From NCBI RefSeq assembly GCF_902652985.1, contig NC_047030.1, positions 18,104,001 through 18,168,000 on the forward strand: 64,000 nt of DNA, given 5' to 3'. Within the stretch, counting starts at the first letter, position 1; each line of letters begins with the position of its first letter. This DNA comes from Pecten maximus (Eukaryota). The notes beneath the pieces were generated by a model. That model did not search any database, was not told where the DNA came from, and was given only the letters and a program-made list of their open reading frames with translations. The position numbers were made by a program, and so were the translations under genes. Below, one piece after another: positions 1 through 64,000 of this stretch.

Positions 1-270
1 TTGTTACCTTATAAAGATACAGGTGTGGTACACATTGTTACCTTATAAAGATACAGGTAGGGTACACATTGTTACCTTATAAAGATACAGGTGGGGTACA
101 CATTGTTACCTTATAAAGATACAGGTGGGGTACACATTGTTATCTTATAAAGATACAGGTGTGGTACACATTGTTACCTTATAAAGATACAGGTGTAGTA
201 ACATTGTTACCTTATAAAGATACAGGTGGGGTACACATTACCTTATAAAGATACAGGTGGGGTAACATTG
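1..270. repeat. 34-bp minisatellite (continues from before the window)
   Basis: Unit TTGTTACCTTATAAAGATACAGGTGGGGTACACA, about 8 copies. Confidence 0.9.
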
Positions 271-2358
271 TTTAGGGTAAGGGTTAAGGTGAAAGAGTCT
301 GTCATTGCCATGGCTGCCATTCACCTGACTACACTGCCATCCCATTACAGAATATGCACTCTTTCAAAAGCTTGCAAACACAATGTTCAATTTTTTATTA
401 AAGATTATCACTTTACCAAGGAAATAGATATTCTTTTACAAATGATAAATGACACAAGAACTGGTGTATCTAGTTTTTATTAAAAAATACAGTCAAATTC
501 AATAACTATACAATTTTAAGTACTGCCAATACATGTAACACTGTAGATAAAACTTCTGATTGGACACAGTCCAATTCATAGCCCAATCTTTCAATTTGCC
601 AATCCAGTACAATAACATTTAGAACTTTCAGTTTTTATTCCAAAATATGCTTCTTTTTCCCCAAGAAAAAAATATTTGCATGACAAAACATACAAAATGG
701 AACATTTATAATTATGAAAAATTTTCATATTGAAATTGTTTCAACTTGATATGCATGTACAACTATCCTCTCTTCTAACTTAGCATATGCCGAGACAGAA
801 ACAAATGTGAAGTGTGCAACTTTTCAGAAGTTCGCTTGTCAAGACTTATTTATGGAACAATGCATACCTGTTATCTAATCAACCATGTGGAACCATGCAT
901 ACCTGTGATTAAATCAACCATGTGGAACAATGCAGCATACCTGTGATTTAATCAACCATAAGGCAGCATAAAAATAAAGATTGCCACCTTAGGTTTGGTG
1001 TTTATTCACGTGACAGTACATTGTATTACTCAGCAATAAGACTTTCGTGTCTGGAACCTTATACTGAGTCTGTGACTTAGCCATAACATATCCCAAGGTT
1101 GCCGAGAACGTATGCAAATCAAAGCCTTTGGATATCTAGGATCTGAATTATATGTAACTATTACAAATTTCAATTCTTATTTAACAAAATGATTCCATCT
1201 ACAGTTTATCATACCATTTGCATAGTAGTTGTTCAAGGAAGTCATGCTATCTATCATCAATGATGCATGAAAATATGGACGGCAGTATATACAAGTGTAC
1301 ATATATTTAAATTGTATTCTAAAAATCACAACCATGCACACCTGCATACATATATATAAAATTTATATATTATAAATGTATATGATATTATATTTCTCAC
1401 CTAATCTTCATAACAAGCTCTCTATAATCCTCTCTTACTATCAAATCTATTACACAAAATAAGATACTACAACAATTCACAGTATGTTAATATTACAATG
1501 CTAGCATCAGCCTTTAGTCACCACATCCGAGCTGCAGAGAAAGACATTCAATATTATAATAAATTAACCTACAGAGTATATTTTATAGCAAATGTATGCA
1601 ATGCTTGTTACAGTAAATTATTATAGACATCTAGACTCATGTGATTTGGTGTAGATACTTGCAGGCACTTACTTTCATGAAACTGGACAAAGATTTTACC
1701 GTAGATAAATAATATGACTATTAATTTACTGATGTGGCTGTTGTTCCTGTCTAAATGCAAACTTTGGCAGCTTACAATACTGATAGTTCAAACTAAAAAC
1801 TCCTCTGCCAATAACCCTTCTGTACGAGATATACAGGACATTTTCCAATAGAGTAAGCTATTTACTTGTGTAGGTCTAGACCATATTGTCATATTGGGCA
1901 AAATCTGTCACGCCCATAACCTGTGTGTATAGACAGACTATGGGTGTTGGACAACATCAGATTTTTTAATTAACATCAATAATTGTCATTTTCTTTACTA
2001 GTCTAAGTGTTTATAGAAATAATCAGATTTCATACACATCATGAGAAAAAGAATAAGTTAACAGATATTAAGTGCTTTCGTTAGCAATTGAGTGATATTG
2101 TTACATTGTCAGTTATTCTTTGTGAATATTAACCAACATTTATTTATGGCCAACTTTCACCTTTGAAATTAACAAATCACTCACTAAAAAAAAAATTGTC
2201 AATTAGATAAAATAATTTGATGACATAATTTTTCATGCATGATGACAAATCTTGTACATGTATACATGTTAACCTCATGGACTCTGGTCATTTTCCATCA
2301 TCTTCAGGACACTCTCCAAAATACTGACTGCAGAGACCTCGAACTGTAGTGTTATTCT

Positions 2359-2526
2359 TCACGATATGCCCTTCCTAAAGAATGCGACTCCAATCATTGT
2401 TATGATTTCTCCAACGGCTGGCAGAGCCACACAGAACGCGAACACGTACCAGTAATAGTCACATGACCATAATTGGAAGAGAAAGAATACTGAGAGTCAC
2501 CGCACCAGAGGCATGAGCTGCTGTAG
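2359..2526 (-). CDS. TMEM107: Duplicated alternative last coding segment (4b) of TMEM107, with one apparent extra base
   Basis: After TCCTTGAC-AACATACCAG it reads STAAHASGAVTL[+1 nt near 2491]VFFLFQLWSCDYYWYVFAFCVALPAVGEIITMIGVAFFRKGIS*. It matches segment 4a at 32 of 54 residues and has the same splice phase. Confidence 0.8.
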
Positions 2527-2753
2527 CTGGTATGTTGTCAAGGAGACAATAACGTTGAAGGGAGGTAACTCAGTTACAGAAAATTGGCTATATTTTTTTT
2601 ACTGTAATTACAGTTGTATAAAGTAACTTCAATTCTTATTCAGGTCGTATAATTTCTAGCAGACAATCACAATTTGTGGAGAAAAATATCCTGATGTTAT
2701 CAATGCATAATGTTATGATGATGATAAATTTGGTTTCCTAATTGATGAGAATG

Positions 2754-5720
2754 CTATAACCCACGCCTACAGAAACCAATGCCGATCATGGTGATGATCT
2801 CCGTCACTGTGGGCAACGCACTGCAGAAAGCAAACACGTACCAATACCTATAGCATGGCCAAGACCAAAACAGGAAGTAAGACAGCGACACACACGCCCC
2901 ACAGTGAGCACTTATAGCTGAGTCAGCAGTCAAGGAGGAATAACGGTCACGACAGACTTCCTTACATTCATCATGTAACATAGGGCTAAGGGGAACATGA
3001 TTATATTCAACTTTGGACATTTTTAACTGATTTAGGAACACATACCTGAACATAATTGTTTGTTTTTAGCCATTTTAAACTGATTTAGGGACACACACCT
3101 GAACAAAATTGTTTGATTTTGGCCTTTTTTCAACTGATTTCGGAACACATACCGTATTTGACCTAATAAGGGCGCAGGGCACGGGTAAATGACAGTGGGG
3201 GCGCCCTTATTAAGATTAGTTATTCTGAAGTTTTATGAAACAGACTATACCTTATAGCAGAATACCCAAGGTTGTGGAAACGGTAAAATATTCAGTCATA
3301 AAAATATTCCAGATGAAGATATCTATTCATTATCATATATTAATTAAGCTTAAACATCACTTGAATACTCCTGTAAACTTGTAAACCATGCCAGCTGATC
3401 TTTAGACCAGAGAACGTGTGTTCCACCATTTATGTTCAAATGGAACTCTTTTGTGTTCTATTTATAGAAACAGGTGATTTCCCAGATCATATCAGACATC
3501 GTTTTCTTTGACCTAATAATTGATTTACAATGTCTTTTACTAGCTTTCTGTTCTGAACAAAAGTTATTTATCAACAAGAATGAAGTCTTTACTTTATCTT
3601 CAAATAAAGATGGTAAGTTATTATTTGTATGTGTGTTTAGTTTTGGGTGCTGAGAACTTTGCACTGACATGTCATATGTAGCCTGTAGGAATACACAAAA
3701 TGTGGCGAAAACATGTGTTCCAGTTACTTAATTTGCTGAAGAAAATTGAACACATAAGTAGTAAAATATTTCACATGAATTATTACTTTTTAACACCATT
3801 TTGACACTCAGTCATAGATTTATTTCCTTGAAAAAAGGTAGGGGCGCCCTTATTAGGGTAGGCGCCCTTATTAGGTCAAATACGGTACCTGAACAAAATT
3901 GTTTAATTTTGGCCATTTTAACCAATTCAGAATTTTTTATACCTGTAAACAATTGTCTTTATAAATAATACTTGTTACATTACAACTTTTCCTCTACCAA
4001 TTGAATATCAGTAAAATGCATTGAACAGAATTCCAAACAGGCTTCCCAACATAAACTCTGTCTCAATGATAACATCAACCAAGAACTAACTGAAAACACA
4101 GTGTTAATTAATACTACCAGATGTTGCAATGGGCACCACACAATATCTCTAGGTAAAAATATTATATCTATAATTGATATTATACTGTATGTTTAGATAC
4201 CAACCATCATTGTAAAACTGGTATTCTTTATGAAAAGGATACAAAGTAGACTTTGGAATGGCATAAACATGGAGATACCACCAATGAAGCCGATAAGTTC
4301 TATGACAAATAGACCCAGTGTCACAGATAGTCCAATAATCATTCTGTAATAGAGGTAATCAAATTGTACAGAGAAGTTAGTGTTATTATGTTACCAAACA
4401 GAAAATAATTTCATACCTGTGATAAATCCCATTTTTTTTTTTCTTTCTCTTTTTTTTTTAATTCAAATAAAAGTATGGACACATGTTGTAATACAGTGAC
4501 AAATAAAATATGATCCAAGTGATTATTTAGTTTTCTGAAAAATAGATACATATGATAAATACATAAGAATATATCATTCATATATATATTTATCAATATA
4601 AATAAAAAGTTGTAATAATGTTTGAAAGTAAGAACAGATAAAATTGCCACATATACTTACTCTGTGTCCTTTGTGTTGTATTCATCTACTGTGTAATCCA
4701 AGGGGAGGCATTGCTTAACATTATCCTCCTGGCAAAAATAAAATAAATTAATATAACATCACATCAAGTATGTTTTGTACACTGATTTTATTTTAGGACT
4801 TTAAGAATTTCTGGTCAGATATCTATATTTCAGTAAAGAATATTTAATATAATCTGTCCAAATGGATGCTCAGAAGATGTTTAAATATATATAATAGCCT
4901 AAATATAAAATGACCCCTCTGACCTTAAAAATGGATCAAGCTCATTCGTTTGAATGAACATTGTTGGCCTTAACACTATCAAAGCATGTTACAATACACA
5001 CCCAAAATCCTGACCGACCCTATGCCTTTTGATTATTAAAAAGTTATCCAAGATTGAACACATCAACCTGATAGTATATATCAGAAGATGATCTGTATCT
5101 TATTCAGAATTTGCATCCCATTGTGTACCTACTGAAAAGAAGCCAAAAGTATCAAATGTTTTTTCCTACTACAACAATGAAGGGGAGAAAGAATTTGCTA
5201 CTTGTAATTGTAATCACAGCATAGATTCACAGCAGAGTAGCAACACAGGCGTCTGAAGTTCTGACAGTAAACTTTCTTTTTTTATAGTAGATACTCTTAT
5301 TTTTTCTATGGTATTATATCTCAGTTTACTGTCAGAACTTCAGACGCCTGTGGTAGCAAGTTATATGATACGCCAAAAAAAGTGGAAAATATGCATCCGG
5401 CTAGTGTTCGGAGGTCCCGGGTTCGAACCCAGGTCTGGCCGTGCATTTTCCACTCCTACTACAAATATGCAGGATTTCCACTTTTTTTCAGCAAAAAAAA
5501 ATCCCGACCATGAGCATTTCTATGCATAGCTTATCAGGCCTATCATTCAGTAAATATATGTCAAAGGTGGGCGATTATTATCGTTTGAAATACAAAATCA
5601 ACAATTATTATCGTTTGAAATACAAAATCAACATACTCGTGACCATAATATTACTATGACGATGACCATATGTGCAATGATCGTCAGAAATCGAGCTGGG
5701 ACGAGGCCGTTCACCCTCAT
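2754..5720 (-). CDS. TMEM107: Transmembrane protein 107 (ciliary transition-zone, MKS module), isoform using the proximal last exon; about 138 aa
   Basis: Exons on the minus strand: 5720-5637 (MRVNGLVPARFLTIIAHMVIVIVILWSR, GT donor), 4728-4661 (EDNVKQCLPLDYTVDEYNTKDTE), 4343-4243 (MIIGLSVTLGLFVIELIGFIGGISMFMPFQSLL), 2917-2754 (SISAHCGACVSLSYFLFWSWPCYRYWYVFAFCSALPTVTEIITMIGIGFCRRGL*). Phases join in frame. Motifs GLVP.RFL, CLP, AH and YW.F.FCSALP match TMEM107 as I recall it. Confidence 0.93.
2918..4242 (-). other. U12-type (minor spliceosome) GT-AG intron 3 of TMEM107
   Basis: Donor GTATCCTTTT (4242-4233) matches the U12 consensus RTATCCTTT. Branch site TCCTTGAC at 2936-2929 lies about 12 nt before the AG with no polypyrimidine tract. 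A second branch site is at 2544-2537 with its AG at 2528-2527. Confidence 0.9.
3152..3885. mobile_element. Non-autonomous Tc1/mariner-pogo-type TIR element with TA target duplication, inside the U12 intron
   Basis: TA|CCGTATTTGACCTAATAAGGGCGC ... GCGCCCTTATTAGGTCAAATACGG|TA. It splits the third copy of a local repeat of about 54 bp exactly at ACACATA|CCTGAAC. Confidence 0.88.
5244..5352. mobile_element. 109-bp MITE with 30-bp perfect TIRs and a 7-bp TSD (P-element-like architecture)
   Basis: TIR CACAGGCGTCTGAAGTTCTGACAGTAAACT at 5244-5273, inverted at 5323-5352. GTAGCAA direct repeats at 5237-5243 and 5353-5359. Termini are CA...TG. Confidence 0.8.
5396..5462 (+). mobile_element. 5'-truncated tRNA-derived SINE fragment
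   Basis: Contains the Pol III B-box GGTTCGAACCC and is flanked by AAATATGCA direct repeats (5387-5395, 5463-5471). A diverged relative lies at about 44895-44980. Confidence 0.6.
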
Positions 5721-6120
5721 TTTGGCGAATTATCCTCTCAAGGCTTGAAGACACCTGTCCGCTTCCTTATCAACACGCTATAAATGTTGCAAATTATTCA
5801 GTTCTGCGTCCCTTATCAAATCTAATTATTTGTTTTCAGGATTCATGTCATTAAGGCTACATCTAGTCCGAGATGTTGCGATGAATCAATCTTCAAAACC
5901 AGCGAAATCTAATTTACAATGAGGAACGCGATAGTGTCTGTGCTTGTTTCGCGGCCATTTTCCGAAGCGGTCTCGCGTCGTTCTCGACAACGAGATTTCC
6001 GGTAACGCATGGGCAAACACGAAGCCGGACGGAGCCACGTAATTCTAGCAAACGTACACTTATTTTACGGTCTTGAAAACAGCAGAGTTTCTCTGCCTGC
6101 AAACAACACAACAGACAAAG
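5721..6120. promoter_or_regulatory. Bidirectional promoter region between TMEM107 and COPB2
   Basis: Divergent start codons at 5720 (-) and 6121 (+). The region is locally CpG-rich. A YY1-like GCGGCCATTTT lies at 5951-5961 and a possible RFX X-box-like GTCGTTCTCGACAAC at 5977-5991 (weak). Confidence 0.65.
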
Positions 6121-9100
6121 ATGGTAAGGTTGCGGAAAGACATCAGATAAAAAGTAACGATACACGTTACCATTATCTGGTAAACGAACTCTTTGAACTT
6201 GATTATATTCATTTCACACTAATGTGTCAAACGTGCAGGGGGGGGGGGGGGGTATATTTTTGTATTAAAATCAGTGTTTTGTAGATAGATGTTCTTCACG
6301 CTAGACCAGCGTTGGGAATGTTATATAAAAACTTATAGTATTAGTTATATCATGTTGAAGTAAATGCTAAGATTACCTAAATGCATCATACCATAATTAA
6401 GTAAGCTCAAGCTGCCATATACGATATGTCTTACCGGTGTTTTAACAGTCGCCCATTTATATAGAAAAAAAACGTGCCTGTACTGAGTACAGTAGTTTTC
6501 CAGAATGAAAACCTTGCTTGGTAACAAAGCCATGTTTTTGTCCTGTGTATTCAACGTCCTTACCATTGCTACAATTGTTAAATCAATGCCTCCACTATAG
6601 CAACTAAACTCTTGAAATATGGAACCTAGCCCAAGTTTACTCTGGACCTGACACCATGTCTAATGTAGGGCCATAACGCACCACTATATGTAAATGTGGA
6701 ATTCTCTGACATTGTTTTGTAAAAACTTACGATTAGTCTCTCCAAAAATTGACATGTGTTTCTAATTTAAAAGAATTCTAATTTTCCAGATGAAATGCAT
6801 ATTAACTGAATTTATTACATGCATCTTTTCTGGTGTAATGATAATTTGATTATGATTTTTTTTTCAGCCGCTTCGTTTGGATATCAAGCGGAAACTGTCC
6901 GCTAGATCTGACCGAGTAAAATGTGTAGACCTGCATCCAAGTGAGCCATGGATGTTGGCCAGTCTGTATAACGGCAATGTCCACATCTGGAACTATGAAT
7001 CACAAGTAAATCAAACTCTTATTAAATTGTGAACTGTCATGCAGGATTATATCTATATAATTATGCACTGTATCTTTGATGTTTGGGTGAAATACTTGCG
7101 AAATTGTACAGTGAAACCCTTGTAAGCTCGCCATGATGAAGTTCATGGAAGCTATTGCTATACCCCTGGCATCAGCATTGTCCAAAGACAGCTATGTTTA
7201 AGTGTTGTAATACTTTTGAGGATACAGCTTAGGTATTTGCTATGTGTGTTAAGACCTTTCCATCATAACTACATTTGCGGAACTGCTGATCATGGTTATG
7301 ACCTTTGACCTACTTTTAAAAAAAACTTAAGCCTTGGCCACTGTATGTTAACTGTACAGGATAGGGCTTTCGTATTTGGCATGTGTATTCCTTGTGACAA
7401 GACCTTTTCATTGGAACTACATTTGCGGACCTGCTGACTGTGACCTTTTACCTACTTTTATACAACTAATTACGAATTTCAAACCACTCAACAAGATATG
7501 CTATCTTCTGACAACTCGTTGAATTTAGTTGATTAGAAAAATATTTATATGAAAGACCTTAATCACAATTTCTTGAGGTATTCCATCCAAACATGTATAT
7601 ATATATATACATTGTATATGTAATTACCGACATCAAAAGGTTAACTCATGAGTGGGTACCTTATGTACATGGTGCCCACATTGATATTTCTCTCATGTTT
7701 ACCAAGATCAAGTAAATGTTTAGAAGTTTACACATTGAAAATATTCTTCTGTTATTGTTCAAATTGTTTTGAAAACAAATGTTTTTGAGCAAAAATGTTA
7801 TTTCTACTTGTCATTTAAACAAGTGAATTTAAATAATTTTTGTATTGCATAAACATTTTATCTTTGTCACTGAAATCAGTTTTCTTTGTGTAATTTTGTT
7901 TTTAACTCATTTCAGCAACTGATAAAATCGTTTGAAGTATGTGATCTGCCTGTGAGGTCAGCAAGATTTGTTCCAAGAAAGAATTGGATAATAACTGGAT
8001 CTGTAAGTGAGAACTAAAGTGAGAACTAGAATATCACGAGTCACAACACACTGTTTCTGGATTTTAATGTTATTTGATAGATGGAAATACCAATATTCCG
8101 TTATCAGTAGACATTTGTTGTTTCAAGTGTGCTGACTTGATCATTGCAGCAATTCATTTTATCAGACACAAAAAATGTCTGATTCTGCTAACCTGGTAGT
8201 AGTGGTTGACCCTGTAATCTTTTTTCCATCCTGTAAATTTTTTTGGCGTTTTCAAGGAGGGACTTCACTATTTTGGTAGATTCCTTCTCGTTATAACCCG
8301 CTTGTAAAACTTTTTTAAAAGTGGAAAGATTTCATGGCTTTTTGTTGGTGGAAAGACATGTCTATAATTTTAAATCTGCTACTATATACAGTGAAAGATC
8401 CTGAATGATATCCATTACATAAAGTAAATATAATTTGTAGTAATTTAAAAGTGATCCAAAGGCCACTCATCATTTATTTCAGTATTATACAATTAAACCT
8501 CAATGACATTTATAAAATTTTGTGGCTTTAACTGATAATTATTTCCATTTGCACAGGATGACATGACAATCCGAGCATTTAACTACAACACACTTGAAAG
8601 AGTTCACCAATTTGAGGCTCACTCTGACTACATCAGGTCCCTGGCTGTCCATCCAACACAGCCATTCATCCTCAGCAGCAGTGGTCAGTTTAAAACATAT
8701 GTTATCATTTGATAAATTGTACTTAAATGAAATAAATGATAATGTTGATATTATAGTAATATGTCTTGGTTCATATAGAGACCTTGAAAAGTGGTTGAAT
8801 TTCAGATCAGTGCTTGAAACATTTTCATTTTTTTCTTAGAAGTCCTTGAAAAGTGCTTGAATTGTCATATTTTTTTCCTTGAGATCTATTGAGAGTGTAT
8901 GATTTGTTTCATGTGGACTTAAGAAAAAATCAAGGACATCTTATTTTTGCTTTAATTTTCTAAACGTAGTGCATGGATTTGATTTGTTCATGAAAGTAAC
9001 TGAATTCGGACAAAACAATGCATGTGAAAAAATGCTGGAAAAGTGCTTGCATTTTGATATGAAAAATATTTATGAACCATGCATATCAATATTTTTGTAT

Positions 9101-12100
9101 AGGCAATATATTTTACAGCAACATTTCAAAATATCTGGACACCTGATATATAATAGATATATGTAAAGATTCTGGATTCGTGTACCTTGGATGGTTAAAT
9201 GCAAATTTGTTATCATCCATCCAATAAGCTGTACAGAAATGACCAGGGTATACACAAATGGGTTCTTTCTGTTTCTTCATTTGTTCAAATTTTGTGAGGG
9301 AAAATTATTTTAATACAAATGGGCATGATCCCTCCTTTTGAAATTTAGTAAGTTTTTTAGTGGGTTTCATCCATCTGTTTGTCTGTACAAAATCAGGCAT
9401 GTGATGAACATGCTTTTTGATGTTTGAGTACCATAATGATTTTATTTAACATTCACTGTGTTTATTTACAGACGACATGTTGATCAAGTTATGGGATTGG
9501 GAGAAGAAGTGGACATGTACCCAGGTGTTTGAAGGACACACCCACTATGTGATGCAGATCATCATTAATCCCAAGGACAATAACACATTCGCCAGTGGAT
9601 CTCTCGACAGGACAGTCAAGGTATGGGGGAATCTTTTGTAGACACATTAGTATATTTATCAAAACTTTTGCCTGTTAATAACCCCACCCATGTCTATAAC
9701 AAATCTGACAGTGAAAAAGCTAACAAATCCCATTGTCCTTGTTCTGTCTGCGTTTTAGTAAAGTTTTGTTTGTCCCTTTGACTTGTGAACTGATAAATAT
9801 TGTACATGTGTATGAAAAATAAAATTGTGATTAGAGCTGTTCCAAAATCATCTATGTATGAGGGTTGGGCTTTTTTTTTCGGAGACCCTACCAACCATCA
9901 AAAAAAAAAAAATCGGGAGACCCTACCACCCGTAAGAAATACTAGGAAAATGGGGCATTCTTCCACCGCCCCATCTAATCTTAATACAAGAGCCTCCCAC
10001 CCCTTAAACACATGATTTTGGAATAGTCCTTTACTGAGTTTGGTTATAAACCGCTGGATTACTTAGATATCTCCTTCAGATTTGGACAGTGAAATTGACT
10101 CCTATTAAAGGACGAGATATGTGAATGTCCGACTTAATCAGTCCTTATTCACAAATAGGACTGTGTTTAGATAAACTGCGCAATGAGATATTAATTATTA
10201 GATTTATTGACTTTTGTTAATATGTGGTGCTTCATAAATGAATTAATAATGTTAACAATATCATTGTAAATGTAAAGTGAATGATAGTTACTACACCGAG
10301 ATCAATATTCAGGTTTAGTAGATTTTATTTTGATGGGTGTCATAACTTTCTTAGAAATACACGGGCAAGAGTGATAACAGTAGATTTACACTAAAACCTA
10401 CATGTAGACTTAACTTTAAACCATTAGACATGGGTAAGATTCACACTAGTAGATTTTGTCAAATCTTCTTGAAGATTATACTTCAAATGTTGTACGTTTG
10501 CCTTATGTAGGTCTGGCAGCTGGGTTCCCCAACACCAAACTTTACACTGGAAGGACACGAGAAAGGTGTTAACTGTCTGGATTATTACTCTGGCGGAGAC
10601 AAACCATACCTAATCTCGGGGGCTGATGACAGACTTATTAAAATCTGGGATTATCAGGTAATCAGAACATACAACAGTACAAACATTACAGTGATACATC
10701 AAAAGCCCACTTACTCAATCCTGTATTACAGCATTTCACTACAATAAAATGCCACTTACTCAAACTTGTATTACAGCATTTCTATACAGTAAAATGCCAC
10801 TTACTCAAACTTGTATTACAGCATTTCTATACAGTAAAATGCCACTTACTCGAACTTGTATTACAGCATTCTCTACAGTAAAATGCCACTTACTCAAACT
10901 TGTATTACAGCATTTCTCTACAGTAAAATGCCACTTACTCAAACTTGTATTACAGCATTCTCTACAGTAAAATGCCACTTACTCGAACTTGTATTACAGC
11001 ATTTCTCTACAAAAGAATGCTATTTATTCGAACCAGCTTTAAAACATTTCTTAACAATAATTTCTGTATTTTCCTAATGAAGGTTCGAGTCAGGATAGAA
11101 AATGCCTCTTAGACAATATCTGACTCACTGTTTGTTCAGTATACATGTTACATACTAGTTTCTCTTGTACAAAAACCAGATTTAACATAACTGAATTTAG
11201 GTACATATTCATAGTCTACAAGCCTTTTAGTGTTGCTGAATACTTTCTGAAATTCCAGTTCTTTCATCACAGACAAACATTTCATTATATTTGTAATAAA
11301 TGCATCCAAGTTATGATTCTATGGAGAAACAGAAGTACATTTTTCTAGATAAGCAAATCTCATGCTCTCTTGAAGGAAGATGGAAATTACATAAACAAGT
11401 TTGAATCAATAACATCATTTATGTTTTGACAGAACAAAACCTGTGTACAGACGCTGGAGGGACATGCCCAGAACATTTCAACAGTTTCTTTCCACCCTGA
11501 GCTACCTATTATCATGACAGGGTCAGAGGATGGTAAGTTTTGTTTTGACAGCGTTTGGTAATTAAATTAAAATTAGTAACTCAATATGGTTGCTGACAAC
11601 AAAACTAAAGATTCAGAAACACAGAAATGTCTACCTTTATAATTATATGAAGCATATGGGCGAAAAAAGCCAAATTTGGATGACTTTCGGAATTGTTATT
11701 ATTTTCCTTGAGATTTAAATGATTTAAATATTTTGTTTTCATAGTTGCTTATTGATCCACCTCTCCAAGTGTAGACCTTTGTGATATATATATATATATA
11801 TTGTTATTTCAACTCGATTGGTTAAAAGATCTTATCAAAATAAAGAAGCAAGTACATGTATGATTGTCTGCAATTGCACAGCATGGTCAAAGCAGTGGTG
11901 CAAAATGTTTGTTTTTGTGCTGTTGTCCAAAATCAAGAGTCATTAAAAACAAAAATCCGGTAATGTTTATTTTCATTTCCTTATAGGGACAGTTCGTATC
12001 TGGCATGCTAATACCTACCGATTGGAGAGTACGCTGAACTATGGACTAGAGAGGGTGTGGACTATTGCCTGTCAGAAGGGGTCAAACAATGTCGCCCTCG

Positions 12101-15100
12101 GCTATGATGAGGGAAGCATTATCATCAAGGTAAATATACAACAAAGGCAGGAGTAATTGTCTAGTCGTATACAATACATGTCTGTACCGGTAATAAGTTA
12201 TTCTGTCTAGTCATAGAAAATATGTGTCTGTACCGGTAATAAGTTATTCTGTCTAGTCATAGAAAATATGTGTCTGTACAAGTTATAAAGTTATAAAATA
12301 TGAATTATGATGATGAATAAAATCCAGAAACATTTTGCAAATTTCAGTTCTCTCAATAGCCAATGAAGCATTATATATATATATATATCAGAAAGCCAAA
12401 ATTACTAGAAATTGTGTTTTAATGAAAACAAATACCCAGAAACAGATTACAGAATTTTTCTCTGGCTTGGGAAATAATTTTTGAATTAAGAATACAAAAA
12501 TGATCTTACAATGAAAAGCCCTATGCAGCAGTAAAGATTTATTGATTTGTCACTAGCTGGGACGAGAAGAGCCAGCAATGTCGATGGACAACAGTGGAAA
12601 GATCATCTGGGCCAAACATTCAGAGATCCAACAAGCAAATATCAAGGCCATCAGTGACACAGGAGATCAAAGACGGCGAGCGTTTACCACTGGCTGTCAA
12701 AGATATGGGAAGCTGTGAAATATACCCTCAGAATGTCGCCCACAATCCAAATGGAAGGTAAGTAGTACTTTATCAGGGTTTGCCCTCCAAAGGTGGCCTT
12801 CAATCTAAATGTAATGTAAATAGCACTTTGTGTAGGCAGGGAAAATTATTGTTATTTTTTTCCCTCTGTGCATTAGATTTGAAATTGTAAAGGCCGCTAC
12901 ATAGATTGCTCGCAAAAAAAAATTAGAATGGAATACAGAAGACACAGACACCTTAAAGTAAAAAAAACTGGGATACTTAATTTAATTCTATGACATGAAC
13001 AATTTTAGTTTATGTTAATGTTAAATTAATAGAGACATACACGTAAATAATGTTTTTGTAGATTTGTTGTGGTTTGTGGAGATGGTGAATACATCATATA
13101 TACAGCTATGGCCCTGAGGAACAAAAGCTTCGGGTCAGCCCAGGAATTTGTCTGGAGTAACGACTCGTCAATCTATGCTACAAGGGAGAGCACAAGCATG
13201 GTCAAAATTTTCAAAAATTTCAAAGAGCAGAAATCCTTCAAACCAGATTTTGGAGCAGAAGGTATGATGTTCATTTTCATATGCATTATGTCTTCATGAC
13301 ACATGGAAATTCATGGAAAATTAGTTCCAGTTTAGAAAAAACTGATAGGGATATAAATTTGAATTTTATCTTATATAAGTTGTCTGACTGAAAGAGTCAG
13401 GATGACCTATATCCATCATGTTTTGTGTGTTACGATGGATACAAGTTCAGTGACAGTAAGATCCTCTTTGTTTGATGCAAAATAAACGACTTTCAAGTCA
13501 GCAAGTTCTTCTGAATAAACCAACTGATGTGAAAAAGGGTATTTCTGAGCTGTACGAGATCAGAAAATGTCCTAATTTGTTGTAATCTGCCTTTAAATTT
13601 TCACACTGACTAATTGTTGGTTTTAAGCTCTGATGTTCTCGAACAGATTTTCTTAATCATTTTCAGTTATTATCAATGATCAGCACTTTTTGCTTAGATT
13701 CATCACTACCTGCCCTAACTGTTAATATATGTATATATTTACGGTATGTTATTTAGGGATATACGGGGCCACATGCTCGGTGTACGGTCTGACAGTCAGT
13801 GGCCTGGCTTATAATGATACATGTTATTATATGTATATATTTACGGTATGTTGTTTAGGGATATACGGGGGTCACATGCTCGGTGTACGGTCAGTCAGTG
13901 GCCTGGCTTTCTATGAGTGGGACTCCACAGATCTCATCAGGAGAATTGAAATAACACCAAAGTTTGTAAGTATAAACATGAATTCATATTTTATACCTAC
14001 CTTAAACTTGCTTATATAGCACGCACCTTTTTTCAAAATATGACAAGTGAAAAAATCCACTTCGCACTAAACACAGGAACAAGCCTTTGCTAGTCAGATG
14101 CATGGATGTCATGAATGTGATTTGAGATTTGTAATCGTCATTATAGGATTATGATTTAATACTTAAAATAATAATATAAAAGTGAATAATGAACAAATAG
14201 TCAAGAAAATGTATAGCTGTTTTTTATGTTTAATTCCTTGAAATTGTGTATCTATTTATCAGCAATTACAAGTATTTATCTTTGTTGAGTCGCACATTTC
14301 ACACATGCTTACAATCTCGCTTGAGCAACTTGTCATACTCAGGTGCATCACGATGTAAAATGGCTCAATTGACAAACATGAAATGATAACTCATAATTCT
14401 AATTAAATCACCTTAATAATTTTTGCCTGACACTTATGACTTTCAACATGTTTATTTATGAAAGCAACATAAGGCATATGCAATTCGGCAAGATAACACT
14501 AATGCCCAGATTGTGTGCGGCAGTCACATAACCAACTGGCCCTATAAATTATGACCTGACTGTGAAAACTGCGTCTGCACTGCACAAGTGATCCTATTGA
14601 CATGTGTATTTCAATGATATTAAAATAGTGACCAGAAAACCGACAACAGAATTTTTCTATATACCAAATGGCGGCCAGTGTTACATTACATAGCCTACAC
14701 TTGCGTTCAGCTTTCCCATCAATCTTATTATAATTGGGCCTTATCAGCATTGTATACGTTGTGTAAAGATACCATAAAAGATCATACATACGTGAAAATC
14801 ATGAGCCAATTGATTACACAAAGAAGGATGAATTATTTGTTTGTACAAATATCATAGATGGGACCACTCCCATTTCCATGCTGACTAGGCCTATTGCGAT
14901 GTATTGTAAACAATGTGTCAGTCAAATGTTGTCAAATCTGACGGATGATTTCATCTAAAGGATATAACATAGTTTTAAGTTACAGATTTTTATTGTTAAA
15001 TGCTGGAGTATTCAGCTACCTTGCAGTTAAAGGTAAACATTGAAAAGAAAACTAAAAAAACAATACCTCCTATTTTTTCTGAAAATGGAACTCAAATACA

Positions 15101-18100
15101 TAACTGCGCACAATATGAACATATTAACATTAATTATGCAACATATTGTTTGGATATTCTTGCTAATGACCACAATCACAATACTGTATTATTGTGTTAA
15201 ATATTCAGTCATATTTCACCACATTTATTTCAAAAGTGGGATTGCTGCTTAAAGCTGACAACGCGAGTTTAAAAGATTTCGTTTTCATATTCCCTGTGAT
15301 CAATATTTAATGAGTATATTTTCTGAATGTTTTAGGTGTCGTGGAGTGAGAACGGTGAGTTGGTGTGTATATGTACAGACGACTCGTTCTTTATCCTCAA
15401 GTACAATCCTGAGGCAGTGGAGAAGGCTAAGGAGAATAAAGAGGACATCACAGAGGATGGAATTGAGGAGGCATTTGATGTATGTTTACTACCTCATCAG
15501 TAACATTTACATTAAATACAAATGAGTATTCCAGAATGAAGATGAATGTAACATCCATTTTCTCTATTTCTCAGGAGCATACATTTGTAGACTGGCATAT
15601 ATGTGTATGTATTAACCCTTTCACCCCTTTTGACCATATTGGACTTCAAATTATGAAAGAAGGGCAGAGTCCACTTAAGTTTCTAAAGGCTGAAAGGGTT
15701 AAAAATTGAGTTGGAATCACAAGGCATGTTTAGGACTATTCCAGTAAAACATATGTTCTAATGGAGGACTCAAGGGAATTCTATACCTGGTGGATGCTGG
15801 AGAAAATGCAACATATCATATGGTGCTGTTTGAATTAAATCTCTTCTTTTGGTGGTTCCTGTTTGACAAACCGGGATACCTCCAATTGGTTAGATATTTA
15901 CTGGAATAACCCCTACAATAATTCTATCGGTTTAATACATTATAATCCTTAATTGACGATAGTGATTTTAATCCATTTTGATTGTCAAGGGCAGTCGTTT
16001 ATAGCCTGGCCAACATTCAGAAAATGGGACTGGTGTATATTTTAGAGGTGATAGATTTATATTTTCCCTGGCAACCACAGGATGACCCTGTGAAGTATGT
16101 GAGAAATGTATTGCTTTAGCAATATCCAGCATGCTTGTTTTTCATGAGTTCATGAAAAGAATAGAACATGATTTTTTCTTCTATTATGTTGTCTCCCCTG
16201 TGACGAAACATTGCTACACAAGATTTCAGAGTGTCACTTTCTTGGCAGCAATGGCAGCAACAGCAGCATCACAGTCAACATATCATGAAAGTATTGACTT
16301 TAGATCTGTTAACTGAAAAGTATCTTGTTGTAATTCAGACCTGTGATATATTTGTAGGTGGTGGGAGAGATTGAGGAGACAGTGAAGACTGGTATCTGGG
16401 TTGGAGACTGTTTTATCTACACCAACAGTGTCAACAGACTCAACTATTACGTGGGAGGAGAGATCGTCACAGTAGCTCACTTAGATAGGTAATAGTAACT
16501 GTCATTTATTAATATCAATTTCATATTAATGAGGTTTTGATGTTATTTAATAAAAGTGTTTGTCATTTAAGAATCAAATGTTTAGTCTATTACATGTGTT
16601 CCTATTTCCCTTTGTCTTTTCTGTTCATTGTAATACCGTGCTTAAACTGAAGTTAAAGAATGATTAATTAAATGTCCAGTATGTACAATATCTGGGCAGA
16701 GAGTCATGTAGTGAATAGTTTGATAGGGAGCAAATAACTACAAGGTATTCATGAAAAGTAATATGTAATGTACATTGTGATATTGCCAAGTAGATGGTAA
16801 TGTAGATTCTGGACATCACCAAGCAACAGAGCTTTCAATCCATAATATCAGCTGAGATTAGTTTAACAGAAACTTTCAAAAGGGTCATTGGAATGCATCA
16901 AGAAAGATCTGTAGTTGCTTGAAAATTGTGTCAAGTAATATCAGCCAATATATATGCTGAGCTCATCGGTTATCTCCAGAACACTGTAAATCATTTACAT
17001 TACATGTGGAATTTATTTTCTCCTTGATATTCTAGGAGAGTCAATCACGAAATCTTAAGTGATTTACAGTATGCTGTAGAAAAGTCATTGTAATTCTTTG
17101 AATACCCTTGTGTTCCGTGATATCAGATAATGTTTGTATTATGTACAAAAAAAATTATCAAAGTGACTGAATATATGAAATCCTTGCAAAATATACACAG
17201 TATGTACATGTATAACAGCGACTCATGTTCTGTTTATTACTATTACAGGATGATGTACCTGTTAGGATACATTCCCAAGGACAACAGACTGTACCTCGGT
17301 GATAAGGAATTAAATGTTGTCAGCTATTCACTGTTATTGTCGGTACTGGAGTACCAAACTTCCGTGATGAGGAGAGACTTTGAGACGGCAGATAAGGTTC
17401 TACCTACCGTTCCCAGAGAACATCGAACAAGGGTGGCACACTTCCTCGAAAAACAGGTTTGGTGATGTTTTCATTGTTGCCAGTTAAATATTTTTCAAAT
17501 CTTGTTATTTTAAGAAATAATCATGAAAATAATGGTTTAATTTTATTCTGAAAAAATATTAATTCAGCATTTTCCACATATGTTTTACTGTTTTGTGAGA
17601 GTGAAAATATCTTTGTTGTTTTCCAGGGATTTAAGTCTCAAGCTCTAGCAGTAACATGTGATTCTGAACATAAGTTTGAACTTGCTGTACAACTAGGAGA
17701 TCTGAAGATTGCTTACCAAATAGCTAAGGAGTCTGAGGTAGGGTATTAAGGACTTAAATATGAGAGGACTCCAAAACAAGTAATTCTAAGAATTTCTGAA
17801 TATATGTAACGATTTCTGAATACTGAAACTTGGAAGCTTTTTAACTTGCACTGACAACTTTAATTGAATGGCTTTGTATATTGCATATCATATCATTAAG
17901 ATGATATCTTTGTTATGGTGTACTGTGTATGGCCCAGATCACATTACTTCATTGATGGACTGTACAAGACTTTAAAGGAGGAAGTAACAGACAAATAAGT
18001 TAATTCCTCTCCCACATTTCAGGCAGAACAGAAATGGAAACAGCTGGCAGAGTTGGCGATTAGTAAGTGTGAGTTTGGACTAGCCCAGGAATGTTTACAC

Positions 18101-21100
18101 CAAGCACAGGACTTTGGGGGTCTACTTCTCCTTGCCAGTTCAGCAGGAAACAGTCAGATGGTGGCCAGACTCGGTGAAACTGCAGCAAATGCTGGTCAAA
18201 ACAATGTAGCTTTCATCTCTAACTTTGTACTGGGAAAGTAAGTCTGAATCCGTATCAATATGATATTCCTGAATTGACTATAATTAGTGATTATAAATCT
18301 TTATCAATATGATATTCCTGAATTGACTATAATTAGTGATTATAAATCTTTATCAATATGATATTCCTGAAGACTTGTCATACCAATTATATTTAGCAAG
18401 TGTAAGTCTGTATCAATGTGATACTCTTGAATAGACTTTCATACCAACTATATTTCATTAAGTATAATTCGTATCAATATGATATTTCTGAATAATAGAC
18501 TTGTCTTAATGACCAACTGTTTATGAAGGAGATTAATTAATCACGAAAAGAAATGTTGTTTTACTGAATTTGTTTGTCAAAAGGAGTAATATGATAAACT
18601 AAGGTACTTTTCTGAGACATGAACATTTTCAACAGTTGAACCTCCCTTAAAGAAATTACAAAAAGTTGGTAAATTTTGGAATTCTATCATATTAAATCTA
18701 TGATTTTTTTTTCCCCATACTTATTGTTTACATTTACTTATATATTTTTTGTCACAACTGTACTTTATTTATAGACTAGAGGAGTGTTTAGAAGTATTGA
18801 TAAGGACAGAACGGATTCCTGAGGCAGCCTTCTTTGCTAGGACCTACCTGCCCAGCCAAGTATCAAGGTAAATACAAGTGTGAAGGTTTAGCAATACTTG
18901 TTCCAATTCATATTCTCACATTTTAAGTGTAGAGTTGTGCCAATTTGAGTGCATAGCGGCAGTGCAAGAAAGGTTGTGTTTAATCTGTTAGCGCCGAAAT
19001 GACAGCTCCGACTGTATCCGCCCCGGGGAGTTGAGATAGACATTGGCTGGTTGCTAAAGGCCCTGTCAGTATCCATTGATGATTGTTTCTGAATTGCTTG
19101 AAGACAGTTACATGTTGTTGTTATATAATGGTCTATAAAACGGCAAATCATTATTATTTATTATACACCTTTCTAGTACAGGGTAATATTATAGTAATTG
19201 TTTTGTCTGTGTATCTGCATGTGTACATGTGAGTGGGTGATGAATGATAGCGTCGGTGTCCGTAGCACAAAGCTTGTGTACAAGATATGTCATGAACTCC
19301 ACAATGAGTTGAATTCATACACCATTTTCTCATGATATCATGTAACATCTATTTAGATTTTGGTGGTTCTGGATCAACTTTAAGGGTCAAAGGTAATTTT
19401 TGACCACTTTTGAAATAAAAAGGTTAATTTACAAGATGAACCTCTCAATCATATTCGGATTTATACCATGTACCATGGTGAAAGAATGGAGAATTGTATC
19501 CAATCATAGATCTACTAGGTGTTAAATAAATGATGGAAGTAGCTTGGTGTATGTAGGTTATGATATGATACTGATGACAGGATGTTATACCATTAGGATA
19601 TAATAATATTTGTGTAAATCTAAGTCTGATGAACTGAAAAACTGATGTATGTCGACTTAAGTATCTTATTGGTGATGTTTTAGAGTAGTAGAATTGTGGA
19701 GGGAGCAGTTGTCTAAAGTGAACCAGAAAGCCGCAAGTTCTCTGGCAGACCCTGGCGAGTATGAAAACCTGTTTCCAGGACTTAAGGAGGCGCTGAAGAC
19801 TGAACAATATCTACGGCCACAACGGTCACAACTCCTCCCCGCCAATAGTTACCCAAGTGTGCCGGTAAGTGGCAACTGTGACGGACAATATGTCTGGTCT
19901 ATTCTATTAAAGTCTACCTCTTTTAGGACTCGAAAAAACATCTGATAAGTCAGAATGTTGACCAATCAGAAGTATTTTACCGTCTGTAAATAAGGAGAGA
20001 TGCCTAACTCCAGTTGGAATATTGACCAATCAGAAGTATTATGTCATCTGTAAATAAGGAGAGATGCCTAACTCCAATTGGAATATTGACCAATCAGAAG
20101 TATTATGTCATCGGTAAAAAAGGAGAGATGCCTAACTCCAATTGGAATATTGACCAATCAGAAGTATTATGTCATCTGTAAATAAGGAGAGATGCCTAAC
20201 TCCAATTGGAATATTGACCAATCAGAAGTATTATGTCATCGGTAAAAAAGGAGAGATGCCTAACTCCAGTTGGAATATTGACCAATCAGAAGTATTATGT
20301 CATCTGTAAATAAGGAGAGATGCCTAACTCCAATTGGAATATTGACCAATCAGAAGTATTATGTCATCGGTAAAATATGGAGGGATGTACAACTCCAGTC
20401 AGAGTATTAGACAATCAGAAATTTCTTACAGCCGGTTAACCCGGCCAGTTAACTTAAAATATTTTGTTATACCTGAAATTTGGTATAGGGGTTTAAAATA
20501 CTAAAGGTTTTTCCAAATTTCGGATTTGTTTTACTTCATAACAATATGTTAAATATGGACATGGTTTTACCCTTAATGTATTTAATAGTTGTTATTGGAA
20601 CTTTTATATTTGTATTACATATATATCGTAAATCTGAATTTACTAATTAGATAACCTTTGTGTATATACTGTAGCTTAACACGAGTCGTGTACCAGTGGA
20701 GGAGATGAATCAGGCTGAAGAAAGGGGAGCATTCAACTTCACACCAAGTGGAGTACAAGATGAAGATGAACAGTTTGAGGAAGCATCAGCCCCTGAACCA
20801 CAGGTAACATTTTACTGCCACTTCCAGTTAGACCCAACCTGGACTAGAAGTTACTCTACTGGACTTGGACAGTAGCTATTATTCATCCCCTACCAGTACA
20901 CTGGAGGGAATTTTAGATTTTGTCTCCATCTGTCACTGTAAATAGACTTCAATACGGACAGTAGCTATGTTTAGTCCCCTATCAGTAAACTGGAGGGAGG
21001 TGATAGATTTTGTCTCCATCTGTCACTGTAAATAGACTTAATACGGACAGTAGCTATTTTTAGTCCCCTACCAGTAAACTGGAGGAGGTGATAGGTTTTG

Positions 21101-24100
21101 TCTCCATCTGTCACTGTAAATAGACTTCAATACTGACAGTAGCTATTGATAGTCCCCTACCAGTACACTGGAGGAGGTTATAGATTTTGTCTCCTGTCTC
21201 AGTCTGTTAGACTTAGAACCTTGTAACACTATTACTTTAAACTATAATTATTGAGTTCTTTTGAGCAAGTGTAATTTATTGGAAAACTGGTATTTAAAGT
21301 TAAACCTTCACTTTTCAGGGATGACTACAGCTAAGCTAATCACTTAAAGTAACATAAAAGCCAATTACGGAAACTGAAATGATAATAAAAAAATAATAGA
21401 AAAAAGTATTTTTATTTCTTTACTTCTATTAAAACAGGAACCCGTTGCAGCCCAAAAACCCTCGGAGCAGCCAGCTGACGCTCCAACACAGGATGGACAA
21501 TTATCCAGTGCAGACATGGCAGACATTGAACAAGAATTAGAACTGGACCTTGGAAAACCTCAACATAGATAACCTGGACTCAGTGGTAAGTTTTAATTGG
21601 CTTCACTGAAATAACGCTAACAAATCTGAAGCACTTTCTGTTTGTTTTTTGTTTTTTTATATTTTCGGCTTTTTCATGTAGGTGATTACATTTAATTAAA
21701 CAAAGTACTTTTGTTATAATTAATGATGTTAGTTGTGTGAAAGATGTGAGGATGGCTTTTAACAAAACATCTTTTATACTGTTATCAGTAAACCAATTTT
21801 CTTTAAAATAACTAAATGCTTTACTGTAACTTTCATTGCTTTATTGTTTTCATTTCATAATGTTTTGCGGGGCTTTTGGTTATCATTTAATTTTCTTTAT
21901 ATAATTTGGTGCTTAACAATTACTGTGGCTTTGGTTTGTCCTCATTTTGGAATTAAAAATTTCATTAATGGCTCTGATTTTAGGAAGTAGATGACAAAGA
22001 GTTAACAAATTGATGAGGTAAGAGGGTCACTGTATGACTGATTTCTACATATCCTTTTACTTTTGGTGTTTAGGTGCATTTTGTTTTAGTTTGAATGCTT
22101 CTAGTTGTATGTGATTTATAACATTTCATGTTGATAAATTTCAATCAATCAATCCAATAAAAGTATGAGTGTAATCATATCTGTGTCACATTTGAACTCC
22201 ATTTGGCTTACTTTTATTTGCCATTGAAAAATCAAGCTCGATAGTAAAACCACTGACAAGAATTGGTAAACACAATTTACTTTCATAGGTCAGAGATAGC
22301 AATTATACAAGACAGATTTTAATACTTTTATTGGCCAGATTTAGTAATTATACAAAGCAGATAAATAACTTTATTGACCATATTCATTCAGCAATTATAC
22401 AAAACAGATTTTAACACTTTAATTGGCCAGATTTAACAATAATACATAACAGATTTGAATGCTTTTACTTTAACTTGTTACTAATAAAGATATGTATGTA
22501 TAACAACTTCTATACAATATGCTTATTAGGGCCCTGTATCAGATAGGGGTGTCCTATAATTGTTATCTGTCTGTCTGTTGTATTAGAGATACAGGTATCC
22601 TATAATAGTTATCTGTCTGTCTGTTGTATTAGAGATACAGGTATCCTATAATAGTTATCTGTCTGTCTGTTGTATTAGACATACGGGTATCCTATAATAG
22701 TTATCTGTCTGTCTGTTGTATCAGACATACGGGTATCCTATAATAGTTATCTGTCTGTCTGTTGTATTAGAAATACAGGTATCCTATAATAGTTATCTGT
22801 CTGTCTGTTGTATTAGAGATACAGGTATCCTATAGCTTAGTAATCAATAAGTCCACCCGTCCTTCTGTCCACAAATTTAGTTTGCGGCTGATATCTTAAA
22901 TATTTGTTGACTGATACATGAAATTCGGTCAAGATGTTAAGTTTACAAAAATACTGAGGTCAAAATTCAAGGTAAAATATCAAGGTGATTGGATGCAAAG
23001 CCCTTGGTTCAAATTTTGTACAACCCTTCACACGAATACTAGATCTCTTGACTGGAGAATATTTTGTTGTGACATTATCAAGCAAAGTTGTTTGGAATGA
23101 TACAAAAAAAACCTGACCAAAAGATGAGGTCAAATGGTCAAAGATTGAGGTCAGTTATTCCAAAGGTCCATGTCAAATTTGTATCTTTTCACTAATAAAT
23201 ATTTTGTTATGATACAAATTCAACTGACCAAAAGCCATGGTCACAAGATCAAAGGTCAAGGTTAGTAGGTCAAAGGAGGTCAAATTCTTCTCACTGTCCG
23301 ATGAATATTTTATTATGATACTCATAAGCAAAGTTGATCAGAATTAAACAAGGAGACAACTGACCAAAGGTCAAGGTCACGGTGAAATGGGTTAAGGGAA
23401 GTTTGGGGATATATAGCCACACAGCAGGCCCACTGCTGATCTGTCAGTGTTTTTGCTGCATATTGAAATTGAATGGACCATCATACTCAATTTAAATGTT
23501 TTGTTGTTGTTTTGATTTGTAATTTTCTAAAAAGTAACAACTAACATTATAATGAGAATATACATACATGCATGCTTTGTAAAACCACATTTCTCAGCTG
23601 AAAATAGGCTCTTTCTGGGTTGAGATTTAAATGTTGGTTTGAATGTCCCTACATTATAAAAGGGGAGGATAAAATAGCTTTGTTTCATGAAACCTTCAAT
23701 AGATTAAGGTCACATCCCCACTTTAGACTCCATTGTAAATATGTATGGTGGTCTTTGGTTTAGATGTAGGATGTCGCTTGGGGGTTGAGGTGTAGGGTGT
23801 CATTTGGTGGTCAAGGTGAGGGGCGTCACCTGATGGTCAAGGTGATGGGCATCTATGGTCTCATGTGATGGTCAAAGTGTAGGGTCTCACGTGATGGTCA
23901 AGGTGTAGGGTCTCACGTGATGGTCAAGGTGTAGGGTCATGGTGATGGTCAAGGAGTAGGGTATCACGTGATGGTCAAGGTGTATGGTCATGGTGATGGT
24001 CAAGGAGTAGGGTCTCACTTGATGGTCATGGTGATGGGTGTCATTTGATGGTCAAGGTGATGAGCATCTAGGGTCTCATGTGATGGTCAAGGAGTAGGGT

Positions 24101-27100
24101 CTCACGTGATGGTCAAGGAGTAGGGTCTCACTTGATGGTCAAGGTGTAGTGCGTCGCTTAACTGCAGATGACAGTATGGGAAGAATTTCTGTGTTGATCA
24201 CTAACTTGGCTTAAATGTTGTGGACTCAAAACTATTTGAAAAATTCTAGGTTGGACTACTAGTATATATGAATAAATTTGAAGTTTTTGATTCCATTATT
24301 GAATTGCCTCATTATATAACCTGCTTTTAACACCAGGTTGCTAATACTTGGTGTCTGATGTGGAAGTTAACATCAATTTAGTGAAGTTTTATTTTTTTTA
24401 AAGAATATTCATAATGTGTTTTCACTTAATTACTGGTATTTGGAATATTGGTTTAATATTGTATAGTAACTGCTGTAGCATACAATACATTATGGATATT
24501 GGGAAATTAAGGAGACTGTTTTAGGAGGAAAAGCGAATTTTCACATGATTTGGACTAAAGCGTTTTTTGGCTTAATTCAACTTTAAGTTAGAGATTATAC
24601 ATTATACGTTCAATGCCGGATATAATCAGCATAGCAGATGTGGCATTAAAGATATAAGTTTTCGAATATTTTGTACATGTGTCCTCTACATTTGTCAGTT
24701 TACACCTGACTAAAATACTTACGGATCATTTAACATTTGATTGTGATATCTACTAATGCTATATCCTCCCTGACAGCTTGTGACGCACACCTGTGATAAT
24801 TCCATGAATCATGTTAACAGCTTGTATCAGTTATCACTACGTAAACCTGTTATTTATTGAGTGGGATGGTGTGTGAATATCACGAGCATTTGTCATGAAG
24901 ATTTATTTTGCAGGTGAAACAAAATACTAACATTATACTGCATTGTGGAATGACAAGTCATTCCCTTGCAATGGTTTCTTTTCTTAAGATAATGATTTGT
25001 AGCCTTTCCCAGATTTAAGTTTTAACGAGTAATTGATAATATTAACTGATAAAGGTGCTCTACTATAAAAAAGATTAACTGCTAACAAGTTTCCAAACAA
25101 CACATGTACAGTTCACAAAATATGTTTGTAAATCCTACAGTTTCATAAGAATTTATTTTCATATTTATATAAGGAATTATTATATACAGTTAAGTTATGC
25201 ATTGTTAGTTCAATTATACAGGATATTCAAATCTTCAACTACCGGATCAACAAACACTTTATGTACAGTCGAATCTGTATTAAGCGACCACTCAAGGGAA
25301 GTTAAAAACGGTCTCTTAATGGAGAGTGGTCTCTTAATAGAGATGGTATCTTAAATTTAATAAATGTTCATAAGCTTTTTATTCGCTTTATAAATTGGCA
25401 ATAATGATTCATAATATATATGAAAAATGAACCACCACTTTGAATAAAACAAAACAATTTTATTTTTTATTTTTTTGTGTATTTTTTTTTTTAATAATTA
25501 TTACTGTGCTAATTTTTCATCACTATATGTATTTTTTGAAATTCTTTCAGCATAGCAAAATAAATCGATTTAACATGAGAAGTATATTTCATTGGTTAAT
25601 TAGATTACTTTCAAATTATTTATATATTTTTTTTTAATTCCTGAAATCTTGGTCCGGATTTCCGCTCCGATTATTATTTACGTTCCTGCATTTCCTACTT
25701 TAAAAACGGCGACTTTTTCACTGGCAAATATCTGTTTTAATGTCTCAAAAAAGATAACAAATCACGATTTAACAGTAAGTTAACTGTTTATGCATTCCTT
25801 CATTGTTATATTTCGTATGCAAATTGATATATCGTATATAAAACGTCTGAAAATCGTCAGAATTCCAGACGGTCACTTCGCTTCATCTCCCGTCCTTTAG
25901 CACGAAAAGTAAAAATACTTGGGTGTGATTAAGGCGAAAATGGTTATGTAAGGCATTTTGGAGACTTCTGGTCGCTTATTGGAGAGTTATTTTCATCACG
26001 GGAACGAAAAATTGTGGTCGCTGGTCGCGTAAAGAGAGGGTCGCTTAATAGAGTTAAAATATATAGCGACTGCACTGGACAATCACTGGGATAATACCAA
26101 CAAATAACTTGTGTATATATATGAAAAAGGACAAATTAACTCATTGCACACCAGATGTATATCACATTGTAAACATTGTAATATCAATTGATATGGACAT
26201 AGAGGCTTACAGCCTGCATCCATTATTTATCGTATTAAATCGTATTAAATCGAAAACGCTCGGGAGGAATTGAAATGGTCGCTTAGAACAGAGGGTCGCT
26301 AAATAGAGATGGTCGTTCGGACAAATTCGACTGTATTTGAACTCTGAATATATATTATAACATAGACAGTTTTTGACTTATGCCCTGACCGGTCCTCAAG
26401 CTCACAATCTACAGCATCAAATCCCCTAGTCAGGAAAAACCAAAGCTGCTATCATTAAGATATGCAAATAATTAATTCACAAAAAGAGATATTAAGATCT
26501 TATGAAAGAGTAACATAAAATGATAAGTGATACCACTAGTGAGAGTTTTTTACCCATTTTTAGCTCACCTGTACGAAGGACAAGTAAACCTTTCCATTGA
26601 AATAACTGCTTAATGACAAAGAGGCCCAGAGTACTGGTATTACATTGAAATAACTGCTTAATGACAAAGAGGCCCAGAGTACTGGTATTACATTGAAATA
26701 ACTGCTTAATGACAAAGAGGCCCAGAGTACTGGTATTAGGCCTGTAGCCTGCTGGGGTGAAGGGCTTCCAAGTTTGATCGAATATGACCTTGTCCTGCCT
26801 TAAAGGTCACAGGGGCCAAATGTGCCTAAATCTTGAAAGGTCTTATTATAAAGAGCCCCAGAGTCCTTATAAAGGGCATGAAGCATGCTGGGGCATACGG
26901 CTACCAAGTTTGTTCAAATGAATGACCTTGACCTACTTTTTAGGTCACCAGTTGTACTAAAATAAAATAATTGTACTTATGATGTGGTAATCAGTATAGC
27001 ATCTGCATTAATGAGCTAAGTCAACTTACAAGTTACATTAGAAGCAGTTGAGCAATATAGGTCCTTTGAGCCTCTTTTTAGATTACCTATTTGAAGATTA

Positions 27101-28435
27101 ATGCGGTTAAATTCAATTAGCACAATCATTGTTTAGTCTTTGTGTGAAAAGGGGGCTGAAATATAGAACAGTAGAGCGTGAAATATTTTGAGTTCACTTT
27201 CTTTCACAGTTTGAATTTCATGCCATTTAAAGATAGGTATGTTAATGGGGTATCTTAAGAAATTGCAGTCTCATATTTCAACTAAATTAATTTTGCTGTC
27301 AAAACCAAAAAAATTATATACACCACACACATGTGATACTATATACGGTAAGTCAGTTTCGCTTCATGAAAATAATATCACAATTAAAATGAAAATACAG
27401 TTATAGTTGTTATTACTGTATACCTGGTATTGTTCGCCCCTGGTTATTTTTGCCCTTGAGCAACACAAAAGATATTCGGCCCATTTTAATTTTGCCCTAA
27501 ACTGCTTTTACAATCGGAAAATTCCGTTCGGAATTCTCAATACAATTGCACTCTGAACACTCGGGATTTATCGAGTTCCCCCATTTTCTTTTCTTTGCAT
27601 ATCCCGCTGAGGTGTGAAATGTAATCAGGTGTGAAATATACAACGTTTACCTGTGTTTAGATTTACTTTTGTCCTATATTGATTCAAATAGTATCAGGTA
27701 TGCATGGTCAATTTTAAGCAAACATGATGAGTGGTAAGTTCACCGTGCCGTGACTAATTACTAACCAGTGTTTTCTCTTGTTCATTTGTCATCGATGGAA
27801 GCCACAAGCGACAGTGAACTCATAAAATAAGTCTTCACAATGGCAAGAATTTGATGCTATTTTGTGTGCATCATTTTAAAAATGACTGAACTTTAAAAGT
27901 TACTTAGTATTTAGAGGTTTTTTTTTAAATCAAATACTGTATACTAAACCTAGTACGCTGGCTTAGCCCATATTCTCGATTTAACTCAACGTGATATTGT
28001 AAATTGACTAGGTCTAGATTTAGATCTAGATTTTATTTCACATGTATAGATTGGAATAAAAAACAATACATTATTTTGTAAATTTATTGTAAATATATAA
28101 CACGTGTTGCTTGTAATTGTATAGAATAAAACACACTTGAAAACTACGAGGGTATGTTTTGGATCCGACAACAATTAGTCTATGTACGATAACTTGTAAA
28201 TCCTGCAATTGATCTTGAAATTTTCGCTGTCATCTTAAATTCGCCCTATCATCAAAGTGCGAAAATGGCGCAAATTAAACAGGGGTGAAAATTACCAGGT
28301 ATACAGTATTACATTTCGCATGCTGTAGTTTATGTAAGTTGGCTGTTAAAAAGTGTAAAAATGGTAAATTTAATACTCGAGGTTCTTTTTCTGTTCTAGG
28401 ATGTGAATTTGGATGAAGAGTTTCTTGAGGATTGA
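6121..28435 (+). CDS. COPB2: Coatomer subunit beta' (beta'-COP), about 931-942 aa, multi-exon
   Basis: GT-AG exons: 6121-6123 (ATG only), 6868-7005 ([28 protein letters not shown]), 7916-8002, 8557-8683, 9472-9620, 10511-10657, 11433-11532, 11987-12129, 12557-12757 (+1 nt near 12659), 13062-13261, 13859-13965, 15336-15479, 16358-16488, 17249-17456, 17627-17737, 18023-18237, 18775-18867, 19684-19864, 20675-20803, 21438-21585 (+1 nt near 21549), optional 21984-22017, 28400-28435 ([11 protein letters not shown]). WD40 repeats and beta'-COP motifs are present ([43 protein letters not shown]). Confidence 0.96.
9831..10031. mobile_element. Short TIR element (MITE)
   Basis: TTAGAGCTGTTCCAAAATCAT ... 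ATGATTTTGGAATAGTCCTT imperfect inverted ends, similar to the element at 15731-15915. Confidence 0.55.
10705..11010. repeat. 45-bp intronic tandem repeat
   Basis: Unit AAATGCCACTTACTCAAACTTGTATTACAGCATTTCTATACAGTA, about 6-7 copies. Confidence 0.9.
15612..15915. mobile_element. Two adjacent MITEs: a TTAA-flanked piggyBac-like one (15612-15702) and a TAGGACTATTCCAGTAAA-type one (15731-15915)
   Basis: TTAACCCTTTCA ... TGAAAGGGTTAA, and TAGGACTATTCCAGTAAA ... TTTACTGGAATAACCCCTA. Confidence 0.6.
19958..20420. repeat. 64-bp intronic tandem repeat containing CCAAT boxes
   Basis: Unit TTGACCAATCAGAAGTATTATGTCATCTGTAAATAAGGAGAGATGCCTAACTCCAATTGGAATA, about 7 copies. Confidence 0.9.
20865..21200. 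repeat. Intronic tandem repeat of about 90 bp, about 4 copies
   Basis: Recurrent GGACAGTAGCTAT...CCCCTACCAGTA.ACTGGAGG...GATTTTGTCTCCATCTGTCACTGTAAATAGAC. Confidence 0.8.
22545..22835. repeat. 46-bp tandem repeat
   Basis: Unit GTATCCTATAATAGTTATCTGTCTGTCTGTTGTATTAGAGATACAG, about 6 copies. Confidence 0.88.
23790..24150. repeat. Degenerate tandem repeat of about 26 bp
   Basis: Unit approximately GTGATGGTCAAGGTGTAGGGTCTCAC. Confidence 0.8.
25266..26333. mobile_element. Pogo/Tigger-like non-autonomous TIR element with TA TSD
   Basis: TA|CAGTCGAAT ... ATTCGACTG|TA, with repeated subterminal GGTC(G/T)CTTAAT(A/G)GAG motifs near both ends. Confidence 0.8.
26557..27080 (+). mobile_element. Helentron/HINE-like non-autonomous element with an internal 48-bp tandem repeat (3 copies)
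   Basis: Starts TTTTTAGCTCACCTG and ends CAGTTGAGC ... AGGTCCTTTGAGCCT followed by a T-run (subterminal inverted repeat plus short hairpin). Contains TGACCTTGACC motifs and repeats at 26595-26740. Related pieces lie at about 7130-7520, 22850-23430 and 40735-40960. Confidence 0.6.
27416..28306. mobile_element. Non-autonomous TIR element with TA TSD
   Basis: TA|CTGTATACCTGGTA ... TACCAGGTATACAG|TA, with further imperfect inverted similarity. Confidence 0.8.
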
Positions 28436-29689
28436 TGGAGACATATTGATATAAAGACAGTGTGATATATTGATACTGGGAACAAGGCAATGTATACAGA
28501 CAAGAGTGGTCGACAGAGATTCCACACATCATACATGCTCCAAGTGATCTTCAGAAGAACAATGATTCAATCCTTGTCTCAGTTCTCTGAAAAAATTCCT
28601 TGTACGATGGAAAGGTTTTCGTATTGGAAGGAAATTGTTTATGAACCAATAAGTACTGTTATTGGAATTATATTTCCGGACGAGGAGTGATTCATGAATT
28701 TTTATCTTAGCATATATAACAGAAAAGAATTTGTATGCTACTTTATCAATAGATTAAAAATAATCTTTAGGATATAAATTTATTCTTTCCGTTCTTCATC
28801 AACACTTCATTGCTGACATCACCTAAATAGCATGTTTTCTCTAAAAAGTCTAACTGGATAGTGCTTTTAAATCACTAGTTCAAAATTTTGATGTTTTGTG
28901 AGTTCAACGTTTTCTGGAAATGCCTTCAATTATTGTTACTTATCATTCAAAAATATTTTGAATATTAATCAGCATGTTAATAAACAGTAGATCAGGAAAA
29001 AAACATCAAACATAAATAGTTTAACTGTGATGTTCATCAATATTGCTTTAAAAGTGATTGACACTCCAGGATACATTGTAATTTGCTTCACATTACATGG
29101 TGTGTGATAATAGGTGTATATTGTATTTTATCGTAAATAAATTTCACAGTCTCTTTACGATAATGACATTATTTATATTGTTTAAAGTGTGTATTTCAAT
29201 TTTTGAAGGGAGAGAAATTGGAAAGGTTAAATGTGCAAACACATTTCTTTTATTATATTTAATGGTTATGTTTCTTATTGTGCTTTCTTAATTAAGTGCT
29301 TTGTAAGAACAGCTGTATTATATAGAGAATCCACCCCAGCACTGATTTCATCTTTTTTTTCCAAAAAAACACAATAATGGCCCATCATCGATATTCAGTA
29401 ACTCTTCAGTTTTGAGGTTTTTAATGTACAGAATTTTACCAAAAACTTCACATATGTCATCAAAACCGTGAATAAACAAAGGGGTATTGTTCCAGTTAAA
29501 GAAAATAATGTGAACTGATTCTCTTTGTAGTAAGTATGTGTATGTTTGTGCGATGTAAGGATAGAGAGGCATGAATGAATAAACAACTCAAATATATAAA
29601 TGGTCTTCATGTTTTAATATATATACATTTATTAATACATGTACAATTTGTATCTGTGCCCTAATCACAATGTCCAACCATCAATCCTT

Positions 29690-30155
29690 GAACAAGTCTA
29701 CAGACAACAAAGGGAGATAAACCTTGGAACAAGTCTACATAATCAAGGGAGATAAACCTTGAACACATTTCCATGAGGGTATGATTATATATTTCATGGA
29801 TCAAAAATGGAGATTAAGTTTGAAGAGTCTACATGCAACAAGAGATAAGCTTAAACAAATCAACATGCAACAAGGAGATAAACCTTGGACAAGTCTACAT
29901 AAACCAAGGGAGATAAACCTTGGACAAGTCTACATAAACCAAGGGAGATAAACCTTGGATAAGTCTACATACAACAAGGGAGGTAAACCTTGGACAAGTC
30001 TACATACAAGGGAGATAAACCTTGGACAAGTCTACATAAACCAAGGGAGATAAACCTTGGACAAGTCTACATACAAGGGAGATAAACCTTGGACAAGTCT
30101 ACATACAATAAGGGAGATAAACCTTGGAAATTTTACAAACAACAAGGGATATAAA
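29690..30155. repeat. Tandem repeat of about 35 bp between the convergent COPB2 and orphan-gene 3' ends
   Basis: Unit AAGGGAGATAAACCTTGGACAAGTCTACATA(A/C)A.C. Confidence 0.88.
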
Positions 30156-30689
30156 CCATTGGCAAGTTCACGAGAGAAAAGAATCGAACAAAGAGATAAA
30201 ACAATATATTAGCTCCTCTACACGTAGAATAGGACGTGTATCGTTAATCTCAAGTTGTGAGGTTATTTCAAAAGTCTACATATTTAATTGACAAGATAAA
30301 GAGACAAACAACGAAGGTTTTTCTAAGCATGAGCCCTTTAACTTTTCATATATGTATATAACCCCTGTAACACAAATGACGAAGGAAGATAATTTCATGA
30401 TTTGTGCCCTTATCTGACCACACATCTACGTTTTTATAAATATATCTGATATAAATCTATATATACAATTACGAATGTTTGTCGGGAGTACGGAGTCGTC
30501 TAATGATAATGGAGAGATATTCCCTAGGATACCTATATGATAACTCGTCACTGTCATGAGCGATTATTCCTACTACTATCAACAACTTATTACAAAGTCG
30601 TCCCAATGGCGATATATATCTCATCTGTGGAAATTTAGCATAAAAATAAAATTACAACAAACTTGCATCACAGTGAATATCGCCACTTT

Positions 30690-31010
30690 CTATTCAAACC
30701 CGTCCCTATGGCGATAAATCCCCATCGTCTATACATATTCGTTCCAATGGCGATACTTCTGCAATGTATTTACATACTCGTAATAGCGATATATCGCCAC
30801 AATCTATACATACTCGTCCCAATGGTGATATACTCCAATGTATATACATACTCGTCCCAATGGCGTTACATCTCCAATCTATATTTCCAATGTCTATACA
30901 AACTCGTCCCAATGGCGTTACATCTCCATTGTCTATACAAACTCGTCCCAATGGCGTTATATCTCCAATGTCTATACAAACTCATCCTAATGGCGATATG
31001 TCTCCCAATA
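30690..31010. repeat. Degenerate tandem repeat of about 39 bp just downstream of the orphan-gene stop
   Basis: Recurrent CTCGTCCCAATGGCG.TA.ATCTCCAATGTCTATACAAA. Confidence 0.8.
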
Positions 31011-31021
31011 TCCATAACAAT

Positions 31022-33903
31022 TCATATGAGAGTAAAAATACCTGTCGCCATGCCATATGCGATTGCCATGGTAACAACAGCCGTGTTCACTGAGAATCGC
31101 CAGGACCCGGAGTTAGCAGGCTTGTTTTCGGTGTCAGAACCCTCCTGTTCTGTTTTTGTTGGAGTTTCCATTTCTTGTCTGATTTTAGTCCCGTGCACTG
31201 GTGCTATGGCGTTATTATCAAGTATACCTATGGCGCTACCAGGACTATCTTCATAGCTGTCAAATATTTCCATAACCGGCTGTGTTAATGAGTCATTACT
31301 CGGATCCGAGATGGAATCCAAGGGTTGATCATGATTACTTGGGACCTTTCCGACAGACTTTTCGGTGGTGCTATATTCCTCGGGTTCTGGTCTACCTGGG
31401 TTCTGAGGAGGTGATCTTGGGATTATTGATAGTGCAACGGTAGAGAAGGTCAGGAAAACAACCACCTGTATCCCTGAAATATCCAATTACAAACACGGTA
31501 AAAACTATGGTAAGCAAAGTTTTTATTCATGATGCAATGTTGATCAAGTAATTAACAAAATTTTATAATATATCTTATATATTTGTGTGTTTTATCTTAT
31601 GTTTGCATACTGAATAAGATATCTTTATACATAATATCTTACTTATAGTTTATGAGATACAAAACTGTACCTAATATTTTATAAAATATCTCATAATATA
31701 TAAGGCAAATCATAAAAGATATAAAACATCCAAAATGTTTCTTTATCAGATATCTTATAAACTTTTTGATATATCTTTATTTTATATAAGATCTATCTTA
31801 ATAAGATATTTTATATCTTTTATCAGATATCTTATATAATTAATAAGATATCTGATAAAATAAACCATTTAAGATCTCATATCTTTTATGTTAAAAGTAT
31901 TAGGTATCTCATAAACATAAAATACGATATGATGTAAACATATAAGATTTGGTTGATTACTGGATCAACATTCCTCCATGAATAAATGGCAACTTGGTTT
32001 GGTATCAAAAAAACTCACGAAGGATTAAAATATAGAATTCGGAAAAGTGAAAAAAAAAAAGAAAACTAAAAACAAACAAACAAACAAACAAACAAACAAA
32101 ACAAAAGTGTGGGTGGTCAAAATAATAATCTGATAATTATAAATTAATTATAACTATTGATTAACAATGAAGATAAATATGAACTAATGTTTGACCCATT
32201 AGACACTTAGTAAGGTAATAGAAACAATTTTTGCTAGTTTGGATATTAAACCATAATGGAACAAAACAATTGACTTTCTCCGCGTCAATATGGTTTCGTC
32301 GCGGGTCAACATTTCTCTCTAGCTTCATAATATGTTTGATGATTGTGCGTTGGTTATATTGCAAAAAAAATAAATAAAAACACCAAATTGTATAGCCCGA
32401 GTTTCCTCTGGCCCTGACATCATGTTCGGTGAGCCCAAGTTTCCTCTGGCCCTGACACCATATCTGGTGTAAGGCCCATACACCATACCTGGTGAAAGGA
32501 CCATACACCAGACATGGTGTCAGGGCCAGAGGAAACTCGGGCTACAAATTGTATGAATATACAGGAACCCTAAGCTGTGAATTCACTCCAATCAGAAATT
32601 GAGCGACATTTCGCTCTTATGATTTCATACAAGAATGTGAAAATTCATGGATATCGGTCGGGCATTCGAAGAATATAATTTATTTCCTTAAGGATGAACC
32701 ACCCTGAAAGGTGCAAAGAGAAAAAGATTTTGGGTGATGATATGTGTACAACAATTAGAAAGGTATATATACTCCATATTAGCAATTATCCGAATTACTT
32801 TTCAGTATTTTAATGATAAAAAATCTCTAGTACAGATTCATTTGGGAATCCGCATGAAATAAAAGATGTCGAAATGCTGGAACGAGTCCAAAGGAGAACT
32901 CACGATTTACCCGGGTTTGGGGATCTCATATCCGAAGAGGCTAAAACAAGGAGATATGCTGCAGTGTTTAAGGTAATCGGTAACATGTATGATAGCAGAG
33001 CGTCAAATCCCATAGGCAAGAACTCAAGATCATACAAAAAATTAACTGTTTAAAAGCAGAAAAACGAAAATCCCCTTTGTGTATTACGTGTACTATACGG
33101 ATTTGACGCCGTTTCCCAGAAGAGGTGGTAAAAGAATCGTAATTGAGCATTTTTACAAAACAGATTAAAAAAATCACTGGTTCCACTAAGGAATTTCGTC
33201 CAATGACAGAGCTAACGTTCAGATCTAGTGGACAATGGGACGTCACATTTCACTTTGAGTACTATAAAGTTCCGGTCAAAAGTCTTTCCGCATAGCCTAA
33301 TTCTGCTACGATTTCTTTGTATTTTCAGATTTTTTTTTCAATCATATACACTGCCTTCATTCATGTTTGTATTTCATTGAAATTTTGTGTGTTGAAACAG
33401 ACATTCCTGCTGTAAAATTTTGATGCATAATACCTTATATGCAGGTAGATATCAAAAGTTACAACAAAACCAAAATTCCTTTGGCACCGTCATCATTCAT
33501 GAACTTACAAAAATATCACCAAAATAGCGTTACAAATATTCATATTTTAAGATAAATTTGAATTCTTCAAATGAACGACAGCGGAAAATGCTCAAAATAC
33601 ATGTATTGTCAAATGAAATTTAACCAAAACTTTTCAGCATACAAACTTTTGTTAATATCGGCCCATTAAAAAATCCACGAAAATTCCTTGAACACATGTC
33701 TAAATAGTAAGATTATATGACAGAATTGGAATGCGCGGAAAGACAGTGTATATATGATCATGTTTATATCAAAAATAAAAAAAAAAACTGTTTTGCTTGG
33801 AGTCCGGTGAAGAGGGATGATATTCAGATCCTGTATCAGGAATAATAAACTTGTACCCGGTATTCATTATAGGTATAAACTAGTATAAAAATTACTTACT
33901 CAT
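31022..33903 (-). CDS. Orphan 151-aa secreted protein, Ser/Thr/Pro/Glu-rich, probably GPI-anchored
   Basis: Exon 1 ends ATGA|gtaagt (33903-33900). Exon 2 starts after atttcag at 31473 and runs to the stop at 31022. The product is MRIQVVVFLTFSTVALS (signal peptide-like), then a low-complexity linker, then ANSGS and a hydrophobic C-terminal tail (VNTAVVTMAIAYGMATGIFTLI*). Confidence 0.72.
31510..32006. mobile_element. AT-rich foldback element (long imperfect inverted repeats) in the orphan-gene intron
   Basis: TTTATTCATGATGCAATGTTGATCAAGTAATTAAC (31522 onward) is inverted against GTTGATTACTGGATCAACATTCCTCCATGAATAAA (to 31986). The interior is built of ATAAGATA/TATCTTAT motifs. Confidence 0.7.
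32393..32544. mobile_element. 152-bp MITE with TAG...CTA termini and a 9-bp TSD (Mutator- or AcademH-like)
   Basis: TIR TAGCCCGAGTTTCCTCTGGCCCTGACA; CAAATTGTA duplicated at 32384-32392 and 32545-32553. Confidence 0.8.
32700..33180 (+). mobile_element. Decayed 3' fragment of a CR1/L2-like LINE ORF2
   Basis: Broken frames give EKD.G, MLERVQRR, Y..RLK, GDML..FK and PEEVV-like motifs, which are typical of the post-RT C-terminus of CR1-clade elements. Many indels and stops. Confidence 0.55.
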
Positions 33904-33969
33904 ATTGTATAAGGTCGTTAAACTCAGCTGTGTTCCCCAGGTGCCGACAGAGACTCCAAGACGGTCTTG

Positions 33970-34012
33970 ATAAAACTGATGGTCCCTCTTCCTGTATTTG
34001 ATATATATATAT
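33970..34012 (-). promoter_or_regulatory. Candidate TATA box plus Initiator core promoter of the orphan gene
   Basis: Minus-strand TATATATA (about 34012-34001) lies roughly 25-30 nt upstream of an Inr-like ATCAGT (33980-33975), which is about 75 nt upstream of the ATG. Confidence 0.5.
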
Positions 34013-34419
34013 TGGCTTCGCGAAAACGCTTGGGGATACTTTCTGATTTCTGTTACATTCTAACATGTCGATTTTTAGTGGATAAGTATTGGGTGTGTAA
34101 TTTTTAGGTTTACATTCTCAGGCCTTCCCTACGTCTGATGATTGGGTTGGCTATCAGGTAATGATTGGGCGTATGACAACACGGCGTGATTTTTATTGAT
34201 AAGTTTATCTTTATATATAATTGAATGTAAATTTATGTTTGAGAACCTCAAATAACGAACTCTGGTTACGACATAGATGATATAATCTTCTTCTCATCGT
34301 GACAGGGTTTTGTCCGTTGTTGGTTCTGTTGTCTCATTTAGATCTATCAATTTGTTTAGTTTTCCTTGGTTTCATGGGAATTTATAAATCACTAGACTTT
34401 GTATTTAGGAACGGCTAAA

Positions 34420-34575
34420 AGTTTGTTTGTTTACGGGTTTATCGCCGCGTGAACAGCCAGTGTCATTTTGAGGCTGGGTCTCCTTGTAGTAGTCAGTGAC
34501 TACCTCTCTGAACGACATACGGGAGGTCAGAGTTATATGGGTAACGTGTCTTGCCCAAGGACACAACCACGACAG
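34420..34575 (-). mobile_element. CORE-type SINE remnant with an (AAAC)n tail
   Basis: The minus strand reads GTTGTGTCCTTGGGCAAGACAC (CORE-like) and ends in AAACAAACAAAC. Confidence 0.55.
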
Positions 34576-34639
34576 CACATACTTGTCTGTTTCTCATTTT
34601 TTCAGTGTTAGTGGTCTCACCTCATGTACACCTCCCTTC

Positions 34640-36140
34640 GTAATGAGGTCTCCCCTCGTGTTAGACTTCCCTCGTATTAGTCTCCCCTCGTGTTAGAATT
34701 CCCTCGTGTTAGTCTCCCTCGTGTTAGACTCCCCTCGTGATAGACTCCCCTCGTGTTAGACTTCCCTCGTATTAGTCTCCCCTCGTGTTAGAATTCCCTC
34801 GTGTTAGTCTCCCTTGTGTTAGACTCCCCTCGTGTTAGACTTCCCTCGTATTAGACTTCCCTCGTGTTAGAATTTCCTCGTGTTAGACCCCTCTCGTGTT
34901 AGACTCCCCTTGTGTAAGACTTCCCTCGTGTTAGACTCCCCTCGTGTAAGACTCCCCTCGTGTTAGACTCCCCTCGTGTTAGACTCCCCTTGTGTAAGAC
35001 TCCCCTCGTGTTAGACTCCCCTCGTGTTGGACTCCCCTCGTGTTGGACTCCCCTCGTGTAAGACTCCCCTTGTGTAAGACTTCCCTCGTGTTAGACTCCC
35101 CTCGTGTAAGACTCCCCTCGTGTTAGACTCCCCTCGTGTTAGACTCCCCTTGTGTAAGACTCCCCTCGTGTTAGACTCCCCTCGTGTTGGACTCCCCTCG
35201 TGTTGGACTCCCCTCGTGTAAGACTCCCCTCGTGTTGGACTTCCCTCGTGTTAGACTTCCCTCGTGTTAGACTCCCCTCGTATTAGACCCCCTCGTGTTA
35301 GACTCCCCTTGTGTAAGACTCCCCTCGTTTTAGACTCCCCTCGTGTTATGGACACATATCTCATAGTATGTGTCCCTTCGTGTTAGACTCCCTCGTGTTA
35401 GACTCCCCTCGTGTTAGACTCCCCTCGTGTAAGACTCCCCTCGTGTTAGACTCCCCTCGTGTTAGACTCCCCTCGTGTAAGACTCCCCTCGTGTTAGACT
35501 CCCCTCGTGTTAGACTCCCCTTGTGTAAGACTCCCCTCGTGTTAGACTCCCCTCATGTTAGACTCCCCTCGTGTTAGACTCCCTCGTGTTAGACTCCCCT
35601 TATGTTAGACTCCCCTCGTGTTAGACTCCCTCGTGTTAGACTCCCTCGTGTTAGACTCCCCTCGTGTTAGACTCCCCTCGTGTTACACTCCCCTCATGTT
35701 AGACTCCCCTCGTGTTAGACTCCCTCGTGTTACACTCCCCTCGTGTTACACTTCCCTCGTGTTAGACTTCCCTCGTGTTACACTCCCCTCGTGTTAGAGT
35801 TCCCTCGTATTAGTCTCCCCTCATGTTAGACTCCCCTCGTGTTAGTCTCCCCTCGTGTTAGACTCCCCTCGTGTTAGACTCCCGTCGTGTTAGACTCCCT
35901 CGTGTTAGACTCCCCTCGTGTTAGACTCCCCTCGTTTTAGACTCCCCTCGTGTTATGGACACATCTCTCATAGTATGTGTCCCTTCGTTTTAGACTCCCT
36001 CGTGTTAGACTCCCCTCGTGTTAGACTCCCCTCGTGTTAGACTCCCCTTGTGTAAGACTCCCCTCGTGTTAGACTCCCCTCGTTTTAGACTCCCCTCGTG
36101 TTATGGACACATCTCTTATAGTATGTGTCCCTTCGTGTTA
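34640..36140. repeat. 16-bp minisatellite (about 1.5 kb) with three hairpin-containing interruptions
   Basis: Unit ACTCCCCTCGTGTTAG. Inserts GGACACAT(A/C)TCT(C/T)ATAGTATGTGTCC at about 35350, 35957 and 36105. Confidence 0.92.
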
Positions 36141-36257
36141 GATCTGCCACCATAACAGACGTCCGTTATATTAAGTCATTACTCATGTTAGACCTGCGTA
36201 TTAGGCTCGTGTTAGATTTTCCCTCATGCAGACATCCCCTCGTGTTGATATCTTTGT

Positions 36258-39200
36258 CCACTGTAATGAACATAAATATCGAGCAGGCCTATTCTAGTCA
36301 CTGTAATGGACATGAATATCGAGCAGGCCTATTCTAGTCATTGTAATGAGTATGACTATCAAGCAGGCCTATTCTAGTCACTGTAATTGACATAAATATC
36401 GAGCAGGTCTATTCTAGTCCCTGTAATGGACATACATATCTAGCAGGCCTATTCTAGTCCCTGTAATGGACATAAATATCGAGCAGGCCTATTCTAGTCC
36501 CTGTAATTGACATAAATATCGAGCAGGCCTATTCTAGTCACTGTAATGGACATAACTATCTAGCAGGGCTATTCTAGTCCCTGTAATGGACATTTATATC
36601 TAGCAGGCCTATTCTAGTCACTGTAATGAGTATGACTATCAAGCAGGCCTATTCTAGTCACTGTAATGGACATACATATCTAGCAGGCCTATTCTAGTCC
36701 CTGTAATGGACATAACTATCTAGCAGGCCTATTCTAGTCACTGTAATTGACATAAATATCGAGCAGGCCTTTTCTAGTCACTGTAATGAGTATGACTATC
36801 AAGTCGGCCTATTCTAGTCCCTGTAATTGACATTTATATCTAGCAGGCCTAATCTAGTCACTGTAATGAGTATGACTATCAAGCAGGCCTATTCTAGTCA
36901 CTGTAATTGACATTTATATCTAGCAGGCCTAATCTAGTCACTGTAATGAGTATGACTATCTAGCAGGTCTACTCTAGTCACTGTAATGGACATTTATATC
37001 TAGCAGGCCTAATCTAGTCACTGTAATGGACATTTATATCTAGCAGGCCTATTCTGGTCACTGTAATGAGTATGACTATCAAGTCGGCCTATTCTAGTCA
37101 CTGTAATGGACATTTATATCTAACAGGCCTATTTTGGTCACTGTAATGGACATAAATATCTAGCAGGCCTATTCTAGTCACTGTAATGGACATAACTATC
37201 TAGCAGGCCTATTCTGGTCACTGTAATGGCCATTTATATCTAGCAGGCCTATTCTAGTCCCTGTAATGGATATAAATATCGAGCAGGCCTATTCTAGTCA
37301 CTGTAATGGACATAACTATCTAACAGACCTATTCTAGTCACTGTAGTGGACATTTATATCGAGCAGGCCTATTCTAGTCACTGTAATGGACATAAATATC
37401 TAGCAGGCCTATTCTGGTCACTGTAATGGACATAAATATCTAGCAGGCCTATTCTAGTCACTGTAGTGGACATAAATATCTAACAGGCCTATTCTAGTCA
37501 CTGTAATGGCCATTTATATCTAGCAGGCCTATTCTAGTCACTGTAATGGACATTTATATCTAGCAGGCCTATTCTAGTTACTGTAATGGACATTTATATC
37601 TAGCAGGCCTATTCTGGTCACTGTAGTGGACATTAATATCTAGCAGGCCTATTCTAGTCACTGTAGTGGACATTTATATCTAGCAGGCCTAATCTAGTCA
37701 CTGTAATGGACATAAATATCTAGCAGGCCTATTCTAGTCACTGTAGTGGACATAAATATCTAGCAGGCCTATTCTAGTTACTGTAATGGACATTAATATC
37801 TAGCAGGCCTATTCTAGTCACTGTAGTGGACATAAATATCTGACAGGCCTATTCTAGTCACTGTAATGGACATAAATATCTAGCAGGCCTATTCTAGTCA
37901 CTGTAATGGACATAAATATCTAGCAGGCCTATTCTGGTCACTGTAATGAGTATGACCATCAAGCAGGCCTATTCTAGTCCCTGTAGTGGACATAAATATC
38001 GAGCAGGCCTATTCTAGTCACTGTAGTGGACATTTATATCGAGTAGGCCTATTCTAGTCACTGTAATGGACATAAATATCTAGCAGGCCTATTCTAGTCA
38101 CTGTAATGGACATAACTATCTAGCAGGCCTATTCTGGTCACTGTAATGGCCATTTATATCTAGCAGGCCTATTCTGGTCACTGTAATGGCCATTTATATC
38201 TAGCAGGCCTATTCTAGTCACTGTAATTGACATACATATCTAGCAGGCCTATTCTAGTCACTGTAATGGACATAACTATCGAGCAGGCCTATTCTAGTCA
38301 CTGTTGTGGACATAACTATCTAGCAGGCCTATTCTAGTCACTGTAATGACCATTTATATCTAACAGGCCTATTCTAGTCACTGTAATGGACATAACTATC
38401 TAGCAGGCCTATTCTGGTCACTGTAGTGGACATAAATATCTAGCAGGCCTATTCTGGTCACTGTAATGGCCATTTATATCTAGCAGGCCTATTCTAGTCA
38501 CTGTAGTGGACATTTATATCGAGCAGGCCTATTCTGGTCACTGTAATGGCCATTTATATCTAGCAGGCCTATTCTGGTCACTGTAGTGGACATAAATATC
38601 TAACAGGCATATTCTAGTCACTGTAATGGACATAAATATCTAGCAGGCCTATTCTAGTCACTGTAATGGACATAAATATCTAGCAGGCCTGTTCTGGTCA
38701 CTGTAATGGCCATTTATATCTAGCAGGCCTATTCTAGTCACTGTAGTGGACATAAATATCTAACAGGCCTATTCTGGTCACTGTAGTGGACATTTATATC
38801 GAGCAGGACTATTCTAGTCACTGTAATGGACATTTATATCGAGCAGGCCTATTCTGGTCACTGTAGTGGACATTAATATCTAACAGGCCTATTCTGGTCA
38901 CTGTAGTGGACATTTATATCTAGCAGGTCTATTCTAGTCACTGTAGTGGACATAAATATCTAGCAGGCCTATTTTAGTCACTGTAATGGACATAAATATC
39001 TAGCAGGCCTATTCTAGTCACTGTAATGGACATTTATATCGAGCAGGCATATTCTAGTCACTGTAGTGGACATTTATATCTAGCAGGCCTATTCTAGTCA
39101 CTGTAATGGACATAAATATCTAGCAGGCCTATTCTGGTCACTGTAATGGACATAAATATCTAGCAGGCCTATTCTAGTCACTGTAGTGGACATAAATATC

Positions 39201-39780
39201 TAACAGGCCTATTCTAGTCACTGTAATGGACATAAATATCTAGCAGGCCTATTCTGGTCACTGTAATGGGCATTAATATCTAGCAGGCCTATTCTAGTCA
39301 CTGTAGTGGACATTTATATCTAACAGGCCTATTCTGGTCACTGTAGTGGACATAAATATCTAACAGGCCTATTCTAGTCACTGTAATGGACATTAATAAT
39401 TAGCAGGCCTATTCTGGTCACTGTAATGGGCATTAATATCTAGCAGGCCTATTCTAGTCACTGTAATGGGCATTAATATCTAGCAGGCCTATTCTAGTCA
39501 CTGTAATGGGCATTAATATCTAGCAGGCCTATTCTGGTCACTGTAATGGGCATTAATATCTAGCAGGCCTATTCTGGTCACTGTAATGGGCATTAATAAC
39601 TAGCAGGCCTATTCTAGTCACTGTAGTGGACATTTATATCGAGCAGGCCTATTCTGGTCAATGTAATGGGCATTAATATCGAGAAGGCCTATTCTGGTCA
39701 CTGTAATGGGCATTAATATCGAGCAAGACTATTTTCATCACTTAAAGAAACATTAATATTGAGCAGGCCCTTTCTAGTCT
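36258..39780. repeat. 40-bp satellite array (about 3.5 kb, about 88 copies)
   Basis: Unit CTGTAATGGACATAAATATCTAGCAGGCCTATTCTAGTCA, with the 40-bp register conserved throughout. Confidence 0.97.
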
Positions 39781-40299
39781 CTCTTTCTCGCGAATCAACA
39801 TAACAGTATTAGAAAGCATAAACATTCGAAGAAGTATTCAAAGAGCCGTCCCATAAGATCTTAAAACCGAGAAAGTTGATCACAAAGTTAAAAGTGTCGA
39901 ATCATTGTATTAATATTTGCATATTTGATTTTTCAGGATTTGATATTGTGTATTTGATATTTTTGCTGCAGATAAACAGGCAAATGTCGTCAAGTAAACA
40001 CATGTTATCCTTTTATGATTGATAGCGTTATGCAAGTTGACCTGCCATGATCACACCATCGTACCATGCACGTTTTCTACCGTACTGTATCCTGACAGGG
40101 GCCGATACAACCATCATGGTATACGTGTGATATCTCTGTATGTATATGTTGATAAGCTATCTGTCTACATTATCATTAATAAGTATATCCACTACCAGTG
40201 TCTGATACAGCTAAAATGTTTATTTATTATTGCGAAATGTATTCCTAGTTATTTCACTGACTTGCTTTGGAGGAGGACAGTTCTATAAAACACTTAAAC

Positions 40300-41371
40300 A
40301 TGGCGACTGTGACGAAACCGATTTGGATTTTATTTCTCATATATATTGTTAAAACCGAAAGTGCCGAAGACATGTCGTACCAGACTTTGCTTTTGGAAGG
40401 AATGGAGAAAATTCATGCTTCTCGTCAGTCATCAATACCCTCTGATATAAAAGTTACTCCCGCCCAGCTCAGAGAAATACGGGATTCCATTGACCCCTAC
40501 AGGATATTGACTGGATCCCCGGGGCCTCAGGCAGGCCCCGGGGTACGGGCTGTCGTCGCTGGGTTTAACGTATCGGACACCTGTTATAACGACACCCAGA
40601 TGATCGGTTCTAGTGCTATGTTAGTACAGTTGTGGGCCCTCAAAAGTAAGTTTTTTTTATAAACTCTTTGTTTAGTCATGAAAGTAAGTTCTAATAAACT
40701 AAATTAATTTGTTTTAGGCACGCCTTTATATTGAAACAAGAGACCCTGCAACGCTCACCTGGAATAGCCATTTAAAGAATTACTTCTACTGCCGATATGG
40801 GACCCCGCGCCTCCTATCCCAGGGGCTCAGAGTCACCATGTACACACGATTTGTTTTCCGTTACCCAAGAATGATTCTGACCAAATTTATTCAAAATCGA
40901 TTTAGTCGTTCATGAATTGTAGCGATTTACAGGAAAGGTTGACGGACGCGGGCGGATGCCGATATGAAAACAAATCGGCCATTTTGAAGTAATTAGCCGC
41001 CCAACTTTGCTGTGTATTTATTCGTTTTTGATGTTCATATATTACACAATGAAAATCATATATTGAAGGAGAGGAATGAGTTTTTCCTTGTCATGGGAAA
41101 CAGAGCAAAAACAAATGTTTGTTTACAAGCATTTTTTTGCTCGCGTCACCAATTTTTTCGGATACATACCTTGGGCGCCACCCACATTTCCCTATTTTGT
41201 ATTACGTAAGGGTCAGCGTTTAAAGGTAAAATCTAATTGGTCACTAGTGCCCAAGTCTTCATCAGAGAAAGAAATACTGTCGCCATCTTTAAAAATATGA
41301 TTAGTTCAATCCAAATATTTGATTGATATTTACCTGGATTAACATATACGGATGTCGATAATGTCAACATT

Positions 41372-41427
<56 letters not shown>

Positions 41428-44400
41428 ATTCCCCCTCTCCCTCCCGCACCTTATTCCCGATCACACAATTTTATTCTTCGTGTACTTTTGTACTTTTTTT
41501 CAATTTAGTTTTCATGTAAATCTTTTGTTTATATTTGATCAATTGTCAGTTAAAATTATTCCTCCCTGTCCCCCTGTATTCCGTTGTTTACGATTTATTT
41601 TCTTATCAGTGGTGGACGCCGGCGGAAAGCCACCCAGTGACATTTTAAACGGTAACCAAGGCTGGCTCGGTTCCTATGACGAATGCCTCAGTATTACAAG
41701 CGACAAGTCCGAATACGACCAACAGCCACCGCCTTTTAATGGGAAGTACTGTTTAGTGAATCTACCAGTGACTATTCTTAACCTACCTCTACCAGATGCA
41801 ACCCTAGGACTGTGTCTGCCAGATTCCTGTTCACCCTCAGATGCTGTGGCACTAACTAACGCAGGTATACTATGACCATAGACTGTGTGTCGTGATCTGG
41901 GTGGATGCCCTAACCGTTTTCAATTGTTGCTGACGTTGGTATATTTTGTTTGTTGACGTAGGTATAGTTTGCTTATTGACGTTGGTTATTTCGTTTGTTG
42001 ACGTTGTTATATTTTGTTTGTTGTGTTAACGTTTGTATATTTTATTTGTTGACGTTGGTATATTTTGTTTATTGACTTTGGTATATTTTGTTTGTTGACG
42101 TTGGTATATTTTGTTGATGAAGTTGGTATATTTTGTTTGTTGACGTTGGTATATTTTGTTTGTTGACGTTGGTATATTTTGTTTGTTGACGTTGGTATAT
42201 TTTGTTTGTTGACGTTGGTATATTTTGTTTATTGACGTTGGTATATTTTGTTGATGACGTTGGTATATTTTGTTTGTTGACGTTGGTATATTTTGTTTGT
42301 TGTGTTGATGTTGGTATATTTTGTTTGTCGACGTTGGTATATTTTGTTTGTTGTGTTGACGTTGGTATATTTTGTTGTTGACGTTGGTATATTTTGTTTG
42401 TTGTGTTGACGTTGGTATATTTTGATTGTTGTGTTGACGTTGGTATATTTTGTTTGTTGTGTTGACGTTGGTATATTTTGTTTGTTGACGTTGGTATATT
42501 TTGTTTGTTGACGTTGGTATAGTTTGATGTTGACGTTGGTATATTTTGTTTGTTAACGTTGGTATATTTTGTTTGTTAACGTTGGTATATTTTGTTTGTT
42601 GACGTTGGTATATTTTGTTTGTTAACGTTGGTATATTTTGTTTGTTGACGTTGGTATACAAAAAATGTATTTTTTTGTTAACGTTGGTATATTTTGTTTG
42701 TTGACGTTGGTATATTTTGTTTGTTGACGTTGGTATAGTTTGTTGTTGACGTTGGTAAATTTTGTTTGTCGTGTTGATGTTGGTATATTTTGTTTGTTAA
42801 CGTTGGCATATTTTGTTTGTTGACGTTGGTTTACAAAAATGTATTTTGTTAACGTTGGTATATTTTGTTTGTTGACGTTGGTATATTTTGTTTGTTGACG
42901 TTGGTATATTTTGTTGTGTTGACGTTGGTATATTTTGTTTGTTGACGTTGGTATATTTTGTTTGTTGACGTTGGTATATTTTGTTTGTTGTGTTAACGTT
43001 GGTATATTTTGTTTGTTGACGTTGGTATATTTTGTTTGTTGACGTTGGTATATTTTGTTTGTTGACGTTGGTATATTTTGTTTGTTGACGTTGGTATATT
43101 TTGTTTGTTGACGTTGGTATATTTTGTTTGTTGACGTTGGTATATTTTGTTGTGTTGACGTTGGTATATTTTGTTTGTTGACGTTGGTATATTTTGTTTG
43201 TTAACGTTGGTATATTTTGTTTGTTAACGTTGGTATATTTTGTTGACGTTGGTATATTTTGTTTGTTGACGTTGGTATATTTTGTTTGTTGACGTTGGTA
43301 TATTTTGTTTGTAGATATTAGTATATTTTGTTTGTTGACGTTGGTATATTTTGTTGTTGACGTTGGTATATTTTGTTGTTGATGTTGGTATAGTTTGTTG
43401 ATGACGTTGGTATATTTTGTTTGTTGTGTTGATGTTGGTATATTTTGTTTGTTGACGTTGGTATATTTTGTTTGTTGACGTTGGTATATTTTGTTTGTTG
43501 ACGTTGGTATATTTTGTTTGTTGACGTTGGTATATTTTGTTTGTTGACGTTGGTATATTTTGTTTGTTGACGTTGGTATATTTTGTTTGTTAACGTTGGT
43601 ATATTTTGTTTGTTAACGTTGGTATATTTTGTTTGTTGACGTTGGTATATTTTGTTTGTTGACGTTGGTATATTTTGTTGTTGACGTTGGTATATTTTGT
43701 TGTGTTGACGTTGGTATATTTTGTTTGTTAACGTTGGTATATTTTGTTTGTTGACGTTGGTATATTTTGTTTGTTGACGTTGGTATAATTGTTGTTGACG
43801 TTGGTATATTTTGTTTGTTGACGTTGGTATATTTTGTTTGTTGACGTTGGTATATTTTGTTTGTTGACGTTGGTATATTTTGTTTGTTGACGTTGGTATA
43901 TTTTGTTTGTTGACGTTGGTATAATTGTTGTTGACGTTGGTATATTTTGTTTGTTGACGTTGGTATATTTTGTTTGTTAACGTTGGTATATTTTGTTTGT
44001 TAACGTTGGTATATTTTGTTGACGTTGGTATATTTTGTTCGTTGATATTGGTATATTTTGTTTGCTGACGTTGGTATATTTTGTTTGTAGATATTAGTAT
44101 ATTTTGTTTGTTGACGTTGGTATAGTTTGTTGTTGACGTTGGTATAGTTTGTTGTTGACGTTGGTATATTTTGTTTGTTGTGTTGATGTTGGTATATTTT
44201 GTTTGTTGACGTTGGTATATTTTGTTTGTTAACGTTGGTATATTTTGTTGATGACGTTGGTATATTTTGTTTGTTAACGTTGGTATATTTTGTTTGTTAA
44301 CGTTGGTATATTTTGTTTGTTAACGTTGGTATATTTTGTTTGTTGACGTTGGTATATTTTGTTTGTTAACGTTGGTATATTTTGTTTGTTGATGTTTAAA

Positions 44401-47400
44401 GTTACAGTCTGTCATTTGAAGGTGTAGTTCATATATATTGGGTCTATGTTGACGTTATATGGTGTGGGCTATAAACACCCCCTGTATCTGTATGTAGCTA
44501 TATTTTAAACCTTTTTGAGGTGAACCTTTCGGACCCTACCTTGTAGCTGTATTTACCTATTTTATAAACCTTTTATATACTCTTCGGAACACTTTTGACA
44601 ATGACGATCATTGTTTATATGACGAAGAATTGAACATTTGCTTTTGTATGACTTTCGGCTCGCTCAATGCGTTTAGATGATTCATCCATCCAGCGACCTA
44701 TTTATAGACAATCTAATCGCATGTCTCAGATGACGATGTATGTTTTATGTCAACAATTATTTTTATGTTGGTCTTTGACCACTCGGCAGAGATAATTTAT
44801 TATCCGGGTAATTAGAATAGCTAGGTTCAACAGCATGCAATGTCTAAAACGGTAAACTATGCAGAGGGACTAGAGTGGACTGAACGCAAAGATGCTCAAA
44901 TGGCTGTAGCGAATGTCTAGATTTCGGAGGTCTGGGGTTGGAGTCCCTGTCTGGTCGCCTCATTCTTTCTCACCTATTATATAAATATAAGTACAGTTGA
45001 ACATCTTATCTCGAAGTCAATGGGACGCATGAAAACCTTCGAGATATCCCGAATACTCGAGGTAACATGAAAACCTCCGAGGTATCCCGAATACTCAAGG
45101 TAACCGAGTTTATTTTACATAGAATTATACCGTCGGAACTGAATGTTTACTTCGACTTAAGCAGGGTCTTCGGGTTATCAGACTTCGAGATACGAAGTTT
45201 TACTGTAAATGTCAAAAACAAATAACATGTAAATCTATGTGTAGCACTGGCAACCATTCAGCCCGGAGGGAAGCTGTCAAAGGGCGCGGAGTGTAAGAAG
45301 GAAGCCCTTGAGTTTGATGACAAGGCTATCGGTGCAGTGTAAGTATTTGATACAATGGCCGTGAATTTGTTTTATACATTCTGAACATAATTGTAATTGT
45401 TTTGATACCCAAACAAATCATGAACAAAATCATTATTGTGAGATGCTTGTCGAAATGCTTTACAAGGTGTATATCTAAGGTTATCTTATTTTATCGATAT
45501 TCGCGTGGAAAACATTCCGCTAATGCGTTAATTAGCGTTTTGCACGACTCGAAAATCATCGCTTTATTTTTGCTTTTTTTTTTCTTTTCTCTTTTTATTA
45601 TTTATTTTATGTTGATGTTTTTATGTGGAATGAACTAAATTAGTTCGTGTCAAAACAGGAACGTTTACATTGTAATAAAAGTATCTGTCTGATATTTGTA
45701 AAACAACACCCCTGAGAAATAGTACAGGTATATTGTACCATAAATCAAAAGTTCCGTGAGAAGGACTTTATATATCTATATGGGAGACATCATGACGATT
45801 TCTTTTAGGATTGTGTGTGGATTTATTCTCGGCATGATGATAGTAGGAACAGCGTACGATGTGATCATTGTAAAGGGCGTACTACAGAAGATCATAGCCA
45901 GCCCCACAACGCTACCCGACAAAGTGGACACAACGACGTTTGTGTCGGGGACAGAATGAAAAGACGAAATTAATATCAAACGAACACACTCCGCAGCCCG
46001 AAGTGTCACGTGATCAGCCTGAAGAGCTGGGTGAGTACCGTGTCAGTGTCACGTGATCAGCCTGTAAAGCTGGTTGAACAACGCGTCACTAGAAATGTCA
46101 CGTGATAAACCTGAAGAGCGGGATGAAATTCGTGTCAGTGTCACGTGGTCAGCCTGTAAAAGCTGGGGGAGTAATGCGTTAGTAGCAACGTCACGTGATA
46201 TACCTGAAGAGCTGGGTGAGTATCGCGTCAACAGTAATGTTAGGTGTCCATCCTCATCAAAAAAATTGCATCAACATGAAGTCAAATGCACCTTCTATAC
46301 ATAGTAGAACCATATGGTGACACTGACACATCGGGAACGGCAATGAAAATTAAAGTTTACTGAGGGAAAAGCCGGACCATCGACTTTGTTTGAACTCCAT
46401 TTTAATATTTTCAAAACTGTCCCAAAACTTTTGGACTCGCGCCTACGGCGCTCGTGAATCCACTTAATCAAGGGCCCACCTACGCCCCTGACTAGAGCGT
46501 CACCCACAATCACAATATAGAAATATATTTCATATTTAACACCACCATGTTATGATGATATGCTATGTTTAACATTAATCGATTTTATTGTGATTTTGTT
46601 ATTTATCTTTTTCTCTCAGGGGTGTTGTCGAACATATTGGTGGCGTTCTCCGTCTATACAAATGGTGCCAAACTGTTGAACACCAGTGCTCCAGCAGGCA
46701 GCCTGACTGCTCTCAACGGTATCCGCTTCCTCAGTATGACATGGGTTATTCTTGGCCACACCTACTCGACTGGGATGAGATACGCCCGTGAGTATTTTTC
46801 TTTGCCTCGTTTTGATGCTTGTTGGCGTTTCGAAACATTCCCGGGTAACAACGGCAATTTTCACCGAATATTAGCGGAAACTTACCCGAGATATTGCGGT
46901 TGACGTCCTGGCGTTTAATTTAGTAACACTATTTATAGAAATACTAACCTGTTGACGCTGTGGTATATTTTGTGATTTTGTGTTGTTATTTGACATCGAG
47001 GTATATTTACCCTTTTTTATTGACACTCTGTAATACTGTATCTTTTGTTGTGGTAAACATTCTCCTCGTGTTGACGGTCTGGTATAAGTTGGCATTATAT
47101 ATTGAATATATTTTTTCTGTTTTACTTGTAGATAATGTTAGCACATTTTTGCCACAAATGGTCGACAGATGGACCTTCCAGGCTATTATGAATGCGTTGG
47201 TTTCCGTGGATACCTTCTTTGCTCTAAGGTAATGAAGAACCCGCTAATCTGAATATAGAACCAATTAATATGTGAATACCCGCGGGATCAAAGTAGGTAC
47301 TTCTATTTGTGTAGAAACCTTGCTACCAATACTACGATTTATAAGCTTGATACCCACCGTAGGATTTCTTAAGAAATATTTTAATGAAAGCCGTTAATTC

Positions 47401-50400
47401 AGGGAACTGGTACATATACCAGCTAAAAAAACAGCGCGAATTTGACAGTAATTCTTCGCTGCATCAGGATCTAGTTAATGTTAATGAAACCCCTCGTCTG
47501 TGTCCACATTCTTTGTGATGTTAAACTAGATTCTGTTCTATTTGCACCCATCGTGTATATATGAGTAAAATGAGAAACATGTGAAAACGGAGCCAACAGT
47601 CATCTAAACGCTCACTGACCATCTCTAACTTCACACAAGGAAAAAGAAGTCATCTTCCAATGAGACGTGAAGACGACCAAGACATAGCTTACTAACATGG
47701 CCATCAAACCTTTCTATCCAAATCGCAAAAGGTGCTTCTACATTTTTGCGGTTTTTTAATCATGTTTAATCACCAGGTTTCCTTGTGCGGTATGACGTTG
47801 GATGAGTTCAATATTCGTTGATATGACCTCTGGCTCCTTCACGTTGCCTCCATATTTTGGGAACGTGACAATACCTGTATCGACCTAGATATACATCGCT
47901 GGTGTCGTCCATTATCAGAATACGCTTCGCCTTTCGGAACACCTGGGCCCATGAAACCACTCTAGTGCTCAAACATGGAATCTATGCTCAACCAGACTTT
48001 TGTAAACTCGCTAAAATCATGAAATATCAGTTTAAAAGAAAAACCGTAAACATTGAAAATAATATTTCACCTGAAGTTTTTTTTTCTGAAATGCCTTTAA
48101 ATCGTTGAAAAAATGAATTCAGGTATAAGTTTATCATCAAAAGTATTGAAGTCTGAACAAAAATGTATATGAGCATGAGTACGTTGTCATGAATGCGTGT
48201 CCTGGTCTTGTTTCTGTGTAGATCTATATTTTGTGAATACCCCCATGTTGTCGACTTCGAGATTACACTACGGTTTTGATTACATGCTTTGACAACCATA
48301 ACACAATATGTACTGGTGATAAAGGGAGACGAAAAAGTCTTTAATTACACAACTACTTAATTCAAAGTCAGTTATTTAGAACATTTCCTATGAAACATCA
48401 GTATCTACCTGATATATACTCCAAATGATATAGAACCTTAATTGTGAAATATATTTGAGTCTACAGTGTGCTGCGTTAGAATGCACGTGGCGTTATTGTT
48501 TTAATCTTGCTGTAACAATTGAAAACTAACAGCCAATCAAATTCCTAATCGGTGATATGAAACGTGTGCTACGAGTTCATGGAGCCGATCATGTTTGTGT
48601 AATGGGAAAGAAACATGTTATCTACATTTTTTATCCTACCAGTGGTTTGCTGGTTTCTTACCTGTTCATGCGCGAGATGGAAAAGGCGAAGGGAAAGATG
48701 AACTGGGGACTGTTCTACTTCCATCGATTCTGGAGGTAAATATGTTACAAATGGACATTAAAATATTCTGCCTCCTTCAACACTAAACTAATATATATTT
48801 ATTTTTTGTTGTTGACAAAATGGTGGATATTCTCTACTTCCGTCGTTTCTAGCGAAATTCTACTTTTTGCAAATTGGAAGTAAATATATTTATTTCCGGT
48901 GATTCTCAAACTAACACTATTTTTCTTCTTTAAGAAATGGAGGTAAATATATTCTACTTTCGGTGATTCGCGAGTCAAGTATGATATACTTTTCCAAATT
49001 AAACATGGTAGTTTTGTCTCTATCTACCATGTTTCCCCTAGTTTTGTCTCTATCTACAATGTTTCCCCTAGTTTTGTCTCTATCTACAATGTTTCCCCTG
49101 GTTTTGTCTCTATCTACCATGTTTCCCCTGGTTTTGTCTCTATCTACCATGTTTCCCCTGGTTTTGTCTCTATCTACCATGTTTCCCCTAGTTTTGTCTC
49201 TATCTACCATGTTTCCCCTAGTTTTGTCTCTATCTACCATGTTTCCCCTAGTTTTGTCTGTATCTACCATGGTTCCCCTAGTTTTGTCTCTATCTACCAT
49301 GTTTCCCCTGGTTTTGTCTCTATCTACCATGTTTCCCCTGGTTTTGTCTCTATCTACCATGTTTCTCCTAGTTTTGTCTCTATCTACAATGTTTCCCCTG
49401 GTTTTGTCTCTATCTACCATGTTTCCCCTAGTTTTGTCTGTATCTACCATGGTTCCCCTAGTTTTGTCTGAATCTACCATGTTTCCCCTAGTTTTGTCAC
49501 TATCTACCATGGTTCCCCTAGTTTTGTCTCTATCTATAATGTTTCCCCTAGTTTTGTCTCTATCTACAATGTTTCCCCTAGTTTTGTCTCTATCTACCAT
49601 GTTTCCCCTAGTTTTGTCTCTATCTACCATGGTTCCCCTAGTTTTGTCTCTATCTACCATGTTTCCCCTGTTTTGTCTCTATCTACCATGTTCCCCTAGT
49701 TTTGTCTCTATCTACCATGTTCCCCTAGTTTTGTCTCTATCTACCATGTTTCCCCTGGTTTTGTGTCTATCTACCATGTTTCCCCTAGTTTTGTCTGTAT
49801 CTACCATGTTCCCCTAGTTTTGTGTCTATCTACCATGTTTCCCATAGTTTTGTCTGTATCTACCATGTTTCCCCTAGTTTTGTCTGTATCTACAATGTTT
49901 CCCTAGTTTTGTCTCTATCTACCATGTTTCCCCTAGTTTTGTCTGTATCTACCATGGTTCCCCTAGTTTTGTCTCTATCTACCATGTTTCCCCTGGTTTT
50001 GTCTGTATCTACCATGTTTCCCCTAGTTTTGTCTCTATCTACCATGTTTCCTCTAGTTTGTCTCTATCTACCATGGTTCCCATAGTTTTGTCTCTATCTA
50101 CCATGTTTCCCCTAGTTTTGTCTCTATCTACCATGTTTCCCCTAGGTTTTGTCTCTATCTACCATGTTTCCCCTGGTTTTGTCTCTATCTACCATGTTTC
50201 CTCTAGTTTTGTCTCTATCTACCATGTTCCCCTGGTTTTGTCTCTATCTACCATGTTCCCCTAGTTTAGTCTGTATCTACCATGTTTTCCTGGTTTTGTG
50301 TTTATCTACCATGCTTCCCCTAGTTTTGTGTCTATCTACCATGTTTCCTCTAGTTTTGTGTCTATCTACCATGTTTCCTCTAGTTTTGTCTCTATCTACC

Positions 50401-53400
50401 ATGGTTCCCATAGTTTTGTCTCTATCTACCATGTTTCCCATAGTTTTGTCTGTATCTACCATGTTTCCCCTAGTTTTGTCTCTATCTACCATGTTTCCCA
50501 TAGTTTGTGTCTATCTACCATGTTTCCCCTGGTTTTGTCTCTATCTACCATGTTTCCCCTAGTTTTGTCTCTATCTACCATGTTTCCTCTAGTTTTGTCT
50601 CTATCTACAATGTTTCCCCTGGTTTTGTCTGCATCTACCATTTTTTTCCTGATTTTGTCTGTATCTACCATGTTTTCCCTAGTTTTGTCTCTGTCTACCA
50701 TGTTTCCCCTAGTTTTGTCACTATCTACCATGTTTCCCCTGGTTTTGCCTCTATCTACCATGTTTCCCCTGGTTTGTGTCTATCTACCATGTTTCCCCTA
50801 GTTTTGTCTGTATCTACCATGTTTCCTCTAGTTTTGTCTCTATGTACCATGTTTCCCCTAGTTTTGTCTGTATCTACCATGTTTCCCCTGGTTTTGCCTC
50901 TATCTACCATGTTTCCCCTGGTTTTGTGTCTTTCTACCATGTTTCCCCTAGTTTTGTCTCTATCTACCATGTTTCCACTAGTTTTGTGCCTATCTACCAT
51001 GTTTCCCCTAGTTTTGTCTGTATCTACCATGTTTCCCTCTAGTTTTGTCTCTATCTACCATGGTTCCCATAGTTTTGTCTCTATCTACCATGTTTCCCCT
51101 TGTTTTGTCGGTATCTACCATGTTTCCCCTAGTTTTGTCTCTATCTACCATGGTTCCCCTAGTTTTGTCACTATCTACCATGTTTCCCCTGGTTTTGTGT
51201 CTATCTACCATGTTTCCCCTAGTTTTGTCTGTATCTACCATGTTTCCCCTGGTTTTGTCTGTATCTACCATGTTTCCCCTTCTTTTGTGTCTATCTACCA
51301 TGTTTCCCCTTGTTTTGTCTATCTACCATGTTTCCCCTAGTTTTGTCTCTATCTGCCATGTTTCCCCTGGTTTTGTCTGTATCTACCATGTTTCCCCTGG
51401 TTTTGCCTCTATCTACCATGTTTCCAGTAGTTTTGTCTCTATCTACCATGTTTCCAATAGTTTTGTCTCTATCTACCATGTTTCCCCTAGTTTTGTCTCT
51501 ATCTACCATGTTTCCCCTAGTTTTGTCTGTATCTACCATGTTTCCCCTGGTTTTGCCTCTATCTACCATGTTCCCCCTAGTTTTGTCTCTATCTACCATG
51601 TTTCCCCTAGTTTTGTCTCTATCTACCATGTTTCCCCTAGTTTTGTCTCTATCTACCATGTTTCCCCTAGTTTTGTCTCTATCTACCATGTTTCTCGTAG
51701 ACTGACTCCTCCGTACATGTTGGTCCTGTTTGTGGACGTAGCACTACTGCGGTATTTCGGTAATGGTCCATTTTGGCCGGAAGGAGGATTTGAACGAGAT
51801 TTCTGTGAAGATACTTGGTGGACTAATCTACTGTACATCAACAACTTAGTGAAGACTGACAGATCGGTAAGTAACTAGTTGTTTGATATACTCCCAACTA
51901 TGTCGGATGGACGATAGCGAAAGGTCTGGGTGAGCTGTTGGTCACACATTAAGTGTTTACCCTTTCAATACAATCACACGGATGATTTCTTGCACAAAAT
52001 AAATAAAACATTCCTATGAGTATATTTTATTTATGGTAATTTATCTTTTTATTTATTTTTTACATACATTGATCGGCCTTTATTTGCCATTATCATTTCA
52101 ATAGAAAAAAACAAAAGTTTTCGAGAGATTCACGTTAATAAAGACTACGGGAATTTGTTTTAGGATACAAGAAACTTTATTTAACAAAAAATAAATGAAC
52201 ATTAGCTGACGCGAGCTATTTTTGCGACATATATATCACAGTATATGACTTAACACGAATTTTACCTAGATGTGTATAACGGGTATCATTGACGAAGCTG
52301 AAGACGCTTACTCTTCAGAAACACATTGTTCTCTTTATACGTGTTCGGGGGAGTCCATATAAATCATGTTTTGTTCATAGTTTTCCAGGTTTTAATCGAT
52401 TTTGAGTTGGACTTATGACCCCATTCTTTCAAGATTGTTGATACTAGAGATGGCTTACTCGCCAATACTACTAGTATATATAAGATCGTTTTTTTTTAGT
52501 TTTTCGTCTGTTGAGATCTTATCTTTGTATCGTTCAGTGGTTGGGTTGTTTATATAAGATCTTTGTTTACCTAACAATAAAATTTGTTGAAATGAAATGA
52601 AAGATTTTTGTATTTTTCAGTGTTTGGGTTGTATATATAAGATCGCTGTATTTTTCAGTGTTTGGGTTGTATGTATAACATCATTATATTTTTCAGTGTT
52701 TGAGTTGTATAAATAAGATCTTTATATTTTCAGTGTTTTGCCTGGGCTTGGTACCTCGCCAATGATATGCAGTTCTTCGTGCTGAGCCCGCTGATGTTGG
52801 TTCCGTTATTTTAGTGAGTTTTCATATATTGATGATGAGCTTCCTGATAATGATATTGATAAATATATTAACTAGGTAATATTCTGCCTTATATACATTG
52901 TTCTAGATACGTCAACGGACTACGGTGCTGCACGAGACCATTTTCATACAAATAACTCGGTTGACATATCAGCGAGAAACATTAAATCATATTCTAATAT
53001 ATCGTTTTTTCATAATTTATTTTCATTTTCGTGTACAATATACATCAACTAATTATCAACTAATCGCCTTAAGCTCAGTTTCAATCTCAATCATCTCCTT
53101 TCCAGACACCATTTCAATCTAAAGGACATGTATCGTCGTCATCGTCGTCGTCGACATCATCTGATTTATTTTGATTTTAATCATTATCACAAAATATCAA
53201 TATTCTGATATTTCATAATAATGATTAAAACCAACATAGATCATAACTCCATATGATGCGTCCTAAACTTTAAATAACATTAACTAACTGACGAACTTTT
53301 CAAGGTATATCGCATCATTTACAAGACACATTTTCATGTACTATACCATTTGACCATTATAGTGTTTGTACCTTTGATTATTTTTCTGCAGTTCGAAGAT

Positions 53401-56400
53401 TATAGGTACGATTGTTTGCCTAGCATTCCTCTTGGGTACCTTCATAGCGACAGGTGTTATATCTACAAAGTATGACCTCCCCCCGACTAGTTTTATACCA
53501 AGGTAAGTTTATATATAGATACGTTATTTTGAGGGGTACATTAATACTTACTAAAGCGGCACTACACTGACCTTAACGCCGGTGGTCAGATAGATTTCAC
53601 ATATAGAAATAATTTGGTTTGAGTTAAACTTGCATTTATTTATGAAGTGATATCGATTTCGGATTAGAATTACGGTTCCGTTTGTATGTCTATATTCTCA
53701 AATGTTTCTGTTTTAACGATAGAGTATTACACGTGTCGGACTTTACTATACGCCATAAGTACGTAAAGTATTACACGCGTCGGACTTTACTATAAACGAT
53801 AAGTACGTAGAGAATTACACGTGTCGGACTTTACTATAAGCGATAAGTACGTAAAGTATTACACGCGTCGGACTTTACTATAAGCGATAAGTACGTAAAG
53901 TATTACACGTGTCGGACTTTACTATAAACGATAAGTACGTAAAGTATTACACGTGTCGGACTTTACTATAAGCGATTAGTAGGTAAAGTATTACACGTGT
54001 TGGACTTTACTATAAGCGATAAGTACGTAAAGTATTACACGTGTTGGACTTTACTATAAGCGATAAGTACGTAAAGTATTACACGTGTCGGACTTTACTA
54101 TAAGCCATAAGTACGTAAAGTATTACACGTGTCGGACTTTACTATAAACGATTAGTACGTAGAGTATTACACGTGTCGGACTTTACTATACGCCATAAGT
54201 ACGTAAAGTATTACACGTGTCAGACTTTACTATAAGCGATAAGTACGTAGAATATTACACGTGTCGGACTTTACTATACGCCATAAGTAGGTAAAGTATT
54301 ACACGCGTCGGACTTTACTATTAACGATTAGTAGGTAAAGTATTACACGTGTCGGACTTTCCTATAAGCGATAAGTACGTAAAGTATTACACGTGTCGGA
54401 CTTCACTATACGCCATAAGTAGGTAAAGTATTACACGCGTCGGACTTTACTATAAACGATTAGTAGGTAAAGTATTACACGTGGCGGACTTTACTATACG
54501 CCATAAGTACGTAAAGTATTACACGTGTCGGACTTTACTATACGCCATAAGTACGTAAAGTATTACACGTGTCGGACTTTACTATAAGCGATTAGTACGT
54601 AGAGAATTACACGTGTCGGACTTAACTATAAACGATTAGTACGTAGAGTATTACACGTGTCGGACTTTACTATACGCCATAAGTACGTAAAGTATTACAC
54701 GTGTCAGACTTTACTATAAGCGATAAGTACGTAGAGTATTACACGTGTCGGACTTTACTATACGCCATAAGTAGGTAAAGTATTACACGCGTCGGACTTT
54801 ACTATAAACGATTAGTAGGTAAAGTATTACACGTGTCCGACTTTCCTATAAGCGATAAGTACGTAAAGTATTACACGTGTCGGACTTTACTATACGCCAT
54901 AAGTAGGTAAAGTATTACACGCGTCGGACTTTACTATAAACGATTAGTAGGTAAAGTATTACACGTGTCGGACTTTACTATACGCCATAAGTACGTAAAG
55001 TATTACACGTGTCGGACTTTACTATACGCCATAAGTACGTAAAGTATTACACGTGTCGGACTTTACTATAAGCGATTAGTACGTAGAGAATTACACGTGT
55101 CGGACTTTGCTATAAACGATTAGTACGTAGAGTATTACACGTGTCGGACTTTACTATACGCCATAAGTACGTAAAGTATTACACGTGTCAGACTTTACTA
55201 TAAGCGATAAGTACGTAGAGTATTACACGTGTCGGACTTTACTATACGCCATAAGTAGGTAAAGTATTACACGCGTCGGACTTTACTATAAACGATTAGT
55301 AGGTAAAGTATTACACGTGGCGGACTTTACTATACGCCATAAGTACGTAAAGTATTACACGTGGCGGACTTTACTATACGCCATAAGTACGTAAAGTATT
55401 ACACGTGTCGGACTTTACTATAAGCGATTAGTACGTAGAGAATTACACGTGTCGGACTTTACTATAAACGATTAGTACGTAGAGTATTACACGTGTCGGA
55501 CTTTACTATACGCCATAAGTACGTAAAGTATTACACGTGTCAGACTTTACTATAAGCGATAAGTACGTAGAGTATTACACGTGTCGGACTTTACTATACG
55601 CCATAAGTAGGTAAAGTATTACACGCGTCGGACTTTACTATAAACGATTAGTAGGTAAAGTATTACACGTGTCCGACTTTCCTATAAGCGATAAGTACGT
55701 AAAGTATTACACGTGTCGGACTTTACTATACGCCATAAGTAGGTAAAGTATTACACGCGTCGGACTTTACTATAAACGATTAGTAGGTAAAGTATTACAC
55801 GTGTCGGACTTTACTATACGCCATAAGTACGTAAAGTATTACACGTGTCGGACTTTACTATACGCCATAAGTACGTAAAGTATTACACGTGTCGGACTTT
55901 ACTATAAGCGATTAGTACGTAGAGAATTACACGTGTCGGACTTTACTATAAACGATTAGTACGTAGAGTATTACACGTGTCGGACTTTACTATACGCCAT
56001 AAGTACGTAAAGTATTACACGTGTCAGACTTTACTATAAGCGATAAGTACGTAGAGTATTACACGTGTCGGACTTTACTATACGCCATAAGTAGGTAAAG
56101 TATTACACGCGTCGGACTTTACTATAAACGATTAGTAGGTAAAGTATTACACGTGTCGGACTTTACTATAAGCGATAAGTACGTAAAGTATTACACGTGT
56201 CGGACTTTACTATACGCCATAAGTACGTAAAGTATTACAAGCGTCGGACTTTACTATAAACGATTAGTAGGTAAAGTATTACACGTGTCGGACTTTACTA
56301 TACGCCATAAGTACGTAAAGTATTACACGTGTCGGACTTTACTATACGCCATAAGTACGTAAAGTATTACACGTGTTGGACTTTACTATAAACGATTAGT

Positions 56401-59400
56401 ACGTAGAGAATTACACGTGTCGGACTTTACTATACGCCATAAGTACGTAAAGTATTACACGTGTCGGACTTTACTATAAGCGATTAGTACGTAGAGAATT
56501 ACACGTGTCAGACTTTACTATAAGCGATAAGTACGTAAAGTATTACACGTGTCGGACTTTACTATAAGCGATAAGTAAGTAAAGTATTACACGTGTCAGA
56601 CTTTACTATAAGCGATAAGTACGTAAAGTATTACACGTGTCGGACTTTACTATAAGCGATAAGTACGTAAAGTATTACACGTGTCGGACTTTACTATAAG
56701 CGGTAAGTACGTAAAGTATTACACGTGTCGGACTTTTTCTATAAGAGAAGTTTCTTTTTCTGTTTTAGCGAAAAATACTTTGAGTATTACTACATAAAAC
56801 CCTGGACACGTATGGGACCATACATCATAGGTATAATGGCCGGCTATCTGCTGTACCGATCGAAACTCAAGTACAACATGAATAAGGTGAGGATGTTGTA
56901 GTCTTTCTTGAACGACAAATTAGTATTATTCTAAATTCATATTCGGTTTTGACATTAACTTCTGTTGAATACTGGCAATGGTTCAGAATATATAGACGTA
57001 TTTCACATATAAGATTATTCAATATCCGACAAATCTCTCGTATATTGTTTACATTTTGATTTTTTCCTGACTTCCTTTCTTGGTTCCATACGTTTCATTT
57101 TGTTCCGGTCTATTTTGTGTTTACTCACTTCCATACGTTTACATTTTGTTCCGGCCTTTTTGGTTTTTTTCCTGACTTCCCTACTGGGTTTCCAAACCTT
57201 TACATTTTGTTCCGGTCTATTTTAATGTCCCTGACTTACCTTCTGGGGGGTTCATACGTTTACATTTTGTTCCGGTCCATTTTGTATTTCCTGACTTCCA
57301 TACGTTTACATTTTGTTTCGTCAATTTTATGTTTCATGAGTTCCTTTCTGGGTTTCCATACGTTTACATTTTGTTCCGGTCCATTTTGTATTTCCTGACT
57401 TCCATACGTTTACATTTTGTTTCGTCAATTTTATGTTTCATGAGTTCTTTTCTGGGTTTCCATACGTTTACATTTTGTTCCGGTCCATTTTGTATTTCCT
57501 GACCTCCATACGTTTACATTTTGTTCCGATCTATTTTAATTTCCTTGGTTATTTTAATTTCCCTGGCTTACCTTCTTGGTACGTTAGACCCCTTCCACCA
57601 TTAACAAGTCCTCGAAGGACGTAAAGTTTTATTTTCATTTTTCGTATAACTACTTCAAATGGCGTTTTAAAATACATATATAATTAATTTTCTTTGTTTT
57701 CATGTGATTGGTCGAAAAATTCTTTTCATTCTTCTATGAAAGGAATTCCGAGAATTGCCCGAAAAATTGTGACGTCACAATACGACAATTGACGTTGCGT
57801 ATTGATTTGAGAAAAAGAATCCCATTTAAAACCAGTAAAATTGTACATAAAACATGTTTTAAATTAGAAAATCATTTTCAAAAATTAATTATAAGCGTTG
57901 ATGTCAATTTTTTTTAGTTTTATCGGGGTATGAAACAAATTTTGTTTGCAAACTTCTGTAAGTACGCGGATTCATACAGTTTGCAAACAAAATTTGTTTC
58001 ATACCCCGATGAAACTAAAAAAATGACATCAATGCTTAAATATGTTTCAATATGTTTCAATTATATAGATATATTAATATAATTCCCATGTTTTAGTATT
58101 GCTCTCTATTGTATTGGACATCGTTAGGGATGATGTGATGTTAGGAATATCTTTTACCCATACATCAATTATGGTAATATATATATAGTTTTTCAAATGT
58201 AATATTATTTTCAGATTCTCAATCTGGTTGGCTGGGCAGTAGCCACTACTCTGGCCTGTGTCGTTCTGTACGGTCTGTACGAGCCAATAAGGGGAAATGA
58301 AACACTGAGCACAGAGGTGTCAGCACTGTACAACACTGTCCACAGGAGTATCTGGGGCGCATGCGTCTGCTGGGTGATATTTTCCTGCGCAAATGGAAGT
58401 GGGGGTATGGACAGTACTATTGTTATCATAAAAAAAATCCCTAAAATAATGAAATGGAATGGAGGAAAAAATGTCTAATGCACAAAGAAAGAAAAGTCAA
58501 CGTCTTAATGTTTGGTGGATTAATTATATTGTCCTCCTCCTCATTTCCATTCTAACTTCCCCCAACACTGCTCGTCATTGTTATCCTCATCTTTCCTCCT
58601 CATTGTCACTCTGGCGTCGTCGTCACTGATTATCATTTTTAATCATCATCTACCACCCCCACCCAACCCTCCCCTCAGTTTCACTCCGGCTTCCTCGTCA
58701 CAGATTATCATTGTTATCCTTATCTTTCCTCCTTATTGTCATTCTAACTTCCTCAACACTGTTCGTCATCGTTATCCTCATCTTTCCTCCTCAGTTGCAC
58801 TCCGGCTTCCTCGTCACATATTATCATTGTTATCCTCATCTTTCCTCCTTATTGTCATTCTAACTTCCTCGTCACTGCCCATCACGGTCCATTATATACG
58901 TTCTTACAAAACTCCAATGAAATAACTGTGTCTTTTGTTGGTAGGTTTTGTGAACACCCTACTGTCTTGGGAAGGATTCGTGCCTCTAAGTCGCCTGACC
59001 TACTGTGCCTACCTCGTACATCCTATTCTACAATCGGTCGTGTATGGAAGTCTACGGGAACAGTACAGGATGAGAGATGTTACGATGGTAGGTTACGTTA
59101 TCATACCCCTGGGAGAGTAATGATTAAAGATGACAACGATAACCAACATTGCTGTCACAAATCCTAGGTTTTATCAAATAGTATCTATCCTATTCATAGT
59201 GATAATACTGACTATTTTAAAGATCAAACTTCAGCCAAAACTTAATCTGTTTTAAATATTCTCTATTTAGAGGATGATTTCAAATGATATTATCCGTTTA
59301 ATTATAAAGAATACCTTTGTATCCTGCTCTTTTGTTTGACCTTCTGTATGCATACTTTATTTTATCAGGATATTACGTATTCAACTGAATGTACACGTGA

Positions 59401-59832
59401 AAATTATAAAGTCTTTATAGATGTTTGAAATGGGTCGATATCCTTTCTGTGTAGTGAATAATTGCAGTACTTTGATTGCAGAGACCTTGTGAAATAACCG
59501 TCATTTATTATATTGTATACTAGGTGGTGACTCGCACAAAATATTGACAACACTAAATTTGACGTCATAGAAAACGCCTTTGTTGTTTTTAAATCCAGGT
59601 GAACAGATTGACAACATGTCAATTTCGCAATTTCGCCATTTCAGAGTTAACATGGGACTAAACGCCAATCAGAAAAAGACATTATTATATTTGTGTCGTT
59701 ATATTACAGATAACATACTACCTGGCGTTCCTCATGATGTCCTATGCTGTAGCCTTTGTTGTCTCCCTTTCCTTTGAATCTCCAATGATGGGATTAGAAA
59801 AGGCGATATTCAAACGAGGAAAGAAGAAATGA
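40300..59832 (+). CDS. Nose resistant to fluoxetine protein 6-like / O-acyltransferase-like protein (NRF domain plus acyltransferase-3 domain), about 734 aa
   Basis: Exons: 40300-40645, 41610-41864, 45245-45338, 45809-46030 (+1 nt near 45951), 46620-46787, 47132-47228, 48643-48735, 51701-51866, 52734-52813, 53392-53502, 56769-56886, 58215-58404, 58945-59087, 59710-59832. It has a signal peptide and the motifs DAGGKPPSDIL.GN..WLGSYDEC, GIRFLSMTWVILGH, SVDTFFALSG, YFHRFWRLTP, WYLANDMQFF, YYIKPWTRMGPY, PLSRLTYCAYLVH and FESP. Confidence 0.92.
41374..41427. repeat. Poly(C) tract of about 54 bp
   Basis: Uninterrupted C run in NRF-6 intron 1. Confidence 0.9.
41925..44397. repeat. 23-bp minisatellite (about 2.5 kb) in NRF-6 intron 2
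   Basis: Unit TTGACGTTGGTATATTTTGTTTG with frequent slippage variants. Confidence 0.96.
44994..45205. mobile_element. Small TA-flanked MITE just upstream of NRF-6 exon 3
   Basis: TA|CAGTTGAACATCTTATCTCGAAGTC ... GACTTCGAGATACGAAGTTTTACTG|TA. Confidence 0.65.
49005..51700. repeat. 30-bp minisatellite (about 90 copies) ending at the exon-8 acceptor
   Basis: Unit TTTTGTCTCTATCTACCATGTTTCCCCTAG. The final copy ends TTTCTCGTAG|exon. Confidence 0.97.
53721..56742. repeat. 44-bp satellite (about 68 copies) with higher-order structure in NRF-6 intron 10
   Basis: Unit GTATTACACGTGTCGGACTTTACTATAAGCGATAAGTACGTAAA. Confidence 0.97.
57040..57560. repeat. Degenerate intronic tandem repeat
   Basis: Recurrent CCATACGTTTACATTTTGTTCCGGTC core. 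Confidence 0.8.
57660..58040. mobile_element. Interspersed repeat with a terminal hairpin (stem about 60 bp)
   Basis: 57892-57954 (TAAGCGTTGATGTCA...TTTGCAAACT) is inverted against 57978-58038. Confidence 0.55.
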
Positions 59833-62637
59833 AATTGCCATGTTTCATCATACATTTCATAATTGTACGATCTAGTTTAATTGAGTTAATTGTGTTTTTA
59901 ATTAACATTCTTTAGACAATATATACATAGATGTTTTTGAGTAATCATGGTATAACATCTATACCTCAATATCTTGTCATATCGATTAATACAACATATC
60001 AAATTTGAATACAATATTAATAATTAGAACAATTACAGTAATCGACAATCATGAAAGAAATGTTATTGCAAAGACGTAAATTGATTTTGAGATTATTGAA
60101 AGAAATGTAACCATTGATTTGTCAGTGAAATAGCAGTTGGAATTCGTTAGCGAAATATGGAAATGAAACTAATGTATTTTTATCAGACTTGCTCAACTTT
60201 ATGACCCATATGTTTGTAAGCGACGTTTCGGTCCTACATCATATCAGCTTCATCATTCAAACGTTCGGTTAAGCGTACTTACACCGAGGGGTAAAAATTC
60301 ACGAGATCAAAATCAAATCAACCGGTCTTTTCGCCTACGCTATAACACTGATGACCGAAATTAAAAAAAAACTACTTTAAAATAATGTATCTATTTCATT
60401 GACGGCACCTAAATGAAGATTGGTTTTTTGTTTCATTCACACCATACTGTCTTTGGTAAATGTATACAATTGTTTATATTTCAGCAATTGCAATATAGAT
60501 CAAATTCAACGAATGTGAAAAATTGATACTTTTACCATTAATTTGATATTTTCTTTTGTTTTTCAATCGGTATATAATGGATTTGTTGTTGTGTCTCTAT
60601 CGATACTTTACATGTATTTGAGATTTTTGCAAGAGATTAAAACAATTTCACCCCAACACTTGTATTTGTGTTTGTTTAAACACGGAGAATATAAGATCAC
60701 CTTACTAGCTCCGACTAGCTGGAATACCACTTTATCCAAATGATAAGATGTTTGCCTTGTGCGCGTGAGATCGAAAGCCTGGCATGAAAGGGTATTTTTC
60801 ATTACGTTTTCCAACTAAAGTCGTGTTTAGAACAATTGTATTACCGCTATTTTTATGCATCCCTTTATAAATATAGGTATGTTTTATGTCAAGACCAGGC
60901 GGCTCGGAAGGTTAAGCTTATATTTCATCTGCGTCACTCGTAATGTAAATAATTCAGGTCTAGGTAACGACTTTTCCCTTAGAATAAGAAGTAGGGCGGT
61001 GACAATGGAAACATCGGGGACATCAATCGAACACGTTGACGTCATACCGAATAATAAAATAATCCATTTCCCACTTATATGGTGATGTTAAATACCTTTC
61101 AAAATATATCAATGTGGCATTAAACGATCATGTCCGTATCTTATTATCCTCCAGAAATTTTGGTATCAAAACAAGACCATGTATTGTTCTTATTCACTGG
61201 GATTAACGCCTTTAAGACATCCATATACATTCATCTTCACTTGAGAGGGAAATAAGTATAGGAAATATAAAATCAGGAAAAAAAGATATATTTCAAATAA
61301 AACTTTAGAAAATACACGTTTGCAGGCAAACATCAATGAATATAAATCCTGTATAAACCTGACCTATCAGAATGCGTATCACAAATGTTATATAGAAGAT
61401 CGGCATCATAACATTAATTTATTCGTACACATGGAAATGTTTGAGAGGAATTTGTAGATAAAGTAGGCTATAATTCTAAAAAAACGATATTTGCGTCTTC
61501 AGTAAAAAAAAAAAAAAAAAAAAATTAATCATCTTGCACAGTTGTGTTAGATACAAACATGTTCGCGTCGTTCCTGGAAATGCTTATCACTGAAGACGTC
61601 ATTTTATATCCCTAAATATAGAACACACCATATCTTATCAATAGAACCTTCCCCTCTTCCCTTACCTGAGTAGGATATTCTTGATAATCAATTATGAGGC
61701 TCTGCCGAGATTCGAGATTTCTCTGCCACATTCTTAAGAAATTTCTTTTACACATAGTCCAGTTGTTAATAACATAATAATCAACTTCATGACAACACCA
61801 AAAAAACATCCTATGTATTTGATTTATATCATTTATTGATCAGCATAATGTGTTCAAACAAGGGGGTTACTTATTATTTTCTCTTACCCATTTTACCCGT
61901 TTTTTGGTTTCTAACATTGATGTTGTCACGTGATTGAATTGTCAACGTGACGTCAGTTTATTGTTGTCGTCGCAATATTTCATTGTTGCCATGACGTCAT
62001 TGCAGTGGTGTTAGCACCGGTAATCTGTCGTGCCCTAAGGTCTGCCAGAGATATCACACCCTAGGGATGACAGAGAAATCTTGAACAAGTAGAATGGGAG
62101 ATAACCCTGTGAACGATGGGAGAATTACTGTTTGTCATTATCACAGTCACGCTTGACAGTTTAGTCTTTGTTCCTATTCACAATATATTATTCATCACGT
62201 ATCACTGAATGACAAAAGATAAAGGCTGTCCTTGATATCGTCACTGAGCGTGATCCGAGGTCATTGCACCTATGATGAAAGTATGATACACTGTTGACAA
62301 GCAGGTCTAACGTATATCAGGATTTTACTTCCGACCTACGCGGTTGCATGCAATGGTAATCGGGAACATTCGGCAGTTTCCGTAAACGAGATATCAAGTT
62401 GTCCCATATATCAATATAATACTATATGTGGAATATATACCCGGTGACCCGTACATGTGAAGATCATTATTATATCTCAACGTCCCAGATACTGACAAGT
62501 ATTTAAGGGTAACAAGGATTGTCCAATAGGTTATACACAGGGTGAGTGACTCGTGACACTAACGGCCTGTATAGTTGATACCACCACACTTCAGTATAGA
62601 TCTCGTCATGAACACTATCAATGTACGTAAGGGGAAT

Positions 62638-63556
62638 ATGTCTTACTTATTATTTTTCGGGATTTTGATACTGTCGTCCTGCGTCAATGCGGGTGGAACG
62701 CCAGACTATGGTAAAGCTATGGAGATGTTGAGAAATATGGCAAACAGCGACCACGCCAGAATGACAAGAACTACGTTAATCACTGAGCTGTTTGAGGGTC
62801 TTCTTGGATCGTCACAAACGTACATCAATAGACTCAAGGATGCTTTGTCAGTGGATATGACTGAAGTGTCGGGAGAAAACTTTAATATTTCCGAAGATTG
62901 TTTGAATGATGCAAAGCAAGTTATTATTGGTTTAGAAAGGAAGGAGCAATGGGCCATACAAAGTAAGTACACTAACGATTATTGGCTCAGATAGGATGTA
63001 GCATTGAGCCATATAATGTAAGTACACTATGGATCAAAGGAGGTCGAAAAGGCATTCAACGTCCATACTCTTAGACAGTTTCAACTTTTGAAAGAAGCGT
63101 TTCTATTGGCTCCAATGGTTATCCTATTAACCTATAACATAAAAAATGTGTTTGTTTATGGTTGCCAAACAAGTTCCCGGAGAAAATAATCTATTGGAGG
63201 AAGTCAAACATCTGGTGTTTACGCTAGACTAAGTATTTACTTGAACCATTTTTACAATATCGTGATATAACTCAGTAAGAGGAACGTACTCTCACTGGAA
63301 ATGTAATTCTCGTTGGTTAACATAATTGGTGCATTTTTCAAATTCGTGTTAATAATATGCTAATGTTTTAACTTCCAAACAAGTGCTCGACGCCATGGCC
63401 AAGCCTCCCAGTGACATTCTGAGCGGTAACCTGTATTGGACAGGAGGTTATGAGGAGTGTCTGGCCGTGGAAGGTACGGCGTTTGTTAATATGACCAGTA
63501 ATACCGGGCCACAGTACCAGATAAACGCCAGACAGTGTCTCGGGGTCCTACAACTG
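62638..63556 (+). CDS. Second NRF-6-like paralogue, first two exons (continues past the window end)
   Basis: Exon 1 is 62638-62962 (MSYLLFFGILILSSCVNAG ... NISEDCLND ... QWAIQ; an alternative ATG is at 62608). Exon 2 is 63384-63556 (LDAMAKPPSDILSGNLYWTGGYEECL). The intron-1 position and phase match the upstream gene. Confidence 0.85.
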
Positions 63557-64000
63557 GTAAGTCGAACACATCTACAGGATACAACCATTCTTATGCTTTA
63601 CGTATTAATGTGTTATATTTTAGTTTTATATCATATTTACCTTTCGAATTTTATATCAATTAATGAACATGATTTGATTCTCTTAATTGTTATGATATTT
63701 AAAGGCAATCGGGAAACTGGTTGATATAAAAATTGATGAATTAAAGTTTAAATAGAAAAACCGAGAATACTAATAATGAAACAAAACCGTTATTCTTATT
63801 CAAAAAGATATACGAAAGAAAGAAAAATAATTTTGCATGGAGACATATGAACATTTAAAACAAAATGTACAACTTTTAAACCTCTTTTCCTTTATGAGAT
63901 AAAATTGGATGAATTAGGAAAACGAAGTGATCAAAAACAAAAATCCTTATTTCATATATTTTAAACACCACACTTTAGAATAAATGAAATAGCAAAAAAC

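Follow-up and report, generated by a model that had tools for sequence, protein, structure and literature searches.

Results

The 64-kb stretch of Pecten maximus DNA analysed here (the window) carries on its minus strand a gene for TMEM107, a transition-zone protein whose loss leads to Joubert and Meckel-type ciliopathies. Protein comparisons were run exon by exon, against P0003 (TMEM107-like, Pecten maximus). The coding part of exon 1 (5637..5720) begins with the ATG at 5720, has the translation of P0003 amino acids 1-28 and is directly followed by a U2-type GTATGT donor. Exon 2 (4661..4728), bounded by an acceptor AG at 4730-4729 and a GTAAGT donor at 4660-4655, corresponds to amino acids 29-51, and exon 3 (4243..4343), which encodes TM2 and ends in phase 1 with the T at 4243, to amino acids 52-84. 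The proximal terminal coding exon, 4a (2754..2917, stop codon at 2756-2754), supplies TM3, the following loop, TM4 and the tail (amino acids 86-138). Compared in this way, the translations of exons 1-3 and 4a match P. maximus XP_033764326 exactly. Against the curated cut-off of 26 bits for the Pfam family TMEM107 (PF14995), exons 4a (48.5 bits), 4b (the distal terminal exon; 2496-2362, 32.2 bits), 3 (28.9 bits) and 1 (26.6 bits) all score above it, and exon 2 alone (15.7 bits) falls below. In a Kyte-Doolittle scan the b isoforms of related species have four hydrophobic segments; the a isoform has three above the threshold, with TM3 just below it. A tblastn search of the window with scallop proteins found no third TMEM107-like copy, and a DNA search found no second TMEM107 copy elsewhere in the genome. 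Judged by these matches, the locus is the scallop TMEM107 gene.

Exon 4a has an adjacent duplicate, the distal terminal exon 4b (minus strand, 2359..2526, conserved-frame stop codon at 2361-2359), which tblastn with P0125, P0005 and P0124 identifies as orthologous to the b isoform of other scallops. The two exons have 53 and 54 codons, respectively, and the same acceptor phase. They encode the same residue at 31 of 53 aligned codons; counting the split Ser codon common to both gives 32 of 54, which reproduces the figure given in a preliminary description of this DNA. The codon itself is also the same at only 11 of the 31. When the 4b pieces 2524-2492 and 2490-2365 were placed end to end, with base 2491 omitted, we obtained a pS of 0.94, which is saturated, and a pN of 0.29. 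Likeness in the 60 nt upstream of the two acceptors is confined to the branch region (CGTTATT, then 1-2 nt, then CTCCTTGAC); the local alignment of these segments scores 14, as compared with a mean of 7.1 and a maximum of 13 in 500 shuffles. The claim that synonymous positions and flanks have diverged is thus borne out. The low pN against a saturated pS, together with the conservation of the a and the b form, each across Bivalvia, supports the further proposal of an old duplication with both copies under purifying selection. A motif scan placed the first AATAAA past either stop codon at 2139..2144 (minus strand) and found none between 4a and 4b, which makes it probable that the two forms share a single poly(A) site and that 4b lies within the 3′ UTR of the a-form mRNA.

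The third intron opens with the U12-type GT-AG 5′ splice site GTATCCTT (4235..4242, minus strand), which is the sole copy of this motif in the window and abuts the last coding base of exon 3. The donor, GTATCCTTTT at 4242, has T at position -1 and lies in phase 1, in keeping with the preference for U at -1 and for a non-zero phase at U12-type 5′ sites (PMC7367187). Two acceptors, 391 nt apart, face this donor. Each has a branch box TCCTTGAC. The box of acceptor a (2929..2936, minus strand) carries the branch A at 2930, and the intron ends 12 nt further on, at 2918; in the box of acceptor b (2537..2544, minus strand) the branch A is at 2538, and the intron ends 11 nt further on, at 2527. The branch A of U12 introns typically lies 10-15 nt from the 3′ splice site. 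A minus-strand scan for TCCTTRAY from the donor to the end of 4b gave these two boxes and no others. The single donor with two U12 acceptors, and the branch site 11-12 nt before each AG, therefore stand as the preliminary description gave them. The genome carries two U12 snRNA genes (107 and 106 bits, cut-off 53), and the conserved branch-recognition box of the snRNA, GAGUAAGGAAAAU, pairs with UCCUUGAC with one G-U pair. As regards competing RNA structures that might select the exon, only a weak inverted repeat (18 nt, 78%) was found. All the sequence criteria open to test fit a U12-type mechanism for the third intron, and its splicing is predicted to depend on the minor spliceosome. The naming of TMEM107 as a minor-intron gene in the preliminary description agrees with published statements, in passages that do not name the intron, that human TMEM107 and zebrafish tmem107l have a minor intron.

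The reading frame of 4b is broken in this assembly. The b proteins of three scallops align by tblastn to 2527-2492 in frame -1 and then to 2490-2362 in frame -2; since the frame switches between 2492 and 2490, exactly one base, 2491 (minus strand), is extra. It lies in the non-homopolymer context CTC[A]GTA. Read from 2526 in the phase of the donor, 4b consists of 22 codons, including the split Ser, before a stop codon at 2461-2459, and the conserved remainder of the exon lies in a different frame. Here the preliminary description, which had each copy opening a complete C-terminal half in one phase, does not hold: its account of the exon pair is right as to motifs, spacing and homology and wrong as to an intact in-phase 4b. 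Likewise, its interpretation stands for the old duplication, for selection and for two isoforms, the last of these in relatives, and fails for a complete 4b C-terminus in this assembly. It had named a frameshift only among the conditions that would refute it.

With base 2491 skipped, 4b is identical to the Argopecten b form at 50 of 53 residues and 4a to the Argopecten a form at 49 of 53, which gives no hint that constraint has been relaxed. The 42 codons past the break match those of other scallops save at one position, which is itself variable among them. Where a dead duplicate would show several disabling changes and relaxed constraint, 4b carries one indel only, has no second lesion and retains its branch box and AG. 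On this evidence 4b is not a decayed duplicate, nor does the extra base reflect long-standing decay. The best reading of the frameshift is that it arose in the assembly, is allelic or marks a loss that happened very recently.

Both forms are found in other bivalves. The b protein is read from an intact frame in Mizuhopecten, Ylistrum and Argopecten. Aligned with 4b it shows 92-95% identity, and it leaves the common part of the protein at the codon predicted by acceptor 2526. One protein-database search gave a single hit, and another, with the region of P0005, recovered that query alone. Pairs of a and b forms are annotated as isoforms of one gene in three scallops, three Mytilus species, six oysters, Mya and Sinanodonta. 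In these relatives exons 1-3 are common to both isoforms; the differences span TM3 and TM4, the loop joining them, and the tail, as had been expected of isoforms that diverge in the last two membrane segments and the loop between them. Mizuhopecten yessoensis XP_021346809 and XP_021346811 (X1/X2) switch after residue 84, as do the pairs of Crassostrea, Mytilus, Mya and Sinanodonta. Their C-termini resemble those encoded in the window, with an a-type that begins AHC and has Arg in the loop and a b-type that begins AHA/G and has an acidic loop. Exons 4a and 4b are orthologous to them; the b copy in the window differs from theirs by the 1-nt frameshift. These X1/X2 pairs are known from automatic annotation alone, and we found no paper describing the TMEM107 a/b pair. 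Complete a-type and b-type ORFs from relatives are also present on Logan/ENA contigs of 708-1900 nt, which are too short to contain the introns and hence represent spliced mRNAs. The arrangement is bivalve-wide at least, with a parallel in vertebrates, which is far wider than the preliminary description saw.

Discussion

We propose that intron 3 of scallop TMEM107 is of the U12-type GT-AG class and that its one donor (4242) faces two U12-type acceptors, each of which has its own optimally spaced branch box and stands ahead of a tandemly duplicated terminal exon. Use of the proximal acceptor (2917) would yield the a isoform. Use of the distal acceptor (2526) would remove 4a with the intron and yield the b isoform, in which TM3, the extracytoplasmic loop, TM4 and the tail are all different. 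The two forms would be mutually exclusive, since 4a and 4b both end in a stop codon and 4a is not followed by a donor. An ancient pair of alternative terminal exons chosen by the minor spliceosome, with 2491 a likely error or allele and P. maximus still making both isoforms, is the reading that we consider reasonably probable. Under it, both acceptors would be used in P. maximus, and the isoforms may differ in function, for example by serving different types of cilia as the preliminary description suggested.

The extra base at 2491 is most likely an error of assembly or polishing, or else an allele carried by the animal that was sequenced, with both isoforms still made. Alternatively, the base may be real and fixed, with the b isoform lost very recently in Pecten maximus; 4b would then be a pseudo-exon in the 3′ UTR of the a form or the source of a truncated product with three TM segments. 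The frame is indeed broken in the sole available sequence, and the public annotation of P. maximus lists one TMEM107 protein without an isoform tag, as against X1 and X2 in three sister scallops. Furthermore, indel errors of long reads usually fall in homopolymers, and this one does not. On the other hand, 4b carries a single lesion, is as well conserved as 4a and has kept its splice signals. By a rough estimate, the loss would date back only a few million years, after some 500 million years of retention; we regard such a loss as unlikely. With the extra A, an AG also arises at 2491-2490. Were this AG used as the acceptor, the exon would start at 2489, in the phase of the donor and open to the stop codon at 2361-2359, so that the frame would be restored and the b form would lack its first 12 residues. 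This AG, however, lies 48 nt from the branch A, far beyond the usual distance, whereas the upstream AG at 2528-2527 is at the optimal 11 nt, and the product would lack most of TM3. We rejected this frame rescue on account of the branch distance and give it hardly any credence.

It is similarly far-fetched, in our view, that the b copy is chosen by something other than competition between U12 splice sites, such as splicing from an upstream exon not seen here or a U2-type event, or that the branch boxes are fortuitous. Motifs of eight nucleotides do arise by chance, with 1.5 expected per window, but both boxes are properly spaced from AGs that are in phase and at which homologous exons begin, the interval holds no other match to the branch consensus, and the sole available donor is U12-type. 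Moreover, the isoforms of relatives keep exons 1-3 and switch exactly at the junction. Under the favoured reading, in which the minor spliceosome chooses between two terminal exons, the public annotation of P. maximus misses an isoform, probably through the single-base problem.

U12 introns are generally thought to be seldom alternatively spliced, and TMEM107 belongs to a set of cilium genes that require the minor spliceosome. The JNK genes reportedly have mutually exclusive exons 6a/6b whose choice involves U12-type sites; in clusters of this type two U12 donors are said to face one acceptor, with exclusivity arising from the U2/U12 incompatibility of the intervening intron. The JNK exons 6a/6b (MAPK8/9/10) and human MXE clusters resemble TMEM107 in having tandem homologous exons and a choice that involves U12-type sites. 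Five human MXE clusters with U2/U12 incompatibility have been described (Hatje et al. 2017, PMC5740500). In contrast to the JNK type, TMEM107 would have one U12 donor and two U12 acceptors, with exclusivity resulting from both exons being terminal. One U12 donor with two conserved U12 acceptors would give two membrane-embedded versions of TMEM107 and would offer a handle on two questions, namely the composition of the transition zone in each type of cilium and the choice of the minor spliceosome between competing 3′ sites.

Many non-mammalian vertebrates also have two TMEM107 isoforms of equal length, which differ in 32 residues (86-117) directly after the same junction; such pairs occur in bichir, paddlefish, gar, eels, frogs, caecilians, turtles and squamates. 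As in the scallop, one member is of the AHC type and the other of the AHA type, and the charge of the short loop differs. Unlike in the scallop, the duplicated part is the 32-residue internal exon only, with a tail exon common to both forms, and the genomic order, as deduced from the read-through models P0026 and P0062, appears to be b then a rather than a then b. A tree built on the 32 columns favours independent origins of the mollusc and vertebrate pairs (85/83 support), but with a p of 0.41 the AU test does not separate independent from common origin. We think it doubtful that the a/b switch at the minor intron of TMEM107 goes back to a single bilaterian ancestor. Should it have a single origin, molluscs and a range of vertebrates, from ray-finned fish to reptiles, would both have retained for more than 500 million years an alternative TM3-loop module selected by the minor spliceosome, with two kinds of ciliary transition zone as the result. 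Should it have arisen twice, the same exon would have been duplicated in parallel, a striking case in which the differences between the a and b forms also converged. The reference cDNA protein of Xenopus laevis, Q3B8H0, is of the b type.

TMEM107 gene model and U12-type splice signals

The window sequence contains no N, and we checked the TMEM107 gene model on its minus strand one exon at a time against P0003, the protein named 'transmembrane protein 107-like [Pecten maximus]' (XP_033764326). Exon 1 (5720-5637), exon 2 (4728-4661) and exon 4a (2917-2754) match it exactly, and the translation of exon 3 (4343-4243) equals residues 52-84. A second terminal coding exon, 4b (2526-2359, minus strand), is a clear homologue of 4a. 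Profile matches to the Pfam TMEM107 family (PF14995) exceeded the cut-off in exon 1, exon 3, 4a and 4b, and a DNA search of the 918-Mb genome (3983 contigs) found the locus to be single-copy. WD40-repeat exons (Pfam PF00400) lie on the plus strand at 6877-9641, in a gene placed head-to-head with TMEM107 about 1.1 kb from the TMEM107 ATG; its N-terminus presumably resembles that of coatomer beta-prime, a putative assignment.

The donors of introns 1 and 2 are the ordinary GTATGT and GTAAGT. At intron 3 the donor is GTATCCTT, which occurs once in the whole window (minus strand, 4242-4235) and adjoins the last coding base of exon 3; it has T at -1 and phase 1, both typical biases of U12-type GT-AG introns (PMC7367187). 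On the minus strand 3′ of this donor there are exactly two TCCTTRAY boxes, 2936-2929 and 2544-2537, both reading TCCTTGAC, with the branch A 12 nt from the last intron base at acceptor a (2918) and 11 nt at acceptor b (2527). The preliminary description, which had proposed one U12 donor at 4242 serving two U12 acceptors, was correct in its coordinates, motifs and spacing. Intronic likeness between the 4a and 4b copies is confined to 17-18 nt around each branch box, which suggests that selection has acted on both boxes. The genome holds two U12 snRNA genes (L002 and L003; 107 and 106 bits, cut-off 53), on the same strand about 8.8 kb apart (G000:C5:10024646-10033579), and the GAGUAAGGAAAAU box of the snRNA pairs with UCCUUGAC through one G-U pair and with the branch A bulged. 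The remaining four copies of TCCTTGAC in the window are unrelated to the TMEM107 acceptors: they cluster within 170 nt on the minus strand (23948-24119), probably form a tandem repeat, and explain why this 8-mer is in excess in the window.

Paired isoforms in bivalves

Relatives were gathered by a search with the Mizuhopecten protein and by cluster look-ups. Bivalve TMEM107 isoform pairs come from one gene and are identical through residue 84, after which they continue as a-type or b-type to the end. Such pairs were found in scallops (Mizuhopecten yessoensis, Ylistrum balloti and Argopecten irradians), mussels (Mytilus californianus, M. trossulus and M. galloprovincialis), six oysters (Crassostrea/Magallana, Saccostrea and Ostrea), Mya arenaria and Sinanodonta woodiana; further entries are b-type in Dreissena and Ruditapes and a-type in Solemya. 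Full-length a-type and b-type ORFs of relatives also occur on Logan/ENA contigs 708-1900 nt long; these are too short to hold the three introns and therefore represent spliced mRNAs. Among the matches, gastropods, a chiton, an annelid, a tunicate and a scorpion have one form each.

A tree built on the 32 residues that follow the junction groups the bivalve a sequences as a clade (support 97/90) and places the bivalve b sequences to one side of a branch supported at 64/71. The two forms have no residue in common at columns 86, 90, 102, 103 and 108. These discriminating columns lie at the start of the third membrane segment (TM3) and on both sides of the conserved W-x-C in the short TM3-TM4 loop; position 108 is Arg in the a form, and position 102 is Asp, Glu or Gln in the b form.

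An extra base in exon 4b

Of the 53 aligned codons of 4a and 4b, 31 agree in the encoded residue and just 11 of these also in the codon (pS 0.94, saturated; pN 0.29). Both copies had been described as opening complete C-terminal halves in the same phase, which does not hold here: read from 2526, 4b stops at 2461-2459, and the rest of its conserved sequence is in another frame. When b isoforms of the three other scallops were aligned by tblastn, residues 85-96 fell on 2527-2492 in frame -1 and those from 97/98 on were placed at 2490-2362 in frame -2, so that the frame changes at one extra base, 2491. If this base is left out, purely for the comparison, 4b and the Argopecten b isoform share 50 of 53 residues; 4a and the Argopecten a isoform share 49 of 53.

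Base 2491 stands in a non-homopolymer context, CTC[A]GTA. No second lesion was found in 4b, its branch box and AG are intact, and by its sequence it does not look like an old dead duplicate. The base could be an assembly or polishing error or an allele of the sequenced individual, in which cases the species would still have isoform b, or it could mark a fixed, very recent loss. P. maximus alone among the scallops listed has a single protein, in agreement with the broken b frame of its reference assembly. Our rough priors for error, allele and fixed loss are similar; taken together, error or allele is the explanation we consider reasonably probable, and a fixed loss appears unlikely. The AG created at 2491-2490 was rejected as a means of rescuing the frame: although in frame, it is 48 nt away from the branch A, and splicing there would cost most of TM3.

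A parallel pair in vertebrates

Many non-mammalian vertebrates have two annotated 140-residue TMEM107 isoforms with the same tail and with differences confined to residues 86-117, which begin right after the same junction as in bivalves. The pair occurs in bichir, paddlefish, gar, tarpon, conger, frogs, one caecilian, at least nine turtles, geckos, monitors and snakes. An AHC-type form is paired with an AHA-type one, and for Xenopus laevis the protein of the reference cDNA is of the b type. Two public models that continue through exon b into exon a, P0026 (Paramormyrops, 201 residues) and P0062 (Oreochromis, 166 residues), are likely annotation artefacts and reveal the exon order. By these two models b precedes a, whereas in the scallop a precedes b. 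In vertebrates only an internal exon is duplicated. The tree places molluscs on one side and vertebrates with other taxa opposite (support 85/83), and a single ancient split into a and b was not rejected by an AU test (delta lnL 1.4, p 0.41). We lean towards independent rather than common origin of the mollusc and vertebrate pairs.

Proposed splicing choice

Since the sole donor is U12-type, the minor spliceosome would have to serve both acceptors. Use of the proximal acceptor would yield isoform a, and use of the distal one would remove 4a along with the intron and yield isoform b. A motif scan found no AATAAA or ATTAAA between 4a and 4b, the first lying at 2144, and 4b is therefore probably carried in the 3′ UTR of the a-form mRNA. 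A search for an RNA structure that might select between a and b gave no convincing candidate. We infer that the two isoforms probably differ in function through TM3 and the charge of the extracytoplasmic loop, which could alter the set of MKS-module partners that the protein retains.

JNK 6a/6b is a further case of duplicated exons with a U12-linked choice. Five human clusters of duplicated exons with a choice involving U12 sites were already known (Hatje et al. 2017, PMC5740500), and it is established that TMEM107 is a ciliopathy gene with a minor intron (PMC7507305, PMC9992838 and a 2026 zebrafish preprint). In the literature we found no paper on TMEM107 a/b exons or on a two-acceptor U12 intron in this gene. 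The a/b isoforms of relatives are already present in public annotation, which lessens the interest of the pair; its deep conservation and the vertebrate parallel add to that interest.

A probable transposon within the U12-type intron

Positions 3150-3887 of the U12-type intron are taken up by a 738-bp element whose 26-nt terminal inverted repeats are perfect. At least 40 scored copies, of 1058 first-look candidates, are spread over many chromosomes at 98-99% identity, and by appearance the element is a young MITE-like transposon with recent activity. It appears to have inserted into a 53-nt tandem repeat array, of which three units lie at 3012-3171 and one more matching unit beyond the transposon at 3886-3921.
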